A program made the translations under genes and the position numbers. Positions 1 to 64,000 of a DNA stretch of 64,000 nucleotides are shown here, piece by piece. This DNA comes from an uncultured Christensenellaceae bacterium (GTDB lineage: Bacteria > Bacillota > Clostridia > Christensenellales > UBA3700). The DNA lies in the NCBI GenBank assembly GCA_944380295.1, contig CALWHE010000008.1, positions 6,233 to 70,232 of the forward strand, in the 5' to 3' direction. The notes under the pieces are model-generated. The model had not been told where the DNA came from, ran no database searches, and saw only the letters and a program-made list of their open reading frames with translations. Within the stretch, counting starts at the first letter, position 1, and each line of letters opens with the position of its first letter.

Positions 1-1332
1 ATCGCCCGGCTTGCCAAGCTGAGCGTGCGCAGCAGTGCCATCAACCCCAAACTTTACGAAAAGTTTGACGTAAAGCGCGGTTTGCGCGATCTCAACGGCA
101 ACGGCGTGGTGTGCGGCTTGACGGAAATATCGGAGATCAACGCGTTCCATAAGGATAAAGACGGCAACAAGATCCCCTGCGAGGGCGAGCTGTTTTATCG
201 CGGCGTGAATATTTACGATCTGGTCAAAGGCTTTAACGAGCGCGGCAGGTTCGGCTTTGAAGAAACGGCTTATTTATTGTTGTTCGGGAAATTGCCCAAC
301 AAAGAAGAGCTGGCGGGATTTGCGGAAATGTTGGCTGATTTTCGCCCCCTGCCTCCCAATTTTGTGCGCGATATCATCATGAAAAACCCTTCTTCGGACA
401 TGATGAACATGCTGGCGCGCTGCGTGCTCAGCTTGTATTCTTACGATAAGCGACCGGACAGGATCACCCCCGGCAACACGCTCAAACAATGCTTGCAGCT
501 GATCGCGCGTTTCCCGCTTTTGGCGGTTTACAGCCAGATAGCTTACGAATATTACAACACGGATTGCTCCCTTTATATCCACAAGCCGGACGGCACGCTT
601 TCCGCGGCGGAAAACCTGCTTTACATGCTGCGTGAGGACAAATCGTTCACGCCGCTTGAAGCGCGCGTGCTGGACACCTGCCTCATTTTGCACGCGGAGC
701 ACGGCGGCGGCAACAATTCCACTTTCACCACTCATGTGGTCACCTCTTCCGGCACGGATACATACTCTTCCGTGGCTGCGTCTTTGGGCTCGCTCAAAGG
801 TCCCAAACACGGCGGCGCCAACGTCAAGGTGGTGGAAATGTTCGATTATCTGCATTCCGCGCTGCGCGACACATCGGACGGGGCTATCTGCGACTGCCTC
901 ACCGCCATGCTCAATAAAGAGGCGTTCGACAAGAGCGGACTTATTTACGGCATGGGGCATGCGGTCTATTCGCTTTCCGACCCGCGCTGCAACATTTTGA
1001 AGGAGTGCGCGGCAAATCTGGCGGCGGAAAAGGGCTTGCAGGAAGAATTCGAACTGCACAGCCGCGTGGCGACGCTGGCAGGGGAGCTGATCGCGGAAAA
1101 ACGCCGCATTTATAAAGGCGTCAGCCCGAATGTGGACTTTTATTCGGGGCTTATTTACAGCATGCTGGGGCTGGACCGCAAGCTGTTCACGCCGCTGTTT
1201 GCCATTGCGCGCATCGCCGGCTGGTCCGCACACCGCATAGAAGAGCTGTCCGGCGGCGGAAAGATAATCCGTCCGGCATATCAAGCCATAGCGGAACATC
1301 AGCCATATCTGCCCCTGGAAGAAAGAGAATAA
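1..1332 (+). CDS. gltA: Citrate synthase (5' end truncated by the window edge)
   Basis: Frame is open from base 1. Motifs LHAEHGGGNNST, GPKHGGAN, YGMGHAVYSLSDPR and PNVDFYSG are typical of citrate synthase. Confidence 0.93.
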   Translation: MARLAKLSVRSSAINPKLYEKFDVKRGLRDLNGNGVVCGLTEISEINAFHKDKDGNKIPCEGELFYRGVNIYDLVKGFNERGRFGFEETAYLLLFGKLPNKEELAGFAEMLADFRPLPPNFVRDIIMKNPSSDMMNMLARCVLSLYSYDKRPDRITPGNTLKQCLQLIARFPLLAVYSQIAYEYYNTDCSLYIHKPDGTLSAAENLLYMLREDKSFTPLEARVLDTCLILHAEHGGGNNSTFTTHVVTSSGTDTYSSVAASLGSLKGPKHGGANVKVVEMFDYLHSALRDTSDGAICDCLTAMLNKEAFDKSGLIYGMGHAVYSLSDPRCNILKECAANLAAEKGLQEEFELHSRVATLAGELIAEKRRIYKGVSPNVDFYSGLIYSMLGLDRKLFTPLFAIARIAGWSAHRIEELSGGGKIIRPAYQAIAEHQPYLPLEERE

Positions 1333-1340
1333 CTATTTTC

Positions 1341-1364
1341 AGCCCGCCGCAAGGCGGGCTTTTT
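1341..1364 (+). terminator. Intrinsic terminator after citrate synthase
   Basis: AGCCCGCC-GCAA-GGCGGGCT stem-loop followed by TTTT. Confidence 0.85.
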
Positions 1365-1633
1365 CGGCGGGGTGAATTATACTTTCAAGTGCAGCACTTT
1401 AACAAAATAAAGAGTTTATACAAAAACGGTGAATTATAATATCTCTCCGGAAAGGTTTTTGCCGTCCTTTTTTCGTATCGCTTGGCTCGCTTTTCGGCGG
1501 AAAGTAGCAAATGTATTGTGATCCTGCATTGTAGATCCAAGTAAAATTTCAAGTAGGTATTGCCAAAGAGGCGGATAAGTGATATAATATAGGTAAGATA
1601 GTAGTGTAAAATAGTGCAAAAGAGGGACCGGTA

Positions 1634-3220
1634 ATGATGCGGATAAAACGCATATTTATAGGGATGGTGATATTGCTTATATGTCTCTGTCCCTATATTT
1701 TATGCGGCTGTGAGGAAGGCGATCCGGAGCGGGAAGAGGAGACGATCGTGCAGCCGGACGTTCCCGAGGCGCCGGAGATCTCGCCGGAAGAGTATACGGT
1801 CACTTTTATATTTTTGAACGGAGAAAGCACGCACGAGGTTTATGAGGAAGGCGCGGCGCTGGAATATCCCGAACCCAAAGAATATGCGGGATATGTGTTC
1901 CGGGAATGGGAAGTAAGGGACGCCGCCGGGGAGATAACGGAAGGCGTGGAGGTGGTCGTGGGGGATATGGAATGCACGGCGAAATATGCGCGGCGGTGCG
2001 AGATAGTGGTGAAGATAGATTTGGAAGAGGGAGCGGAGATAGAAAGAAGATATGAGTGCGCGGAAGGGGGATTGCTGTCTTCCGCGGTGGATATGGAAAA
2101 GGTGGAGGAGCTGTTGCCGGAAGGGTATGAGATAAAGGGGGAGTATGCCGCAGACAGCGATTACGATATCATAGTGAACGCGGATACGGAGCTAAGGCTG
2201 GAAGCGTATAAGCGGAGATACACCATTGCCTTACATGTAAACGAACCACAGACGGAGTATATAGACGAGATAAAGCACGGGGATATACCGGAATTGCCGC
2301 AATGTTATGCGAAAGGTCTTTTGTTTACGGGCTGGTATACGGACGAAGAGTGCACGCACAAGTATGAACGGCAGGGCGTCTGCGGAAATACACACCTTTA
2401 TGCGGGCTGGGAAGAGATAGGCGAAGACACGATCATAGAGATAAACAGCGAAGAAGATATAGAGATATTGAGATGTAACCCCGATGCGAAATATATCGTG
2501 AACAACGCGCAGGCGCTGGCATTGCTGGCAGGCAGCGATATAGTATTCACGGGCGAATTGGACGGGAAAGGCGGCACGGTGAGGTTGCAAAACCAAGCGC
2601 TGTTCAAGGAAAATCGCGGGATCGTAAGAAATCTGCATATAGAAGCGGAAGCGGATAACGCGCAAGCCGTTACGGATATGTCAAAAGAGGAGAAAAACGG
2701 CGGCACGGCGTTCGGCGCGATATGCGGAGTAAACTTCGGCACATTGGAAAACATAAGCATAAGCGGGAATATCCATGCGGCAGCGATAAATTATTTTGGC
2801 GGCATATGCGGAGTGAACAAGGGGAAGATAACGGGGATAACGCTTGATCTCAACATGACCGCGGAAGGAGTGAGTGAAGGGACTGGCGGGATAGCCGGCA
2901 TGGAGAATGGCGGAGAAATATCCGGCGTGACGGGCAGCGTTGAGATAACTTCGAGCGGGGAGAGATCGGTAGCCGGCGGCTTGATAGGCACGATCACGGG
3001 CGGCGAGAACAAGATATCCGATGTAAACTTGACCGCGAAAATAAGTGCGAAGAATGCGGGCGGCATAGCCGGCGAAAACACGATGGGAGAGCTTGTGTTA
3101 TCCGGAGCCATTGAGGTGGCCACCAATGTGGAAGAGGGAAAATACAGCGGACCGATATTGGGGTTCGGGAAAGATTTTATCGAGGACGGCGCGGAGATCT
3201 CGATAACCAAAATCGAATAA
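1634..3220 (+). CDS. Acidic surface lipoprotein with InlB B/Listeria-Bacteroides-type repeats and GLUG-like repeats
   Basis: Signal peptide with lipobox-like ILCGC. Repeats YTVTF...PEPKEYAGYVFREW and LLFTGWYTD...LYAGW. C-terminal FGAICGVN/FGGICGVN/GGIAG/GGLIG repeats. Confidence 0.75.
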   Translation: MMRIKRIFIGMVILLICLCPYILCGCEEGDPEREEETIVQPDVPEAPEISPEEYTVTFIFLNGESTHEVYEEGAALEYPEPKEYAGYVFREWEVRDAAGEITEGVEVVVGDMECTAKYARRCEIVVKIDLEEGAEIERRYECAEGGLLSSAVDMEKVEELLPEGYEIKGEYAADSDYDIIVNADTELRLEAYKRRYTIALHVNEPQTEYIDEIKHGDIPELPQCYAKGLLFTGWYTDEECTHKYERQGVCGNTHLYAGWEEIGEDTIIEINSEEDIEILRCNPDAKYIVNNAQALALLAGSDIVFTGELDGKGGTVRLQNQALFKENRGIVRNLHIEAEADNAQAVTDMSKEEKNGGTAFGAICGVNFGTLENISISGNIHAAAINYFGGICGVNKGKITGITLDLNMTAEGVSEGTGGIAGMENGGEISGVTGSVEITSSGERSVAGGLIGTITGGENKISDVNLTAKISAKNAGGIAGENTMGELVLSGAIEVATNVEEGKYSGPILGFGKDFIEDGAEISITKIE

Positions 3221-3250
3221 ACAAAGCGGAAAGCAAAAAGTTGCTCGCAA

Positions 3251-3300
3251 TGATATGCACCCCAAAAGTTTATCCGACTTTTTGGGTGGGGTGCATATTA
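3251..3300. mobile_element. Short inverted repeat resembling two fused IS3-family (IS150 group) ends
   Basis: TGATATGCACCCCAAAAGT ... ACTTTTT-GGGT-GGGGTGCATATTA imperfect palindrome between convergent genes. Resembles the TG..TGCACCCCAAAAGT termini of Firmicute IS3 elements. No transposase present. Confidence 0.5.
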
Positions 3301-3320
3301 TGCCCTTTTTTATGCGCAGC

Positions 3321-4805
3321 TTATTTTATATAGAGGTCTTTGCTTGCGAATTCCGGTTCGCAGGTGATGTTCACGCCCATCTTGCGCATAACGCCCATGT
3401 CAGTATCGTTGAGCATGCAAGAACCGTGCGCTTCCAGACCGCGCAATTTGGGTAGCATGTCCAGCGCCGTTTGCGCCATGGGGTTGGTGGCGGCGCAAAT
3501 GCTGAGCGCGGTGAGCACGTCGTAAAGATTGAGCTTGTCCTTGTCCGCCTTAAAGACGTCTTTTTTCAGGCTTTTGATGGGTTCGAGGACGATGGGCAGC
3601 AAAAGCAGCATTTTGTCGTCTATGCCGGCGAGCGCCTTGACGGAATTGAGCACGCACGCGGAGCACGCCGTCATCAAAGAGGTGGTTCTGCCCGTGATGA
3701 ATCTGCCGTCTTCCAGCTGGATCGCCACCGCGCTTTCACCCGAGAGCGCCGCTTTTTCCAGCGCCGGTTTCACCACTTTTCTGTCTTCGAGAGAAAGTTT
3801 GCTCTCGTTCAATAAAAGCATGATTCGCTGCGGCACGGAAGAGTCGCACAAACCCTGCTTATAGTCGCAGGCGGCTTTGTAATACCGTCTGATCATCTCC
3901 TGGTTGGCGGCATAGCGCACCGCTTCGTCGTCCGTGATGGCAAAGCCCGCCATGTTCACGCCCATATCGGTGGGGGAGCGGTAGAGATTTTCATCGCCCG
4001 TTATCTTGGTGAGTATGGAACGCACGATGGGGAAGCATTCTATGTCGCGGTTATAATTCACGGCGGTCTCGCCGTAGGCTTCCAAATGGTAAGGGTCTAT
4101 CATGTTCACGTCGCCCAGATCCGCCGTTGCCGCCTCATACGCCACGTTTACCGGGTGTTTGAGCGGCAGGTTCCATACGGGGAAAGTCTCGAATTTGGCG
4201 TAGCCCGCCTTCACGCCGCGCTTATACTCGTGATAGAGCTGCGAAAGGCAGGTGGCAAGTTTGCCGCTTCCCGGTCCCGGCGCGGTGATGACCACAAGCG
4301 GTTTGGTGGTTTCTATGTAAGGATTGGCGCCGTAACCTTCATCGCTGACGATGGTGTTCACGTCCGTGGGATAGCCCTTGGTCTTGCGGTGGATATACAC
4401 CTTTTCGCCGCGACGTTCCAGTTTGCGCACAAAAACGTCCGCCGCCGCCTGATTTTCGTATTGCGTGACCACCACGGAATTGATGGATATGCCTATCTTG
4501 CGTATCTTGTCCACCAAACGCAGCACATCCATATCGTAAGTGATGCCGAAGTCCGCGCGTATTTTGTTGCGCTCGATGTCGCCCGCGCTGACCACAAAAA
4601 CTATCTCCGTCTTGTCTTTGAGCGCGCGCAAAATGTTTATTTTGGCATTATAGGCAAACCCGGGCAGCACACGCGAAGCGTGCATATCGTCGAACAGCTT
4701 GCCGCCGAATTCCAAATAGAGCTTATTGTTGAATTTTTCTATGCGCTGCAAGATCTTTTCCGTTTGCAGCTTGGCATACAGGTTGCTGTCAAATCCTTTT
4801 TTCAT
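3321..4805 (-). CDS. DUF1846 / UPF0371 family protein
   Basis: Start MKKGFDSNLY; signature KLYLEFGGKLFDDMHASRVLPGF and TAPGPGSGKLATCLSQLYHE. Confidence 0.9.
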   Translation of the reverse strand: MKKGFDSNLYAKLQTEKILQRIEKFNNKLYLEFGGKLFDDMHASRVLPGFAYNAKINILRALKDKTEIVFVVSAGDIERNKIRADFGITYDMDVLRLVDKIRKIGISINSVVVTQYENQAAADVFVRKLERRGEKVYIHRKTKGYPTDVNTIVSDEGYGANPYIETTKPLVVITAPGPGSGKLATCLSQLYHEYKRGVKAGYAKFETFPVWNLPLKHPVNVAYEAATADLGDVNMIDPYHLEAYGETAVNYNRDIECFPIVRSILTKITGDENLYRSPTDMGVNMAGFAITDDEAVRYAANQEMIRRYYKAACDYKQGLCDSSVPQRIMLLLNESKLSLEDRKVVKPALEKAALSGESAVAIQLEDGRFITGRTTSLMTACSACVLNSVKALAGIDDKMLLLLPIVLEPIKSLKKDVFKADKDKLNLYDVLTALSICAATNPMAQTALDMLPKLRGLEAHGSCMLNDTDMGVMRKMGVNITCEPEFASKDLYIK

Positions 4806-5141
4806 TTGCGTCGCCTCACAAAACTTTACGATAATTGTATCACACCCGCGCCGCCGTGCGCAAGAAAAAAACAATTATCCGCCGCCGCTAAACGCAAAAT
4901 ATTTTTCACGGGAAAGGATCGTAACGGTCGATTACCTGGGTGTTCAACAGCGGAAATTATTTTCTCAAATAGATATCAATATTGTCACGACAGAACTTCT
5001 AAAAAGTTTTTCGATCGTCATATCAAAATCGACGGACATTTTTAGCGTTAGAAAGCAATATTTTCAATACATTAGTCGGTTGCAAAAAAGTTGATAATTT
5101 GCCGGTAAGTGATATATAGATAAAAACTCAAAAAAGTCAGC

Positions 5142-5375
5142 TCACAGCAGATAGAAAAACGCGCCGGCGATCCCGGCGGCTCCGCACAGCGCCACCGCCC
5201 AGGCGGGGAGGAAGACGCCTGCCGCCATGGGGATAAGAGCCACGGCGGCGCCCAGCAGGCAGTTGAGCAACACGCAAAAGACCGTCTTTTTGCGTGCGCC
5301 GAAAATAAAGCAGGGCAGTAGCGCGGCGGCGGCGCCCAGGGCGAGAAGCAGCAGGTATTCGAGCGGAGTTCGCAT
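5142..5375 (-). CDS. Small membrane protein, BofA-like (pro-sigmaK processing inhibitor)
   Basis: 77 aa hydrophobic ORF (MRTPLEYLL...) with LLNCLLG...VALCGAAGIAG pattern resembling BofA. Confidence 0.5.
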   Translation of the reverse strand: MRTPLEYLLLLALGAAAALLPCFIFGARKKTVFCVLLNCLLGAAVALIPMAAGVFLPAWAVALCGAAGIAGAFFYLL

Positions 5376-5476
5376 ATAAAATCGATATGCGCAAAGCTTG
5401 GGAAAAATGCGCAAAAGCAAGGGCAGGGGCGAAAAAAACGGCGGCAAACGGCAGGGCGCGGATGGTGAGAGAGAAC

Positions 5477-5606
5477 GAGTGCGGGCGTGGTGCGGGCGGA
5501 GAGAAAGCGCGCAAAAAGACGGCGCGGGAGTGGTCGTTAAGAAAAAGAGAGTTCTGGCATGGCGCGGGCAGGGAGAAAGTGTGTAAAAAGATCGGCGCGG
5601 GAGTGG
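5477..5606. repeat. Degenerate direct repeat, 2 copies, 72-bp period
   Basis: 5477-5533 GAGTGCGGGCGTGGTGCGGGCGGAGAGAAAGCGCGCAAAAAGACGGCGCGGGAGTGG versus 5549-5606 GAGTTCTGGCATGGCGCGGGCAGGGAGAAAGTGTGTAAAAAGATCGGCGCGGGAGTGG. Confidence 0.7.
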
Positions 5607-5665
5607 GCGTGGAGCGGTGGAAAGGTCTGGCGCATAAAATAAATGCGCGGCGCGCCCGCGAAAGA

Positions 5666-5694
5666 TTGACAATTTGCAGGCAAACGGCTATGAT
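5666..5694 (+). promoter_or_regulatory. Sigma-A promoter for apgM
   Basis: TTGACA-17 bp-TATGAT. Confidence 0.75.
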
Positions 5695-5762
5695 ATTTTT
5701 GAAAAAGCATATCGATCGCGGCGCGCGCGTGCACAAAGGCGGCGCGGCGAAGGGAGAAGAAG

Positions 5763-6968
5763 ATGAAATACGTGGTTATTTTGGGTGACGGCATGGCAGA
5801 TCACCCCGTGGACGAGCTGGGCGGCAAAACGCCCTTGCAAGTGGCAAACAAACCCAACATAGACAGGCTTTCCCGTTTGGGCGAGTTGGGGCTGGTAAAA
5901 ACGGTGCCGGAGGGCATGAAGCCGGGCAGCGACGTTGCCAATCTTGCCGTTATGGGATACGATCCGCAAAAGTGTTACACGGGCAGATCGCCTCTGGAAG
6001 CGTTGAGCATGGGCGTGAAGATGGCAGACGACGATCTTGCCGTGCGCTGCAATCTGGTCACGCTTTCGGGCGAGGAGAGATATGAAGACAAGACGATGGT
6101 GGATTATTCGGGCGGAGAGATAAGCACGCCGGAGGCTGCCGAACTGATGGCGGCGGTGCGCGCGGAATTCGGCGATGAGCTGCACGAGTTTATTGCCGGC
6201 GTGAGTTATCGTCATTGCATGATCAGGCATCATTCCGCCACGGGCACGACCTACACTCCGCCGCACGACATCTCCGACAAGCCGATAAAAGGACATTTGC
6301 CCGGCGGCAGATACGGGGAAGAAGTGCTTGCCATGATGAAGCGTTCGTATGAGATATTAAAGGACCACCCCGTGAACAAAAAGCGCGAGGCGGAAGGCAA
6401 GCGCCCGGCTAACTCCATTTGGCTGTGGGGAGAGGGCACGCGGCCGGCGCTGGAAAATTTTGAGCGGCGCTGGGGCATAAAAGGCGCGGTCATTTCCGCC
6501 GTGGATCTGGTGAAAGGCATAGGCATGGGCGCGGGTATGCAGGTGATAGAGGTGAAAGGCGCAACGGCGGATTATCACACCAACTTTGCCGGCAAGGCGC
6601 AGGCGGCGCTGGACGCGCTCAAAGAGCGGGATTATGTGTATATCCACATGGAAGCGCCGGACGAATGCGGGCACCAGGGGGATCTGGCGCACAAGATATA
6701 TTCCATTGAACAAATCGATGAAAAAGTGGTAAAATATATCGTGGAGAGGCTGGACGCGGGCAAAGAAGATTATTCGCTGCTCATCATGCCCGACCACCCC
6801 ACGCCGCTCAAATTGAAGACGCACGTGAGCGATCCCGTGCCCTATGTGCTTTATCGCAGGGGAGATAAGGGCAGCGGCATGGCATATTGTGAAGAAAACG
6901 CCGCCAAAGGCGGAATATATTACGCATCGGGGGAGGCTTTGGCAAAGCATTTCCTTCAAGGCAGGTAA
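5763..6968 (+). CDS. apgM: Cofactor-independent phosphoglycerate mutase, ApgM (archaeal-type) family
   Basis: ILGDGMAD, GKTPLQ, PGSDVANL, GRSPLEA, HMEAPDECGH, MPDHPTP...TH motifs. Confidence 0.88.
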   Translation: MKYVVILGDGMADHPVDELGGKTPLQVANKPNIDRLSRLGELGLVKTVPEGMKPGSDVANLAVMGYDPQKCYTGRSPLEALSMGVKMADDDLAVRCNLVTLSGEERYEDKTMVDYSGGEISTPEAAELMAAVRAEFGDELHEFIAGVSYRHCMIRHHSATGTTYTPPHDISDKPIKGHLPGGRYGEEVLAMMKRSYEILKDHPVNKKREAEGKRPANSIWLWGEGTRPALENFERRWGIKGAVISAVDLVKGIGMGAGMQVIEVKGATADYHTNFAGKAQAALDALKERDYVYIHMEAPDECGHQGDLAHKIYSIEQIDEKVVKYIVERLDAGKEDYSLLIMPDHPTPLKLKTHVSDPVPYVLYRRGDKGSGMAYCEENAAKGGIYYASGEALAKHFLQGR

Positions 6969-6970
6969 AA

Positions 6971-8971
6971 ATGAAAAGACGCAACAGAAAACCGGACAAT
7001 TCTTTCGGCGCGCTCTTCGGCACGCAGGAACAGGATGCGGAACAGACGGAAGAAGTGATGCCTCCGGCAGAACTTCCCGCAGAAGAAGAGGCGGCGAAGG
7101 CGGAAGAGGCGCAAGCGCCCGAAGAAGAGCCGCCCGTGATCGGCGACGGCGAAGAAGAGGCAGAGCCGGCGCGGGAAGAGGAAGCTGCGGAAGACGCCAC
7201 CGCGCAGGAAGAGGAGCGGATAATAGAAGAAGACGCTCCGCCGCAGGAAACGGGCGACAAGCCGCGCCGCGGCAAGGTGAAAGAGCCGATGCCGCGCAAG
7301 AAAAAGGTGATCATAGGCGTGATAGCCGCCGTGCTTGCCGTGGCGGTGATCGCGGCGGTGGTGGTGCCGGTGGCGCTGTTTTTCAGCCGCAACCACACGG
7401 TGTCTTCCGCGGAAGATCTGCTTGCCGTGGAGTGGGATAAGCTGAACGGCAAGGCGGTGTATCTGCAAAAAGACATTGCCGTGGAGGGTGATCTGGAGAT
7501 CCCCGCCGGGGCGGTGGTGGACTTGCACGGGCACACTCTTAGCGTGGGCGGCGCGCTCAAAATAAGCGGCGGCACGGTGCAGATAGGCACGGTGTCCGGG
7601 GACGGATTCAATGAAAAGGGCGCGCTCAGCGCGGCTTCTTTGCAGGCGGACGACGCGGGCAGCGGCGTGGAACTTTTTGCGGACACTTCTTTGGGCGACG
7701 GTGCCGTGAATGCGGGAGTGTTCCGTGTGGCGCGCGCTCTGACTTTGGAAGGCACGCTGGCGGTGAGTGCGGATAACGCTTATATCGAAGGCAGCGTGAA
7801 CGGCGGAGAAAACGCACTGCTCACCTTCACGGGCGGCAGAGCAAAGATAAGCGGCAGCGTTGCCGTGCATATGATGGCGCAGGGCGGCGTGTATGCGGAA
7901 GTGGAAGGCGGCGCGGCGGACATCACGGCGGACGGGCAGTCTTACGTGGTCCTTTCCGGCAGCGCGGCGTCCGTGACGGGCGGCAAGGGCGTGCTGGCGC
8001 TGAAAAACTTCCGCTGCGATCTGTTTATCGGCATGGAAAGGCTGGGCGTATTCGTGCAGTCGTGCACGGGCAGCGAACGCATGGAAGACGTGGACGACAT
8101 TTTTTATATAGAGCAGCTGCAAACCCCGCCCGCCGTGCAGGTGGACATACGCGGAGAGAGGGTGATCCTCACCGTTACGGAAGTGGAACACGCTGCGGAA
8201 GCGGACTTTTCTTACCGCGTGGAAGTGAACGGCGAGATTTTTGAAAACGAATATACGGAAGAGATAGACATCACGTCCGCCATTCCCGGCGCGGGAGTGT
8301 ATGACATTTTTGTCATTGCGCAGGGCAACTTCAAGGCGGACAAAGAGGGGAAATACGACATAGATTCCCTGGACAAGGACGTCTATTATATAGACAGTTA
8401 TCCCTGCGGCGTGCGCTATGAGCACACCTTCACGCTGGCAACGCCCGACAACCTCAAAGTGACTGAATATGAAGGCGGCGTCCGGCTTTCCTTCAACCCC
8501 GTGGCGTTTGCCGATTATTATAATATCTATATCGGCGACGGCGAGGCTGTCCGCAGCGAGGAAAACGAATTGGATATCGCGTTCGACAAATTGACGGCGG
8601 GCGCCAATTCCATCTATGTGCAGGCGATGAGCGAAAACGAGCAGATACTCTCCTCCGCCCGCGCCCTGATAGGTTACGTCAAGTATGAAAAACTTGCCAC
8701 GCCGGCGGTGAACAAGCCGGTGGTGAACGGCAGAGAAGTGGCGGTGGGCTGGACCAAGACGGAAGGTTCGCCGGCGCGCATTTTCGAGGTGGTGTTCACT
8801 TATAACACCGCGGGTGGTCCGGCGCAAAAAATCGTGCGCACCACCGGCAGCACGCTGACGGTGACGCTTGACGATATGACGGAAGGCAGCGGCGTGAGTG
8901 TGAGCGTAAAGGCGATAGGATACGGCTATTATCTCACCGGCGACGCGGGTGTGAGCACGAGCGAGGGGTAA
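6971..8971 (+). CDS. Membrane-anchored surface protein: acidic N-terminal tail, one TM helix, beta-rich region, FN3-like C-terminal domains
   Basis: E/A/P-rich first ~105 aa, KKK then hydrophobic helix, repeated LQTP/LATP..V motifs. Starts 2 nt after the apgM stop. Confidence 0.7.
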   Translation: MKRRNRKPDNSFGALFGTQEQDAEQTEEVMPPAELPAEEEAAKAEEAQAPEEEPPVIGDGEEEAEPAREEEAAEDATAQEEERIIEEDAPPQETGDKPRRGKVKEPMPRKKKVIIGVIAAVLAVAVIAAVVVPVALFFSRNHTVSSAEDLLAVEWDKLNGKAVYLQKDIAVEGDLEIPAGAVVDLHGHTLSVGGALKISGGTVQIGTVSGDGFNEKGALSAASLQADDAGSGVELFADTSLGDGAVNAGVFRVARALTLEGTLAVSADNAYIEGSVNGGENALLTFTGGRAKISGSVAVHMMAQGGVYAEVEGGAADITADGQSYVVLSGSAASVTGGKGVLALKNFRCDLFIGMERLGVFVQSCTGSERMEDVDDIFYIEQLQTPPAVQVDIRGERVILTVTEVEHAAEADFSYRVEVNGEIFENEYTEEIDITSAIPGAGVYDIFVIAQGNFKADKEGKYDIDSLDKDVYYIDSYPCGVRYEHTFTLATPDNLKVTEYEGGVRLSFNPVAFADYYNIYIGDGEAVRSEENELDIAFDKLTAGANSIYVQAMSENEQILSSARALIGYVKYEKLATPAVNKPVVNGREVAVGWTKTEGSPARIFEVVFTYNTAGGPAQKIVRTTGSTLTVTLDDMTEGSGVSVSVKAIGYGYYLTGDAGVSTSEG

Positions 8972-9004
8972 GACGAGCGCGGACAAAACAAACAAAGTAA
9001 AAAG

Positions 9005-9034
9005 AAAAGACGGCTGCGGCGCAGCCGTCTTTTT
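9005..9034 (+). terminator. Intrinsic, possibly bidirectional terminator
   Basis: AAAAGACGGCTGC-GGC-GCAGCCGTCTTTTT. Confidence 0.8.
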
Positions 9035-9105
9035 GCCGCCGGGGTGCTTTGCGTGCAGAGCTTTTGAAGGCGCTGCCCGGCGGCGGTGCGATACGATAAA
9101 GGATA

Positions 9106-9408
9106 TTACTTTTTGCGGCTCGTAGATTTTGCTATCGAATCGAGAGCCTCCAATCTTGCCGTTTCGCGTTTCACACAATTAACGAAAAAGTCTTTCAGTT
9201 GCCCAACAAGCGCGACGTTGGCGAATATGCGCTGTTTCAACGTCATGTTTTCCTGCATTATCTGCGGAGGGAGAACGGGCGGCAGAAGAGGACAGTTGGT
9301 AAAGAAACGCGTGACGTTTCTGACGCGGCTTTTAAGTTCGGGGGTTTCGAGGAGTTTTAATGCAAATTCTTCCTTGGTAAAAAATGTCACTATAAATTCC
9401 ATTGACAT
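9106..9408 (-). CDS. Hypothetical protein (100 aa)
   Basis: Strong RBS (AAGGTGGAGGT) upstream of ATG at 9408; MSMEFIVTFF...SRKK. No recognised motif. Confidence 0.6.
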   Translation of the reverse strand: MSMEFIVTFFTKEEFALKLLETPELKSRVRNVTRFFTNCPLLPPVLPPQIMQENMTLKQRIFANVALVGQLKDFFVNCVKRETARLEALDSIAKSTSRKK

Positions 9409-9650
9409 TGTTGTTACCTCCACCTTTTCTGACAATAAGATAAGCCGTTTAATATGGCAATATATGTCAGTTAAATAAAAATTTTTCGGAAATTTTCGCG
9501 CTTTGTTTTCGGATACGGACGCGCTCGCGGTATCATCTGCACGCGCTGCCGTGCGCACAAACGCCGCGCCGCACATTTTAAGCCGCAATAAAGACATTTT
9601 TCACGCAGTCGTGTTATAATATCAATATCAAATTAAAAGCGGGGAAAGAT

Positions 9651-9863
9651 ATGAAGAGATTTTCTCTGATCGCCGCGGCGGCGATCGTAGTGCTCATCGT
9701 AACGCTGACGGCGGTGTTTGCCGGCTGTTACGACAGCACGCAAAAGCAAGGCGACCTGCAAAAGCGCACCTCGCTCACCGTGCGTGACGACGGCACTTTT
9801 GTCATCATGCAGCTCACCGATCTGCACCTCACCACAGCGCCGTTTTGTTTTCTTCTTATATAA
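9651..9863 (+). pseudogene. Truncated lipoprotein metallophosphoesterase (Dcr2-like N-terminus only)
   Basis: RBS, signal peptide and lipobox FAGC, then DGTFVIMQLTDLH (first metallophosphoesterase motif). ORF stops about 10 codons later. Confidence 0.6.
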
Positions 9864-10058
9864 AAGGATATACCCGCCGCGGGCGTTTGTCAAGGCGCAC
9901 GGAGAAAAAAGGCATTTGTCTTGCGCGCGCATGTCGCGGCGGCGCCGCGCGGAAGGGCAAATGTATAAAAATTTTTACATTGGTCTTGAAATCGCGGGCG
10001 GAATATGGTATTATAAACTCAAAGAGGATATTTTCCGCAAAAGAAAAGGAGGTAAGAG

Positions 10059-11645
10059 ATGTCGGAAGAAGAAAAGAAAGAGCTGCCGCTTCAAGACGAG
10101 GAGCAGGCGGAACAAAACGCGGCGGCGGAAGAAACGCCCGTCGCGGAGCAAGAGGGCGCGGCGGAAGCGGTCGCGGTCAAAAAGGGTTTTTGGGGCAAGG
10201 TGGACAACTGGTTCGGCATCTCCAAGAGCGGGTCTTCTTATCGCACGGAGGTGGTTGCCGGTCTGACCACGTTTATGGCGATGGTCTACATCCTCATGGT
10301 GAACGCGGGCATGTTCTCCGAGGTGATAGACAGCTTCGATCCTTACGGCGCGGCGTATATCGCCACTTCGGTGGGCGCGATCGTGGGCACCATGCTGATG
10401 GCGTTTTTGGCGCGCATGCCGCTGGCGCAGGCTTCGGGCATGGGCATAAACGCCTTCATCGTTTACACGCTGCTCAACGGCACGGGACTTACTTATGCAA
10501 ACAGCATGGTGTTCGTGCTGATAGACGGCGTGATCTTTCTGATACTCACCGCCACCGGGCTGAGGCGCAAGATCTTTGAAGCCATTCCCGCGGGCGTAAG
10601 GCACGCCATTCCTGTGGGCATCGGACTTTTTATTGCCTTCATCGGCTTGCAGCAGGCGGGCGTGATCGTTGACGAGACCAGCACTTTGACCACCTTTGTT
10701 TCCTTCAACGTGCTCAAAGAGGGCAACCAATTCATCACTTTCAGTGACGGCACGGTGGGCGGCATGCTGCCCGCCATCGTGGCTATCGTGGGCGTGCTTG
10801 CCATTGCCATACTCTCCAAAAAGAACGTCAAAGGCGCCATCTTGTGGGGCATTTTGGGCTCTGCGGCGCTCTATTACGTGATGGCGGGCATAGCCGTGGG
10901 CGCGGGTTCGGAACAGGCTAAAAACATGTTTGACAGCATTACCGTTTCCAATCCGTTCAACGCCTTCAAGGCGTGGGGAGAAGACTCCGTGGGCGTGGTG
11001 TTTTACGAGGGCTTCAACTTTGACAGTTATCTCTCCGTAGAAGGCAACGGCGCCGGTTCGCTGGCGGTGATATTGATAACGTCAGCGCTGTCTTTGTGCA
11101 TGATAGACATGTTCGACACCATCGGCACTCTTTACGGCGCCTGCTCCAAAGGCGATCTGCTCGATAAAGACGGCACTCCCATCCGCATGGAAAAAATGAT
11201 GCTGGCAGACGCCATCGCCACCTGCACGGGCGCCATCGCCGGCACTTCCACCGTCACCACATTCGTGGAATCTTCTTCCGGCGTTGCCGTGGGCGGCAGA
11301 ACGGGCTTTACTTCTTTCATCACGGGCGTATGCTTTATCGTGGCGATGTTTTTGAGCCCCATCGCGCAGCTCATACCGCGCAGTGCCACCGCCACCGCTC
11401 TGGTGTGGGTGGGCGTGCTGATGATGAGCTCCGTCACCAAGATAGACTGGACTGACGCGGCGGAAGCCATCGTCGCCTTTATGACCTTCATCGTCATGCT
11501 GCTGGGCTATTCCATCTCCAAGGGCATAGGCGCGGGCATAATCACTTATATCATAATATCCGTTTGCACGGGCAAGATCAAACAGATATCCGTTCCCACC
11601 TGGGTGATAGGCGTTATCTTCCTGGCAACGTTTATTTTGACTTGA
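10059..11645 (+). CDS. NCS2/AzgA-family purine (guanine/hypoxanthine) permease
   Basis: TEVVAGLTTFMAMVYILMVN, ASGMGINAF, DMFDTIGT, TTFVESSSGVAVGGRTG. Many TM helices; RBS AAGGAGGT. Confidence 0.92.
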   Translation: MSEEEKKELPLQDEEQAEQNAAAEETPVAEQEGAAEAVAVKKGFWGKVDNWFGISKSGSSYRTEVVAGLTTFMAMVYILMVNAGMFSEVIDSFDPYGAAYIATSVGAIVGTMLMAFLARMPLAQASGMGINAFIVYTLLNGTGLTYANSMVFVLIDGVIFLILTATGLRRKIFEAIPAGVRHAIPVGIGLFIAFIGLQQAGVIVDETSTLTTFVSFNVLKEGNQFITFSDGTVGGMLPAIVAIVGVLAIAILSKKNVKGAILWGILGSAALYYVMAGIAVGAGSEQAKNMFDSITVSNPFNAFKAWGEDSVGVVFYEGFNFDSYLSVEGNGAGSLAVILITSALSLCMIDMFDTIGTLYGACSKGDLLDKDGTPIRMEKMMLADAIATCTGAIAGTSTVTTFVESSSGVAVGGRTGFTSFITGVCFIVAMFLSPIAQLIPRSATATALVWVGVLMMSSVTKIDWTDAAEAIVAFMTFIVMLLGYSISKGIGAGIITYIIISVCTGKIKQISVPTWVIGVIFLATFILT

Positions 11646-11730
11646 CAAAGTAAAAAGGGAGGTGCGGCGCGGCGGCGCCGCACTTTTGTCGATACGCATA
11701 AAATCGCCGCGGACTGCGGCGGAGAGAGAA

Positions 11731-12768
11731 ATGCTTACTTATTCTTATTTCGGAAACAAAAAGGCGGGGTTTTGTGAAAAACCCGTGCCGGAGCTTGCGC
11801 AAGCCACCGACGCCGTTGTGCGCGTGACTTTATCCAGCGTCTGCACCAGCGATCTGCACATCATCGGCGGCTTTGTCCCGCGCGCGCAAAAGGGCGTGAC
11901 CTTGGGACATGAAGGGGTGGGGATCGTGGAAAAAACGGGAGCAGGGGTGAAAAAATTCGCGCCTGGTGACCGGGTGGCGATAAACGTGGAAACCTTTTGC
12001 GGCGAGTGCTTTTTCTGCCGCAACGGCTATGTGAACAACTGCACGGATAAAAACGGGGGCTGGGCGCTGGGCTGCCGCATAGACGGCATGCAGGCGCCTT
12101 TTGTGCGCGTGCCTTACGCGGACAACTGCCTGAACAAAATTCCGGACGGCGTGAGCGACAGGCAGGCGCTGTTTGTGGGCGACATTCTCGCCACCGGTTA
12201 TTGGGCGGCGGACATCGCCGAGATAAGCGCGCAAGACGAAGTGCTGGTGCTGGGCGGCGGTCCCACGGGCATATGCTGCGCGCTGTGCGCCCGCCTGCGC
12301 GGCGCAAACGTGACGGTGAGCGAGATAAACGCGGAGCGCCGCGCTTTCATAAAGAAAAATTTTCCTTTTCTGCGCGTCGCGGGTGCGGAGGAAGCGCTGG
12401 CTTACTGCGCGGCTCTGCCGCGCGGCGGCGCGGATCGGGTGATAGAAGCCGCCGGCGGCGAGGATTCTTTCACACAGGCGTGGCAGGCGGCGCGCCCCAA
12501 CGCCGTGGTGGTGCTGGTGGCGATGTATGAGCGGGCGCAAAAACTGCCTCTGCCCGATATGTATGGGAAAAACCTCATCTTCAAAACGGGCGGCGTTGAC
12601 GGATGTAAATGCGACGAGATATTGCGGCTCATCGCCGCGGGCAGGTTGGATACGCAGCCGCTCATCACGCACACTTTCCCGTTTGAGCGCATAAACCAAG
12701 CGTTTGAGCTGTTTGCCGCGCATGCGGACGGAGTGATGAAAACGGCCGTCACTTATCGGGGCGTTTGA
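11731..12768 (+). CDS. Zinc-dependent alcohol dehydrogenase (MDR family)
   Basis: CTSDLH, GHEGVG, CGECFFC..GYVNNC, GGGPTG motifs. Start ATG at 11731. Confidence 0.9.
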   Translation: MLTYSYFGNKKAGFCEKPVPELAQATDAVVRVTLSSVCTSDLHIIGGFVPRAQKGVTLGHEGVGIVEKTGAGVKKFAPGDRVAINVETFCGECFFCRNGYVNNCTDKNGGWALGCRIDGMQAPFVRVPYADNCLNKIPDGVSDRQALFVGDILATGYWAADIAEISAQDEVLVLGGGPTGICCALCARLRGANVTVSEINAERRAFIKKNFPFLRVAGAEEALAYCAALPRGGADRVIEAAGGEDSFTQAWQAARPNAVVVLVAMYERAQKLPLPDMYGKNLIFKTGGVDGCKCDEILRLIAAGRLDTQPLITHTFPFERINQAFELFAAHADGVMKTAVTYRGV

Positions 12769-12791
12769 CCCGGAGCGGAAAAAGGCAGGAA

Positions 12792-12815
12792 AAAAGCGCC
12801 CCGCGGGGCGCTTTT
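12792..12815. terminator. Bidirectional terminator between convergent genes
   Basis: AAAAGCGCCCC-GC-GGGGCGCTTTT. Confidence 0.75.
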
Positions 12816-12828
12816 GTTTTGCCGTGGC

Positions 12829-15800
12829 TTAAAGCTCGAAGTAGAGCGTTTTCACTTCAAACGGTTTGAATTCCAGTTTGGTAAGGTCGGCTTTCTGCTT
12901 TTTGTTTTCCAACATGTCGCACTCGTAAGCGTCGCACTTTTTGGCAAAGGCGACTTCCACCGCGGCGTTTTTGCCCTTGAACTCGTAAAGGCGGGCGACG
13001 ATGCCCTTTTCGTCTTCGGACACCTTCACCGTTTCCAGGATAACGCCGTCGCCGTTCACGGTGACGGGGCATTTTTCTTCAAAGTCCGCTTTGCGCAGCA
13101 TCACCACGTTGTTATAGCAGTAGGCGCGCGCCTTCACGTCGCTCTCTTCAAACTTTTCCTTGTGCGGATAAAGCGCGTAACTGATGTGGTGGGAACCGCG
13201 GTCGCATTCGGGATCGGGGAAGCGGGGAGCGCGCAGCAGCGCCAGGCTGAGCATGCCCTCTTTTGCCTTATGACCGTATTTGCAGCGGTTGAACAGGGCG
13301 AGGGAGTAATCGTCGCCGTCCAAGTTGACGAACTTGTGCGCGCACACTTCAAACTGCGCCTGTTCGATGGAAGTATCGTTTTTGGTGGAGCGGTCCACTT
13401 GACCGAACTGGATGTCGCATTTGACCTTGTCGGCAAACACGGAGGGGATAAAGTCGGCGCGCAGCATTTTAAGCTCTTCATGCCAATCCGCGTCCATGTC
13501 GAACTGCACCAGCGTATCGCCCAAAGTCAGCGCCACGGTCTGTTCGAATTGCGAATCCATAAAGCGGTAACGGTTGCGCCTGACCACGCGCACGCCGTCT
13601 ATATACGTGTCGCTGCCTTCCAATTTGAGCGCGTGTTTTTTCAGCTTGTCGTAATCCATGCGTATATCCCAGGCGTTGTAATACATGAACGGGTCTTCGT
13701 AAACGGTGAGTTTGTTGAGGTATTGCCCTTCCTTGACCAGCTCTTTGCCGCACCTTTCGTCTTTGAGGGAGATTATCTCGCCGCCCTTGCCGAAGGTGAC
13801 GGTGATAAGTCCGTTGGAGATGGAGTCCGCGCCGAAAGTGAGCGGGGAGATGTCCGCGTTTTCCACCGGCGCCGCCTTGCCCGCGCCCATGGGCGCAAGG
13901 TCCACTTTATACCACTTGTCTTCCACGCGGATATATTCGCTGCGCGCAAAGTTGACCGGGTTGATGGCGGTGTAATCTTCGCTCTCGCCCTTGGACATGT
14001 CGTCTATGAGCTTTGCCGCCACGCCCTGGATCTGCTTGTAAAGCTCCTTGTAACGCTCCTTGCTCTCGTCGTAAACGCGCTTTATGCTGGAACCGGGCAA
14101 GATGTCGTGGAATTGATAAAGCAGCACTTCCTTCCAGATCTTTTCCACCAGCTGTCTGTCGTAACTCACGCCGCGCAGCTTGCCTTCCGCGCCCAAGAGC
14201 TCCACCAGGTGCAGCATGTTTTCCATGCGCCTGTTCCACAATTTGTTCGCCGCCTGAGAGGTGTAAGTGCCCTGGTGGCGTTCGTAATAAAGCTCGCCTT
14301 CGTATTGCGGTATCACCTCGCTGAACTCTTCGAGATCTTCAAAAAAGTCCACCGCGCGCGAAGTCTTGACGGGCGCCAGACCGCAGATGCCCTTTTGCAT
14401 GCGGGTGACGTATTCTATATGTCCTTCTCCGGGACCGCCGCCGCCGTCGCCGTCGCCGTAAAGCAGCAGGCAGACGGGCACGGTATCCTTTTCCTTATTG
14501 CGTTTGTTGGATTTGAAGATGGCAAGCGGAGAAGCGCCGGAATTATAATCTCCCGCCGGCTCCATATGCGCGAGCACTTCGCTGCCGTCCAAGCCCTTCC
14601 ACTTAAAGGTGGAGTGGGGGAATTCGTTGACCGTGTTGCTCATTATCTTGATGGTCATGAAGTAATCCATGCCGCAGCCCTTGATGACCTGGGGCAGAGT
14701 GGCGGGGAAGCCGAAGCAATCGGGCAGCCAGCACATCTTCATGTCCTTGTCGAACACCTCTTTGAAGTAACGCTTGCCGTAAAGGAACTGTCTTATCCAG
14801 CTTTCCCCGGAGGGCAGGTTGCAGTCGCTCTCCACCCACATGCCGCCTTGCAGCTCTATCCTGCCTTCGGCAACGTATTTTTTCACCTCTTCAAACAGCT
14901 GAGGATAATCTTCTTTGAGCCACTCGAACATCTGCGGTTGGGACTGGGCAAAGATGAAGTTGTCGTATTTTTTGATATTGCGCAGCTGGTTGGCAAAAGT
15001 CCTGCCCACCTTGCGGCGCGTTTCACGCAGCGGCCACAGCCAGGCAAGGTCTATGTGCGCGTGACCCACCGCGTAATGCGTCACGGCGGGGTAATCGATG
15101 GGGCGGAAGAGCACGGGCGCCAGCGCTTCGCGCGCGGCGGCGGCTCCGCTTTCCTTATAGACTTTCCATGCCGCCTTCATGCCTTCGTCCAATTCCTTGG
15201 CGCGCGCGGCGTAAACTTCCGCTTTGGCAACTTCCGTTTCTTTGAGCGCTTCCGCGTCCCCCAGGAGTTTGCACATGAGGAAGTAAGACTGGATATAATC
15301 GTAATAGTAGCCGTTCAGCTCTTCGTCCATCACGGCGATGTCGTATCTGCGCAGGTGCGCCGCCATGTTCTCAAAGCGCAGCTTGCCGTTGAAGCCCGCG
15401 TCCACATAAAGCTCTATCTCCTCGCCGCCGTCGGCGCAGGGGGAGATGTCCACAATCTGTTTGCCTATCGTGCTGTGGAAGAGGTCGCCCTTGCTCAGCA
15501 CCTGCGTGATGCCCTGCAAGACGTTGCCGTCTTTGTCGTAGACCAGTCCTTCTCCTTGCAGCTTTATGCGCGCCACCACCTTTTTGCCCTTGCCTTCCTC
15601 CGGCACCGTGCCGGTGAAGCGGAACCAGGCGCAGCCGAACTTGTCCGCCCATTTTTGCATAAAGCGCATGTTTTTGAACTTGCTCTTGTCCAAGTCCGCC
15701 CACTTGATGGGCTCGTCGGAAAGTATGCCCTGCGGTTTGAGGGATCCGATTTTTTTGTATATCTTACCCTTGACGTTCATCAGGTTGAGCGCGTGGGAAG

Positions 15801-15843
15801 AGTTTGCAAGTGCCTTCAAAACAAAATTTTTGTCACTACCCAT
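12829..15843 (-). CDS. Alpha-mannosidase, GH38
   Basis: GHAHIDLAWLW, GGMWVESDCNLPSGES, WLPDCFG, YGDGDGGGGP, HQGTYTSQ, QFHDILPGS. Confidence 0.95.
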   Translation of the reverse strand: MGSDKNFVLKALANSSHALNLMNVKGKIYKKIGSLKPQGILSDEPIKWADLDKSKFKNMRFMQKWADKFGCAWFRFTGTVPEEGKGKKVVARIKLQGEGLVYDKDGNVLQGITQVLSKGDLFHSTIGKQIVDISPCADGGEEIELYVDAGFNGKLRFENMAAHLRRYDIAVMDEELNGYYYDYIQSYFLMCKLLGDAEALKETEVAKAEVYAARAKELDEGMKAAWKVYKESGAAAAREALAPVLFRPIDYPAVTHYAVGHAHIDLAWLWPLRETRRKVGRTFANQLRNIKKYDNFIFAQSQPQMFEWLKEDYPQLFEEVKKYVAEGRIELQGGMWVESDCNLPSGESWIRQFLYGKRYFKEVFDKDMKMCWLPDCFGFPATLPQVIKGCGMDYFMTIKIMSNTVNEFPHSTFKWKGLDGSEVLAHMEPAGDYNSGASPLAIFKSNKRNKEKDTVPVCLLLYGDGDGGGGPGEGHIEYVTRMQKGICGLAPVKTSRAVDFFEDLEEFSEVIPQYEGELYYERHQGTYTSQAANKLWNRRMENMLHLVELLGAEGKLRGVSYDRQLVEKIWKEVLLYQFHDILPGSSIKRVYDESKERYKELYKQIQGVAAKLIDDMSKGESEDYTAINPVNFARSEYIRVEDKWYKVDLAPMGAGKAAPVENADISPLTFGADSISNGLITVTFGKGGEIISLKDERCGKELVKEGQYLNKLTVYEDPFMYYNAWDIRMDYDKLKKHALKLEGSDTYIDGVRVVRRNRYRFMDSQFEQTVALTLGDTLVQFDMDADWHEELKMLRADFIPSVFADKVKCDIQFGQVDRSTKNDTSIEQAQFEVCAHKFVNLDGDDYSLALFNRCKYGHKAKEGMLSLALLRAPRFPDPECDRGSHHISYALYPHKEKFEESDVKARAYCYNNVVMLRKADFEEKCPVTVNGDGVILETVKVSEDEKGIVARLYEFKGKNAAVEVAFAKKCDAYECDMLENKKQKADLTKLEFKPFEVKTLYFEL

Positions 15844-15942
15844 ATTATCTCCTGCGGGCGGACGCCCTTGTTGGTTTCACACATAATAATTTAACATAAG
15901 GCGCGCGCATTGTAAAGCAAATTTTCACGAGCCGCCTGCCGC

Positions 15943-17136
15943 TCAGTCAAAGTAATCCGTCTTGCCTATCTCCAACTTGCCGATATATCTGTTGTAAAAA
16001 GACAAAAAGTAATCGTCGCACATGCCGGCGATAAAGTCCGCCGCCACGCGCTCGGGTCTGTCTTTGTCCGCCTCGCGGTATTGCGCCACTCTGTCGGGGT
16101 TGGCGTATATGTAAGGGAAGTATATGCTCTCCAACACCCCCTTTCCGCCTTTGAGGTCGTCTATGGCAAATTCAAAAACTTCCTTCACCGCTCTTTCCAT
16201 CTGCTCGGACTGCCGCGCCGTGATGCCGGTGCTCTCCGTCTTGTAAATATAGGCGTAATTTTCCCGCATCCCCATTACTAGGGCGGCATACAACGCGTCG
16301 GAGAGGATAATGGCGTTTTTATCGTAACTGTTAAAGATGATGTCTTCTCCCGCCGCTCTTATTATCTCGTGGTTGAGCACGCCCGCGCCGTGGTCTGTAT
16401 AATCGCGCACACCGTGCACGTTCAGCCGGTCCGCGTCCTGTCTGTCCTTGCCCAGATAGGCGATAACGTCGCATATGCGCACCAGGCAGCCTTCCAGGGT
16501 GGCGGGCATCAGCTCTTCCTGCGTGATCTCTCCCCGGTAAGCGCGCTCCAATTTTTCTTCCAGCTGCGCAAAGTCGCGCGTGGCGCGCTCGTTGGGGCGG
16601 TAAGTTTGCAGCACGCACTCGCCGTTGTGGCAGAGCACGCCGTCCGTCACGGGCAGGGACATGTCGGAGCGCGTGATGTGGTCGAGGTATCGCGCGCTCT
16701 GCACGTGGTGGGCAAAGGTATAGCCGTATTTCTGCGTGGCGGCGTTCAGCCACACCTCGCCTTTATGTCCGAAAGGCGCGTGTCCCAGATCGTGCGCGCA
16801 GGCGATGGCTTCTATCAGGTCGCAGTTCAGGCGCAGCGCTCTGCCTATGGTGCGGGCGATGCGTGAAACCAGTCCGACGTGCGACGCGCGCGTGGATATA
16901 TCGTTGTTGGCGTGCAGAGAAAACACCTGCGTCTTGCCGCCGTAACGGTTGTATTGCGCCAAGTTTATCACCGCTTCGCAGTCGCGCACAAAGCCGCGCC
17001 GATAAAAATTGTATTTATATTCAGAGCGGCGCAGGCAGTCTTTTTCGCGCGCCGCGTAAGGGGAAAGCGCTTTTTCCGCCGCGCGCGAGCGCGCCAGTAT
17101 CTTGTTTTTTATCTGCCGTTTTTCTTTTTCGTCCAT
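15943..17136 (-). CDS. HD-domain deoxynucleoside triphosphate triphosphohydrolase (dGTPase-like)
   Basis: FVRD, KTQVF, R..H, HDLGHAPFGHKGE, TLEG..VR..DVIAY, DFIAGMCD. Confidence 0.85.
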   Translation of the reverse strand: MDEKEKRQIKNKILARSRAAEKALSPYAAREKDCLRRSEYKYNFYRRGFVRDCEAVINLAQYNRYGGKTQVFSLHANNDISTRASHVGLVSRIARTIGRALRLNCDLIEAIACAHDLGHAPFGHKGEVWLNAATQKYGYTFAHHVQSARYLDHITRSDMSLPVTDGVLCHNGECVLQTYRPNERATRDFAQLEEKLERAYRGEITQEELMPATLEGCLVRICDVIAYLGKDRQDADRLNVHGVRDYTDHGAGVLNHEIIRAAGEDIIFNSYDKNAIILSDALYAALVMGMRENYAYIYKTESTGITARQSEQMERAVKEVFEFAIDDLKGGKGVLESIYFPYIYANPDRVAQYREADKDRPERVAADFIAGMCDDYFLSFYNRYIGKLEIGKTDYFD

Positions 17137-17329
17137 ATATCGATTATAACAAATCGCGGCGAAAATTACCATAAAAAAGCGGAAAAAGCGCGCTTTTGCA
17201 CAAAAAAGTATGTAAATCTCGGCGCGTTACACAATATTTACGGGGTATTTACCGTTATTTAACGGCGCGGTAACGCAAAGTTTACCCCGCCCGGGTATCA
17301 TATGGACGTAAACGAAAGGAGGCAGAAAA

Positions 17330-17593
17330 ATGAAAAAAGAGTTATCTGTTGAGCAAAGATTGGAAAAAAGGCGCAGACTGACTGCGGTGGGGACCGCCTT
17401 GGCGGCGGGCGTTCTGGGCGCCGCGGTGTTTTCTTTGGGCATGACGCTTGCCGTGACGGGCGCTTCCGCGCTCTTGTGCGCGGGCGGCGCGATAGTCGCG
17501 CTCACCGGACTGGGCGTGCTGGCGGCGGCTTATCCGCTCTATCGCACCATATCGGGTGGCAAAAACGCCGAAAATTACCAAAGCAAAGCGTAA
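17330..17593 (+). CDS. Small two-TM membrane protein
   Basis: RBS AAGGAGG; two hydrophobic segments ending in YPLY. Confidence 0.75.
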   Translation: MKKELSVEQRLEKRRRLTAVGTALAAGVLGAAVFSLGMTLAVTGASALLCAGGAIVALTGLGVLAAAYPLYRTISGGKNAENYQSKA

Positions 17594-17703
17594 ACTTTTG
17601 ACATAACTTATCCCCCCATCCTCGTAGGAGAGGGCGGATCCCAAGGGTGAGCGTTATGACGCGGGATCCGTTCTCTCCGATTTTCCGGACGTATTCGTTC
17701 GGC

Positions 17704-17736
17704 AAAAAAAAGAGCGGCTGTGCGCAACAGCCGCTC
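17704..17736 (-). terminator. Terminator of the CvpA-like gene
   Basis: A-tract then GAGCGGCTGT-GCGCA-ACAGCCGCTC, which reads as hairpin plus U-tract on the minus strand. Confidence 0.75.
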
Positions 17737-17756
17737 CCTTTTGTGTTCGGGAAGTT

Positions 17757-18341
17757 TTACGCCAAGGCGAGCGCGGCGCTCGAAACCGCGTTCGACACCG
17801 CGTTTTTGGCTTGCGAGAGCGCGTCCACTATCTTTTGGAACACGTTGTTGTTCATCATCCAGGCGGAAATGCTGTCCAAAGAAGCCTTTGCCTGTTCGAT
17901 GTCGCCCTCGAATTTGAGCACGGCGATGATGGAAGTGTAGCACATCAGCACAAAGCCGAACGCCAAAAAGCCGATGCCGGCGCCTATCACGCCGCCCAGA
18001 ACGTGGTTGACCACATTGAAAGCGCCCTTTATCTTGCCGCCTTTCTTATTGACGAAGTGCATGATTATCGCCTTTATTATCAGCAATATCACCAAGGTCA
18101 CGAAAAAGACGATGATAAAAGCCAGGTTACCCGAGAGCACGCTTTCCAGCCAGGGTATGCCGAAGTATTCTTTTGCCGCCAGAGCTTCTCTGATGGGCTT
18201 CACGCCCAGCGCGCCCGCGGCGATGGAAAGACCTATCACCAGCACGGTGAGCAGCATTTTCAGCATGCCTTTCCACAAGCCCAGCAACAGGCACAGACCC
18301 AATATGACAAATCCCGCTATCGAGATCGCAGATACAGACAT
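17757..18341 (-). CDS. CvpA-family membrane protein
   Basis: GLWKGMLK near the N-terminus, four TM helices, VNHVLGGVIGA motif; RBS AAGGAGG. Confidence 0.75.
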   Translation of the reverse strand: MSVSAISIAGFVILGLCLLLGLWKGMLKMLLTVLVIGLSIAAGALGVKPIREALAAKEYFGIPWLESVLSGNLAFIIVFFVTLVILLIIKAIIMHFVNKKGGKIKGAFNVVNHVLGGVIGAGIGFLAFGFVLMCYTSIIAVLKFEGDIEQAKASLDSISAWMMNNNVFQKIVDALSQAKNAVSNAVSSAALALA

Positions 18342-18503
18342 TTTATTCCTCCTTTTGACTTGCGTCTTTATATTACGACATTATATTACGCCAAGACGCG
18401 CGCCGTTGTCAACGGCAGAAAAGCGTAATTCTTACGCAAGCGTGGCGCGGGACTTTTTTGCCGCCGCGGTATAATTTATTGCCGTGCGGGCAAAATCAAT
18501 ACC

Positions 18504-18977
18504 GTGAATAAAGTAAAAGCCGTTGTATTGTGTATAGGCACCATGCGCGTGATCGGGGACAGCGTGGGTCCGCGCGTGGGCGACATCTTAAAGGCGCGCG
18601 GAGTGGATTGTTTTGTCTATGGTGACAGCGCGGGCAACGTGAACGCGCTCAAACTGGATGTTTACGAAAATCTGCTGCGCGTCTGTCACTCCGGCGACGT
18701 GGTGATCGCCGTGGACGCCGCGCTGGGAGAAAATGAAGACGTCGGACGGGTGAAAGTGACCGGCAACGGGCTTTTCCCCGGCAGAGCGCTGGGCAGGGCG
18801 CGCGGCAGAGTGGGGGACATAGGCGTGCTCGCCGTGATGGGAGAAAAGGGCGAGGACAACTTTGCCCGCCTTGCCGCGGGCAGCGAGGCGTTTGCCGAAC
18901 ATATGGCGCAAAAAGCGGCGGACATCACACAGGAGCTGGTGGAATATATCAATATGTCCTGCGCAAGGGCGCAATGA
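18504..18977 (+). CDS. yyaC: Spore protease YyaC / DUF1256 family
   Basis: VLCIGT..VIGDSVGPRVG, VNA, IAVDAALG, PGRALG, VGDI. The last codons are supplied by the downstream repeat element. Confidence 0.85.
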   Translation: MNKVKAVVLCIGTMRVIGDSVGPRVGDILKARGVDCFVYGDSAGNVNALKLDVYENLLRVCHSGDVVIAVDAALGENEDVGRVKVTGNGLFPGRALGRARGRVGDIGVLAVMGEKGEDNFARLAAGSEAFAEHMAQKAADITQELVEYINMSCARAQ

Positions 18978-19207
18978 GCGATAAGCGAAAGTATGCGCCC
19001 TTGCGCAGGACATGAAATTTTTGCGCAGATATAAATGAGCGGCAAGCGAATGTATATCTGCTGCGCAAAAGTGAAATGTTTTTGCCTTGCAAGGCAAAAA
19101 CGTGAAATGTGCCCTCAAACCGCAAGCGACGAGAGGGCACGTGAAATGCCCGCTCATACTGCCGTGCATAGCACGGCGCATCGCGGACGTGGCGGCTGCC
19201 TGCGGCG
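18955..19207 (+). repeat. Structured hairpin-array element, copy 1 ((G/A)TGAAAT-punctuated)
   Basis: Hairpins separated by RTGAAAT at 19012, 19071, 19102 and 19141. Reverse-complement homologue at 33731-33974. Confidence 0.92.
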
Positions 19208-19210
19208 ATT

Positions 19211-19303
19211 TATTACACTTCATTGTATAAACATTGCAAAGTGACCATCTGCAAACACGAAAAAGTTACTTCAAGGCATATGAGGGGTGGAGCGCCCCGC
19301 GCT
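19211..19303 (+). repeat. Dispersed ~93-bp segment ending in a REP-like core, copy 1
   Basis: Aligns with 33587-33680 in the same orientation (14 mismatches and 1 gap by hand alignment). Confidence 0.88.
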
Positions 19304-19430
19304 TCCATCGCCCTCCTGCGCACCCTTAACAGCATTTGCCCGGGCAGCGTAACGCTGCACCCTTATTTTCCGAATACATGGTTGTGTGAATGGTCATGCC
19401 GTCAGTATCATTATATACCCAACAGATATC

Positions 19431-19503
19431 GGTGTGAATAGTAACGCTTATCAACGGTTCCGTCGCTGCGGAGCACATAAAGGGGTGGAGCGCCCCGCGC
19501 TCC
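19431..19503 (+). repeat. REP-like element with conserved flanks and variable middle
   Basis: GGTGTGAATAGTAACGC-N19-TGCGGAGCACATAAAGGGGTGGAGCGCCCCGCGCTCC. Reverse-complement homologue at 63323-63397. Confidence 0.85.
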
Positions 19504-19546
19504 CGCGCTGCCGCGGGACATAACGCTCTCTTTGCAAAGTATTTAC

Positions 19547-19575
19547 TTGACTATTGCACATATTTATATTATTAT
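19547..19575 (+). promoter_or_regulatory. Probable sigma-A promoter of ftsH
   Basis: TTGACT-17 bp-TATTAT. Confidence 0.55.
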
Positions 19576-19609
19576 AAGTGTATTATCGTATACCATAGGG
19601 GATAATGAA

Positions 19610-21745
19610 GTGACAAAAAATCAAAAAATATTGAGGATAGTCCTCATCGTGCTTTCCGTGGTGGTCATCGCGTTGCTTTTGTGGATGATCTTTTCTCCGG
19701 AAGGTCCCAAGGAGATAGACTATCAGACGGATGAAGAAAACCGCAAGGGCTTGGTCGACATGATAGTCAACGGCGAGGTGCAGGCCGTTTACGTGAACGG
19801 TTACACGGCGTATGTGCTCACGGTCGAACAGGGGATCGGCACGCAGGAATTTTATAAAAATCCCACTTCCGCGGCGGAATATTTCTGCTATATGCCGTAT
19901 AGCTATGCTTTGAACAACACGGTGCTCACGCAGGAAGACGGCACCGAGGTCATGCTTTCCTCGCTCACCACCATTCGTTACGCCAACGCGCAGAGCAATT
20001 CCACGCTCACTTCGCTCATCGTGCCCATCGTGGGCGTGGTAGTGATAGGCATCATCATCTTTTTCATCTTCCGCCAGAGCGCGGGCGCCAACAAGCAGGC
20101 GATGAACTTCGGCAAGCTCAAAGCGCGCGTGAACATGAACGTGAAAGTGCGTTTTGACGACGTTGCCGGCGCGGATGAAGAAAAAGAGGAATTGCAGGAG
20201 ATAGTGGAATTTTTGAAATCCCCCGCCAAATTCACCGCTTTGGGCGCGCGCGTGCCCAAGGGCGTGCTGTTGGTGGGACCTCCCGGCACGGGTAAAACGC
20301 TGTTTGCAAAAGCCGTGGCGGGCGAAGCGGGCGTGCCTTTCTTTTCCATCTCCGGTTCGGACTTTGTGGAGATGTTCGTGGGCACGGGCGCGGCGAGGGT
20401 GCGCGATCTGTTCGATCAGGCAAAGCGCAACATGCCCTGCATCGTGTTTATCGACGAGATAGACGCCGTGGGACGTCAGCGCGGCGCGGGTCTGGGCGGC
20501 GGACACGACGAGAGAGAACAAACGCTCAACCAGCTGCTGGTGCAGATGGACGGCTTTGAAAAGAACGAAGGTATCATCGTGATGGCAGCCACCAACCGCG
20601 CGGACATTCTCGACCCCGCGCTGCTGCGCCCGGGCAGGTTCGACAGGCAGATATACGTTTCCCTGCCGGACGTGAAGGGCAGAGAAGCCATTTTCAAGGT
20701 GCATTCGCGCAATAAGCCGCTCGCGCCCGACGTATCCTTTAAGATACTGGCGCGCATGACCAGCGGTTTTTCCGGCGCGGACATAGAAAACCTGCTCAAC
20801 GAAGCCGCTATCCTGGCGGCGCGCGCGGGCAGGAAGGTCATCGTCATGGTAGACCTTTTGGAAGGCATCAACAAGGTGATCGCGGGACCGCAGAAAAAGA
20901 GCCGCGTGGTCACGGAAACGGATAAGCGCATCACCGCTTATCACGAATCCGGACACGCCATCGTGGCAAAGCTGCTGCCCGGCTGCGACGAGGTGCAGGA
21001 AGTGAGCATCATTCCGCGCGGCATGGCGGCTGGCTACACGCTCACCCGTCCCGACACTGACGACAGCCACGTCACGCGCAGCAAGCTGCACGACACCATT
21101 GCCATGATGCTGGGCGGCAGAGCGGCGGAAGAGATAGTCATTCACGATATCTCCACCGGCGCGTCCAACGATATCCAGCGCGCCACGCAGATCGCGCGCA
21201 GCATGGTCACGGAGTGGGGCATGTCGGAGGCGATCGGCAACATCTATCTGGGCGGCGACAAAGAGGTGTTTTTGGGCAAGGATTTCGGCGCCACGCACAC
21301 ATACAGTGAAGAGCTGGGCGGAGTGATAGACGTGGAGATCCGCAAGATAATAGACGGAGCGTATGAACGCGCGCTGTCCATTTTGCGCGAACATCGTTCC
21401 GTTTTGGACAATATGGTCAAGGTGCTTTACGCCAAGCAGACCATTTATACCGACGAAGTGAACATGCTCTTTGACGGCAAGAGCGCGGAAGAGGTGATCG
21501 CGGACATCGACGCGCGCGCCAGCAGGCGTGACGCGCAATTCGGCGCGGCAAAGCCGGAGGGCGCCGTGCGCGGGGTGAACATCGTGTCCGAGCGTGAAGA
21601 GGCCGCGCAAGCGCCGCAGACGGAAAGCCGGGAGCCTGCGCAGGAGCAGCCGGCGGAAAGTCTGCCGCAGGAGCCGGGCAAGGCGGAAGAGGGTGCCGAG
21701 CCGCCCGCGGCGCAGAAAGAGCGCGAGAAAAAAGAGGATAAGTGA
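19610..21745 (+). CDS. ftsH: ATP-dependent zinc metalloprotease FtsH
   Basis: Two N-terminal TMs, [36 protein letters not shown] start at 19610. Confidence 0.97.
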
Positions 21746-21766
21746 TAAACATCCGCAAAAAAGTTT

Positions 21767-21793
21767 GCCCGCCTTGCACAAGGCGGGCTTTTT
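21767..21793 (+). terminator. Terminator after ftsH
   Basis: GCCCGCCTTG-CA-CAAGGCGGGC followed by TTTTT. Confidence 0.85.
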
Positions 21794-21833
21794 GTTTGTT
21801 CTCAAAGGCAAGGGCGGAGCATATGCTTTTTAT

Positions 21834-22679
21834 ATGAAAGAAATTGCCTATTATAACGGAGAAACGGCGGAAGCGGAAAAGCTCAAAGTGCCTTTTTTGG
21901 AGCGCACCGCCTTTTTCGGCGACGCGGTTTACGACGTCACTTACGCCATATCCCACGGCGCTTTTGCGCTCAAAGAGCACGTGGAGCGGCTTTATAAGAG
22001 CGCCGCGCGCGTGGGACTTGAACCTCCGCTCGCGCCGACGGAATTTGCGGAGCTGGTCCGCTCGCTCATCAGGCGGTGCGACGATGAGGAGCTGCTTGTC
22101 TATATGCAATTTTCCGGCGGAGCGGGCAGGCGCGAACATGCGCGCAGGACCTCGCCTTCTGTATGGGTCTACATCTTTCCCAAAAAGATAGAGAGCAGAG
22201 AAAAGCGTTACAGGCTGATCAGCGCGCCCGATATTCGTTACGGGCTGTGCGGCATAAAAACGGTCAATCTTCTGCCCAACGTGCTGGCGGCAAACGCGGC
22301 GGCGCAGACGGGCGCGGACGAGTGCGTGTTTGTGCGCGGCGGGTTCGTCACGGAATGCGCGCACTCCAACGTGAGCATGCTCAAAGGCGGAGAGTTGGTG
22401 GCGCCGCCCGCGCGCGGACAGATATTGGAAGGCATTTCCCTCTCCCATCTGATCAAGGCGTGCGCGGAAGAGGGCGTGCCGGTGAGCAGGCGCTTTTTCT
22501 CTCTGGAAGAGCTGATGGGCGCGGACGAAGTGCTCATCACCTCTTCCGGCGTGCCGCTGTGCACCTGCGAGCGCATAGACGGCGTGAAGGTGGGCGGAAA
22601 GGACGGACGCACCGCGGAGCGGCTGGCGGACGTTTTATACGGGCAGTATGCGCTTTGCTGCGCCCTGGACGGGAGGTAA
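21834..22679 (+). CDS. Class IV PLP aminotransferase (D-amino-acid transaminase-like)
   Basis: FFGDAVYD, HVERL, IKTVNLLPN, VTECAHSN, ILEGIS, ADEVLITSS. Confidence 0.85.
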   Translation: MKEIAYYNGETAEAEKLKVPFLERTAFFGDAVYDVTYAISHGAFALKEHVERLYKSAARVGLEPPLAPTEFAELVRSLIRRCDDEELLVYMQFSGGAGRREHARRTSPSVWVYIFPKKIESREKRYRLISAPDIRYGLCGIKTVNLLPNVLAANAAAQTGADECVFVRGGFVTECAHSNVSMLKGGELVAPPARGQILEGISLSHLIKACAEEGVPVSRRFFSLEELMGADEVLITSSGVPLCTCERIDGVKVGGKDGRTAERLADVLYGQYALCCALDGR

Positions 22680-22680
22680 T

Positions 22681-22944
22681 ATGGAAAAGGAAGGTTTGCG
22701 CCCCGCCGCGTTTTCCGCGGTGTTGGGCAAGGGTTGGACGGTGAGCGGCGTGACCGCCGTGATCTCGGGCACGGATAAAGAAGCCGTGCTGCGCACGGGC
22801 GGCGGCACGCTCAAAATGCGCGGAGAAAAGTTCAATATCACCAAGGTGGATCTGGAAGCGGGCGTGGTGGAAGTGCAGGGAAATCTGCAAAGCATGACGT
22901 GCAGCGGCGGCAAAGGTCCGCTGCTCAAAAGGCTGCTGCGTTGA
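22681..22944 (+). CDS. YabP/YqfC-family sporulation protein
   Basis: VSGV..V, LRT..G.L.MRGE...I.KVDLE.G.VEVQG, C-terminal LLKRLLR; RBS GGAGGT. Confidence 0.7.
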   Translation: MEKEGLRPAAFSAVLGKGWTVSGVTAVISGTDKEAVLRTGGGTLKMRGEKFNITKVDLEAGVVEVQGNLQSMTCSGGKGPLLKRLLR

Positions 22945-22946
22945 TA

Positions 22947-23276
22947 ATGGGCGATACCGCCGCCCGTCAGGCGGCGTTGGGCGCCATGGCTTTGGGTTGG
23001 GGCGCGCTGCTTGCTGCGGCGCTGCTGGCGGCGGCTGCGCTGTGCGGCAGATGCAAGGCGGGCGGAGCGGCGGCGTTTTGCGTGCAGGCGGCGGTGAGCG
23101 TCGCCGTTTTTGCCGCCGCACTGTGGTGTGAAATATCCATCGCCGGGGGCGGCTTTGCCCCTTATCGCATATTCGCCTTTTTGCTCGGGGCGGCGCTTTT
23201 TGCCGGCGCGGCAAAGGGTGTGCGCGCGCTGGCAGGCAAAAGGCGGGAGCGGCGCCGAGAGCGGGCGCGGCGCTGA
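22947..23276 (+). CDS. YabQ-like membrane protein
   Basis: Hydrophobic ORF directly after the yabP-like gene with GGFAPYRIFAFLLG pattern. Call relies largely on gene order. Confidence 0.5.
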   Translation: MGDTAARQAALGAMALGWGALLAAALLAAAALCGRCKAGGAAAFCVQAAVSVAVFAAALWCEISIAGGGFAPYRIFAFLLGAALFAGAAKGVRALAGKRRERRRERARR

Positions 23277-23596
23277 GGCGTTTTCGGTTCTGCCACGCCA
23301 CGCGCTCGCTCAAAAGCGTTTCGCCGCCGTCCGACACGGCGGCGCTATCGCCGAAATCGCGGCAAAAACCGTGGCAGCGGCTTTTGACGGCACAACTTTT
23401 TCATATTTTCCACATATTTACTCTTTGGAACGGCGGCGCACGTTCGTTTCGTTTGCCGCGCGGGCGGCGCTTTGCGCTTTGATCTTGACGCAAAACGCCG
23501 CTTGCGTCAACAGCGTTTCCGCCGCGCTCTGCCCATATTTTTGCGGTAAAAGACTTTTATATTGACTTTTTAATATATAAAAGCTATAATTTTAAT

Positions 23597-23977
23597 ATGC
23601 TTACTTTGGAGTATTGCGAAGACAATGCGCTTTTGAGCGATCTGCACGGGCGGATCTTCGGCGGAGAGGCGCCCGCGGCGGGCGTGGTGCTGCGCGCGGA
23701 CGGCAAGCCGTGCGGCGTTGCCTGTTACGCCTTGGAAGAGGGCGGCGTGCGCATAAAAGAGGTGGGCGTGCTGCAAGAAGAGCGCGGCAAAGGTTACGGC
23801 GATTTTTTCACGCGCGCGCTCGTTTTCAAATTTATGCAGAGCGGCATGGATATTTTCGCGGACGGGGTCTGCGGGTATTATAAAAATCTTGGCTTTTGGG
23901 AAGACGGCGAGGGCGGGATGCGCGTTTCGCCGGACAGGGTGGTGTTCCCGTCTTCCTGCAAACATCGGGAGGGATAA
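23597..23977 (+). CDS. GNAT-family acetyltransferase
   Basis: [13 protein letters not shown] acetyl-CoA motif and YYKNLGF. Confidence 0.75.
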
Positions 23978-23979
23978 AA

Positions 23980-25635
23980 ATGACAGACATAGAAATCGCT
24001 TCGTCCGTGCAGGCGCAGCCCATCGTGAAGATAGCGCAAAAGTTGGGGCTTAAAGAAGACGATCTGGAGCTTTACGGCAAGTTCAAAGCCAAAATAAGCG
24101 TTAAGCCGGCGCCCAAAACGGATAATCTCGTGCTGGTGACCGCCATCAACCCCACCTCTTTGGGAGAGGGCAAGACCACCACTTCCATAGGTCTGGCGGA
24201 CGGCATGGCAAAGCTGGGCAAAAAAGTGTGTCTGGCGCTGAGGGAGCCTTCTCTGGGACCGGTGTTCGGCATCAAGGGCGGCGCCACGGGCGGCGGCTGG
24301 GCGCAGGTGATCCCCATGGAGGACATCAACCTGCACTTCACCGGCGATCTGCACGCCATAACCTGCGCCAACAACCTGATCGCAGCCATTTTGGACAACA
24401 GTTTGCAGCAGGGCAACCCCTTGGACATAGACCCCACCCGCGTGGTGTGGAAGCGCTGCCTTGACATGAACGACCGCGCTCTGCGCAGCACAGTGATAGG
24501 CTTGGGCGGGCACAGCAACGGCGTGCCGCGCCAGGACGGCTTTAACATCACCGCGGCTTCGGAGATCATGGCGGTTTTGTGTCTTGCCGCGGATATGAAG
24601 GACTTGAAGCGCCGCGTGGGCAACATCGTGGTGGCTTATAACAGGGCGGGAGAGCCGGTGACCTGCGCCGAACTGGGCGTGACGGACGCGGTGGCGATCG
24701 TGCTGAAAGACGCGCTCAAACCCAACCTGGTGCAGACGCTGGAAGGCACGCCCGCCATTGTGCACGGCGGACCTTTTGCCAATATCGCCCACGGCTGCAA
24801 CAGCGTGATAGCCACCAAAACGGCGCTCACGCTTGCCGATTACGTGATCACGGAAGCGGGCTTCGGCGCGGATTTGGGCGCGGAAAAGTTTTTGGACATC
24901 AAGTGCCGCGCGGCGGGCTTAAAGCCCAAGGCGGTGGTGCTGGTGGCAACGGTGCGCGCGCTCAAATTCAACGGCGGCGCAGACAAGAGCGAACTCACCA
25001 AAGAAGATCTGCCGCACCTTGAAGCGGGCATCTGCAACCTGGTGGGGCATATCCGAAACCTGCGCGACGTTTACGGAGTGAACGTGGTGGTGGCGATCAA
25101 CAAATTTGTCACAGACAGTGACAAAGAGATAGACTTCATCGCCGGCGAATGTGAAAAACAGGGCGCGGAGTTTGCCGTGTGCGAATGCTGGGCAAAGGGC
25201 GGCGCGGGCAGCGTGGAGCTGGCGCAAAAGGTGCTCAAAGCCATGGAAAAAGACGCCGCGCTCAACTTTGCCTATCCGCTTGAAATGAGCGTGAAGGAAA
25301 AGATAGAGGCGGTGGCAAAGCGCGTTTACGGCGCGGGCGCGGTGGAATACACAGCCAAGGCGGAAGCGGCGATAAAGTCGGCGGAAAAGATAGGAAAAGG
25401 CGGTTTGCCCGTGTGCATTGCCAAAACGCAATATTCTTTTTCCGACGATCCTTCCAAACTGGGCCGTCCCGCGGGCTTTACCCTGACGGTGAACGATTTG
25501 GAAGTGCGCGGCGGCGCGGAGTTTTTGGTGGCGGTATGCGGCAGCATCATGCTCATGCCGGGACTGGGCAAAAAGCCGGCGGCGCTGGGCATGAGCATAG
25601 ACGACAACACTTACGAAATAAAAGGCTTGTTTTAG
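23980..25635 (+). CDS. fhs: Formate--tetrahydrofolate ligase
   Basis: [62 protein letters not shown]. Confidence 0.97.
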
Positions 25636-25643
25636 GAGATAAA

Positions 25644-27275
25644 ATGGAAGAAGTAAATTCCGGCAACTTTATTGAAGACATCGTGGAAGAAGAGCTGGCT
25701 TCCGGCAAGGTGAAGGAAGTCATCACCCGTTTTCCGCCCGAACCCAACGGCTATCTGCACATCGGGCATGCCAAAGCCATCTGCATAGACTTTGGCGTGG
25801 CGGCAAAATATCACGGCAAATGCAATCTGCGTTACGACGACACCAACCCCAGCAAAGAGAATGTGGAATACGTCAATTCCATCAAAGAAGACATCGCCTG
25901 GCTGGGCTTTAAGTGGGACGCGGAACTTTATGCGTCCGACTATTTCGACCGCATGTATGACTGCGCGGTGGAGCTGATAAAAAAGGGGCTTGCCTATGTG
26001 TGCGATCAATCCGCGGAAGAGATCAGAGCAACGCGCGGCACGCTCACTTCCCCCGGCAGCAACAGCCCGTGGAGAGAGCGGAGCGTGGAAGAAAACCTGC
26101 GCCTCTTTGCGGAGATGAAGGCGGGCAAATACGCGGACGGAGAAAAGGTGCTGCGCGCCAAAATAGACATGGCGTCCCCCAACATCAACATGCGCGATCC
26201 GGTCATTTACCGCATTTTGCGCGCCACTCATCACCGCACGGGCGACAAGTGGTGCATATATCCCATGTATGACTTCGCCCACCCCCTGGAAGACGCCTTC
26301 GAGGGCGTGACACACTCCATCTGCACTTTGGAGTTTGAAGACCACCGCCCCCTTTACGACTGGGTCAAGACAAATTGCGGCTTTGTGCCGGGACCCAGAC
26401 AGATAGAATTTGCCCGCCTCAACATCAAGCGCACGATCATGTCCAAGCGTTACTTGAAAAAGCTGGTGGACGAGGGTAAGGTGGAAGGCTGGTCGGATCC
26501 GCGCATGCCCACTTTGAGCGGCATGCGGGAGAGAGGGTATCCGCCCGAGGCGATCCGCGCCTTTTGCGCGGCGGCGGGCGTTGCCAAAGCCAACAGCGAG
26601 CTGGAAGTTTCCATGCTCGAACACTTTGTGCGCGACAACCTCAACATGAACGCACGCCGCGCCATGGTGGTGCAGGACCCCGTCCGCCTCACCGTGATAA
26701 ACATGAAGGGAGAAGAGGAGTGCGAGGTGGAAGACAACCCCAATGCCGAAGTCAAAACTTACCACACCGTCAAATTCGGCAGAGATCTTTATATAGACCG
26801 TTCGGACTTTGCGCCCGTGCCTCCGCCCAAGTATAAGAGGTTGGTGCCGGGCGGCACCGTCAGGCTGAAAGGCGCCTATATCCTGCAATACGTGTCGCAC
26901 AAAACGGACGAAAACGGCAACGTCACGGAGATAGAGTGCGAATATATCCCGGAGAGCAAGCAGGGCGGAGCCAACGCGGGCATGAAGGTGAAAGGCGTTA
27001 TCCAATGGGTGAACGCGCACGACTGCGTAGACGTCACGCTCAACGAATTCGATTATCTGCTCTTGGACGGAGAGGGCGATTTCAACGACCGCCTCACCCC
27101 GGAGAGCAAAAAGGTGATAAAGGGCGCCAAGGCGGAAGCCATGCTGGGCGCGGCGGCGCCTTACGACCGTTTCCAATTCATGCGCATGGGATATTACAGC
27201 GCGGTGAAAGGTTACGGCGCGGGCAAATACGAATTCAACATGATAACGGGGTTGAAAGACAGTTATGGCAAGTAA
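25644..27275 (+). CDS. glnS: Glutamine--tRNA ligase
   Basis: TRFPPEPNGYLHIGHAK, DDTNP, MSKR, DPRMPTL, FQFMRMGY. Confidence 0.96.
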   Translation: MEEVNSGNFIEDIVEEELASGKVKEVITRFPPEPNGYLHIGHAKAICIDFGVAAKYHGKCNLRYDDTNPSKENVEYVNSIKEDIAWLGFKWDAELYASDYFDRMYDCAVELIKKGLAYVCDQSAEEIRATRGTLTSPGSNSPWRERSVEENLRLFAEMKAGKYADGEKVLRAKIDMASPNINMRDPVIYRILRATHHRTGDKWCIYPMYDFAHPLEDAFEGVTHSICTLEFEDHRPLYDWVKTNCGFVPGPRQIEFARLNIKRTIMSKRYLKKLVDEGKVEGWSDPRMPTLSGMRERGYPPEAIRAFCAAAGVAKANSELEVSMLEHFVRDNLNMNARRAMVVQDPVRLTVINMKGEEECEVEDNPNAEVKTYHTVKFGRDLYIDRSDFAPVPPPKYKRLVPGGTVRLKGAYILQYVSHKTDENGNVTEIECEYIPESKQGGANAGMKVKGVIQWVNAHDCVDVTLNEFDYLLLDGEGDFNDRLTPESKKVIKGAKAEAMLGAAAPYDRFQFMRMGYYSAVKGYGAGKYEFNMITGLKDSYGK

Positions 27276-27714
27276 GAGGCAGTTCAAAGTCAAAAAGTGC
27301 CGTGAAGCGTATTGCCACTCCCTCTCCCGTTACGCCAAGGAAAACGGGCTGGCTTTGCGCGCCATAGATTATACGGATAACGACAACGTCACCGGCTATA
27401 AGTGCGTGCTGGGGCTGGAAAAGGACGGTTCTCCCGCCTATATCAAGGAGTTTTTCTCCGTGATGTGGGGGAACGACGAGGTGGAAGTTTTTGTCGATCT
27501 GTCCGACAAGCTGAAAGACTTCGCCCTGCAAGGCGAGGTCATAAACGCGGTGGAAAAGGGCACGCCCCTTGCTTACACCGTCCGGCGCGGCATGTTCGGC
27601 AGATGGCATTACAACGTCTTGATCGAAATAGACGGCTTTAAGTATTATTTCTATATAAAGACTATCCGCGGCAGCTCCTTCAAACGCATCATGGACAAGT
27701 TCTGCGGAGAATAA
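27265..27714 (+). CDS. Hypothetical protein (149 aa)
   Basis: Overlaps the glnS stop, has host-like codon usage and is followed by a terminator. Confidence 0.7.
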   Translation: MASKRQFKVKKCREAYCHSLSRYAKENGLALRAIDYTDNDNVTGYKCVLGLEKDGSPAYIKEFFSVMWGNDEVEVFVDLSDKLKDFALQGEVINAVEKGTPLAYTVRRGMFGRWHYNVLIEIDGFKYYFYIKTIRGSSFKRIMDKFCGE

Positions 27715-27727
27715 GCAGGCGAAAAAC

Positions 27728-27766
27728 AAAAAGGCGGGTGTTCGGATAACAAACGCCCGCCTTTTT
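27728..27766 (+). terminator. Terminator of the fhs-glnS operon
   Basis: AAAAAGGCGGGTGTT...AACGCCCGCCTTTTT. Confidence 0.8.
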
Positions 27767-27923
27767 CATGCGTCGGAAAATCATCTCAGTTGTTTTTTGT
27801 CTTTATGCCGTGATTTCTGATATAAGCCACGTCTTCCGCCAGCCGTGCGCTTGAACGAGTTGCTTCTTAAAGTCCGCCGCGCGCGGCGGCAGGGAAAAGT
27901 TTGCACCAGGTATGCCGCGGCGC

Positions 27924-27954
27924 AAAAAAAGGTCCGCAACTGCCGTTGCGGACC
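27924..27954 (-). terminator. Terminator of purF
   Basis: A7 then GGTCCGCAAC-TGCC-GTTGCGGACC. Confidence 0.75.
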
Positions 27955-27971
27955 CGCGGGTTTTTATGGAT

Positions 27972-29375
27972 TCAGCGCTTTTCGAACATGTCTTTTTTCT
28001 TGCGATCGCCCGGGCAGTCCGGATAATTGCCGGTGAAGCAGCCCTTGCAGAATTTGACCTGGGCGTTGGGCACTATCTGATCGAGCGTGTCCACGTCCAA
28101 AAAGCCCAAAGAGTTTGCGTCTATCTTTTTCAGCAGTTCCTCGTCCGTGTATTTGCGGCAAGCCAGCTGATCGCTGTCCGGCACGTCCGTGCCGAAGTAG
28201 CAGGGGAAGAGGAATTTGGGCGAAGCGATGCGCACATGCACTTCCGTGGCGCCCGCCTTTTTGAGCAGTTTGACGATGTTGGCAATGGTGGTGCCGCGCA
28301 CAATGGAGTCGTCCACCATGATCACGCGCTTGCCCGCCACATTGCTTTTGAGCACGTTGAGTTTGAGCGCCACGCTGCGTTCGCGCTGCGATTGCGAAGG
28401 CTGGATGAATGTCCTGCCGATATATCTGTTTTTCACCAGTCCCAAGCCGAAGGGAATGCCGCTGCCCATGCTGTAACCTATGGCGCTGGAAAGACCGCTG
28501 TCCGGCACGCCTATCACCAGATCCGCGTCCACGGGGTGCTGCTTTGCCAAAAGTTTGCCGGTGAGCACGCGCGATTCGTTGACCGATTGTCCGTCTATCA
28601 CGCTGTCCGGACGGGCGAAATATATGTGCTCGAAAATGCACGCGCCCGTGTTGTTAGAGCAGAACCGCTCGTCGGAAGTGAACTTGCCGTGGTGCAGGGT
28701 GATTATCTCGCCCGGCTTGACGTCGCGCACAAAGTCCGCGCCCACGGTGTCCAACGCGCAGGTTTCCGAGGCAAAGATAACGTCGTTGCCTATCTTGCCC
28801 ATGCACAGCGGACGAATGCCGTAAGGGTCGCGCACGGCGATCAGCTTGGTGGGGCTCATCACCAGCATGGAATAAGAGCCTCTCAGCTTGGGCATGACTT
28901 CCGCGATGGCTTCCTCCACGCTGGGGCAGTTGATGCGCGCCTTGGCGATGAGGTAAGCTATTATCTCCGTATCGTTGGTGGAGTGGAAGAGCGCGCCTTC
29001 CGCTTCCAATTCCCTGCGCAGCTCGTCGGCGTTGAAGATGGTGCCGTTATGCGCAATGGCGAGCGTGCCTTTCACATAAGATACAAACAGCGGCTGCGCG
29101 TTTTCGCGCGTGTTGCTACCCACGGTGGAGTAGCGCACATGACCGATGGAGATGTTGCCGGGCATGGCGGAAAGATCCGCGTCAGAAAACACGTCCGCCA
29201 CCAGTCCCAGGTCCTTTTTGCAGGTGGTGATCCTGTTTTTGTTCACGGCTATGCCGCAGGCTTCCTGACCGCGGTGTTGGAGGGCGAAAAGCCCGTAGTA
29301 AACGGTTTTTGCAATGTTGGGTCTGTCTTCGGTGGAGTAATAACCGAACACGCCGCATTCTTCTTTAAGTGCCAT
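27972..29375 (-). CDS. purF: Amidophosphoribosyltransferase
   Basis: Propeptide MALKEE then CGVFG; LQHRGQE, GHVRYST, VDDSIVRGTT, PCYFG, C-terminal CKGC. Confidence 0.97.
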   Translation of the reverse strand: MALKEECGVFGYYSTEDRPNIAKTVYYGLFALQHRGQEACGIAVNKNRITTCKKDLGLVADVFSDADLSAMPGNISIGHVRYSTVGSNTRENAQPLFVSYVKGTLAIAHNGTIFNADELRRELEAEGALFHSTNDTEIIAYLIAKARINCPSVEEAIAEVMPKLRGSYSMLVMSPTKLIAVRDPYGIRPLCMGKIGNDVIFASETCALDTVGADFVRDVKPGEIITLHHGKFTSDERFCSNNTGACIFEHIYFARPDSVIDGQSVNESRVLTGKLLAKQHPVDADLVIGVPDSGLSSAIGYSMGSGIPFGLGLVKNRYIGRTFIQPSQSQRERSVALKLNVLKSNVAGKRVIMVDDSIVRGTTIANIVKLLKKAGATEVHVRIASPKFLFPCYFGTDVPDSDQLACRKYTDEELLKKIDANSLGFLDVDTLDQIVPNAQVKFCKGCFTGNYPDCPGDRKKKDMFEKR

Positions 29376-29641
29376 AAAAATGTCCTCCCGAAAAAACAAG
29401 AAGATTATAGCACCTCACGCGCGCATATGTAAAGCGATGAAAAGATTTTTTCCGCGCAAGAAAAAAATTTTTTCCGCCCGCGATATATGCAAAAGCCTTG
29501 TTCCGCGCCGCAGAGAAACGCGCGCCAATGTTCGCGCCCGCGCGGCGTGCCGCCGCCTATAATAATATGGATATTTATAATAAAAGGCGCCCCGCCGCGG
29601 CGGGGCGCAAAAGCTCGACAGGGCGCCGCATGTCCGCAAGT

Positions 29642-30634
29642 TCAAGCGTTGGCGCTGCGCCTGATGCCCAAAAGCTCCGCCGCTTTTATCAGGCAGGCGA
29701 TGTCTTCCGGCTCCTGCTCGCCGTTGACGCCCGGAGCCACGTTCACCACCAGCGTGTTGCCGCAGCCCGTCAAAAGGCGGTATTTTTCCGCGATAAAGTC
29801 CGCGCCCACCAGTCTGTCCTGCGTGTATTTGGGATCCCAAAACCAGTTGCGCATGTTGCGTATGCAGATGGTGGCTTCAAAGGGCAGGTAGTAGAGCTTG
29901 CCGCCGTGCGAGTAAAGTTTGGGATCGTCTTCGCGCGTGAAGAAAGGGTCCCACAGGCGGAAATCGGAGGGGAAATATCTGATGGGCATGCCTTCTTTGT
30001 AACGGTGCGGGCGGAAACGCGCGCCCGTCAGCTTGAAAACGCCCTTGCCTATGGTCAGATTCACCGCCATGGCGCAGCCGGGCTGCAAGGTGTGCGTGAG
30101 GTCGTAAAGGCGGGGGATATCCCATTGCTTTGGATATTTGTCCCACGCTCCGTCCAGCCACAGCTCGCATATCTCCCCGTATTTGCCGCCCAAAAGCTCT
30201 TTGAGGTGCGCGCACATATAGTCGTTATACGCCTTGTCGTCTTTATAGCACGGCTCGTGCCTGTCCCACAAAGAGTAATAAAGCCCCAGTTTCACGCCGT
30301 ATTTGGCGCACGCTTTTGCCACTTCCGCCACAACGTCCGTTTTGACGGGGGAGCGGTTTACGCAATAGTCCGTGGTGTTTGTGTCCCACAGACAAAAGCC
30401 GTCGTGGTGCTTGGTGATGAGTATCACGTAGTTCATGCCCGCTTCATAGGCGTTTTTCACCCAGCTGTCCGCGTCTATCTTTTCCGGTTTGTAACCGTTT
30501 ATGTCCAGTTTGCCGTTCGACCACTCCGTGTCGTAAAAGGTGTTTATGCCGAAATGGATGAACATGCCGTATTTGCGCGCCATCATGGCGCGTTGCACGC
30601 CGTTTGGCTCTTTTGCGGGCTGTAAAGCGATCAT
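29642..30634 (-). CDS. Alpha-L-fucosidase, GH29
   Basis: YGMFIHFGINTF, ITKHHDGFCLW, GLYYSLWD, ELWLDGA. No signal peptide. Confidence 0.9.
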   Translation of the reverse strand: MIALQPAKEPNGVQRAMMARKYGMFIHFGINTFYDTEWSNGKLDINGYKPEKIDADSWVKNAYEAGMNYVILITKHHDGFCLWDTNTTDYCVNRSPVKTDVVAEVAKACAKYGVKLGLYYSLWDRHEPCYKDDKAYNDYMCAHLKELLGGKYGEICELWLDGAWDKYPKQWDIPRLYDLTHTLQPGCAMAVNLTIGKGVFKLTGARFRPHRYKEGMPIRYFPSDFRLWDPFFTREDDPKLYSHGGKLYYLPFEATICIRNMRNWFWDPKYTQDRLVGADFIAEKYRLLTGCGNTLVVNVAPGVNGEQEPEDIACLIKAAELLGIRRSANA

Positions 30635-30890
30635 AATTTTTCTCCCAAGGTAAAAAGTTATTGCTAGGGCGGCTTCCGAGCGCGCCGCTTCGGCATTATC
30701 GCCGCGGCGGCGCGCCGCAAAGCCCGTTAAAAGTATAACCGCTTTGCGCCTTTGTGTCAACGGCGGCGGCGGCTTTGGGGCGCTTTTGCGGGCAATAAGG
30801 TAAAAATTTGCAAAAAACCTTTACTAATTTTGCGTGGGCGTGCTATAATAAGGACAAACAAAACCTCTTAATTAAAAAAAGGAGTTTATT

Positions 30891-32210
30891 ATGAACAAAA
30901 AAACCGTAAAAGACGTAGACGTAAAAGGCAAACGCTGCCTGGTCAGGTGCGACTTCAACGTGCCCATGAAGAACGGCGTTATCACGGATGATAACCGCAT
31001 TATGGGTGCGCTCCCCACCATTCAATATCTGATGGAGCAGGGCGCAAAGGTCATTTTGTGCTCCCATCTGGGCAAGCCGCACGGCATTTTCAGCGACAAC
31101 ATCAAGCTGAACAAAAAGGAGAAAAAGGCGATAGAAGCTCTTCCCGAGGCAGAGCGCGGCGCCGCCACCGCAAAAGCCGTCACCAAAGCTTTGGCGGAAG
31201 ATCCCGTCAAGTTCACCTTGAAGCCCGTGGCGGACAGGCTCAACGAGCTTTTGGACAATAAAGTGGCATTTGCCAAAGACGTGGTCGGTCCCGACGCGCA
31301 GGCAAAGGTGGAAGCTTGCAGAGAGGGCGAATGCGTGCTCTTGGAAAACACCCGTTTCCATGTGGAAGAAGAGGGTAACGACAAGGAATTCTGCCGCAAG
31401 CTGGCTTCTTTCTGCGACGTTTTCGTCAACGACGCTTTCGGCACCGCTCACCGTTCGCATGCTTCCACGGCGGGCATTGTGGAATACGGCTTTGTCAAGA
31501 CCGCGGTGTGCGGCTTCCTGATAGAAAAAGAACTTTCCGTGATGGCGGACGCTTTGGAACATCCCGTTCATCCCTTTGTGGCGGTGCTGGGCGGCGCCAA
31601 AGTGGCTGACAAGCTCAACGTCATCTCCAATCTGTTGGAAAAGTGCGACAGCCTGATCATCGGCGGCGGCATGGCGTATACCTTCCTCAAAGCCAAGGGC
31701 TGCGAAGTGGGCACTTCCCTGGTAGACGATTCCAAGATAGAATATTGCAAGAACATGCTCGACAAAGCGCAGGAGCTGGGCAAGACCATCTATCTGCCCG
31801 AAGACACCACTTATGCCGCGGCGTTCCCCGATCCCATCGACGCACAGATAGAAACGGGCACCTGCGACGCGGACAAGATCCCCGCCGGCAAGATGGGGCT
31901 GGACATCGGACCCAAGACCTGCGAAAAGTTTGCAGAGGTCATCAAAACCGCCAAGACCGTTATTTGGAACGGACCGATGGGCGTGTTTGAAAATCCTCAG
32001 CTTGCCGTGGGCACGATAGCCATTGCCAAGGCAATGTCCGAGGCGGAAGACGCCACCACCATCATCGGCGGCGGAGATTCCGCGGCGGCGGTCAAGCAGT
32101 TGGGCTTTGCGGACAAGATGTCGCACATTTCCACGGGCGGCGGCGCTTCCCTGGAACTGTTCGAAGGCAAGGTGCTCCCCGGCATCGCCTGCCTCAACGA
32201 TAAGGACTAA
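30891..32210 (+). CDS. pgk: Phosphoglycerate kinase (with ~35-aa insertion)
   Basis: [48 protein letters not shown]. Confidence 0.98.
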
Positions 32211-32228
32211 TTTTAAGAGGTATAAAAA

Positions 32229-32981
32229 ATGAGAAGACCTATTATTGCGGGTAACTGGAAGATGAACAACACCAAGGCGCAGACCTATGCGCTGCTCAAC
32301 GACCTTGTGCCGCTTGTCAAAGACGCGGAAGCGGAAGTGGTCATCTGCGTGCCTTACACCTCCATTTGGGCGGCGGGCGACGCCATAAAGGGCACCAATA
32401 TCCACCTGGGCGCGGAAAACGTGCACTGGGCGGAAAAAGGCGCTTTCACCGGCGAGATCTCCGCTGACATGCTCAAAGAGCAGGGTGTGGAATATGTGAT
32501 AATCGGACACTCCGAGCGCCGTCAATACTTCGGCGAAACAGACCAAACCGTGAACATGCGCGTGAAGGCGGCTTTGGCGCACGGGCTTAAACCCATCATC
32601 TGCGTGGGCGAAACGCTGGAAGAGCGCGAAGGCGGCAAGGTGGAAGAAGTGCTGGTGCGCCAGACCACGGAAGCGTTCAAGGAGATAGACAAAGACGAGC
32701 TGGACAACATCGTCATCGCCTACGAACCCGTTTGGGCTATCGGCACCGGCAAGACCGCTACCGCGCAGGACGCCAACGATACCATCGCCATCATCCGCGG
32801 CACCATCGCCAAACTTTATTGCGAAAAGTGCGCGGACAAGATCCGTATCCAATACGGCGGCTCCATGAATCCCAAGAACGCCAAAGAATTGATGGCAATG
32901 CCTCAAATAGACGGCGGACTTATCGGCGGGGCTTCCTTGAAGGCGGTGGACTTCTCGCAGGTGGTCAAATATAACGCATAA
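32229..32981 (+). CDS. tpiA: Triosephosphate isomerase
   Basis: AGNWKMN, GAFTGE, GHSERR, AYEPVWAIGTG, YGGS, LIGGASL. Confidence 0.98.
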   Translation: MRRPIIAGNWKMNNTKAQTYALLNDLVPLVKDAEAEVVICVPYTSIWAAGDAIKGTNIHLGAENVHWAEKGAFTGEISADMLKEQGVEYVIIGHSERRQYFGETDQTVNMRVKAALAHGLKPIICVGETLEEREGGKVEEVLVRQTTEAFKEIDKDELDNIVIAYEPVWAIGTGKTATAQDANDTIAIIRGTIAKLYCEKCADKIRIQYGGSMNPKNAKELMAMPQIDGGLIGGASLKAVDFSQVVKYNA

Positions 32982-32987
32982 AAGAAT

Positions 32988-33054
32988 AAGCGAAAGAGAA
33001 AAAGGATAAGGCGGGTCCCGTTTTCAACGGGGTCTGCCTTTTCCTCTTTCGCTT
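32988..33054 (+). terminator. Long interrupted hairpin after tpiA (possible terminator or processing site)
   Basis: AAGCGAAAGAG...AAGGCGGGTCCCGTT-TTC-AACGGGGTCTGCCTT...CTCTTTCGCTT. Confidence 0.55.
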
Positions 33055-33194
33055 GCTGAAAGACAACCCCGCCATTGAAGATAGGCGCCGAGTGAAAGTG
33101 CCGTGCGATAAAACATTTTAATGTTCTGACAATATCTGCGCACAGCACTTTGCGCCTACGTGAGAGGGGCAAACCCGACACGCTCCGCTGCGGT

Positions 33195-33597
33195 TTTCCC
33201 CTCGTTTTGCGGCGAGATATAAGAAAGCGTGCAAGCGTTAGCCGCAAAAATTCACTCTTTCCGCCGCCGCGGGAGCGGCGCGCAAGGCAGTCGCCTTGCC
33301 CAAGGTGTGCTCACCGAAAAGCGCGGTTTTCGGTGGCAGGATATTACCACTTTCATTGATAGATATAACACCGGTGATATAAAGCGCAATATATCGCCGT
33401 TTTATTTTTTTGAGGCGTAGTTTCCCCTCTTTTTGCGGACGGCGTGATCTCGTATCGCACTTGGTTGTGCCGCAAAAATTCACCTCTTCCGCCCTCATTC
33501 GCTCCGCGCGCTCCGCTCATTCGGAAAATACGCACGGCGCATTTTAGAGGTGCGCTCGTCCAAAAGTGCGATTTTGGACGGCGGGATATTACACTTT
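33195..33597 (+). repeat. Two tandem structured units (A 33195-33353, B 33421-33597)
   Basis: Shared scaffold TTTCCCCTC.TTTTGCGG-var-GCCGCAAAAATTCAC....TCCGCC-var-AGGTGYGCTC-stem-GCRGGATATTAC with compensatory stems. Confidence 0.85.
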
Positions 33598-33724
33598 GCT
33601 GTGTAAGCATTGCAAAGAGATCAGCTGGAAAGACGAACAAGTTACTTCAAGGCTTGATCAGGGATGGAGCGCCCCGCGCTCCCGTCATGCTGCCGCACCG
33701 CGCTCCGGGTGCAGCATTACACTC
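33587..33724 (+). repeat. Dispersed segment plus REP-like core, copy 2
   Basis: 33587-33680 is homologous to 19211-19303. CGCGCTCCGGGTGCAGC near 33699 matches the reverse complement of 63307-63330. Confidence 0.85.
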
Positions 33725-33730
33725 TAATAG

Positions 33731-33974
33731 CGCCGCAGGCAGCCGCCACGCACGACGAGCGCGGAGCTGTATCGTCGTGCATTTCACGTGCCCTCTCGTC
33801 GCTTTGCGGATTGAGGGCACATTTCACGTTTTTGCCAATGTGTTGGCAAAAACATTTCACTTTTGCGCAGCAGATATACATTCGCTTACCGCTCATTATA
33901 TCTGCGCAAAAATTTCACGTCCGGAGCGGCACGGCACACTTTCGCTTATTGACTTTGCCGTGCCGCACAGGACA
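33731..33974 (-). repeat. Structured hairpin-array element, copy 2 (inverted)
   Basis: ATTTCAC at 33781, 33821, 33854 and 33912 separates hairpins. Reverse complement of 18955-19207. Confidence 0.92.
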
Positions 33975-33983
33975 CCTATTTGT

Positions 33984-34012
33984 TTGACTGTTTTTTGCGC
34001 GTGTGCTAGAAT
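33984..34012 (+). promoter_or_regulatory. Sigma-A promoter for gpmI
   Basis: TTGACT-17 bp-TAGAAT with TG extension. Confidence 0.7.
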
Positions 34013-34057
34013 AAGGTGAATAAAATTCAGCCCTGCGGGGCAAGAGAGGTATTTTAT

Positions 34058-35602
34058 ATGAGTTTTACCGGACTTATCATCATGGATGGCTACGGCGTGA
34101 ATCATTTTGCGCCTTTCAATGCGGTATCGCCGGAAACGGCGCCCAACGTGCTCAAACTGTTTGCGGAAAATCCCGCCACCGTGCTGGACGCCAGCGGTCT
34201 TGCCGTGGGACTTCCCGAGGGACAGATGGGCAACAGTGAGGTGGGGCACCTCAACATCGGCGCGGGCAGGATAATTTATCAGGAGCTCACCCGCATCACA
34301 AAATCCATTCAAGACGGCGATTTCTTCACCAATCCCGCCCTGGTCAAGGCGATGACTTCGGCAAAGGAAAATGGCAAAAAACTGCACGTGATGGGACTTG
34401 TGTCGGACGGCGGCGTGCATTCGCATAACACGCACCTTTACGCGCTGGTCAAAATGGCAAAGCAGATGGGTCTTGACAACGTGTATATCCATTGCTTTAT
34501 GGACGGCAGGGACGTGCCGCCGGAATCGGGCAAGGGTTACATAGAGGAATTGCAGCAGCAGCTCAAACAGATGGACTTCGGCAAGATAGCCACGATAAGC
34601 GGCAGATTTTACGCCATGGACCGCGACAACATCTGGGACAGGGTGGAAAAGGCTTACGCCGCGCTTGCCGACGGCGAGGGTGTGCAAGAGAGCGACCCCG
34701 TGCAGGCGATGCAGAACAGTTACGACAGGGGCGTGACGGACGAATTCGTGGTGCCCACCGTGATCCAAGAGGGCGGCAAGCCCGTGGCGACGGTGGACGA
34801 AGGGGACAGCATCATCTTCTTCAACTTCCGTCCGGACAGGGCAAGGCAGATCTCCCGCGCCTTTATCTATCCCGACTTTGACAAATTCACGCGCAAAAAG
34901 GGCTTTTTGGCGCCCTGCTACGTGTCCTTTACCCAGTATGACGTGACGTTCAACGACAGGCTCGACGTGGCGTTCCGCCCCGAGAGCTATGTGAACACGC
35001 TGGGCGAATATCTCTCCAAAAACGGGATAAAGCAATTCAGGATAGCGGAAACGCAAAAGTATGCGCACGTGACCTTCTTCTTCAACGGCGGCGTGGAAGC
35101 GCCCAATCCCGGCGAGGACAGGATACTCATCGATTCGCCCAAGATAGCCACTTTTGACATGAAGCCGGAGATGAGCGCATATGAAGTGGCGGAGCGCGCC
35201 TGCGAGGAGATAAAGAGCGGTAAATACGACGTGATGATCCTCAACTTTGCCAACGGCGACATGGTGGGACACACCGGCGTGCTGGAAGCCGCGCGCAAAG
35301 CCGTGAAAGTGGTGGACGAATGCGTGCAGCAGGTGGTGGACGCCATCCTGTCCGTGGGCGGCAAGGCGCTGATCACCGCCGACCACGGCAACTGCGATTA
35401 TATGTATGAGCCGGACGGCACGCCTTTTACCGCGCACACCACCAACCGCGTGCCCCTCATCGCCGTGGGCGACGACAGCATCTGCTTTTTGGAAAACAAC
35501 GGCAAACTGTGCGACATCGCTCCCACGTTGCTCGACATGATGGGGCTGCCCGCGCCCAAGGAAATGACGGGCAGGAGCCTCATCAGGCACAAGGTCGGCT
35601 GA
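34058..35602 (+). CDS. gpmI: 2,3-bisphosphoglycerate-independent phosphoglycerate mutase
   Basis: IMDGYG, GQMGNSEVGH, SDGGVHSH, DGRDVPP, GRFYAMDRD, NFRPDRA, DMVGHTG, TADHGN. Confidence 0.97.
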   Translation: MSFTGLIIMDGYGVNHFAPFNAVSPETAPNVLKLFAENPATVLDASGLAVGLPEGQMGNSEVGHLNIGAGRIIYQELTRITKSIQDGDFFTNPALVKAMTSAKENGKKLHVMGLVSDGGVHSHNTHLYALVKMAKQMGLDNVYIHCFMDGRDVPPESGKGYIEELQQQLKQMDFGKIATISGRFYAMDRDNIWDRVEKAYAALADGEGVQESDPVQAMQNSYDRGVTDEFVVPTVIQEGGKPVATVDEGDSIIFFNFRPDRARQISRAFIYPDFDKFTRKKGFLAPCYVSFTQYDVTFNDRLDVAFRPESYVNTLGEYLSKNGIKQFRIAETQKYAHVTFFFNGGVEAPNPGEDRILIDSPKIATFDMKPEMSAYEVAERACEEIKSGKYDVMILNFANGDMVGHTGVLEAARKAVKVVDECVQQVVDAILSVGGKALITADHGNCDYMYEPDGTPFTAHTTNRVPLIAVGDDSICFLENNGKLCDIAPTLLDMMGLPAPKEMTGRSLIRHKVG

Positions 35603-35827
35603 GCCGCGCTTGAACGGGAAAACAAGATAAAACAACGCACTTAGGGCGGGGAACAAATTCTCCGCCCCCTTCTTTTCAAGCCGAAAAGCAAAATAAACTT
35701 TGCTTAACATTTGTAAAAATTTAAGCGTATCCCGCCGCGCCCGCGAATTATGCGGAAAAATGCCTTTACTTTTAATGTAAAGATATTGTATAATCGTGCT
35801 ATCAATCGATCCGCGGGGGATATGGTT

Positions 35828-37114
35828 ATGAGAGAAGAAGAGGCAAAAGCCGGCGCACAATATGCTTACGATTACATCAAGGGCATAATCGACAAAACGG
35901 GACCCAGGCTTCCCGGCACGGAAGAAGAGCGGCAGGGCGCCATGCTTACCGCCGAGATAATGGAGGGGATAAGCGGCAAAAAAGCCGTGGTCGAGGAATT
36001 CGACCTGCACCCCAATGCGTCCATCGGCGCCATTCCGGTGGTGGGCGTGCTGGGACTTATCAGCTTTGCGCTGTTCTATCTTTCGCCCATCGCCACGCTG
36101 GTGCTTTCCACGCTGACGCTGCTGTTTGCCGTGGCGCAGATATTTACATACAGCGGCACCTTTGACTTTTTGTTTCCCAAGAAAAAGTCGCAAAACGTCT
36201 GGACCACGATAGATCCGCCCGAAGGGGAAGAGGTCAAATATACCATCTGTTTTTCCGCGCACATGGATTCCTGCTGGTGCTGGAACCACTCCCTGCGCAA
36301 TCCCAAGACCGCCATACCCAAGATAGTCATCGGCATAGTGGGCTTTGTGCTGCTCATCATCATGTCGGCGGTGGCTGTGGGCATAGGCATGTATTCCTTT
36401 ACCACCATCTCCGATCTGGCGGTGAAAACAGAGCTTGCCGGCATGGACATTTTCAAAATAGTCATGTATGTGCTGCCGCTCATCACCGTGCCGGGCAGTT
36501 ACTGGCTGGCGGATTATCTCACCTGGGACAAGACCAAGGCGTCCCCCGGCGCCATGGACAATCTCTCCGGCATAGGCATCTTTTTGGCGTATGCGGAGTA
36601 TGTGAAAGCGCATCCGGAAGTGCGCCCGGAAGGCTGCCGCCTGATGTTTGCCGCCATGGGCGCGGAGGAAGCCAGCCTCAAAGGCTCCTTTGCCTTCTGC
36701 AAACAGCATAAAGACGACGGCATGCTCAAAGACATGTATCACATCAATCTGGACTCTTTCCGCGACGACGAACATTTTGCCGCCGTCATAGGCGACCTGT
36801 GGCTGGGTAGCCGCTTTGACAGAGAGCTGATAGACGCGGGCAAAGAGGCTATGCGTGAAGCGCTGGGAGAGGACGCAACGGAAAAATGCCCTTCGGAAAT
36901 GTTTAACCCGGTGGGCGGCTGCGATTCCACGCCTTTCTGCCGCGCCGGCGTCAAGACCGTGACCCTGGTGGCGCAGAATCCCACTCTGACCAATTATTAC
37001 CACACCAGCAACGATACCGTGGAAGGGCTGAGCATGTATTCCCTGGAAAAGGGCTTTGAAACCGTGGTCAACCTGGTGCCCAAGATAGACGCGCTGGCAA
37101 AAAAACAAAACTGA
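35828..37114 (+). CDS. Membrane-embedded M28-family zinc peptidase/amidohydrolase
   Basis: GPRLPGT, SAHMDS, GAMDNLSG, GAEEA, NLD, YYHT zinc motifs interleaved with about four hydrophobic helices. Confidence 0.82.
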   Translation: MREEEAKAGAQYAYDYIKGIIDKTGPRLPGTEEERQGAMLTAEIMEGISGKKAVVEEFDLHPNASIGAIPVVGVLGLISFALFYLSPIATLVLSTLTLLFAVAQIFTYSGTFDFLFPKKKSQNVWTTIDPPEGEEVKYTICFSAHMDSCWCWNHSLRNPKTAIPKIVIGIVGFVLLIIMSAVAVGIGMYSFTTISDLAVKTELAGMDIFKIVMYVLPLITVPGSYWLADYLTWDKTKASPGAMDNLSGIGIFLAYAEYVKAHPEVRPEGCRLMFAAMGAEEASLKGSFAFCKQHKDDGMLKDMYHINLDSFRDDEHFAAVIGDLWLGSRFDRELIDAGKEAMREALGEDATEKCPSEMFNPVGGCDSTPFCRAGVKTVTLVAQNPTLTNYYHTSNDTVEGLSMYSLEKGFETVVNLVPKIDALAKKQN

Positions 37115-37134
37115 CGGCGCTTTGAGCCGCTTTC

Positions 37135-37167
37135 GACCCGTTCCGCAGGCAGCGGAGCGGGTCTTTT
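37135..37167 (+). terminator. Terminator after the M28 gene
   Basis: GACCCGTTCCGC-AGGCA-GCGGAGCGGGTC followed by TTTT. Confidence 0.75.
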
Positions 37168-37285
37168 GTTTTTGCCGGGCTGCCGCTGCCGGCGGCGCGT
37201 CGATCGCGCGCCTGCCGCGCGGGCGCGGCAAAAAAGGGCGGAACGCCGGCGTCCCGCCTTTTTTCGCGCGCATATATTTTAATCA

Positions 37286-37314
37286 TTGACATGCCGGGCG
37301 ATTTGTGATAAAAT
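37286..37314 (+). promoter_or_regulatory. Strong sigma-A promoter for the aminotransferase cluster
   Basis: TTGACA-17 bp-TAAAAT with TG extension. Confidence 0.8.
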
Positions 37315-37345
37315 ATCGGTATTGATAAAATTCAGGAGGGTCAAT

Positions 37346-39064
37346 ATGAGCGACATCAAAAACTATTCCCTGAGTGAAATCGCTCCCGGAAGAGATTTTT
37401 CCCACTACGGCGTATCCCGTTGGGCAAGCGCCAAAGACATCAACAACAAACTCAAAGAACTGACGGATCAGAACGTATTCTGCATCAGTGACGACGAATA
37501 CAAAAAGATCTGCGCAGAATATTACGACGTCAAGTGCGCCGGCTCCAAAAAGATAACCGGCGAAGCCAAAAAATACATACCCGGCGGCGTGCAGCACAAC
37601 CTGGCGTTCAACAAGCCTTTCCCCATGTGCATGGTCAAGGCGGAGGGCGCCTATCTTTACGACATAGACGGCAACAAGTATACCGACTTTTTGCAGGCGG
37701 GCGGTCCCACCATTTTGGGCAGCAACTTCCCGGAAGTGCAGGAAAAGGCGATAGAGCTGATCAAGGACTGCGGTCCCGTTACCGGTCTGTTCCACGAGGC
37801 GGAGCTGCTGATAGCCAAAGAGATCAACAAGCATATGCCCAACATAGAGATGTTCCGCATGCTGGGCAGCGGCACGGAATCCGTGATGGCGGCGATCCGC
37901 GTGGCGCGCTGCGCAACGCATAAAAAGCGCGTCATCAAGATAGGCGGCGCTTATCACGGCTGGTCCGACCAGATGGTTTACGGCTTGAAGATACCGGGCA
38001 CCAGGCAGTTTTTGGAGAGCTTCGGCATTCCCAACAAGTGCTTTGCGCTGATAGACGAAGTGCAGCCCAACAACCTGGAAATGCTGGAAGATTATCTCAA
38101 AGCCAACCAGCGCAAAGGCGGCACGGCGTGCGTCATCGTGGAACCCGTGGGTCCCGAGAGCGGCACGCGCCCCGTGGATTGGAATTACAACAAGGGCGTG
38201 GAAATGCTCTGCCGCAAATACGGCGCGCTGTTCATCTTTGACGAAGTGGTCACCGGTTTCCGCGTGGGCTTGGGCGGCGCCCAGGGCTTGTTCGACGTGC
38301 ATCCCGATCTGACCATCTTCGGCAAGATAGTGGCGGGCGGTTATCCCGCAGCCGGCGGCGTGGGCGGCAAAGCCGAATACGTCAGCTGCATGGCGGCGGG
38401 CGTTGCCAGCGGCATGAAGAGGGCTTACGTGGGCGGCACCCTGGCTGCCAACCCGCTCTCCGCAATGGCGGGCTATTGCGCCATCAAAGCCATTGCCGAG
38501 CACGACGCCTGCGCCAAGGCGGGCAAGGCGGGCGACAAGCTGACGGACGGCTTGGTCAAGCTGTGCGACAAATACGGGCTGCCTTATGTGGCATACAACC
38601 AAGGCTCCATCGTCCACTTGGAGTGCACGGGCGCGATGAGTTACGACTTCTCCAACAAGTGCCTGCTCAAATCTCTGCTGCCCATTTTGAAGAAGCAGGA
38701 TATGATCTATGTGCGTAAAGAGGCAATGGAGATGATGGGCGCGGCTTACATGTCGCACGGCATCGTCACGCTGGCGGGTTCCAGGCTTTACACTTCCATG
38801 GCGGACACGGACGAGGTCATCGACGAAGCGCTCGACAAGTTTGAAAACGTGTTCAAACTGATCGTGGAGCGCAAAGATCCGATGGAAACTTACGTTGCCA
38901 AGTATAAGAAAGAGCACGGCAAGGACAAGGAAGGCAAAGCCAAGAAGAAAGCGGCAAAGAAGGAAGCCATAGCCAAGCGCAAGGCGGACGGCAAAGTTGC
39001 GGCTCAAAAGGCGACCAAGGATCTGAAAGTCCTCAAAGAAAAGATGAGATCGGCAAAGTGCTGA
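37346..39064 (+). CDS. Class III PLP aminotransferase (HemL/GSA-aminomutase-like) with Lys-rich C-terminal tail
   Basis: IPGGV, AEGAYLYDIDGNKY, SGTE, AYHG, FIFDEVVTGFR, IFGK (PLP lysine), GGTLAANP; RBS AGGAGG. Confidence 0.88.
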   Translation: MSDIKNYSLSEIAPGRDFSHYGVSRWASAKDINNKLKELTDQNVFCISDDEYKKICAEYYDVKCAGSKKITGEAKKYIPGGVQHNLAFNKPFPMCMVKAEGAYLYDIDGNKYTDFLQAGGPTILGSNFPEVQEKAIELIKDCGPVTGLFHEAELLIAKEINKHMPNIEMFRMLGSGTESVMAAIRVARCATHKKRVIKIGGAYHGWSDQMVYGLKIPGTRQFLESFGIPNKCFALIDEVQPNNLEMLEDYLKANQRKGGTACVIVEPVGPESGTRPVDWNYNKGVEMLCRKYGALFIFDEVVTGFRVGLGGAQGLFDVHPDLTIFGKIVAGGYPAAGGVGGKAEYVSCMAAGVASGMKRAYVGGTLAANPLSAMAGYCAIKAIAEHDACAKAGKAGDKLTDGLVKLCDKYGLPYVAYNQGSIVHLECTGAMSYDFSNKCLLKSLLPILKKQDMIYVRKEAMEMMGAAYMSHGIVTLAGSRLYTSMADTDEVIDEALDKFENVFKLIVERKDPMETYVAKYKKEHGKDKEGKAKKKAAKKEAIAKRKADGKVAAQKATKDLKVLKEKMRSAKC

Positions 39065-39129
39065 CACACCAAAACGCGCCTCTCGCAAAGAGGGGCGCGA
39101 ACACTATATAAGCGTAAGCGGAGAAAGAT

Positions 39130-40665
39130 ATGAGCAAATACATAATAGCGCACGACATGGGCACCAGCTCCGACAAAGCCGTGCTCGTGGACTTTGAAGG
39201 GCAGATAATCTCTTCTCAGACGGAACCTTATCCCACTTATTATCCCGCGCCGGCGTTTGTGGAGCAGGATCCCGCCGATTATTGGCGCGCGGTGTGCGAA
39301 GCCACCGCCAAGCTGATGGACAAGACGGGCACGGATCCCGACGACGTGCAGGGCGTGGTGTTTTCCACGCAGGCGATGGGCATAATACCCATAGACAAAT
39401 ACGGCAACGTGCTGCACAACAACATCACCTGGGTAGACGGCAGAGCGGAAAAACAGGCGCAGTCCATCATGAAGAAGTTGGGCGGCAAGCGCATTTTCAC
39501 CCTGCTTGCCGGCACGCCCATCATGGGTAAAGACGTGGTGGCAAAGCTGATCTGGCTGAAAGAGGAGATGCCCAGCGTTTATAACGACGCCAAATACTTT
39601 TTGGACGTGAACGGCTTTTTGAAGTTCAAGTGCACGGGCGAGGCGGTGGCGGAATATTCCGGTGCGTCTTCTTACGGCTTGGACACCAAAAAGAAGAAGT
39701 GGCTGGGTGCGCTCAAACTCACGGGCATAGACATGAAAAAGCTGCCTCCGCTGGTGAAGAGCACGGATATGGTGGGCAACGGACTTACCGAAGAAGCGGC
39801 AAAGGCGATGAAGCTCAATCCCGGCACGCCCGTGTTCGGCGGCTGTGACGACACGCAGGCGGCGGCGCTCGGTTCGGGCATGAACGGAGAGGGCGACATA
39901 CACATTTATCTGGGCACTTCCGCCTGGGTGGGCGCCACCTCTTCCACGGAGACCAAGTTCAAGCACGGCGCGGCGGCGATACAGAGCGCGGACATAAACA
40001 TGAACCTCATCGTGGGAGTGACGGAGGCTGCCGGTTCCAATCTGGAATGGATAAAAAATCAATTCTTCAAAAAGGAAGCGGAAGAGCTGGGCAGCGGCAT
40101 ATACGACTATATGGACAGCGTGATAGAGCATATCCCCGCGGGCAGCGAATATCTCATCTGCACGCCCTGGATGCTGGGCGAGCGCTGCCCCGTGTCTTCC
40201 ACCACCACCAGAAGCACGCTCTTCAACATCGATCCCCGCCACACGCGCGAACATCTCATGCGCGCCGTGTATGAGGGCATAGGATACAATCTGCGCTGGA
40301 TCTTGGAAAACTTCAAAAAGGATTACGGCTTCGGCGGCAGAAAGTTCAGGATAATCGGCGGCGGCGCCATGAACAAAGCCTGGATGCAGATGATCGCCGA
40401 CATCACGGACAACGAGTTCGCCGTGGTGCAGAACACGCGCAACGCGGGCGCCTTGGGCGCAGCCATCATCGCGCTGATAGGGCTGGGTGAGATCAAGGGA
40501 TTTTCCGAAGTCAAACGCTTTGTCAAAGAGGAAAAGACTTATCGTCCCAACCCCGCCAACAGGTATATATACGACGAGCAGTTCCAAAATTACAAGCGCA
40601 TCTATTACAGCCTGAACAAGGCGTATAAATTGGCAAATTCCAACAGATTCGAAGGAGATGAATGA
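39130..40665 (+). CDS. FGGY-family carbohydrate kinase (xylulokinase-like)
   Basis: AHDMGTSSDK, EQDP, WVDGRA, GGCDDTQAA, LGTS, LGERCP, AVYEG, IIGGGA. Confidence 0.92.
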   Translation: MSKYIIAHDMGTSSDKAVLVDFEGQIISSQTEPYPTYYPAPAFVEQDPADYWRAVCEATAKLMDKTGTDPDDVQGVVFSTQAMGIIPIDKYGNVLHNNITWVDGRAEKQAQSIMKKLGGKRIFTLLAGTPIMGKDVVAKLIWLKEEMPSVYNDAKYFLDVNGFLKFKCTGEAVAEYSGASSYGLDTKKKKWLGALKLTGIDMKKLPPLVKSTDMVGNGLTEEAAKAMKLNPGTPVFGGCDDTQAAALGSGMNGEGDIHIYLGTSAWVGATSSTETKFKHGAAAIQSADINMNLIVGVTEAAGSNLEWIKNQFFKKEAEELGSGIYDYMDSVIEHIPAGSEYLICTPWMLGERCPVSSTTTRSTLFNIDPRHTREHLMRAVYEGIGYNLRWILENFKKDYGFGGRKFRIIGGGAMNKAWMQMIADITDNEFAVVQNTRNAGALGAAIIALIGLGEIKGFSEVKRFVKEEKTYRPNPANRYIYDEQFQNYKRIYYSLNKAYKLANSNRFEGDE

Positions 40666-41258
40666 TGAACGAAAAACTCAAAGATTCCGTATCGATGTAT
40701 TTCGACAGGCTCAGAGAATACGGTCTGCACGGCAACGGCGATTCCGTTTCCGTCCGTGCGGAAGGAGGTATGTATTTCGTGGACAACACGCGCGAGGTCA
40801 AATTTATCCCCGCGGGCAAGGCGGACGGAGAGGCGGCGCTGCATGAGGGCATATATGCCGCCACCGACGCGCAGGCGGTGGTGCACGCGCATCCCGATTA
40901 CGTCAACGCCGTATCCAAAGCGGGCGTGACCATACCCGCCGTGATAGACGACATGGCGCAGATAGTGGGTCCCACCTGCCGCACGGCAAATGACGCCGCG
41001 GCGGCGGCAAAAGAGCTGAAAAAGCGCAATTCCTGCCTGATAAAAGAAGACGGCGCCGTCACCACCGGCAGGACGCTGAACGAAGCGTTCACCTGCATGA
41101 TGGTGCTGCAAAAGGCGGCGATCTGCCTGGTGAGCGGCAGCGTGCTGGGCGGCAACGTGGTTATCAACGGCTTGGAAGCGCGCCTGATGAGGTTTGTCTA
41201 CAAGAAGAAATACAGCAAGATAAACACGGAAAACAATCTGGAAAGGGAGGGCAAATAA
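40662..41258 (+). CDS. Class II aldolase/adducin-family protein, degenerate
   Basis: EAALH..IY, VVHAHP present. NHG motif appears as EDG and the N-terminal GN motif is absent. Confidence 0.75.
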   Translation: MMNEKLKDSVSMYFDRLREYGLHGNGDSVSVRAEGGMYFVDNTREVKFIPAGKADGEAALHEGIYAATDAQAVVHAHPDYVNAVSKAGVTIPAVIDDMAQIVGPTCRTANDAAAAAKELKKRNSCLIKEDGAVTTGRTLNEAFTCMMVLQKAAICLVSGSVLGGNVVINGLEARLMRFVYKKKYSKINTENNLEREGK

Positions 41259-41921
41259 ATGAGCTGGAGCAAAGAAGAAGAACAGCGCCTGCGCCAAGTG
41301 GTAAAAGACAGCGGCGTAAAGCTCCTCAAAGAAAATCTGGTGCAGGGCACCTGGGGCAACATGGCGCAAAGACTGGACAAGGAATACATGCTGGTCACGC
41401 CCACCGGCTTGGACTATGAAGCCCTCACTCCCGAGGATATGCCCGTGGTGAGCATTGTCGATCCCAAAGTTTGGAGCAACGGCAAAAAGCCCACTTCCGA
41501 GCGCAAGATACACGCGTTTCTGATGCTCAATCGTCAGGAGATAAACGCAACCATCCACTCCCACCCTTATTACGGCTCCATTTTCGCCTCCGCGCGCAAA
41601 GAACTGCCCGAAGAGGTGATGACGGAAGAGGAGAAAAAGTTGCTGGGCGGCAGCGTGCGCGTGGGCGCTTACGGCTTGCCGGGCACCAAAAAGCTCAAAG
41701 AAGGCACGGTAAAAGCCATGGAAGGGCGCAACGCCTGCTTTATGGCAAACCACGGCGTGTTCTGCGCGGGCAAAGACATGGAAGAGGCTTTTGAGATAAT
41801 CCGTTGTCTGGAACGCGTGTGCAAGAGGTATATAGAGCAGCTCACCGTCAAAGCCACCGGCGCAAAGGAATACAGCGACGAGCTTTTGTTTGAATATTTT
41901 ATAGAAAAGTGCGGGAAGTGA
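41259..41921 (+). CDS. Class II aldolase (FucA/AraD-like)
   Basis: GTWGN, VTPTG, PTSERKIH, HSH, LPGT, MANHG: all zinc and phosphate motifs present. Confidence 0.9.
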   Translation: MSWSKEEEQRLRQVVKDSGVKLLKENLVQGTWGNMAQRLDKEYMLVTPTGLDYEALTPEDMPVVSIVDPKVWSNGKKPTSERKIHAFLMLNRQEINATIHSHPYYGSIFASARKELPEEVMTEEEKKLLGGSVRVGAYGLPGTKKLKEGTVKAMEGRNACFMANHGVFCAGKDMEEAFEIIRCLERVCKRYIEQLTVKATGAKEYSDELLFEYFIEKCGK

Positions 41922-42337
41922 TAGACCCGGAAAAGGCGGAGCGGCTCAATCCGCTGACGTTGGCGTTTGTGGGCGACAGCGTGCAGACTCTCTATGTCCG
42001 CACCCGCCTGGCGGCGCGTTCGGACGTGAAAAGCGGCGCGCTGCACGTGAGCGCGGCGGCGATAATAAACGCGTCCGCGCAGGCGAGGGCGGCGGAAGAG
42101 CTGCTGCCGCAGCTGCAAGGGGCGGAGGCGGACATATACCGCCGCGCCCGCAATGCCCGCACCGCGCACAAGGCGAAAAACGCCGACATCGCCGATTATC
42201 ACAAGGCAAGCGGGTTGGAGGCGGTGATAGGCTACCTCTATCTCACGGGCAACGATGAAAGACTGGAATATATTCTGAACGCCGCTTTTGCCGGCGGAAA
42301 AAAGGAGGACGCATGCCACAAGTCAAACCTCACGTAG
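41918..42337 (+). CDS. mrnC: Mini-ribonuclease III
   Basis: PLTLAFVGDSV, ASAQA, YRRARNA, YHKASGLEAVIGYLYL. Confidence 0.93.
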   Translation: MIDPEKAERLNPLTLAFVGDSVQTLYVRTRLAARSDVKSGALHVSAAAIINASAQARAAEELLPQLQGAEADIYRRARNARTAHKAKNADIADYHKASGLEAVIGYLYLTGNDERLEYILNAAFAGGKKEDACHKSNLT

Positions 42338-43065
42338 TTTTGCTCACATACACAAAAGATCCGGCGCAGACCATTGCCATGTCCGCCAAGTTGTGTTATT
42401 CGGACGCCACCATAGAAGATCTGAAAAGGGGCGTGGACGAGAGCGACGTGTCCAAGTTTTTGGCGCGCCTTGTCACCATGGGGCATCTTTCCCCCTTTGA
42501 ACACGCCTCATTCACCTTTGGCATAGAGGGCGTTTCGCGCAGTTTTCTGGCGCAGGTGACCAGGCACAGGATAGCCTCTTTTTCCGTCAAATCGCAGCGG
42601 TATGTTGACGCCAACAAGAGCGGAGAATTCAATTATGTGATCCCGCCGGCGATAAGTGCGCTGGGACGGGAGGCGGAAGAGGAATTCAAGGAGCAGATGA
42701 GCCTCATGCACGGGTGGTATTGCAAGTGGCAGGAAGCGCTGGGCGGAGCGTGCGAAAAGTCCAACGAGGACGCGCGCTTTGTGCTGCCCAACGCCGCGGA
42801 GACCAAGATGACCATGACCATGAACGTGCGCGAGCTGATGCACTTTTTCACCGTGCGCTGCTGCAACCGCGCGCAATGGGAGATCAGAGAAGTTGCCTGG
42901 CGCATGCTTGAAGAAGTGCTCAAAGTGGCGCCGGAACTTTTTGTCACGGCGGGACCTTCCTGCGTGCGCGGCGCGTGCGGCGAGGGCAAGATGACTTGCG
43001 GCAAACCGCTTGAAGTGCGGGCAAAGCGCGAGGAGCTGAACAAAAAGATCGCGGAGAACAAATAA
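42313..43065 (+). CDS. thyX: FAD-dependent thymidylate synthase
   Basis: GHLSPFEH, QVTRHRIASFSVKSQRY, EDARFVLPNA, RAQWEIR. Confidence 0.95.
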   Translation: MPQVKPHVVLLTYTKDPAQTIAMSAKLCYSDATIEDLKRGVDESDVSKFLARLVTMGHLSPFEHASFTFGIEGVSRSFLAQVTRHRIASFSVKSQRYVDANKSGEFNYVIPPAISALGREAEEEFKEQMSLMHGWYCKWQEALGGACEKSNEDARFVLPNAAETKMTMTMNVRELMHFFTVRCCNRAQWEIREVAWRMLEEVLKVAPELFVTAGPSCVRGACGEGKMTCGKPLEVRAKREELNKKIAENK

Positions 43066-43781
43066 TGTTGATAGAAGGAAAAAACGCCGTGCGCGAGCAT
43101 TTGAGCGCGGGGGGCACGCTTTCGCGCCTCTATGTGCAAAAGGGGCTGCACGGCGCGGAAGAGCTGGTGGAAAAGGCGAGAGCCGCCGGCGCGAGAGTGG
43201 TTTTTTGCGAGCGGCGCGAGCTGGACAAGCTGTGCGGCGCGGACAAGCACCGCGGCATTGCCGGCGTTGCCGACGAATACGCGTATTGCGAGGTGCGCGA
43301 CATCGTCAAGAGCGCGCGCGACAAGGGCGAAAAACTCTTTATGCTCATCTTGGACGGCATAGAAGATCCGCACAATCTGGGCAGCATCATCAGAGCGGCG
43401 GAGTGCGCGGGCGTGCACGGCATAGTCATACCTGGCAGGCGCGCGGTGGGCGTGAACGCCACGGTGATAAAGGTGTCTTCCGGGGCGGCGGCGCACATGA
43501 AGATAGCGCGCGTGACCAACGTCAACGACGTGATAAGAATGCTCAAAGAGGAATTTGTCACCGTGCTTTGCGCGGACATGGCGGGGCAGGACGTATACAA
43601 GACCGATCTCACGGGCGATCTGGCGCTGGTGATAGGCAGCGAGGGCTTCGGCGTGAAATCGCTCACGGCAAAGCTGTGCGACGCGGCGGTATCTCTGCCG
43701 CAGAAGGGCAAGATAAATTCGCTCAATGCGTCCGTTGCCTGCGGCGTGCTGTGTTATGAGGTGCTGAGGCAGAGAAGATGA
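43065..43781 (+). CDS. rlmB: 23S rRNA Gm2251 methyltransferase
   Basis: IEGKNAVRE, LDGIEDPHNLGSIIR, IGSEG, INSLNASVA. Confidence 0.92.
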   Translation: MLIEGKNAVREHLSAGGTLSRLYVQKGLHGAEELVEKARAAGARVVFCERRELDKLCGADKHRGIAGVADEYAYCEVRDIVKSARDKGEKLFMLILDGIEDPHNLGSIIRAAECAGVHGIVIPGRRAVGVNATVIKVSSGAAAHMKIARVTNVNDVIRMLKEEFVTVLCADMAGQDVYKTDLTGDLALVIGSEGFGVKSLTAKLCDAAVSLPQKGKINSLNASVACGVLCYEVLRQRR

Positions 43782-44320
43782 GCGAAAAGGAACTGCTGCG
43801 CCTGGCGGCGGAGGGTGACAGCCGCGCCATGGAAAGCCTGCTTACCGCATACATGGGCATGGTCAAGGCGCAGGCGCGCCGCTACTATATCGTGGGCGCC
43901 ACTTATGAAGACGCTTCGCAGGAAGGCATGATCGGGCTTTACAAGGCGATCAGCACATACAAAGAGGAAAAGGGCAAATTTTCCGCGTATGCATACGCCT
44001 GCGTGAAGGCGGCGATATTGGACGCGGTGAAGGCGGCGTCAAGAGAGAAAAACAGACCGCTGAACAATTACGTGCCGCTGGACAAAACGGAACTGGTGGC
44101 GGAAGAAGACCTCACGGAGGGCTTGGACGGCGGAGAGATAACGGAGAAGATATGCGCCTGTCTTTCACAGGCGGAGAGCAGGATATTCTCACTTTGGGCA
44201 GACGGCATGAGTTATGCCGAGATCGCGCAAGAGGTGAAAAAAAGCGTTAAATATGTGGATAACGCTTTGCAGCGTATCAGACGCAAGGCAAAAAAAGTCT
44301 TGGGCAGGGAGGAGCTATGA
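43778..44320 (+). CDS. sigH: RNA polymerase sigma-H factor
   Basis: QEGMIGLYKAI, R..N.PLN.YV.LD, GMSYAEIA, VDNALQRIRRK; canonical position after rlmB. Confidence 0.88.
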   Translation: MSEKELLRLAAEGDSRAMESLLTAYMGMVKAQARRYYIVGATYEDASQEGMIGLYKAISTYKEEKGKFSAYAYACVKAAILDAVKAASREKNRPLNNYVPLDKTELVAEEDLTEGLDGGEITEKICACLSQAESRIFSLWADGMSYAEIAQEVKKSVKYVDNALQRIRRKAKKVLGREEL

Positions 44321-45543
44321 AAAAAAAGACCGCAGCCGTTCTCACGGCGGTGCTGATAGCGGTGATAGCCGCGGCGGCAGTTTTGGGCGCGTGCACGAGC
44401 GCGACCGTGACGCTTGTATTGGACGGCGGCATTTATAACGGCAGCGACGAAAACGTGGTGCTGAGCGTGAGCGGCGGAGAACTGGATCTGGGCGAATATC
44501 TGCCGCAGAAAGACGGCGCGCAGATAAGCGGCTGGACGGATGAAGACGGCAACTTTTACGGCGCGCATTCCCTCATCACCGCCACGGACGGGCTTACGCT
44601 CACCGCGGTGTTCGAAGGCGTGCTCGAATATACGCGCGTAGACGGCGGTTACAGCGTTTCCGCCACGCCCGGCTTTAAGGGCGTGAACGTGGTGATACCC
44701 GCGCAGGTGGACGGCATAGACGTGGTGGAAGTGGCGGAAAACGCCTTCAAGGACTGCACTTCCGTTAAAACGCTGCTCATACCGGACAGCGTCAAGTCCA
44801 TCGGCAGGGGCGCGCTTGCCGGCTGCACTTCTTTGGAAAGTCTGATCACGCCTTTTGCCGGCGCAAGTGCGGATATCACCGATCAAAGCAACATGGGCAT
44901 GTCGTATGTCTTCGGGTCGTCCGGCGGATCGAGTTGGAGCGGTCATTATCCGGCGCTTACCGCCATTTCCGTGACGGACGCCGCCACGAGCATACCGCAG
45001 GGCGCCTTTGAAAACATGAAAAATTTGCAGACGGTCAATCTGGGCGCCAATATCACGAGCATCGGCGGCAGCGCCTTTTCCGGCTGCACTTCTTTGAAAA
45101 AGATAGTTCTGCCCGAAAAGTGCGTGAGCATAGGCGCATATGCTTTCCGTGGCTGCACGGCGGCGGAGATAACCGTCAACGGCGCGATAACACAGCTGGG
45201 AGGGAGTGCGTTTTTCTCCGCCGGAGTGATAAAGCAGATAACGCTGGGAGAAGGTTTGACGGTCATACCGCTCAATTGTTTTGTGGGCAGCGGACTGGAA
45301 AAGATAACCTTTTCTTCCACGGTGACCACGGTGCAGTCTTCCGCTTTCCGCGACTGCACGCGTTTGACGGACGTGACGGTGAGTTCCGCCGTGACGCTTA
45401 ATTCGAGCGCATTCAGCGGCTGCGGCAGGCTGGAAAACAGCGGGCTCCACTTCTCCGCCAACGGCAAATTCGTGCTTGCAGAGGGCGCGGAAAACGTCTT
45501 TGAGGGGACAAAAGTGGACACAGACGCGCTTTTTAACGCTTAA
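44317..45543 (+). CDS. BspA-type leucine-rich-repeat lipoprotein
   Basis: Lipobox LGAC; repeats AFKDCTSV..IPDSVKSIG, AFSGCTSL, AFRGC. Confidence 0.85.
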   Translation: MKKKTAAVLTAVLIAVIAAAAVLGACTSATVTLVLDGGIYNGSDENVVLSVSGGELDLGEYLPQKDGAQISGWTDEDGNFYGAHSLITATDGLTLTAVFEGVLEYTRVDGGYSVSATPGFKGVNVVIPAQVDGIDVVEVAENAFKDCTSVKTLLIPDSVKSIGRGALAGCTSLESLITPFAGASADITDQSNMGMSYVFGSSGGSSWSGHYPALTAISVTDAATSIPQGAFENMKNLQTVNLGANITSIGGSAFSGCTSLKKIVLPEKCVSIGAYAFRGCTAAEITVNGAITQLGGSAFFSAGVIKQITLGEGLTVIPLNCFVGSGLEKITFSSTVTTVQSSAFRDCTRLTDVTVSSAVTLNSSAFSGCGRLENSGLHFSANGKFVLAEGAENVFEGTKVDTDALFNA

Positions 45544-45574
45544 CGGCGGGAATTTATAAATACGGAGGAGATGT

Positions 45575-46792
45575 ATGAACGTATTTTACAAGATGTATTG
45601 CAGGACCTTTCAGGCGGTGCTCAAACAGCTCATCAAATTGATGCCCTGGCGCAAGCCGGAGCTGTTGCAGTTCGATAACGGCGCGGCGGGACTTGCCGCC
45701 TTCGTCAAGAGCAAGGGCATGGAGCGCGTGCTGGTGGTGACGGACGGCAACCTGATGAAGTTGGGGCTGTGCGCGCCCATGCTGGAAGCGATGGAAAAAG
45801 AAGGCGTCAAGGCTGCGGTGTTCGACAAGGTCGTCGCCAACCCCACCATAGACAACGTGGAAGAAGCGCTTGCGCTCTACAAGGAGAGCGGCGCGCAGGG
45901 CATCATCGCCTTCGGCGGCGGTTCGCCCATGGACTGCGCCAAGGGCGTGGGCGCGCGCGTGGCGCGTCCCAAAAAGAGCATTCCCAAGATGAAGGGCATT
46001 TTGAAAGTGGTCAAAAAAATGCCGCCCTTCTTCGCCATTCCCACCACTTCGGGCACGGGCAGTGAAACCACGCTGGCGGCGGTCATCACGGATACCACCG
46101 ATCCGCAGCGTCACCTCAAATATGCCATTCAGGACTTTCCGCTCATTCCCCATTACGCGGTGCTGGACGCTTCTCTGACGGCGGGTCTGCCGCAAAAGGT
46201 CACGTCCACCACGGGCATGGACGCGCTCTGCCACGCGGTGGAAGCTTATATCGGCAATTCCAACACCAAAGAGACCAAGCAAAAGGCGGAAGAAGCGGTC
46301 AAGCTCATCTTTACATATCTCAAACGCGCCTATGACAACGGCAAGGATATGGAAGCCAGACGGAACATGCAGACGGCGGCGTTCGACGCGGGCGTGGCGT
46401 TCACGCGCGCTTACGTGGGCAACGTGCACGCCATGGGTCACGCCATGGGCGCGCGCTTCAACACTCCCCACGGGCTTGCCATGGCGGTCATTCTGCCGCA
46501 CATGCTGGACTTTTACGGCGCCAAGATATACAAAAAGTTGGCAAAGCTGGCGGACGTCGTGGGTATAACGGGCGCGGACGATGAGGCAAAAGCCAAGGCG
46601 TTCATTCAGGCGATCAAGGATATGAACGCTTATATGCAGATACCGGAAAACTTCGGCGGCATCATCAAGGAAGAAGACGCCAAGATCATGAGCGAAGCCG
46701 CTTACAAAGAGGCGAATCCGCTCTATCCCGTCCCCGTGATGATGGGCAGAGAAGACTTTGTGAAAATGTATTTAGAGGTGCTTAACGGCTGA
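45575..46792 (+). CDS. Iron-containing alcohol dehydrogenase
   Basis: ANPT, FGGGSPMD, IPTTSGTGSE, GMDALCHAVE, VHAMGH, PHG. Confidence 0.93.
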   Translation: MNVFYKMYCRTFQAVLKQLIKLMPWRKPELLQFDNGAAGLAAFVKSKGMERVLVVTDGNLMKLGLCAPMLEAMEKEGVKAAVFDKVVANPTIDNVEEALALYKESGAQGIIAFGGGSPMDCAKGVGARVARPKKSIPKMKGILKVVKKMPPFFAIPTTSGTGSETTLAAVITDTTDPQRHLKYAIQDFPLIPHYAVLDASLTAGLPQKVTSTTGMDALCHAVEAYIGNSNTKETKQKAEEAVKLIFTYLKRAYDNGKDMEARRNMQTAAFDAGVAFTRAYVGNVHAMGHAMGARFNTPHGLAMAVILPHMLDFYGAKIYKKLAKLADVVGITGADDEAKAKAFIQAIKDMNAYMQIPENFGGIIKEEDAKIMSEAAYKEANPLYPVPVMMGREDFVKMYLEVLNG

Positions 46793-47595
46793 TGTATATA
46801 GCTGACGGACACACACATTGCGATCACTCCCATGACAGCTTCGTGCCGGCGCGGGAGATGATAGAAAACGCTTTGGCGCAGGGCGCGTCCTATATGGCGA
46901 TGACCGATCATTGCGATAAGGATTACGCCCTGATACCCGCCTTTGCCGACGTGCCGCAGATAGATCTGGAAAGGCATTTTGCCGAGAGCCGCGCGCTCAA
47001 AGCCGAATATGCGGGCAGGCTGGACATTGCCGTGGGACTGGAATGCGGCTATTATGCGCCCGCGGACAAGCTCTATGCGGATATTCTGCAAAAATACAAG
47101 ACGGACGTGGTGATAAATTCCGTGCATGTGGCGCATGAAGAGGATTGTTATTATCCGGAATACTTCACGCGCGGCAGGCGGGAGGCTTACGGCATATATC
47201 TGCAAGCGGTGGCAGACAGCGTGAAGGCGGAATTTCCTTACGACGTGATCGGACATATCGGCTATGTGGCGCGCAAAGCGCCCTTTCCCGACCGCGCGCT
47301 CAGATATGCGGAATTTCCCGACCTTTTGGACGAGATATTGCGCGGGATAATAGAGCGGGGCAAAGCGCTGGAAGTCAACGGCAGAGGCACGGGCATACCC
47401 TATATCCCGGAAGACGGCATTTTGCGCCGTTACAGGGAGTTGGGCGGGGAGCTTATCGCTTACGGCTCGGACGCGCATTATCCGCAGTTGCAGCTGATCC
47501 ACTTCAAGGAAGTGTGCGCGGGGCTTAAAGCGCTCGGCTTCAAATATCTTTTCCATTATCTGGAACACAAGCCGATCGCGGCGGAGATAGAGTGA
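46792..47595 (+). CDS. PHP-family phosphatase (HisJ/histidinol-phosphatase-like)
   Basis: DGHTH, TDH, GLE, NSVH, GH, EVN, GSDAH. Confidence 0.85.
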   Translation: MYIADGHTHCDHSHDSFVPAREMIENALAQGASYMAMTDHCDKDYALIPAFADVPQIDLERHFAESRALKAEYAGRLDIAVGLECGYYAPADKLYADILQKYKTDVVINSVHVAHEEDCYYPEYFTRGRREAYGIYLQAVADSVKAEFPYDVIGHIGYVARKAPFPDRALRYAEFPDLLDEILRGIIERGKALEVNGRGTGIPYIPEDGILRRYRELGGELIAYGSDAHYPQLQLIHFKEVCAGLKALGFKYLFHYLEHKPIAAEIE

Positions 47596-48296
47596 TGGCT
47601 TCACATTTGGGAAACAGTTGGGACGAGTTGCTGCGCGGACAGTTCGACAGCGAATACTTTGACAAACTGCGCGAATTTCTGCGCGCGGAATATGCCGCGC
47701 ACACCGTTTATCCGCCCAAAAAAGATATTCTCGCCGCCTTTGCCCACACCCCTTACGAAAACGTCAAGGTGGTCATCATCGGGCAGGACCCTTACATCGG
47801 AGAACGCCAGGCAAACGGCATGTGTTTTTCCGTGGGAGAGGGCGTCAAGTGCCCGCCTTCGCTGGTCAACATTTACAAAGCGTTGGAGTTCGATCTGGGC
47901 ATTCCGCCCACCGCAAGCGGAGATCTTTCCGGTTGGGCGGAACAGGGCGTTTTGCTGCTCAACGCCGTGCTCACCGTGCGCGCCGGCATGAGCGGTTCGC
48001 ATGCGGGCAGGGGCTGGGAGCGCTTTACCGACTTTGTCATCTCCCTGCTCAACAAGAGCGAAAGACCCGTCGTCTTCATGCTCTGGGGCGGTTACGCCAA
48101 GAAAAAGGGCGCGCTCATCACAGATCCCAAACATCTGATCTTAACTTCCGTGCACCCCTCGCCGCTTTCGTTCTATCAGGGCTTTTTGCAATGCCGCCAC
48201 TTTTCCCAAGCCAACGATTTTCTGATAAAAAACGGCAGGGAGCCGATCAGATGGGAGCTACGCTCCGCCAAAGAGCTCCGCGCCGGCAAGCGATAA
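47595..48296 (+). CDS. ung: Uracil-DNA glycosylase, family 1
   Basis: VKVVIIGQDPY, PPSL.NI, QGVLLLN, FMLWG, HPSPLS. Confidence 0.95.
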   Translation: MASHLGNSWDELLRGQFDSEYFDKLREFLRAEYAAHTVYPPKKDILAAFAHTPYENVKVVIIGQDPYIGERQANGMCFSVGEGVKCPPSLVNIYKALEFDLGIPPTASGDLSGWAEQGVLLLNAVLTVRAGMSGSHAGRGWERFTDFVISLLNKSERPVVFMLWGGYAKKKGALITDPKHLILTSVHPSPLSFYQGFLQCRHFSQANDFLIKNGREPIRWELRSAKELRAGKR

Positions 48297-48382
48297 GAGA
48301 ATAAAGGAGCGGCCGATTTGTCATCGCCGCTCTTTTGCGTTTATGCGCGCGTCTGCCGCGCCCTATTTGCGCCCGCCAAGAT

Positions 48383-49696
48383 TTATTTTCTCAATCCCTT
48401 GGGATAAAAATTTTTCAGCACTCCGTCCACAGTCTTGCCCCAACCGAGCGAAATGCCGTTTGTCGTGACCAAAGTCCAGCCGTTTTCAAGCGCGCAGGGC
48501 AGCGTTTCGCCGTGCAAAAAGGCGAGGCATTCTTTTTGGTCCGCCGGCAGGTCCAAAACGCGCAGCGCCTGCGCCGGTGCGAGCGCCATGGCAAGAGAGT
48601 GGTGGGGCACGAACCGACCCTTTTCCGCCGTGCCCAGGGGCAGACCGGGGCGCAGACATTTTATGCCGTCCAGAGCCGGCAGTCCGTCGGGCAGCATATA
48701 GAGCGCCTCTCCCGCCGTGTGGTCGCAACTCACGGCAAAGGGCGCGGCAAGCGCGTCCTGCGCCCACCGCTCAAAGAGGGACGCAAGTTTTTTGTCCGCC
48801 TTTTTCCGCTGCGTGCGATAGGGCGCGGCGGCGCCTTCCGCTTTTTTCAGCACGCACACAAAGTGACCTTCGCCTTTGAGTTTGTGCGGATAAAGGCGGC
48901 AGCCCACGCCGTTTATGCCGGGGACTATGCCGGGAACGCCGCTCAGCGCCGTTATCGGCGTGAGGGAAAATTCCGCATGTTCCGCCAAAAATTTTTCCAC
49001 GGCGCCTTCGTTTTCCTGCGGATCGAAGGTGCAGGTGGAATAAATTATCCTGCCGCCGGGCGCGGTGAGGCGCGCCGCGCTGCGCAGGATCTCCCGGTCG
49101 CGCCGCGCGCACATGGCGCAGTTTTCTCCGCTCCACTCTTCCACGGCTATCTCCCGCCGGCGGAACATGCCCTCGCCCGAGCAGGGCACGTCCGCTATCA
49201 CCGCGTCGAACACGGCGCCCCATTTGTCCGCCAGGACGGCGGGGCTTTCGCAGGTGACGGCGCAATTTTTCACGCCGCAGCGCTCCATGTTCTGCGCGAG
49301 TATCCTGGCGCGCGCGGGGACTATCTCGTTGGAAATGAGAAATTGCGGCGCAAAGCAGGCGGCGTGCGTGCTCTTTCCGCCGGGCGCGGCGCACAGATCC
49401 AGCACCTTTTCTCCCGGCTTTATCCGCGCCGCCGTCACCACCGCCATGGCGGACGGCTCCTGGATATAATAAGCGCCCGCCTCGTGCAGCGCGGACTTGC
49501 CGGGAGCGCCCGCGTAATACGCGCCCGTCCCGCACCAGGGCACGCGCTCAAAGCAGCACTCGGGCAGGGCGGCGGCTTTCAGGGTGTTGAGGCGCAGCGC
49601 AAGCGGAGAAGGCTTTTTGTAAGAAGCGGCAAAGTCTTCGTATTCTTCTCCCAGCAGAGAGCGCATGCGCGCGAGAAATTCTTCCGGCAAGTTCAT
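48383..49696 (-). CDS. RsmF/RsmB/NOL1-family RNA m5C methyltransferase
   Basis: YYIQEPSAM, VLDLCAAPGGKST, DVPCSGEGMFR, YSTCTF..ENE, C-terminal LKNFYPKGLR. Confidence 0.9.
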   Translation of the reverse strand: MNLPEEFLARMRSLLGEEYEDFAASYKKPSPLALRLNTLKAAALPECCFERVPWCGTGAYYAGAPGKSALHEAGAYYIQEPSAMAVVTAARIKPGEKVLDLCAAPGGKSTHAACFAPQFLISNEIVPARARILAQNMERCGVKNCAVTCESPAVLADKWGAVFDAVIADVPCSGEGMFRRREIAVEEWSGENCAMCARRDREILRSAARLTAPGGRIIYSTCTFDPQENEGAVEKFLAEHAEFSLTPITALSGVPGIVPGINGVGCRLYPHKLKGEGHFVCVLKKAEGAAAPYRTQRKKADKKLASLFERWAQDALAAPFAVSCDHTAGEALYMLPDGLPALDGIKCLRPGLPLGTAEKGRFVPHHSLAMALAPAQALRVLDLPADQKECLAFLHGETLPCALENGWTLVTTNGISLGWGKTVDGVLKNFYPKGLRK

Positions 49697-49809
49697 ACGG
49701 ATATTATAACGCGCACGCCGGCTTTTTGCAACCCGCGAGCGCGCGCGGAAAGGTTGACATATTTTGCGCGCGGCTTTATAATGGTCTTATCAATTTACAT
49801 GGGTGGCAT

Positions 49810-50865
49810 ATGAAAAAGATGAAAGGCTTGATGCAGGCGGGGATAGTGATCGTTTACATTCTCATGGTGTGGACGATCGTCGTGCCCTTGCTGGCAACTT
49901 ACGCGCTTTACCGCTATCTCTTCGGCAAACGCTGCGACAAGACGGAGGCGATCCTCACGGCGGCGGATCACCCCAATCTGGACTGCACCGCTTTCAAGGT
50001 CAAATCGGGCAAAAACATGCTCGCCTGTTTTGAATACCGCGACAGGCAGATGTGCGCCGGAAAAGCGGTGGTGCTGGTGTGCCACGGCATAGGTTGCAGT
50101 CACGGCAATTATCTCAACCGCATAGATTATTTTGCGCGCCGCGGTTACATCGTGGTGGGCTTTGACATCACCGGCTGCGGCGACAGTGAAGGGGACAGCA
50201 TCGTGGGTCTGCCCCAGTCGCACGTAGACATACACGCCGTGCTCACTTATATGGAAAATTCGCCCGAATACGGCAGCCTGCCCATCTATCTTTACGGGCA
50301 CAGCTGGAGCGGTTTCGGCGTGGCGAGCGTGCTCAATTACGGGCACAAGCCCGCCGCCGTGGTCTCCGCCGCCGGCTTTGACCGCGAGCGCAGCATCATT
50401 CGCTTCCAGGCGGTGAAAATGTGCGGCAAGATAGGCGTGCTGTCCATGCCCTGGATAGCTTTGATAGAGCGCATGATTTACGGCAAAAAGGCAAAATACA
50501 CCGCCGTTTCCGGCATCAACGCTTACGGCGGCCCCGTGCTGGTGGCGCACAGCAAAGACGATCCCACCGTGCCGTGGTCGTGTTCCGTGGCGGCGGCGGA
50601 AGGGATAAAGAATCCCAAAGTGAAAAAGCTGGTCTATGAAGACCGCGGACACACGCTCTCCCGCCCCGTGGAGGCGGAAAACATCATCAAAGCGGACTGC
50701 GCGGGCAAGCCGCACCGCAAGATGTATAAGGGAGAGTGCTATTTCAAATACGAAGTGGACGTGCACTATCATTACAGTAAAAAAGAGGTGGTCTTTGCCA
50801 CCGATGAAGAATTTATGAACACCGCCGCCGAATTTTTCGCGCAGGCGGGCAGAGGAGAGATATGA
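49810..50865 (+). CDS. Membrane-anchored alpha/beta hydrolase
   Basis: N-terminal TM, CHG, FD..G.G.S.G, GHSWS nucleophile motif, HSKDD..VP, GH. Confidence 0.85.
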   Translation: MKKMKGLMQAGIVIVYILMVWTIVVPLLATYALYRYLFGKRCDKTEAILTAADHPNLDCTAFKVKSGKNMLACFEYRDRQMCAGKAVVLVCHGIGCSHGNYLNRIDYFARRGYIVVGFDITGCGDSEGDSIVGLPQSHVDIHAVLTYMENSPEYGSLPIYLYGHSWSGFGVASVLNYGHKPAAVVSAAGFDRERSIIRFQAVKMCGKIGVLSMPWIALIERMIYGKKAKYTAVSGINAYGGPVLVAHSKDDPTVPWSCSVAAAEGIKNPKVKKLVYEDRGHTLSRPVEAENIIKADCAGKPHRKMYKGECYFKYEVDVHYHYSKKEVVFATDEEFMNTAAEFFAQAGRGEI

Positions 50866-51443
50866 AAGAAAACACTTCCCTGCTCATCAAACTCACCAAA
50901 GGTTTTGCGCCCGACGTGCCGCTCGCGCGCCACGACGAATTGCTGCGCGAAGTATGCGCCAAAGCGGACGAAGAAGACAGGGCGGCGCTCGGAGAGTATC
51001 GTGAGAACATCGCCGCGCGCAGAGAAAAGGGTGAAGAAAAGCGCGCTCGGCTCGCTCAAGGCATATGCCCGGACGAAGAGCTTGCGCCCTTTATGGACAA
51101 GCCCGATACCCGCGCGCCCAAAGACGTTTTGCGCTTTGTGATCTCTCTGCCGCTGGGCGTCATCTTTCTCACGGCGGGACTTTGCTGTATTTACGCAGTG
51201 GATCCGGCTTATCTGGAAGCGCACGCGGCGCTGCTCTATTTCGGCATAGCCGCGGCGGTGCTGGGCGGACTGTGCCTGCTCACCGCGCTTTTCGCCTTTA
51301 TCTCCTATTGCAAGATCAGGCAATACAACCATTCGCTGCCGCAGCGCAACGCGGCAAAGCGAGGAGAAGCGATCGCGGAGCTGGACGGACAGGTGGCGTA
51401 TGAGATAATGCTTGCGGACCTGCTGCTGAAAACCGTCAAATGA
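50862..51443 (+). CDS. Hypothetical two-TM protein
   Basis: Overlaps both neighbours (ATGA-type coupling); two hydrophobic segments. Confidence 0.7.
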   Translation: MKENTSLLIKLTKGFAPDVPLARHDELLREVCAKADEEDRAALGEYRENIAARREKGEEKRARLAQGICPDEELAPFMDKPDTRAPKDVLRFVISLPLGVIFLTAGLCCIYAVDPAYLEAHAALLYFGIAAAVLGGLCLLTALFAFISYCKIRQYNHSLPQRNAAKRGEAIAELDGQVAYEIMLADLLLKTVK

Positions 51444-52327
51444 ATTGCACTCTTTGCCCCCGCGCCTGCGGCGCGGACAGAAAAAACACTTTCGGCGCGT
51501 GCGGTATGCCCGCCGAAATTTTTATCGGCAGGGCGTGCCGGCACATTTGGGAGGAGCCGCCTCTCAGCGGCACGCGCGGCAGCGGCACCGTCTTTTTTGC
51601 CGGCTGTCCGCTCAAATGCGTTTATTGTCAGAATTTTTCCCTCTCGCGCGGCGGCGGAGTGCAAATCACGCCGCAAAAATTGGCGGACATCTTCAAACTT
51701 TTGCAGGACAGCGGCGCGCACAACCTCAATTTGGTCACGCCCACGCATTATGTGCCCGGTATCCTGCGCGCGCTCGATATCTTCAAGCCGGACATCCCCG
51801 TCGTCTATAACTGCGGCGGATATGAGAGCGTGAGCACGTTAAAGCTGCTCAAAGGCGCGGTGGACGTGTGGCTGCCCGATTTCAAATATGCGCTCTCCGC
51901 TCCCGCGCGCAAATACAGCGCCGCTCCCGATTATCCGCAACGCGCGTTGGAAGCGCTCTGTTTCATGCGTTCGCTCGCGCCCGCGGATGTTTTTGACACG
52001 GACGGCATAATGCAAAAAGGCATGATAGTGCGCCATCTGGTGCTGCCGGGCAATTTGGACAACACTTTTGCCGTAACGGACGCCGTGGTCGAGCATTTGG
52101 GCGCGGACACGTATTTTTCTCTGATGGGGCAGTATTATCCCGCCGGCGAGGCAAAAAACTTTGCGGAATTATCCCGCCCCTTAAAGCCGCTGGAATACAA
52201 GCTGGCAGTTTCCCATGTGGAAAAGGCGGGCATGCGCAACGTTTTTATCCAGACCTTGGAAAAAGAAGAGGAAAAATACACCCCCGTTTTCGACGGCACC
52301 GTCACGGGGGAGATATACGGCGAGTAA
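51440..52327 (+). CDS. Radical SAM protein, PflX-like
   Basis: CTLCPRAC, WEEP..SG..GSGTVFF.GCPLKCVYCQN, NLVTPTH, IVRHLVLPG. Confidence 0.9.
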   Translation: MNCTLCPRACGADRKNTFGACGMPAEIFIGRACRHIWEEPPLSGTRGSGTVFFAGCPLKCVYCQNFSLSRGGGVQITPQKLADIFKLLQDSGAHNLNLVTPTHYVPGILRALDIFKPDIPVVYNCGGYESVSTLKLLKGAVDVWLPDFKYALSAPARKYSAAPDYPQRALEALCFMRSLAPADVFDTDGIMQKGMIVRHLVLPGNLDNTFAVTDAVVEHLGADTYFSLMGQYYPAGEAKNFAELSRPLKPLEYKLAVSHVEKAGMRNVFIQTLEKEEEKYTPVFDGTVTGEIYGE

Positions 52328-52351
52328 GGCGGCAGAGCCGTGCGGCGGATA

Positions 52352-53308
52352 TTATTCGCAGGGATAAACGTTCAGAAGCCGACCTTGCGCCAAGGGGTTT
52401 GCCGGCATATCTTCATGGTTTGCCGGAAGCGCGACAAAACGTTTATTCTCCACGGAAAAGCGGAACGCTCCGGGATAAGCCGCGGCGGAAGCAACCGGCG
52501 AAAACTCGCGGATCTTTTTGACGGGAACGGCAAGCAATTCGGCTATTTCCGCTATATAGGGATTTTCTTCGTCTTCTGTCGTGGATCTATCGAAAGCGCG
52601 CAATTCGTCCAGACTTTCAAATTCGTAGACGATGTTTTCGGGAAACTTTTTTGCATATATGGGCAAGTCGTTTGCATGTGCGATCAAGATATCTTCCCAA
52701 TATTTGTCCGCCCAATCGGGAAGCGGATAATATTTTTCCAGCAGCGGCACCATTTTGTCGGAAAAATCACGATTGAAAAATACGCTCCCATACATATACC
52801 ATGAATTTTTGCCGCCGACATGCACGCTAGTGATCCTGTTGTCGTCATCAAGGTCGAGGCACCATTCGTTTGTGTATTCGTGGGCATAGGCGCATGAATA
52901 CCACGACAGGGTCTCCGTGGGGGAATAAATATTTTCGCTCATGTAATTATCGCTGGACAAGATGTATGTGTTTTTCAATTCTTTGCGGGCAAAATAAAGG
53001 CTGGACAAATTGTTTTTTACCGCGTGGTCGGGGTTGAAAATAAACTTTACGCCGTATTTGTCTTTAAGATAGAAAAATGCTTCCGCCATATATCCCGTGA
53101 TCAAAGTTATGTCACAAATGCCTTTTTGCAGCAAATGAAGTATTTGCCTTTCGACCAGCGGCACGCCGCCTATCTTCACCAGTCCTTTGGGTTTGCAGAG
53201 CGAGATAGGCGTAAATCTGCTCCCGAAGCCTGCGGCGAGTATAACGGCATTATCCACTTTGTATTCCGTCGGCGCGTTTGCCGGTAAAGAGCGTTCTTTT
53301 TCGGTCAT
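52352..53308 (-). CDS. LicC-like (phosphocholine) cytidylyltransferase
   Basis: VDNAVILAAGFGSRF..., PKGL, NNLSSL, SSDNY, YWED, EFESLDELR. Confidence 0.82.
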   Translation of the reverse strand: MTEKERSLPANAPTEYKVDNAVILAAGFGSRFTPISLCKPKGLVKIGGVPLVERQILHLLQKGICDITLITGYMAEAFFYLKDKYGVKFIFNPDHAVKNNLSSLYFARKELKNTYILSSDNYMSENIYSPTETLSWYSCAYAHEYTNEWCLDLDDDNRITSVHVGGKNSWYMYGSVFFNRDFSDKMVPLLEKYYPLPDWADKYWEDILIAHANDLPIYAKKFPENIVYEFESLDELRAFDRSTTEDEENPYIAEIAELLAVPVKKIREFSPVASAAAYPGAFRFSVENKRFVALPANHEDMPANPLAQGRLLNVYPCE

Positions 53309-53407
53309 AAAAACAATGTAACAAAATATCTTTGGCAAGTCAAGCAAATGGGAAATCATCGCCGCCGCGCAATGTCGGAACGGTTTTTGCCGTTTTCGAT
53401 GACGGCG

Positions 53408-53425
53408 CTGTTAAAAGTTTAACGA
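53408..53425. promoter_or_regulatory. Probable Rex operator
   Basis: CTGTTAA-AAGT-TTAACGA, two mismatches to the clostridial consensus TTGTTAANNNNTTAACAA, just upstream of the -35. Confidence 0.6.
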
Positions 53426-53442
53426 AAAAAGCAAATTCGGCA

Positions 53443-53471
53443 TTGACTTTATCGCGCGTATTTTATATAAT
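53443..53471 (+). promoter_or_regulatory. Sigma-A promoter of the hydrogenase operon
   Basis: TTGACT-17 bp-TATAAT. Confidence 0.8.
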
Positions 53472-53506
53472 TTAATCAGCAAATAAATCCACCAGGGGTG
53501 AACGAT

Positions 53507-53755
53507 ATGAGAATTAGCGTATGCGTAGGCAGTTCCTGCCATCTGAAAGGTTCTTACGACGTGATCGAAGGCTTCAAAAAGCTCATCGAAGAATACGGCG
53601 TGGGCAACGATGTGAGTTTGGAGGCTTCTTTTTGTTTGGGGCATTGCGCCGAGGGCGTGACCATCAAACTGGACGAAGAGATAGTCACCGGTCTGAAAGG
53701 GGACAACGTGCGCAAGGTGTTTGAAGAAAGGGTGCTGCCCGAGGTAAGAAAATGA
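53507..53755 (+). CDS. Thioredoxin-like [2Fe-2S] ferredoxin (HfsA-like)
   Basis: VCVGSSCHLKGS...FCLGHC. Confidence 0.88.
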   Translation: MRISVCVGSSCHLKGSYDVIEGFKKLIEEYGVGNDVSLEASFCLGHCAEGVTIKLDEEIVTGLKGDNVRKVFEERVLPEVRK

Positions 53756-55455
53756 CCAAGGGCATGTATTTGGAATTCAAGCCCGCCAACTGCAAGGACT
53801 GTTACCGCTGTCTGCGTTCCTGTCCGGTCAAGGCGATAGAAGTCGCCACGCATCAGGCGACCATCATAGAAGACAGGTGCATACTCTGCGGCAAATGCAC
53901 GCTGGTGTGTCATCAGAACGCCAAGGTGGTGCACAGCGGCAGAGAGGAAGTGGAAAAGCTGCTGGAAGAGGGCAACGTGATCGCATCGGTGGCGCCTTCT
54001 TTTGTGGCTAGCTTGGGCATCAACAACTTTGAGATATTGCGCAAGGGGCTGCAACAGATGGGCTTTGCGGACGCGGAAGAAACGGCGATAGGCGCCGCCG
54101 CGGTGGTGGAGTGCTTCAAGCAGGATCTGGAAAGCGGCAAATACCGCAATTACATCACGTCCTGCTGTCCGGCGGTGAACAGGCTGATACAGCTTTATTA
54201 TCCGGGCGCGCTCAAATATCTCTCTCCGGTGGTATCGCCCATGGTGGCGCACGGCAATCTGATCAAAAAGAGCCGTCCGGACGCCAAAGTGGTCTTTATC
54301 GGTCCGTGCATCGCCAAAAAGCGCGAGGCGGCTGAGAGCGGCGTGATAGACGGCGTGCTGACCTTTGAAGAGGCGCTGGAAATGCTGCGGGATAAGTGCG
54401 TTATCCTGGGCAGCGAGAATTTGGACGAAGAAGAGAGCGGTGGTCTGCGCGCCAGGTATTTTCCCATACCGCGCGGCGTGATCAAGTCTTTCGACCGTCT
54501 GCCCGAGGGGTATGAGTATCTGGCGGTGGACGGCGTGGAGCGCTGCAAAGAGGTGCTGGAAAACATAGACGATATGGACGGGGTGTTCATAGAGATGAAC
54601 GCCTGCGAATACGCCTGCATAAACGGTCCCTGCGCCATCCGCAACCGCGGCGGCGCCATCAAAGCCAACGAGGCTGTGCGCGGCTATGCCGGCAGAAGAG
54701 GCGGCGGAGCGCTCGCGTTCGGCGAAGAAGATCTGGCAGGCATGCGCCGGGTGCACGCGCGTCTGCGCGCCAGCGGCTTTGACGTGAGCGAGGAGCGCCT
54801 GTTAAAGATAATGGCAAAAACGGGCAGGGACAAGCCGGAAAATCAGCTCAACTGCGGCGCGTGCGGCTATGAATCCTGCAAGCAGAAGGCGTGGGCGGTG
54901 GCAAACGGCTTTGCCGACATATCCATGTGCCTGCCTTACATGCGTCAGCGGGCGGAATCGCTCTCTTACGAGATAATACAAAACAGTCCCAACGGCATTT
55001 TGGTGCTGGACGGGGACATGCGCGTGTTGCAGATGAATAACGCCGCCAAAAAGATGTTCGGCGTGACGGAGAGCGATCCCAAAGGCATGCTGCTTGTTGA
55101 CTTTGCCGATCCTTCCGCCTATATCGGCGCTTATGAGAGCAAGACCGGCTTTACGCGCAAGTGCGAGCATATAAAAAAGACGGACAGATATGTGGAGATA
55201 AACGCCGTGGTGCTCAAAGAACACAACGTGCTGTTTGCGCTCTACAAGGACATCACGGACGAAAAGCAGTATGAAGGCAAGCTGCATCAGCTCACTTCGG
55301 AAACGCTTGCTACCACCGACGAGGTGATCATGAAGCAGATGCGCGTGGCGCAGGAGATAGCCTCTCTGCTGGGCGAGACCACGGCGGAGACCAAAGTGGC
55401 GCTGCTCAAACTCAAAAGCATGCTCAAACGCGAGGAGGGCGGCGATGTCACTTGA
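53752..55455 (+). CDS. Sensory [FeFe]-hydrogenase with PAS domain (HydS/HfsB-like)
   Basis: Two CxxCxxCxxxC ferredoxin motifs, TSCCP, GPCIAKKRE, EMNAC..ACING, NCGACGY.SC, PAS (SPNGILVLD), QEIASLLGETTAETK. Confidence 0.9.
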   Translation: MTKGMYLEFKPANCKDCYRCLRSCPVKAIEVATHQATIIEDRCILCGKCTLVCHQNAKVVHSGREEVEKLLEEGNVIASVAPSFVASLGINNFEILRKGLQQMGFADAEETAIGAAAVVECFKQDLESGKYRNYITSCCPAVNRLIQLYYPGALKYLSPVVSPMVAHGNLIKKSRPDAKVVFIGPCIAKKREAAESGVIDGVLTFEEALEMLRDKCVILGSENLDEEESGGLRARYFPIPRGVIKSFDRLPEGYEYLAVDGVERCKEVLENIDDMDGVFIEMNACEYACINGPCAIRNRGGAIKANEAVRGYAGRRGGGALAFGEEDLAGMRRVHARLRASGFDVSEERLLKIMAKTGRDKPENQLNCGACGYESCKQKAWAVANGFADISMCLPYMRQRAESLSYEIIQNSPNGILVLDGDMRVLQMNNAAKKMFGVTESDPKGMLLVDFADPSAYIGAYESKTGFTRKCEHIKKTDRYVEINAVVLKEHNVLFALYKDITDEKQYEGKLHQLTSETLATTDEVIMKQMRVAQEIASLLGETTAETKVALLKLKSMLKREEGGDVT

Positions 55456-56605
55456 TATAGAGTATGGCTACACCTCGCTCAACAAGGCGGGGGAGGAGCT
55501 GTGCGGCGACAACGTGCAGATATATTCGGACGGAGAAAACACCACCGTGGTGCTTGCCGACGGCATGGGCAGCGGCGTGAAAGCCAACATACTCTCCATG
55601 CTCACGTCCAAGATATTGTGCACGATGGTCGCCAACGAGATCTCTATAGAAGACTGCGTGGAAACCATTTTGGAAACGCTGCCCGTGTGCAAGGTGCGCG
55701 GCGTGGCGTATGCCACGTTCACGGTGGTGCACATCGACAAAAACGGCAGGGGCGTGATGTTTGAATTCGACAATCCGCCCGCCATATACTATCACAACGG
55801 CAGGTGTGAAGACTTGGAGCGCCGGGAGCTGGAAGTGCTGGGCAAAAAGGTCTATAAAAGCGATCTTGCCCTGCAAGAAGGGGACGTGATAGTGTTCATG
55901 AGCGACGGCGTTATCCATGCCGGCATCGGCATGCTGCTCAACTTCGGCTGGCAGCGTCCGGAAGTGATGGACTTTTTGAACAAGACCGTCACGCCGCGCA
56001 TGACGGCAAAGGCGGTGGCGTGTCTGCTGGCTGGGGCGTGCAACGACCTTTATATGGACAAGCCGGGCGACGACACCACGGTGGCGGCGATCAAGCTGCG
56101 CAAGAGTTTGCAGGTGGCGATCATGGTGGGCGCGCCGGTGAACAAGGACATGGACGATTACTGCGTGGAAAAGCTGATGAGTTACGAGGGCAAAAAAGCC
56201 GTGTGCGGCGGCACCACTTCGCAGATAGTGGCGCGGCATTTGGGCACCAAGGTGGACACGGTTTTGGACTTTGTGGACAAAGATATTCCGCCCATCGGGC
56301 ACATAGACGGCATAGATCTGACCACGGAGGGCGTGATAACGCTGAGGCGGCTGTTGGAGCTGGCGGAAAAATACAATTCCACGTCCGATCTTTCGCCCAA
56401 GTATTACGACAAAAAAGACGGCGCCTCCCTGCTTGCCAATCTCTTATTCGAGCAAGCCACCAAGGTGAATTTTTTGGTGGGGCAGAGCGCCAACATCGCG
56501 CACAAGGGGCTGCCGATAGACATCACCATGAAGCTGAAATTGGTGGAAAAGCTGGCGGACAACCTGCGCAAAATGGGAAAACAAGTGGAGATAGAGTATA
56601 ATTGA
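55445..56605 (+). CDS. SpoIIE/PP2C-like Ser/Thr phosphatase (HfsC-like)
   Basis: EELCGD, LADGMGSG, MSDG, PGDDTT, VCGGTT. Confidence 0.9.
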   Translation: MSLDIEYGYTSLNKAGEELCGDNVQIYSDGENTTVVLADGMGSGVKANILSMLTSKILCTMVANEISIEDCVETILETLPVCKVRGVAYATFTVVHIDKNGRGVMFEFDNPPAIYYHNGRCEDLERRELEVLGKKVYKSDLALQEGDVIVFMSDGVIHAGIGMLLNFGWQRPEVMDFLNKTVTPRMTAKAVACLLAGACNDLYMDKPGDDTTVAAIKLRKSLQVAIMVGAPVNKDMDDYCVEKLMSYEGKKAVCGGTTSQIVARHLGTKVDTVLDFVDKDIPPIGHIDGIDLTTEGVITLRRLLELAEKYNSTSDLSPKYYDKKDGASLLANLLFEQATKVNFLVGQSANIAHKGLPIDITMKLKLVEKLADNLRKMGKQVEIEYN

Positions 56606-57180
56606 TGAAGATAATGATAGCGTCCGACGTTCACGGGTCGGCTTATTATGCGGCAAAGATAAAAGAGGTGTTCGCCAAAGAAGGCGCGTGCCTTTTGGTG
56701 CTGCTGGGCGATATATACAACCCCGGTCCGCGCAATCCCATCGCCGCGGTGCGCGATTACGCGCCGCTCAAAGTGGCGGAAGTGTTCAATTCGCTCAAAG
56801 ACAGGCTGATGGTGATCAAGGGCAACTGCGACAGTCAGGTGGACACGCTCATCTCAGAATTCCACTTTGCGGAAGAGGGGCAGCTGTTCGTGGCGGGCAG
56901 GCGCATAACGCTCACGCACGGGCACATCTTCAACAGGGACGAACTGCCGCCCGCCTGCGGTGACGCGCTCATATACGGGCATGTGCATACGGGCTTTATA
57001 GAGCGGAAGGGAGGCGTGACCATCGCCAATCCCGGCTCCGTGACCCTGCCCAAGGAGGGCAGCGCGCACGGTTATCTTGTTTTGGAAGAGGACGTGCTCA
57101 CACTCAAAGACATAAACGACGGGAAAATTATAAGGCAAGAAAAAATCCGAGGGCGAGAGGAGAAAGACAATGTTCAATAA
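56605..57180 (+). CDS. YfcE-family metallophosphodiesterase
   Basis: SDVHGS, LGD..N.GPRN, GNCD, THGH, GHVH, NPGS. Confidence 0.9.
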   Translation: MKIMIASDVHGSAYYAAKIKEVFAKEGACLLVLLGDIYNPGPRNPIAAVRDYAPLKVAEVFNSLKDRLMVIKGNCDSQVDTLISEFHFAEEGQLFVAGRRITLTHGHIFNRDELPPACGDALIYGHVHTGFIERKGGVTIANPGSVTLPKEGSAHGYLVLEEDVLTLKDINDGKIIRQEKIRGREEKDNVQ

Positions 57181-58630
57181 GTTTGACACAAAGATCCAAG
57201 AGCTGAAATACGAGGTGCTCAAAGAGCTGATACGCAGGCGCTACGAGGGGAACATGGAAAACATTTACACCGAGATCCCCAAAAAGATAGTGCCCGGTCC
57301 CAAAGCCACCATGCGCTGCTGCATTTACAAGGAAAGGGCTATTCTGCAAGAGCGCATAAAGCTGGGCTTGGGCGGCAACAAGAGCGATCCCAACGTGATA
57401 GAAGTGATAGACGAGGCGTGCGACGAGTGCCCCGTGGGCGGCATTTACGTCACACCCGCCTGCCGCGGCTGCCTCAACCATATGTGCATGCAAAGCTGTC
57501 CCAAGGGCGCGATAACCATCGTCAACAACCGTCCGGTGATAGACAAGGAAAAGTGCATAGAGTGCGGCAAGTGCGTGCAGAGCTGCCCTTACAACGCCAT
57601 TATCCATCAGCAACGCCCCTGCGTGCAGAGCTGCAAGGTGAAAGCCATCACCATGAACGAGGACAAAAAAGCGCGCGTTGACATCAACAAGTGCATCATG
57701 TGCGGCGCATGCGTTTATCAATGCCCCTTCGGCGCCATCCAGGACAAGTCCTTTATCATGGAATGCATAGACATTTTGCAGGGTTCGGAGAACAACACCA
57801 AATACAAGGTGCACGCGGTGATAGCTCCCGCCATCGTCAGCCAGTTCAAATATGCGGCGATAGAGCAGGTCATCACGGGCATCAAAAAGCTGGGCTTCCA
57901 TCAGGTCACGGAGGCGGCGCTGGGCGCGGACGTGGTGCTCTATCACGAGGCGCAGGAGTTCAGGGAAAAGGGGCTGATGACCACGTCTTGCTGTCCTTCG
58001 TTCGTCATGTTCGTGGAAAAGAATTTCCCCGAGCTCAAACGTTACATCTCCTCTTCCAACTCTCCCATGGTGGAAGCGGCAAAGATGATAAAGCGCACCG
58101 ATCCCACCGCCAAAGTGGTGTTCATCGGACCGTGCACTTCCAAAAAGATGGAATTCCGCCTGCCCAAGACGGGCGGCGCGATCGACTGCGTGATCTCCTT
58201 TGAGGAGTTGCAGGCGTTTTTGGACGCGCGCGACATAGACGTGGCTTCTTTGGAAAACACGCCGCTGGACAATGCGTCTTATTACGGCAGGATCTTTGCC
58301 AAATCGTGCGGCATAGCTCAGGGCATACGCGCCGTGGGCGAGGAGATGGGCGTGACGGGCATCAACCCCATCGCCATGAGCGGCATAGACCAGTGCCGCA
58401 TGAATCTGCTCAAACTCAAAATGGGCAGGGCGGCGGAAAACTTTTTTGAAGGCATGGCGTGCGACGGCGGTTGCATAAACGGCGCGCTCTGTCTGCACCA
58501 CGGCATGCGCAACATGGTGGACGTGGACAATTACGGCAAGTCCGCCAAAGAAAAGACGATAGACGGCTCCGTCAAGCTCTACAAGATGAGCCTTGAAGCG
58601 GAAGAAAAGCGTAAAAACGGGGACGAGTGA
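57170..58630 (+). CDS. Monomeric ferredoxin-type [FeFe]-hydrogenase (group B, HfsD-like)
   Basis: RCCIYKER, multiple [4Fe-4S] motifs, TSCCP, GPCTSKKME, EGMACDGGCING. Confidence 0.92.
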   Translation: MFNKFDTKIQELKYEVLKELIRRRYEGNMENIYTEIPKKIVPGPKATMRCCIYKERAILQERIKLGLGGNKSDPNVIEVIDEACDECPVGGIYVTPACRGCLNHMCMQSCPKGAITIVNNRPVIDKEKCIECGKCVQSCPYNAIIHQQRPCVQSCKVKAITMNEDKKARVDINKCIMCGACVYQCPFGAIQDKSFIMECIDILQGSENNTKYKVHAVIAPAIVSQFKYAAIEQVITGIKKLGFHQVTEAALGADVVLYHEAQEFREKGLMTTSCCPSFVMFVEKNFPELKRYISSSNSPMVEAAKMIKRTDPTAKVVFIGPCTSKKMEFRLPKTGGAIDCVISFEELQAFLDARDIDVASLENTPLDNASYYGRIFAKSCGIAQGIRAVGEEMGVTGINPIAMSGIDQCRMNLLKLKMGRAAENFFEGMACDGGCINGALCLHHGMRNMVDVDNYGKSAKEKTIDGSVKLYKMSLEAEEKRKNGDE

Positions 58631-58693
58631 GGGGGAGCGCTGAGCGGCGCATAAAGTGAAGGAGCAAACGCAAACAACACAGGAAGGTGAAAA

Positions 58694-59599
58694 ATGCAGA
58701 AAAAGGTCACTTTGCTTTTTGCCGTGTTGCTCGTGATCGCCGCGCTTTGCGCCCCGGCGGCGTGTGCGGCAAAAGACTTGCCCGAGTGGGCGTTCGATTC
58801 GCTCAAAGAGCAGGACAACGCGCGGGCGGAGGGCACGCAGGTGCGCGCCATGTCCGTCAACGTGCTGGTGCACATAAAGTCCTGGGGCGGGCTGCCCGTG
58901 CGCGGACGTGACCAAATGCTGGAAGAGTTCACGCGCCACTATGCGCCCGACGTGATAGCCTTGCAGGAGATGTGCTCTGATTGGTATAAATATTTTCCGC
59001 AGCGGGTGGAAGATACTTACGCGCTCGTGCACGACAAGAGCATAAAGACCAACCTGATGTTCAACAAGCAAGAGCGCACTCTGATCGAAGGCGGCGTGTT
59101 CGAGTATTCGCAAAAGGACGGCAGCGGCTGCCGCGCCTGCGCCTGGGGCGTGTTCGAGATAAAAGAGAGCGGCAAGCGCTTTGCCGCCACGTCCACGCAC
59201 TTCGACTTGGGCACGGAAGAGAAAAAGGTGCAATACCGCGCCACGCAGATAAGAGAGCTGGCGGACAAGATAGACGAGTTGAGCGAAAAATACGGCTGTC
59301 CCGTGATCGCCATGGGCGATTACAACGTGCTTATCGATGAAGATCACGGCGCCGGCTCGAATTATTCCGACCTGGTCGCGGTGACGGGGACAAAAGACGC
59401 GCTTCTCGATTTTGACGTGGAAAGGGCGTTTGACGAGCAATATGTGGCGGAGCATGCGGACAATCTCTGGGATCACATTCTCGTCAAGGGGAACATCACG
59501 CCGCTCAAATTCTTTATCGTCACGCAGCCCTTTTTCGATTGCGGCGACGATGAGATGACCGATCATTATCCGCACATCTGCGACTTTGCACTCGGCTGA
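58694..59599 (+). CDS. Secreted/lipoprotein endonuclease-exonuclease-phosphatase (EEP) family protein
   Basis: Signal peptide, MSVNV, PDVIALQE, STH, MGDYN, DHI, TDH.P. Confidence 0.85.
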   Translation: MQKKVTLLFAVLLVIAALCAPAACAAKDLPEWAFDSLKEQDNARAEGTQVRAMSVNVLVHIKSWGGLPVRGRDQMLEEFTRHYAPDVIALQEMCSDWYKYFPQRVEDTYALVHDKSIKTNLMFNKQERTLIEGGVFEYSQKDGSGCRACAWGVFEIKESGKRFAATSTHFDLGTEEKKVQYRATQIRELADKIDELSEKYGCPVIAMGDYNVLIDEDHGAGSNYSDLVAVTGTKDALLDFDVERAFDEQYVAEHADNLWDHILVKGNITPLKFFIVTQPFFDCGDDEMTDHYPHICDFALG

Positions 59600-59685
59600 A
59601 CCGCGCCGCCTGCGGGCGGCGCCGCGCTTTTTCGGGAAGAATTAAGACAAAATCATGCGCAAAAAACAAAAACCGTGCGTTTTAT

Positions 59686-59714
59686 TTGACAAAATCCGCG
59701 TTTAGTGATATAAC
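59686..59714 (+). promoter_or_regulatory. Sigma-A promoter of the small Cys-rich gene
   Basis: TTGACA-17 bp-TATAAC with TG extension. Confidence 0.7.
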
Positions 59715-59752
59715 GACAATGATAAGAAATTTATCAAACGGAGGACATGAAC

Positions 59753-59989
59753 ATGACCACTATGGCAGAAAAACAGCGTGAGCTGGACATCATGAAATGG
59801 AATGACAGCGTGCAGCGCGGACAGGACTGCTGCGGCAGTTACGAATTTTGCGCCGACTGCGACAAATCGCAGGATTATCCCTGCGCGTTCGCCTTTGAAA
59901 AGCACGGCGAGAAGAAGAGCGTGAAAGCCGCCAAGCCCGCCGCCAAAAAGACGGCAGCCAAAAAGCCCGCTGCAAAAAAGAGCAAATAA
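59753..59989 (+). CDS. Small Cys-rich protein with histone H1-like AAKK/PAAKK tail
   Basis: RBS GGAGG 8 nt upstream; DCCGSYEFCADCD...PCA; tail KAAKPAAKKTAAKKPAAKKSK; own promoter and terminator. Confidence 0.8.
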   Translation: MTTMAEKQRELDIMKWNDSVQRGQDCCGSYEFCADCDKSQDYPCAFAFEKHGEKKSVKAAKPAAKKTAAKKPAAKKSK

Positions 59990-60002
59990 TTTTGCCAAAG
60001 CG

Positions 60003-60045
60003 CAAAACGCGCGCCCCGCAAAGGGCGCGCGTTTTGTTTTTTTTT
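60003..60045. terminator. Intrinsic terminator between convergent genes
   Basis: CAAAACGCGCGCCC-CGCAAA-GGGCGCGCGTTTTG followed by T9. Confidence 0.85.
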
Positions 60046-60090
60046 GCGGAAAAACCGTGCGCCGCGCGTTTTGTCCGCCGGCGCGTTTTC

Positions 60091-61644
60091 TTAAAATTTG
60101 TCTTCGCTCTTGCGCAAAAACGCCTTGGTCACGCTGCTCCTGGGGTGGTCGAACACCTCCTGCGGCGTGCCTTCTTCTTCCACCACGCCGCCCGACATGA
60201 ACAGCACCTTGTCCGCCACGTCGCGGGCAAAATCCATTTCGTGCGTGACCACTATCATGGTGCGCTCGGAAGACTTCAAACCCTTGATGACTTTGAGCAC
60301 CTCGCCGGTGAGTTCGGGATCGAGTGCGGAAGTGGGTTCGTCAAAGCAGAGTATGTTGGGGCGCATCGCCAGGGCGCGCGCGATCGCCACGCGCTGGCAC
60401 TGTCCGCCCGAGAGTTCGCAGGGATAAGAACGCACCTTGTCCGCCAGTCCCACCTGTTCGAGCAGGGTGTATGCGTGGCGCTCTATCTCGCCGCGTCTTC
60501 TGGCGGCATATTCGTGCTTGTCCGGTCTGCCGCCGCTTGCCGCGCATTCTTTCGCCGTTCTTTTGGCGGCTTCCACGTCCTCTTTGGCAAGGGTCTGCGC
60601 TATTATTTCCGCTTTGGAGAGGGCTTTTACGTCCACTTTGCCCTGCGCCGCCGCTTTCTCCGCCTTGGCAAAGAGGGAGAGCATTTTCAGCTCTTCTTTG
60701 ATCATCAGGCGGGGCGCCAGGGTCACGTTATCCAACACCGTGTATTGCGGGAAAAGGTTGAAGCTCTGGAACACCAAGCCGAAGTGCAGGCGTTTGCTGC
60801 GAATATAGGCGGCGGAATCCATCTTTTTCAGCTCCGCCGCGCCTTCTTTGCGCAGGCGGGCAAATTCAACTTTATTCGCCTTTGCCGCTTGTGCGGAAAC
60901 GGCTTTTCCCTTGTCCGTGCCGCCGCAGGCGATATACTTTTTGCGCGCGCGCTTCAAAATGCGCTCGGGCGCGTCTTTGATATTGAGCATGTCCGCAAAA
61001 GTCTGCGCGTCTTCGGAGGTGAAAAGTTTTTCCAGCGCCTGCCGGCATTGCTCGTTTATCTCTTTCAGTTCTGCTTTGATCAGTTTTTCCGGTTGCAGTT
61101 TTTCTTTGAGAGCGGCTTCTCCGCGCATGGCGCGCTGTTTGTCGCGCTCCAAAGATTCGGATATTATTTCACTGCGGCGGCGGCTGACATAGATCTCTTC
61201 CGCCGCCTTGCGCAGCGGGCGGGAGAGGAAGGGTATGCGCAAAAATTCTGCAAAGTCTGCCGTGTTTTCGGAAACGGGCAGGGTGTATTCGCGCTTTTCG
61301 TCAAACTCAAAGCGTGCCAGAGGTCCCGTGACGCTTTTCACGTAACGCGCCTTTGCCGCGGCATAACGCATGCCCGTGCACAGCGGCGAGGAGAGGGAAG
61401 AAGCCAGCGTGCCGTCTTCCATTTTCACCTTGGACATGTCAAAGAGCACGTTGTCGCCCACGCTGAGCACGCCTCTGTCCGCGCGCTCCAAAAAGGTTAT
61501 GCAGCGCAGCAGGGTGGTCTTGCCACTGCCGGAAGAGCCGATGATCGCCAGCACCTGCCCCTTTTCCAGATCGAAGGAGATACCTTTGAGCACCTTGTTG
61601 GCGCCGAAGTTTTTGTATATATCTCTGACTTTCAGATAAGACAT
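60091..61644 (-). CDS. Polar amino-acid ABC transporter ATPase (GlnQ-like) with two large insertions
   Basis: GSSGSGKTT, VFQSFNLFP, LSGGQCQRVAIARAL, FDEPTSALDPE, VTHEM; 517 aa. Confidence 0.9.
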   Translation of the reverse strand: MSYLKVRDIYKNFGANKVLKGISFDLEKGQVLAIIGSSGSGKTTLLRCITFLERADRGVLSVGDNVLFDMSKVKMEDGTLASSLSSPLCTGMRYAAAKARYVKSVTGPLARFEFDEKREYTLPVSENTADFAEFLRIPFLSRPLRKAAEEIYVSRRRSEIISESLERDKQRAMRGEAALKEKLQPEKLIKAELKEINEQCRQALEKLFTSEDAQTFADMLNIKDAPERILKRARKKYIACGGTDKGKAVSAQAAKANKVEFARLRKEGAAELKKMDSAAYIRSKRLHFGLVFQSFNLFPQYTVLDNVTLAPRLMIKEELKMLSLFAKAEKAAAQGKVDVKALSKAEIIAQTLAKEDVEAAKRTAKECAASGGRPDKHEYAARRRGEIERHAYTLLEQVGLADKVRSYPCELSGGQCQRVAIARALAMRPNILCFDEPTSALDPELTGEVLKVIKGLKSSERTMIVVTHEMDFARDVADKVLFMSGGVVEEEGTPQEVFDHPRSSVTKAFLRKSEDKF

Positions 61645-61645
61645 T

Positions 61646-62299
61646 TCACACCTTGTAATAATTGAGTTTTCTTTCCATATAGCCGAAGAGCAAAGTGAGT
61701 ATGCCGTTGAACACCAGATAGAACGCGCCCGCATAAAACAGCGGCCAGATCACGGCGTAAGTGTTTTGCAGGTTGTTGGCGGTGCGGACAAGCTCGTTCA
61801 CCGCAATTATCTGGGCAAGGGAAGTGTCCTTTACCAGGGTGATTATCTCGTTGCTCATGGGCGGGAGTATGCGCTTGATCATCTGCGGCATGATGATGCG
61901 GAAAAACACCTGTATGCGCGTCATGCCCAGCACGTAACCCGCTTCATATTGTCCGCGCGGCAGGTTTTGGATACCGCTGCGGTATATCTCGGAAAAATAG
62001 CAGGAGTAATTGATGGTGAAGGCGATCACCAAGGCGGTCATGCGTTCTTTGTATTGCCAATCGAACAAAAGACCGGGTCCGTAAAAGACCACGATTATCT
62101 GCAACAAAAGTGGAGTGCCGCGCACCACCCAAATTATTGCTTTGAACAGGTAGGCAAGCGGCTTGAAGCGCGAAGTGGAGCAGGCGCATACCACCAGCCC
62201 GAGCGGAATGGCGAGCACCAGAGTGAGCGCAAAAAGCAGCACCGTGACGCCGAAACCTTCAAAAAGCTGAGAGGTGGCTTGTCCCAAAGTAAGTCCCAT
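61646..62299 (-). CDS. Polar amino-acid ABC transporter permease
   Basis: RGTPLLLQ, YFSEIYRSG, GQYEA..LG, NEIITLVKDTSL. Confidence 0.93.
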   Translation of the reverse strand: MGLTLGQATSQLFEGFGVTVLLFALTLVLAIPLGLVVCACSTSRFKPLAYLFKAIIWVVRGTPLLLQIIVVFYGPGLLFDWQYKERMTALVIAFTINYSCYFSEIYRSGIQNLPRGQYEAGYVLGMTRIQVFFRIIMPQMIKRILPPMSNEIITLVKDTSLAQIIAVNELVRTANNLQNTYAVIWPLFYAGAFYLVFNGILTLLFGYMERKLNYYKV

Positions 62300-62354
62300 G
62301 TTTTACCTCAAAAAAAGGCGCGGCAGAGCCGCCGCGCCTAGTAGCTTTTGCAAA

Positions 62355-63197
62355 TTATTCGACCGCAACGTTGTAAGCGATGGGCGCGAACAGCGTGTAA
62401 CCTATGACTATTTCGCCCTTGGCAACGATGTTGTCCCAGCTGGACTTATCGGCGATGCTGTCCCATTGAGAAGTGTATTCTATGGGCTGAATAACGTCCG
62501 TCAAGCCGTATTTTTCCGCGATCTTGCCGATGGTGCCGTCTGCATAGAGCTTGGCAAGGGAAGTGTTTATCTTGTCCATGAGCGCGACTTCGCCCTTGCG
62601 CGCGGCAATGCCGTAATATTCGTCTTCCTGCGCTATCTTCACGTCCGCGATCATCAGGCTGTCGGCATATTCGCTGCCCGCTTCGTTCATATAGTAGTCC
62701 GCCATCACGCTGTCCATCACGCCGATGTCCGCGCTGCCCGCATTGAGTTCGGTGAGCACGTTTATCTGCGCGGTCACGCCGATGAGCGTTGCGCCCAGAT
62801 CTTGGATAAGCGTGGCGCCCTTGCTGCCGTTTTCGGCAGCCCAATTTTTCGAGGCGAGCATGGCTTCCATGGTGGAGAACTTATCCTTGTCCGCCTTTCT
62901 GATGATGGCGACCTGCTCGTTGAGCATATAAGGCTCGCTTATCTCCCACGCCGCTTCGCGCTCTTCCGTGATGGTCATGCCGTTCCACAAAAGGTCTACG
63001 TTCCTGGATTCGAGTTCGTTTTCCTTGGTATCCCAATTTATCTGCTCGAATTTTACATTAACGCCCAGGTCCTTGCCCACGGCTTGGGCAAGCTCGATGT
63101 CAAAACCGATGAGTTCGGTTTTTGTGCAGGCGGCGCCCAGGACTGCGGTGAGCACCACGGCGACAAGCACAAGTGCCAAAATTATTTTCTTTTTCAT
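62355..63197 (-). CDS. Amino-acid ABC substrate-binding lipoprotein (family 3), apparently circularly permuted
   Basis: Lipobox GAAC, GFDIELA, WNGMTITEER, SEPY, EYYGIAARKG, DGT..KIAEKY. The first-strand motif IVIGYTLFAPIAY sits at the C-terminus. Confidence 0.88.
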   Translation of the reverse strand: MKKKIILALVLVAVVLTAVLGAACTKTELIGFDIELAQAVGKDLGVNVKFEQINWDTKENELESRNVDLLWNGMTITEEREAAWEISEPYMLNEQVAIIRKADKDKFSTMEAMLASKNWAAENGSKGATLIQDLGATLIGVTAQINVLTELNAGSADIGVMDSVMADYYMNEAGSEYADSLMIADVKIAQEDEYYGIAARKGEVALMDKINTSLAKLYADGTIGKIAEKYGLTDVIQPIEYTSQWDSIADKSSWDNIVAKGEIVIGYTLFAPIAYNVAVE

Positions 63198-63234
63198 AAA
63201 AAACACCTCTTTTTCGGGTTGGTGATACCATTAT

Positions 63235-63252
63235 ACTTTATCGCATTAAAGT
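63235..63252. promoter_or_regulatory. Palindromic operator within the ABC operon promoter (HisR/YerC-like)
   Basis: ACTTTA-TCGCAT-TAAAGT occupies the spacer of the minus-strand promoter TTTACA-17 bp-TATAAT. Confidence 0.6.
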
Positions 63253-63303
63253 TGTAAAGCGTTTTGCCTCACTTTTTTCGGATGTTTTGCGGCAGCGGCA
63301 GCG

Positions 63304-63397
63304 GCAGCGTGACGCTACACCCGGAGCGCGGGGCGCTCCACCCCCTTATATGCTGCGCAAAATCTTTGCTTTGCTTAGAGGCGTTACTCTTCGCACC
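63304..63397 (-). repeat. REP-like element, inverted copy
   Basis: Minus strand reads GGTGCGAAGAGTAACGC-N21-TGCGCAGCATATAAGGGGGTGGAGCGCCCCGCGCTCCGGGTGTAGCGTCACGCTGC; homologous to 19431-19503 and 19344-19363. Confidence 0.85.
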
Positions 63398-63602
63398 TTT
63401 TTAGTAAGGCGGTTTTCCGCTATTATTTCAATTTCGGCAATAAGATAATATATGGATAGCATGTTCTCTTATCGCCGTGACGGAAAGGCGCGGCAATATC
63501 GGCTTGAAAAAGGCGGGTTATCACAAAAGGTTTTTTAATGGCACAATTTCGGCTCAAACGGAGAAAGGCAAAAAAATCAAGCCATAATATGACTGGAAAA
63601 AA

Positions 63603-63653
63603 TCGCAAGATGTGGGAAAAAGCGTTGACTTTGAACACAAGATATAGTATTAT
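63603..63653 (+). promoter_or_regulatory. Tandem NrdR boxes overlapping the nrdD promoter
   Basis: ACACAAGATATAGTAT (63635-63650) and weaker TCGCAAGATGTGGGAA (63603-63618), 32 bp apart; TTGACT-17 bp-TATTAT. Confidence 0.75.
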
Positions 63654-63687
63654 GTTTGCAGTTTTTCAGATAAGGAGCGGAAAAGTC

Positions 63688-64000
63688 ATGCAAGTTGTCA
63701 AAAGAGACGGAAAATTCGCCGAATACGACAGGACCAAAATAGCCGTGGCGATAGGCAAAGCCAATGCGGAAGTGGAAGAAGGGGAGCGCGCCTCCGAAAA
63801 GGAGATCAAGCAGATCCTGGACTTCATCGAGCACAAGGGGCGCAAGCGCATGCTGGTGGAAGACATTCAGGACATCATAGAAGAGCGCCTGATGGCTTAT
63901 GGGCATTACGAGCTTGCCAAAAAGTATATCATATACCGCTTTACCCGCGCGCTCATCCGCAAAGCCAACACCACGGACGAAGCCATTTTGGGTCTTATCC
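63688..64000 (+). CDS. nrdD: Anaerobic ribonucleoside-triphosphate reductase, N-terminal ATP cone (3' truncated)
   Basis: RBS AAGGAG; MQVVKRDG..AEYDRTKIAVAI.KA...VEDIQD..EE.LM...YELAKKYIIYR...ANTTD; NrdR boxes upstream. RNR class is inferred from the N-terminus only. Confidence 0.8.
   Translation, partial: MQVVKRDGKFAEYDRTKIAVAIGKANAEVEEGERASEKEIKQILDFIEHKGRKRMLVEDIQDIIEERLMAYGHYELAKKYIIYRFTRALIRKANTTDEAILGLI

Follow-up and report, generated by a model that had tools for sequence, protein, structure and literature searches.

The two hairpin arrays in the window, i.e., the whole stretch of 64,000 nt analyzed here, are members of a dispersed multi-copy family, and arrays of this kind are consistently associated with genes encoding an Avd-like four-helix-bundle protein. 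This association represents the main new lead of the present analysis. The protein concerned is the 23S-rRNA-IVS protein (hereafter IVP; PF05635/TIGR02436; 115–120 aa). According to the interpretation favored here, which we give slightly better than even chances, the arrays constitute a Gut-1-like family of about 100 copies in the source genome, comprising the ends of an IVP-linked cassette as well as gene-less derivatives thereof, and IVP binds the array.

A first-pass annotation of the sequence had described two array copies on opposite strands, each composed of five hairpins (H1 to H5) separated by (G/A)TGAAAT linkers. Both were found by sequence inspection at these positions and with this layout (Table 1), and the H1, H3 and H5 arms as well as the loop motif AAGCGA were present as quoted. 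Copy 2, like copy 1, ends in GTGGCGGCTGCCTGCGGCG and carries GTGAAAT at 33912-18, 33854-60, 33821-27 and 33781-87 (minus strand). In a repeat search of the window, the two copies paired as six inverted segments with 79–98% complementarity. Metatranscriptome contigs from other runs cease to match the window at 18953-18955, thereby marking the 5' boundary of copy 1. On its own, the heptamer is not enriched (12 matches in the window versus 8.85 expected; 16 of 100 shuffles reach 12); it is the heptamer arrangement and the array copy number that are far from chance.

Table 1. Coordinates of the arrays, repeat islands and neighboring genes in the window
Feature	Position	Strand	Remarks
DUF1256 gene	18504..18977	+	Pfam; last codons and stop supplied by array H1
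Repeat island 1	18951..19514	.	Entire DUF1256-ftsH intergenic region; sequence with at least 3 copies (self-BLAST coverage)
Hairpin array copy 1	18954..19207	+	H1-H5, linkers ATGAAAT and GTGAAAT (three times), tail GTGGCGGCTGCCTGCGGCG; nhmmer match C8:25188-25438
Copy 1 H1	18956..19011	+	18-nt arms, loop with TAAGCGAAAG
Copy 1 linker 1 ATGAAAT	19012-19018	+	
Copy 1 H2	19019..19070	+	Arms TTTTGCGCAGATATA.../...TATATCTGCTGCGCAAAA; 4 pairs with double changes (RNAalifold helix 3)
Copy 1 linker 2 GTGAAAT	19071-19077	+	
Copy 1 core GTGAAAT-H3-GTGAAAT-H4-GTGAAAT	19071..19147	+	Most conserved part; aligns to Gut-1 model
Copy 1 H3	19078-19101	+	
Copy 1 linker 3 GTGAAAT	19102-19108	+	
Copy 1 H4	19109-19140	+	
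Copy 1 linker 4 GTGAAAT	19141-19147	+	
Copy 1 H5	19148-19188	+	Three main H5 alleles across genome
Copy 1 tail GTGGCGGCTGCCTGCGGCG	19189-19207	+	H5-plus-tail segment 19148..19207 includes degenerate fifth junction GTGGCGG
ftsH	19532..21745	+	Pfam Peptidase_M41 and AAA; downstream neighbor of island 1
tpiA	32229..32981	+	Pfam TIM; neighbor of island 2
Repeat island 2	32980..33974	.	Fills tpiA-gpmI intergenic region
Hairpin array copy 2	33731..33974	-	H1, H3-loop and H5 alleles unlike copy 1; nhmmer match C8:40205-39964
gpmI	34058..35602	+	Pfam iPGM_N; copy 2 array 5' end about 7 nt upstream of promoter-like TTGACT box (congener upstream regions aligned)

Both window copies are gene-less and lie within larger repeat islands. 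Comparison of C-termini with those of five congeners revealed that the C-terminal tail and stop of the DUF1256 protein gene were replaced by H1, the stop codon TGA (18975-18977) falling inside the H1 loop of copy 1. The orthologous site in the congener G001 is devoid of island 1. The tpiA-gpmI adjacency is kept without an array in G002, and arrays are present there in G001. Besides its array, island 1 contains the modules D2 (19203-19277) and D3 (19283-19321 and 19481-19519), as deduced from a repeat search, and a possible inverted terminus CGCGGGACAT at 19512-19521. The D2/D3 modules of island 2 (33579-33698) are inverted in orientation relative to the array as compared with island 1.

Modules accompanying the arrays were recorded at 19203-19321, 19481-19519, 33579-33698 and 63301-63359 of the window. 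One of them is 75 nt long and ends in GTTACTTCAAGGC; furthermore, the small GC hairpins GGAGCGC-GGG-GCGCTCC and GCAGCG-TGA-CGCTGC accompany arrays. The 75-nt and GGAGCGC modules have opposite orientations relative to the array in islands 1 and 2, and similar modules also occur in G007, a genome without arrays. The non-coding stretch 3' of tpiA (33000-33450) holds a repeated CCGCAAAAATTCAC motif, and similar stretches were seen by eye upstream of gpmI in G001.

The genome from which the window originates (G000) belongs to a chicken-gut bacterium and is represented by a 1.75-Mb assembly of 27 contigs that is 96.6% complete. BLASTN and nhmmer searches of the whole assembly bore out a dispersed family, yielding 97 nhmmer matches, of which 51 were near full length (model positions ≤5 to ≥237). 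Short repeats with at least five copies account for 3.4% of the genome, are distributed over 153 islands and make up 14% of contig C6. Moreover, a second subfamily features the same architecture with the linker GCGATAT. Counted on both strands of the genome, GTGAAAT occurs 399 times and GCGATAT 534 times, versus 161 and 191 expected from base composition, respectively.

In order to evaluate pairing across the family, 50 of the 51 near-full copies were aligned, the copy left out having an insertion in H4. RNAalifold predicted 61 pairs, with double changes in 22 of them. Among 3049 stem cells of the 50 copies, 99.1% pair, versus 89.5% in shuffles, and 296 cells represent double changes, versus 101 in shuffles; the observed values were reached by none of 500 shuffles. 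When partners were slid by 1–3 columns, pairing fell to 30–54%. The earlier proposal that stem sequences differ between copies, with pairing and linker conserved, is thus upheld by the pairing and double-change figures. Variation takes the form of discrete whole-stem alleles, and single-side (G.U) intermediates are rare in the 50 copies. For H1, at least three main, fully compensated alleles were distinguished (CAAGGGCGC, CGGCACGGC and CCGCCGAAC), and H5 likewise has three main alleles. Since few whole-stem alleles are inherited by many copies, the cells count copies and not independent events, the latter being few; each independent event is a complete compensated stem replacement. Every one of the nine possible combinations of main H1 and H5 alleles was found, and so was each of the six H1 x H2 and six H2 x H5 combinations; hairpin modules recombine freely among copies. 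According to the RNAalifold model, the helices run two pairs (A-U, U.G) into the heptamer, leaving a GAA junction (closing pairs 66-124, 67-123, 128-157, 129-156, 161-197 and 162-196).

The first-pass annotation did not recognize a named family. The absence of a named relative is not supported, as copy 1 is a sub-threshold match to the Rfam family Gut-1 (RF01706). In an E-value-based Rfam search of 18800-19700, the match covered 19047-19152 with 33.8 bits (cut-off 50; E 1.3e-4), and its junction consensus, GAA within GUGAAAU, is the same as that of the array. No match at gathering level was obtained across the whole window. In G000, 36 same-strand sub-threshold Gut-1 matches were counted, the best scoring 34.9 bits and none exceeding the cut-off. 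Matches above the cut-off were obtained in the congener G006, in G009 from another genus, in G073, G080, G081 and G082, and in IVP loci. In G006, 21 Gut-1 matches were found, and its mini-hairpin units follow a regular 21-nt period. Gut-1 and the window array share consecutive hairpins closed by A-U/U.G, the GAA junction and strand polarity. They differ in that Gut-1 is 77 nt long with three mini-hairpins, whereas the array measures about 250 nt with five hairpins of 24–56 nt, scores below the cut-off (33.8–34.9 versus 50 bits), reaches about 100 copies per genome and shows mosaic hairpin alleles. It is well supported that the array is a genus-specific, amplified and enlarged relative of the orphan Gut-1 motif. 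Gut-1 was listed by Weinberg et al. 2010 as 'RNA? Y', 'human gut only' and non-cis-regulatory, with no function given in the covered part of the article (PMC2864571). Within the covered parts of the literature on Gut-1 and on IVP, no link between the two was found.

Regarding a partner, the first-pass annotation had seen no cognate enzyme in the window, and indeed no partner gene is located there; PF05635 matches were obtained on contigs C3 and C9 of the same genome. It had also proposed tabulating several protein classes beside other copies, and the four-helix-bundle protein turned out to be the associated one. The two IVP genes of G000 are located at C3:34579-34878 and C9:12051-12347. Both are accompanied by arrays on either side at a distance of no more than 300 nt, a situation seen for 4 of 1295 open reading frames overall, the latter set consisting of crude script calls. 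Linkers are paralogue-specific in this genome: arrays near the C3 gene use GTGAAAT, and those near the C9 gene use GCGATAT. In G001, IVP is encoded between two inverted arrays. G004 harbors two cassettes of about 1.25 kb in which inverted five-hairpin arrays surround IVP, with linkers GTGATAT in one and GCGAAAT in the other, and in G009, which belongs to a different genus, the IVP gene adjoins GTGAAAT arrays.

The association extends to a broader set of unrelated IVP loci, which was limited to the best 80 of 595 matches and comprises only MAGs of Clostridia or Verrucomicrobia. Arrays were detected in 42 of these 80 loci, versus 0 of 400 shuffles, by means of a detector that relies on exact 6-mer linkers and misses arrays with degenerate linkers (seen by eye in L058, L059 and L065). 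Within the same best 80 of 595 matches, 56 of 62 detected arrays are located within 300 nt of the IVP gene, a zone that comprises 20% of the sequence, and 52 of these are upstream. Linker classes in IVP loci include GTGAAAT, GCTAAAT, ATGAATT and CGATAT. Usually, a convergent pair (sense, then antisense) immediately precedes a promoter-like box and the IVP gene. As judged by eye, the promoter-like -35/-10 boxes lie between arrays and IVP start in typical loci, and the arrays therefore may not belong to the IVP mRNA. In that case, array RNA would have to arise from separate transcription or from read-through.

Of 74 genomes of the family, 11 showed co-occurrence of IVP and Gut-1, IVP alone was found in 6, Gut-1 alone in 5 and neither in 52 (odds ratio 19; Fisher p 8e-6), related genomes among the 74 not being independent. 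Of the six IVP genomes without a Gut-1 match, G004 and G054 carry other linkers. In the 94%-complete assembly of G006, which has 21 Gut-1 matches, no IVP gene was found. Linker type and IVP clade do not match in a simple manner: the C9 protein shares a deletion with proteins located beside GTGAAAT- or TGAAAT-type arrays (G009, G069). IVP may be the binding partner of the array.

The structure predicted for IVP (pLDDT 93.6) retrieved the entries 2RLD and 2GSC by Foldseek, each with chains A-E. Furthermore, it matched Avd (4DWL) as well as the Avd chains of the DGR ribonucleoprotein entries 8UB7/8UBE, in both cases with a TM of about 0.8 and at a sequence identity to Avd of 12–16%. Avd forms a pentamer, and we know of no catalytic activity of IVP. 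The IVP family was noted inside cas loci, and IVP was called functionally uncharacterized in a 2024 preprint. Homology of PF05635 to Avd was described previously (PMC10053308).

Several features point to mobile-like behavior of the arrays. Among seven congeners, the family was detected in three by BLASTN, and GYGAWAT-linked arrays were detected in five by pattern. Comparison of orthologous sites, as suggested at the outset, showed arrays to be present or absent between species, both at the site of copy 1 and at the locus L008, where a 965-nt island lies between convergent genes in G000 and the native bidirectional terminator is kept in G001 (95 nt) and G005 (61 nt). At the two filled and empty sites compared, neither a target-site duplication nor a clean insertion scar was observed; the islands replace native sequence. 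Inverted terminal arrays are present in 10 of 59 islands, and array 5' ends point outward in 10 islands and inward in none. With the same crude set of open reading frames as above, 29 of 85 array-5'-end matches lie within 10 nt of a reading-frame boundary, 24 of them at or overlapping co-directional stops. Full-length cassette relatives encode only the 115–120-aa four-helix-bundle protein. No match to Pfam RVT_1, the single reverse-transcriptase model used, was obtained in the 96.6%-complete G000 assembly and IVP is without known catalytic activity, so that no mobility enzyme was identified. With PF07282, the single TnpB-type model used, one weak match below the cut-off was obtained, inside a 767-aa open reading frame. 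Array pieces were recovered in three chicken-gut metatranscriptome runs, as unstranded contigs with possible DNA carry-over, at a depth relative to ftsH no higher than copy number predicts; in these runs, no contig joined across the island.

Based on these observations, the arrays behave as would the ends of a small selfish cassette that has given rise to many gene-less derivatives. In this genus, the cassette comprises an array, IVP and an inverted array within about 1.25 kb. Gene-less derivatives have multiplied, and intergenic regions are now filled with them as far as stop codons and promoters. An IVP oligomer is predicted to bind the folded array with one subunit per junction, which would fit the four exact heptamers plus a degenerate fifth and the five chains in each solved-homologue entry. 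The bound form could be RNA or the same strand as single-stranded DNA, and binding would help the cassette to maintain itself, control its expression or spread, with array-only copies using IVP supplied in trans. Selection would keep pairing and junctions, and recombination among copies would reshuffle whole hairpin alleles. The initial proposal of a non-autonomous element mobilized in trans holds to the extent that a non-autonomous element with a trans-acting partner is the best fit, while mobilization itself is something that we infer. A bolder version can be advanced only tentatively: Gut-1-type arrays and the Avd-like protein might together represent a new kind of selfish element that also underlies ORF-bearing rRNA intervening sequences, in which a protein ring reads hairpin junctions (one heptamer per subunit, paralogue-specific) and gene-less arrays spread in trans without a classical transposase.

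It is unlikely, in our view, that the arrays are instead host-serving RNAs, namely 3'-UTR stabilizers, terminators/insulators or processing platforms that owe their spread to recombination and their retention to selection, IVP being merely lodged beside them. Such a role would agree with the 24 of 85 array 5' ends located within 10 nt of, or overlapping, a co-directional stop, with the island at L008 that replaces a native bidirectional terminator, with the rating 'RNA? Y' assigned to Gut-1 by its discoverers, and with G006, in which 21 arrays but no IVP gene were detected. However, the arrays are devoid of a U-tract and are also found in antisense orientation ahead of genes, copy 2 and gpmI being one example, and congeneric species that have these genes do without the arrays. 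The crowding of 56 of 62 arrays around the IVP gene in the best 80 of 595 loci is likewise difficult to reconcile with a bystander role of IVP.

A location of arrays just upstream of promoter-like IVP boxes (by eye), the regular 21-bp period of the G006 units and the resemblance of convergent GTGAAAT/ATTTCAC to inverted operator repeats could also suggest that IVP or another DNA-binding protein uses the heptamers as double-stranded DNA operator sites, the hairpin potential being secondary. Heptamer spacing ranging from 11 to 90 nt, pairing that survives whole-stem replacement (99.1% paired) and conserved T.G closing pairs on one strand only render this improbable. It appears even harder to maintain that the arrays are REP/BIME-like single-stranded DNA elements mobilized by an HUH Y1 transposase (RAYT or IS200-type TnpA), which we regard as very improbable. 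G000 does possess three Y1_Tnp genes, and the combination of a hairpin with a short conserved motif resembles the REP hairpin with its GTAG motif, but these genes correspond to ordinary IS200-like copies within IS200-type flanks of their own, none is flanked by arrays, and no Y1 association was seen in cassettes of other genomes. Y1/IS200 transposases were accordingly rejected as mobilizers.

A close known counterpart of the IVP-linked cassette is the 23S rRNA intervening sequence with its S23p/IVP ORF, which shares the protein family and a small ORF bracketed by inverted stem-forming sequence. A PF05635 ORF between or beside inverted arrays was found in G000 (C3 and C9), G004, G001 and G009, that is, at the level of genomes and not in the window. 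The intervening sequence of Coxiella was described as a selfish element in the covered part of the source (PMC4990558). A further likeness is the location of cassettes beside stable-RNA genes in other genomes: in 13 IVP loci scanned with Rfam, the gene directly upstream was a tRNA gene in six and that of RNase P RNA in one. In contrast to the intervening sequences, the window copies are located between protein-coding genes, local hairpin arrays take the place of one long stem in the flanks, and most copies are without an ORF. IVP/Gut-1 cassettes were observed directly after the terminators of tRNA genes (L096, L099, L103, L111, L131, L162) or RNase P RNA (L137), echoing the rRNA location of classical intervening sequences. 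At L068 (G009:C1:264832-268128), several partial tRNA 3' ends lie between the IVP/array cassette and the real tRNA gene, which would fit repeated insertion at a tRNA-end site.

The other systems compared share single features with the arrays. DGR Avd and its RNA resemble them in the fold common to IVP and Avd, but no Pfam RVT_1 match was found in the G000 assembly and identity to Avd amounts to 12–16% only. In REP/BIME elements (RAYT) and pneumococcal BOX elements, hairpin modules are combined variably into mosaics that occupy intergenic positions at gene boundaries in high copy number. The same description applies to the arrays; their modules, however, are parted by an exact heptamer, and the associated protein belongs to another family, with no RAYT involved. 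As in MITEs, most copies are short and gene-less and only a few carry a gene, terminal arrays are inverted with 5' ends outward, and presence or absence varies between species. Unlike in MITEs, neither a DDE transposase nor one of another type is encoded by the cassettes, no target-site duplication was visible at the two filled and empty sites compared, and the ends are structured arrays and not simple terminal inverted repeats. A CRISPR array was rejected, since the constant unit is 7 nt long (versus repeats of at least about 23 nt) and the variable units are palindromes recurring among copies, not unique spacers.

Gut-1 has been without known function since 2010, and IVP is widespread and structurally solved; linking them gives each a testable partner. 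Moreover, the link suggests what the ORFs of rRNA intervening sequences recognize and provides Avd-like proteins with a context independent of DGRs. G000 represents a natural amplification in which about 100 arrays with two orthogonal linker types coexist with only two protein genes, and these numbers make it a convenient place for tests of binding specificity. It also illustrates that structured repeats can take over 3.4% of a 1.75-Mb genome, replacing native terminators and gene ends.

Additional repeats were recorded during the analysis. In G000, a repeat of about 200 nt with TTGACAATACCGCAAGAGTATTGCC and a promoter-like appearance is often located just 5' of arrays (C1:26300-26560, C3:64078, C6:78463 and C9:4356, among others), and a second repeat, GCAGCGTGACGCTGCACCCC..., is nested in the H4 loop of some arrays (C1:53002-52723, C6:24722-24525). 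The three Y1 genes (C5:40935-41252, C11:8468-8785 and C5:24870-25130) share a sharp end at a near-identical short sequence, beyond which the copies are no longer similar and unrelated DNA follows, and C5:24818-25130 has internal stops. Contigs C25-C27 have a lower G+C content (0.38–0.51), contain none of the repeats and may be of plasmid, phage or foreign origin. In G005, reversed-pattern matches were dismissed as arrays because they represent unrelated tandem repeats with units of 40–44 nt (C10:48429-48787 and C7:4484-4650). Each unit on C10 holds a GTCCAC-TAAA-GTGGAC hairpin, a motif that is also present inside G000 islands.

Follow-up and report, generated by a model that had tools for sequence, protein, structure and literature searches.

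Among FGGY-family kinases, XylB is a C5 kinase, while FucK and RhaB are C1 kinases. Within the class II aldolase fold, AraD uses the residues Asp120' and Tyr229' and has an Asp at the place where FucA has a Glu. The combination of a kinase, a class III PLP enzyme and an aldehyde dehydrogenase or reductase is a known pattern, represented by ETNPPL and the mycobacterial aminopropanol-phosphate phospho-lyase, and GtrA-family proteins are flippases of polyprenyl-phosphate sugars. Hydrolysed fumonisin B1 is an analogue of sphinganine, and FumI strips it of its C2 amino group, using pyruvate as the acceptor (PMC3136697).

Using Pfam and NCBIfam profile searches, we recovered on the + strand all the genes that a sequence-only reading had named in the window, i.e. 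the whole stretch of 64,000 nucleotides that was analysed. The gene order is M28, class III PLP enzyme (AT3), FGGY kinase, AldA and AldB (Table 1), and the 3' end of the kinase gene overlaps the start of AldA by 4 bases. The longest M28 reading frame spans 35750-37114, but a promoter-like site lies inside it, so the true start is likely ATG 35822 or ATG 35828; the second of these had been taken as the start in the sequence-only reading. The terminator behind the gene makes M28 a separate transcription unit. The strong promoter claimed ahead of AT3 could be located as a near-consensus site with a TG extension, followed by the ribosome-binding site AGGAGG and ATG 37346. As the TTG at 37286, called as the ORF start by the program, belongs to the -35 box of this promoter, the 572-aa AT3 protein starts from ATG 37346. 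The Pfam search found no isomerase or transporter genes between iPGM upstream and Mini-III downstream. The lack of a sugar isomerase, pointed out earlier, extends to other lineages, as neither isomerases nor sugar-type regulators were ever among the genes recruited by the module in the loci examined. The lack of a transporter holds for this lineage only, since elsewhere the cluster contains an FLVCR-like MFS transporter or a GtrA protein.

Table 1. Coordinates of genes and signals of the cluster and its surroundings in the window
Feature	Position	Strand	Evidence
Promoter-like site of the M28 gene, TTTACT-18-TATAAT	35765..35794	+	10/12 matches
Membrane-anchored M28 metallohydrolase, 430 aa	35822..37114	+	PF04389, 69 bits
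Intrinsic terminator after M28	37135..37163	+	12-pair stem, 9 GC pairs, then T-run
Enzyme-operon promoter, sigma-70-type, near-consensus, TTGACA-17-TGnTAAAAT	37286..37314	+	11/12 matches, extended -10
AT3, HemL-like class III PLP enzyme, 572 aa	37346..39064	+	PF00202, 181 bits
FGGY-family kinase, XylB-like (type 1)	39130..40665	+	PF00370 and PF02782
AldA, predicted degenerate class II aldolase-fold partner subunit	40662..41258	+	PF00596 partial, 62 bits
AldB, predicted catalytic class II aldolase-fold subunit, FucA-like	41259..41921	+	PF00596, 147 bits
Fe-dependent alcohol dehydrogenase, FucO-like	45575..46792	+	PF00465 and PF25137

The four enzyme genes are conserved together: AT3, FGGY, AldA and AldB are syntenic in 10/14 fetched relatives, and the remaining ones lack only the kinase (2/14) or have a single Ald match (2/14). 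Of the 80 species loci, 47 have AldA and AldB within 7 kb of AT3, and 45 have FGGY in that range. A phylum sample of 400 evenly drawn genomes contained six carriers, all of which hold the module. A second FGGY type with 30-37% identity takes the place of the kinase in the same cluster in other lineages, and AT3 identity is 56-95% across genera and orders. The module is missing from 10/37 genomes of the family (G000 included), and its components are scattered in Acutalibacteraceae-type genomes. Because the relatives are not independent, there were fewer events than the co-occurrence counts suggest. The clustering is far beyond chance.

The M28 gene follows the same pattern. Using a threshold of E <= 1e-70 in 61 relatives, with the fragmentary G003 set aside, we identified an M28 ortholog in 29/30 AT3-positive and 0/30 AT3-negative relatives, and its loss can be seen within one genus (G017 vs G022, G027 and G032). 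In 10/14 loci of the fetched relatives and in 22/80 species loci, M28 either points away from AT3 or lies next to it, and this arrangement extends to lineages whose M28 has an identity of only 24-27%. The co-inheritance and the divergent arrangement place M28 within the module, as proposed before. M28, AT3, the kinase and AldA/AldB thus constitute a conserved module. The literature search found no description of it, and the module represents a tightly conserved yet unstudied gene set.

AT3 has an N-terminal extension of ~65 aa and a Lys-rich C-terminal tail of 57 aa with 22 K+R. One explanation is that the protein simply serves tetrapyrrole synthesis as a normal HemL, next to unrelated sugar genes; HemL models are indeed its top matches in NCBIfam (285 and 266 bits), and GSAM is among the closest in PDB. 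However, neither score reaches its cut-off (398 and 527, respectively), the protein retains the PLP lysine but has a gap where GSAM has its substrate arginine, and inheritance of the gene is strictly tied to that of the kinase, the aldolase and M28, with which it also clusters. Moreover, ALAD (PF00490) was not found in the genome, which is 96.6% complete (control positive in 11/14 genomes), in agreement with the earlier remarks that tetrapyrrole genes are absent and that AT3 is not HemL. The HemL assignment is practically refuted.

Regarding the kinase, its top NCBIfam model is XylB (TIGR01312, 320 vs cut-off 380), and it reached only 122 and 70 bits with FucK and RhaB. This likeness to a C5 rather than a C1 kinase counts against phosphorylation at C1. 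In AldB, the residues N34, E81, H100, H102 and H165 are invariant in 61/61 members, and in the alignment with FucA the protein has the metal, phosphate and Glu residues but nothing equivalent to Tyr113. AldA has no phosphate motifs, carries Asp at the third His position and retains the HxH histidines in only 21 and 19 of 62 family members; conserved instead are D96 (58/62), D97 and Y180 (both 62/62) and K183-Y184-S185-K186 (56-59/62). AldA is therefore probably non-catalytic. Fusions of 371-421 aa, in which AldA follows AldB, occur in L144-L148 and L161-L165; the fused gene adjoins mreBCD and PBP2 in L146-L148. The two PF00596 genes noted earlier as two class II aldolases are evidently, judging from the sequences, one heteromeric enzyme of a catalytic AldB and a degenerate partner.

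These features also fit a route of the AraB/AraD type, in which the PLP enzyme would convert an amino-pentitol or amino-sugar into a pentulose, the XylB-like kinase would phosphorylate C5, and AldB/AldA would act as a 4-epimerase or isomerase towards xylulose 5-phosphate and the pentose phosphate pathway; neither C-C cleavage nor an aldehyde would be involved. The kinase matches the XylB model best, the L-ribulose-5-P 4-epimerase model scores close to the FucA models (105.6 vs 121.8 bits for AldB, 130.9 vs 129.8 for the fused protein), Tyr113 of FucA is missing from AldB, and the invariant Asp-Asp loop and Tyr tail of AldA recall the Asp and Tyr of AraD. However, AldB keeps the FucA-type Glu in all 61 members where AraD has Asp, the recurrent ALDH3 and Fe-ADH neighbours imply an aldehyde, and the membrane and lipid-carrier partners would be left unexplained. 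We consider such a route improbable.

The Fe-ADH had been proposed as a pathway partner. It starts 3.65 kb after AldB on the same strand, and its top NCBIfam model is lactaldehyde reductase (294 vs cut-off 523). Nearly all carriers of the module have an ortholog, yet so do 7/30 relatives without the module, so the partnership is not module-specific and the gene in the window is possibly a non-dedicated aldehyde reductase of the pathway. In other lineages the connection is closer: an Fe-ADH directly adjoins the module in L041, L079 and L106, and a class 3 ALDH does so in 8 loci of several lineages. Two of these ALDHs share 51% identity, and among solved structures they come closest to ALDH3A1 and the fatty aldehyde dehydrogenase 4qgk (E 2.7e-113). 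The recurrence of either enzyme beside the module in unrelated lineages agrees with the suggested aldehyde, which is the likely end product.

On this basis, a general scheme in which an amine is converted to a ketone, phosphorylated and cleaved between two carbons to DHAP and an aldehyde appears fairly probable. An aldehyde could also arise without cleavage if an O-phospho-amino-alcohol lost phosphate and ammonia in a kinase and PLP phospho-lyase route, with the aldolase-fold proteins in a side role. The gene combination matches the ETNPPL-type pattern and an embedded MFS transporter resembles ethanolamine transporters, but this route would leave the strictly conserved and catalytically intact AldB (61/61) unexplained, the closest PDB matches of AT3 are GSAM and D-phenylglycine aminotransferase, not phospho-lyases, and, to our knowledge, the kinases of such routes are not FGGY proteins. 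It is very improbable.

The M28 protein had been described as membrane-embedded. It contains four hydrophobic segments and no signal peptide in the sequence, and AF2 (pLDDT 89.1, pTM 0.86) models the segments as helices 70-85, 89-108, 161-187 and 207-230, forming two helical hairpins inserted into an intact dinuclear-zinc domain. K/R-rich flanks lie on the side of the catalytic domain, from which we infer that this domain faces the cytoplasm. Across 21 orthologs, with identities as low as 26%, the residues H147, D149, D246, E282, E283, D311 and H394 do not vary. In the fold comparison, M28 aminopeptidases matched best, namely BSAP 6hc7 (E 4.6e-11), AM-1 and SGAP; these neighbours are not N-acyl amidases, which counts against release of an amine from an amide.

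As for the substrate, a long-chain lipid-like compound, i.e. an amphiphilic 2-amino-1,3,4-triol, for instance a base of the phytosphingosine type, is our tentative choice, somewhat short of probable. The lipophilic substrate suggested by the sequence-only reading gains hints from the membrane M28 and from several accessory genes: GtrA (PF04138) embedded in 41/185 loci, stand-alone SCP2 proteins inside the module (only 2/185 loci, L243 and L245, where they adjoin a GH31 with a C-terminal SCP2 domain), alpha/beta hydrolases beside module genes (L084-type loci, L125, L144, L235 and L239) and a TetR regulator in 39/80 loci and 5/6 phylum-sample loci. The polybasic tail of AT3 is a further hint. 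The host is a small gut Clostridia bacterium. Ketoacyl synthase was found in none of the 36 relatives plus G000, i.e. the whole family (control 14/14); the host would thus be a fatty-acid auxotroph, and scavenging of exogenous lipid is expected. Against a lipid, we know FGGY kinases and class II aldolases only with soluble sugars, the FucO-like Fe-ADH suggests short aldehydes, and SCP2 is confined to 2/185 loci.

The same scheme could instead serve a small soluble amino-polyol or amino-alcohol, such as a 2-amino-2-deoxy-pentitol or -hexitol, 2-amino-1,3,4-butanetriol or a serinol- or ethanolamine-related compound, yielding DHAP and a short aldehyde (e.g. glycolaldehyde or lactaldehyde) for reduction by the FucO-like Fe-ADH. 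In effect this is the FucK/FucA/FucO pathway with a transaminase in the place of the isomerase. The core enzyme families are all classical soluble-sugar enzymes, including the XylB-like kinase and the lactaldehyde-reductase-like ADH. L243 has an APC permease, and the MFS transporter embedded in 4/185 loci is closest to the FLVCR1/2 choline/ethanolamine transporters (E 4e-40); together with the weakly BetI-like TetR of L114, it would suit a small soluble amino-alcohol and speaks against a lipid. However, most clusters have no transporter, the regulators are TetR and never sugar-type, SCP2, GtrA, the membrane M28 and class 3 ALDH are hard to account for with a polar solute, and we know of no abundant natural small 2-amino-polyol in guts. 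A soluble substrate is rather unlikely.

The GtrA-family proteins would also fit the biosynthesis or remodelling of an envelope amine (amino-polyol phosphate or amino-lipid head group), with the aldolase and the PLP enzyme running towards the amine and GtrA or M28 handling a lipid-linked product. The AldB-AldA fusions next to cell-shape genes, the high conservation and the housekeeping surroundings in this family are in line with it. However, nucleotidyl-, glycosyl- and acyl-transferases are absent from every cluster examined, the presence of an ATP-dependent kinase and of aldehyde dehydrogenases suits a catabolic route, regulation by TetR is usual for inducible genes, and the distribution is patchy, as the phylum sample and the family genomes without the module show. 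We regard this direction as quite improbable.

In the preferred reading, catabolism of an amphiphilic amino-triol, the leading candidate is a long-chain base of the phytosphingosine type that would come from dietary, host or microbial sphingolipids. At the inner membrane face, the cytoplasm-facing M28 would cleave an amide-linked precursor and release the amine, the FGGY kinase would phosphorylate the C1 hydroxyl, and AT3, with a 2-oxo acid as the amino acceptor, would turn the amine at C2 into a ketone to give a 1-phospho-2-keto-3,4-diol; the last two steps could be interchanged. The AldB/AldA heteromer would then split C3-C4 by a FucA-type retro-aldol reaction into DHAP and an aldehyde, with AldB contributing zinc, the phosphate site and Glu, and AldA the Asp-Asp loop and the Tyr/Lys tail. 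The Fe-ADH would reduce the aldehyde, and class 3 ALDH would oxidise it in other lineages. Sphinganine and sphingosine would be unsuitable, as retro-aldol cleavage requires a hydroxyl at C4. For the proposed AT3 step, the deamination of a sphinganine analogue at C2 by FumI (PMC3136697) offers a precedent.

The module, made up of an M28 hydrolase, the HemL-like class III PLP enzyme AT3, an FGGY kinase and the class II aldolase-fold proteins AldA and AldB, is real and widespread in gut Clostridia. At a threshold of E <= 1e-180, AT3 orthologs were found in 30 of 61 related genomes including G000, the window's own genome, and a fragment at a contig edge was added by the relative G003. An M28 ortholog (E <= 1e-70) was present in 29 of the 30 AT3 carriers and in none of the 30 non-carriers, where the best match (6.6e-35) is at the level of a paralog. 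Among the carriers outside the window's family three out of four have the M28 ortholog, located beside AT3 in G058 and on another contig in G051 and G057. Within the family, either the window's kinase (type 1) or a second FGGY type (34-38% identity) accompanies AT3 in 27/27 carriers and occurs in 0/10 non-carriers; because the genomes are kin, independent events are much fewer than these co-occurrence counts. At least one joint loss of AT3 and M28 can be placed within a single genus (G017 vs G022, G027 and G032).

Regarding gene neighbourhoods, M28 and AT3 are no more than about 1 kb apart in 10 of 14 stretches, and in nine of these 10 they are divergent; the co-directional arrangement was seen only in the window's own genus. 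We examined 80 species loci out of at least 580 matching stretches. The AldA and AldB pair was found within 7 kb of AT3 in 47 loci and FGGY in 45, while M28 was present in 22, six of them with an M28 merely 24-27% identical, yet divergent from AT3. A TetR regulator was recorded in 39 loci and the Fe-ADH in five, three of which belong to the window's own genus. AT3 with neither kinase nor aldolase in the examined stretch accounted for 31 of the 80 loci, and in most of these AT3 stands behind a TetR gene. Five such AT3-only genomes have the fused aldolase, a type 2 FGGY and M28 homologues elsewhere in the genome. Even sampling of the phylum (400 genomes) yielded just six carriers, so the module is patchy; AT3, FGGY kinase and aldolase pair occur together in all six. 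The conservation of the genes as a group, on which the sequence-only reading depended, is borne out by the neighbourhood check; what that reading noted in the sequence is confirmed, and its interpretation is supported in part. No description of the module was found in the literature, as judged by titles and abstracts and with subscription journals outside the scope.

The window's genome (1.75 Mb, 96.6% complete) belongs to a lineage whose nearest named kin by AT3, among the matches listed, are uncultured animal-gut Clostridia of the Christensenellales type, with a chicken-gut MAG at 93% identity. The module is encoded on the + strand downstream of the iPGM gene and its terminator, and its features are summarised in the table.

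Features of the module in the window
Feature	Position	Strand	Remark
M28 promoter-like site	35765-35794	+	M28's own promoter-like site
M28 start codon	35822 or 35828 (likely)	+	
Strong terminator after M28	37135-37163	+	
Near-consensus extended -10 promoter ahead of AT3	37286-37314	+	followed by AGGAGG
AT3 start ATG	37346	+	572-aa HemL-like class III PLP enzyme
XylB-like FGGY kinase	39130-40665	+	
AldA	40662-41258	+	first 4 bases shared with kinase end
AldB	41259-41921	+	abuts AldA

The end of AldB is overlapped by the reading frame of Mini-III, which opens a tight co-directional string of genes for Mini-III, ThyX, a SpoU methylase, a sigma factor, an LRR protein, the Fe-ADH, a PHP protein and UDG. 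No convincing + strand terminator was seen within this Mini-III-to-UDG string, and transcription may run on from the metabolic module into the housekeeping genes downstream. At 41909-45543 the frames of Mini-III, ThyX, the SpoU-type methylase, the ECF-like sigma factor and the BspA-type LRR protein overlap or abut. RNA evidence comes from four runs, all of them assembled contigs, which can show neither transcripts, ends nor levels. The metatranscriptome data set X1, likewise assembled contigs, has depth in 30/30 bins, and single contigs span 38603-41236 (AT3 3' end, FGGY and AldA) and 41727-43928. The RNA contigs leave the stretch between 35652 and 35815 and the sequence after 37114 uncovered, and these gaps were given no weight. 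Three long ORFs are found on the - strand, at 33896-37273 (1125 aa), 37283-39088 (601 aa) and 39004-40587 (527 aa), facing iPGM/M28, AT3 and FGGY, respectively. A Pfam search with these three ORFs gave no match; they probably arise as artefacts from the composition of the coding strand, which is rich in purines.

AT3 has the class III aminotransferase fold (PF00202, 181 bits vs a gathering score of 30.5), and its K327, which aligns to the PLP lysine of GSAM, is kept in 14/14 family members. The HemL product GSAM is also its best sequence match (about E 1e-57 to solved GSAMs), with fold and PLP lysine in common. However, AT3 stays below the cut-offs of the HemL models, even though these remain the best ones (TIGR00713 and NF000818; 266.5 vs 527.3 and 284.9 vs 398 bits). 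The GSAM motif GGVNSPVRAF reads GGVQHNL-AFN in AT3, with the carboxylate-binding Arg aligned to a gap, and PGGVQHNLAFN is invariant across 14 diverse members of the AT3 family. ALAD (PF00490), searched for in the 96.6%-complete G000, was not found, and the control matched in 11/14 genomes. The lack of a tetrapyrrole context noticed in the window extends to the genome, and together with the score below cut-off and the missing substrate Arg it led us to reject AT3 as HemL. Unlike GSAM, AT3 also carries about 65 extra residues at its N-terminus and a family-specific polybasic tail. This Lys-rich C-terminal tail (residues 516-572, 38891-39061) has 22 K+R and 7 D+E in 57 aa and is restricted to the window's family, where AT3 is 541-608 aa long; elsewhere the length is about 498-520 aa. 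The tail may bind membranes or nucleic acids.

Two long open frames (905 and 899 aa, loci L161 and L162) that looked like AT3-aldolase fusions were dismissed, as one stop parts two in-frame genes. In G006, a member of the window's genus, the AT3 gene (G006:C1:5271-6973, loci L031 and L056) is matched as two pieces that overlap, residues 1-190 and residues 179-569, and the first of them includes a TAA. Possible reasons for this split are a frameshift, decay to a pseudogene and faulty assembly.

Both FGGY domains of the kinase score above gathering (PF00370 169.7 bits, PF02782 98.6 bits), and the XylB equivalog TIGR01312 was not reached (320.5 vs cut-off 380.25). The situation of the two aldolase-fold proteins is different from the sequence-only reading, which had counted two class II aldolases; they are better described as one enzyme with a catalytic and a degenerate part, naturally fused in other lineages. 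Catalytic residues of AldB were read from the alignment to 1dzw and 4c25. The phosphate-binding N34, the catalytic E81 and the zinc ligands H100, H102 and H165 are each kept in 61/61 members, and the phosphate-site Thr-Gly/Ser is represented by T47 in 57/61 and S80 in 56/61. AldB does not reach the FucA equivalog TIGR01086 (70.5 vs cut-off 400.25) and has an insertion in place of the Tyr113 loop, which in FucA comes from the neighbouring subunit. Regarding AldA, the HxH histidines are kept in only 21/62 and 19/62 members, the third ligand is variable and the FucA phosphate motifs are absent. An Asp-Asp loop stands exactly at the Tyr113 position in 58/62 and 62/62 members, and a C-terminal Y...KYSK tail is kept in 56-62 of 62. 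We infer that AldA and AldB form a heteromer in which AldA would complete the AldB active site. Fused AldB-AldA proteins of 371-421 aa with two PF00596 stretches occur in Acutalibacteraceae-type genomes and in five of the six carriers of the phylum sample, and environmental relatives have a single aldolase gene in place of the pair.

In three Acutalibacteraceae-type genomes (G062, G065 and G061, loci L146-L148) the fused gene is flanked by mreB-mreC-(mreD)-PBP2 on one side and by a ComM/YifB-like gene of the Mg-chelatase family on the other, and the TetR-AT3 pair lies far away. In G000 itself a different contig (G000:C10:9332-12644) encodes a second FGGY kinase and, some 2 kb from it, a second protein of the class II aldolase fold; both probably belong to an ordinary pentose or deoxyhexose pathway.

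The M28 hydrolase was recognised by PF04389 (69.2 bits vs 21.3), and its co-catalytic zinc ligands (H147, D246, E282, E283, D311 and H394) are invariant in 21/21 orthologs; the alignment comprises 21 of 23 rows, since L054 and L061 were left out for in-frame stops in the extracted coordinates. The AF2 model (pLDDT 89.1, pTM 0.86) has an intact M28 core and two inserted helical hairpins. These coincide with four hydrophobic segments, in agreement with the membrane-embedded enzyme proposed from the sequence. Lys and Arg are concentrated at the helix flanks that adjoin the catalytic domain, and a signal peptide is lacking, so the catalytic domain is predicted to face the cytoplasm, held against the membrane's inner face. 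Its neighbours by fold are glutaminyl cyclases as well as ordinary aminopeptidases of family M28. The inserted transmembrane hairpins are unseen in the listed solved relatives, and ESM Atlas returned generic M28 clusters only. At G000:C6:79550-80740 the genome encodes a further M28 paralog of the membrane type (28% identity), and similar paralogs occur in most relatives, with or without the module.

Accessory genes were counted over 185 loci, which are non-independent and whose sets overlap. A GtrA-family membrane protein is embedded in 41 of them, typically in the order TetR-FGGY2-AldB-AldA-GtrA-AT3, where FGGY2 is the type 2 kinase. A class 3 ALDH directly adjoins the module in eight loci; two of these enzymes share 51% identity and, among solved structures, are most closely related to ALDH3A1 and fatty aldehyde dehydrogenase. 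The Fe-ADH adjoins the module in L041, L079 and L106, and alpha/beta hydrolases recur beside module genes. Four loci have an embedded MFS transporter whose best solved relatives are the choline/ethanolamine transporters FLVCR1/2 (E 4e-40). Stand-alone SCP2 proteins were found inside the module in two environmental loci, L243 and L245. TetR gave weak, mostly HTH-level matches in PDB and NCBIfam (BetI 55 bits, FadR 42 bits). As noticed at first sight, a sugar isomerase is missing: none was found in the window cluster or among the near-module ORFs searched with Pfam, and the latter also included neither a regulator of the sugar type nor any nucleotidyl-, glycosyl- or acyl-transferase. The Fe-ADH was suggested to act on the aldehyde product, and an ortholog (>=49% identity) is indeed present in nearly all carriers. 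However, seven of the 30 non-carriers (G008, G011, G017, G026, G050, G056 and G060) also have it, and it counts as a dedicated member in part at most.

The two environmental loci differ in composition. L243 (2915-9969) contains an APC permease, AT3, SCP2 (138 aa), a type 2 FGGY and a RuBisCO-like protein replacing the class II aldolase. L245 (3868-15680) is one string of a single class II aldolase, SCP2, AT3, MFS, a GFO/IDH/MocA oxidoreductase, GH4, GH31, MFS and FGGY; its GH31 ends in a C-terminal SCP2 domain, and glycosidases with a lipid-carrier domain suggest glycolipid processing.

Ketoacyl-ACP synthase (PF00109) was not found in G000 or in 36 family relatives (control 14/14 reference genomes) and is present in 8/24 genomes of other families in the order. 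Members of the family look like obligate auxotrophs for fatty acids, and as the synthase is missing throughout, the family must take up lipids. Auxotrophy was discarded as a correlate of the module, because the synthase is missing from 37/37 family genomes, carriers and non-carriers alike. Neutral ceramidase (PF04734) gave no match in G000, and the control likewise matched 0/14 genomes.

The conserved core combines a PLP amine/carbonyl enzyme with a kinase and a putative zinc enzyme of the enolising kind that has a phosphate site. Such a core would convert an amine to a ketone, phosphorylate it and cleave a C-C bond to give DHAP and an aldehyde, and the recurrence of ALDH3 and Fe-ADH neighbours supports the aldehyde product. 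The amino-polyol catabolism proposed earlier fits both the core and these neighbours. The substrate may be lipid-like, which would suit the SCP2, GtrA and membrane M28 partners, hydrolases of the lipase type, an ALDH of the fatty-aldehyde type, the control by TetR, the polybasic tail and the absence of a transporter from most clusters. It may also be a small polar amino-alcohol, which would suit the FLVCR-like transporter of 4/185 loci and the resemblance of the kinase to XylB and of the ADH to FucO.

Of the sphingoid bases, only trihydroxy ones of the phytosphingosine type fit, since the retro-aldol step requires hydroxyls at C3 and C4. Such bases are dominant in plants and yeasts, which agrees with the herbivore and poultry gut origin of the relatives among the matches listed. 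We consider it a tentative, rather doubtful proposal that the module is the missing bacterial route from trihydroxy sphingoid bases to DHAP and C15 fatty aldehyde, including RuBisCO-like variants for related bases. Here, an M28 'ceramidase' of a new, membrane-embedded kind would free the base, such as phytosphingosine of plant, yeast or epithelial origin, the HemL-derived transaminase and the sugar-type FGGY kinase would give a lipid 'ketose 1-phosphate', and the heteromeric zinc aldolase would cut it to DHAP and the C15 fatty aldehyde. In the variants, with the RuBisCO-like protein replacing the aldolase, related bases would be handled.

Should this hold, the route would provide carbon, nitrogen and ready-made lipid chains for fatty-acid-auxotrophic gut Clostridia (Christensenellales and relatives), and the carriers would be major consumers of dietary and host sphingolipids. 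Breakdown of sphingolipid backbones, or of another amino-polyol, would then be an undescribed activity of a common conserved module of gut and rumen Clostridia, with matches in at least 580 species genomes, and sugar-pathway enzyme families would have been put to a non-sugar substrate. Sphingoid bases are bioactive host and dietary lipids, and the module allows a direct test of their consumption by gut bacteria with four or five soluble proteins. For any of these substrates, the putative catalytic-plus-degenerate AldB/AldA heteromer, a HemL-like enzyme outside tetrapyrrole synthesis and an M28 hydrolase with two inserted membrane hairpins are new targets for enzymology, and these proteins should not be labelled HemL, xylulokinase and fuculose-phosphate aldolase.

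Among known systems, the fucose and rhamnose pathways (FucI-FucK-FucA-FucO; RhaA-RhaB-RhaD) are similar in having an FGGY kinase followed by a class II zinc aldolase fold, in the FucA metal, phosphate and Glu residues kept by AldB, in a FucO-type Fe-ADH nearby and in the expected products, DHAP and an aldehyde. However, the module has a PLP aminotransferase-fold enzyme where the isomerase stands, its kinase is XylB-like and not FucK- or RhaB-like, and its aldolase would be a heteromer with a degenerate partner and without Tyr113. Its regulators are TetR proteins and its partners are membrane- or lipid-related (M28, GtrA, SCP2, ALDH3). AraB-AraD also pairs an FGGY kinase with a class II aldolase fold in which the neighbouring subunit supplies Asp and Tyr, but AldB has the FucA-type Glu, the partner in the module is a separate degenerate subunit and aldehyde-handling enzymes recur beside it.

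Eukaryotes break down sphingoid bases by an LCB kinase, the PLP-dependent S1P lyase and ALDH3A2/Hfd1. The proposed route resembles this in phosphorylation at C1, a PLP enzyme and delivery of a fatty aldehyde to a class 3 ALDH. In eukaryotes, the kinase is DAGK-like and S1P lyase itself cuts C2-C3 to give phosphoethanolamine, whereas the module, with its FGGY kinase, would transaminate and then let a metal aldolase cut C3-C4 to yield DHAP. For fumonisin catabolism in Sphingopyxis sp. MTA144, the part of the source drawn on here describes the esterase FumD followed by the aminotransferase FumI, which converts the C2 amine to a 2-ketone with pyruvate, a precedent for deamination at C2 of a sphinganine-like amino-polyol (PMC3136697). 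That part describes no kinase or aldolase step, and the organisms are aerobic Proteobacteria; the likeness, drawn from this description and not from sequence, is that a hydrolase unmasks a sphinganine-like amino-polyol on which an aminotransferase then acts.
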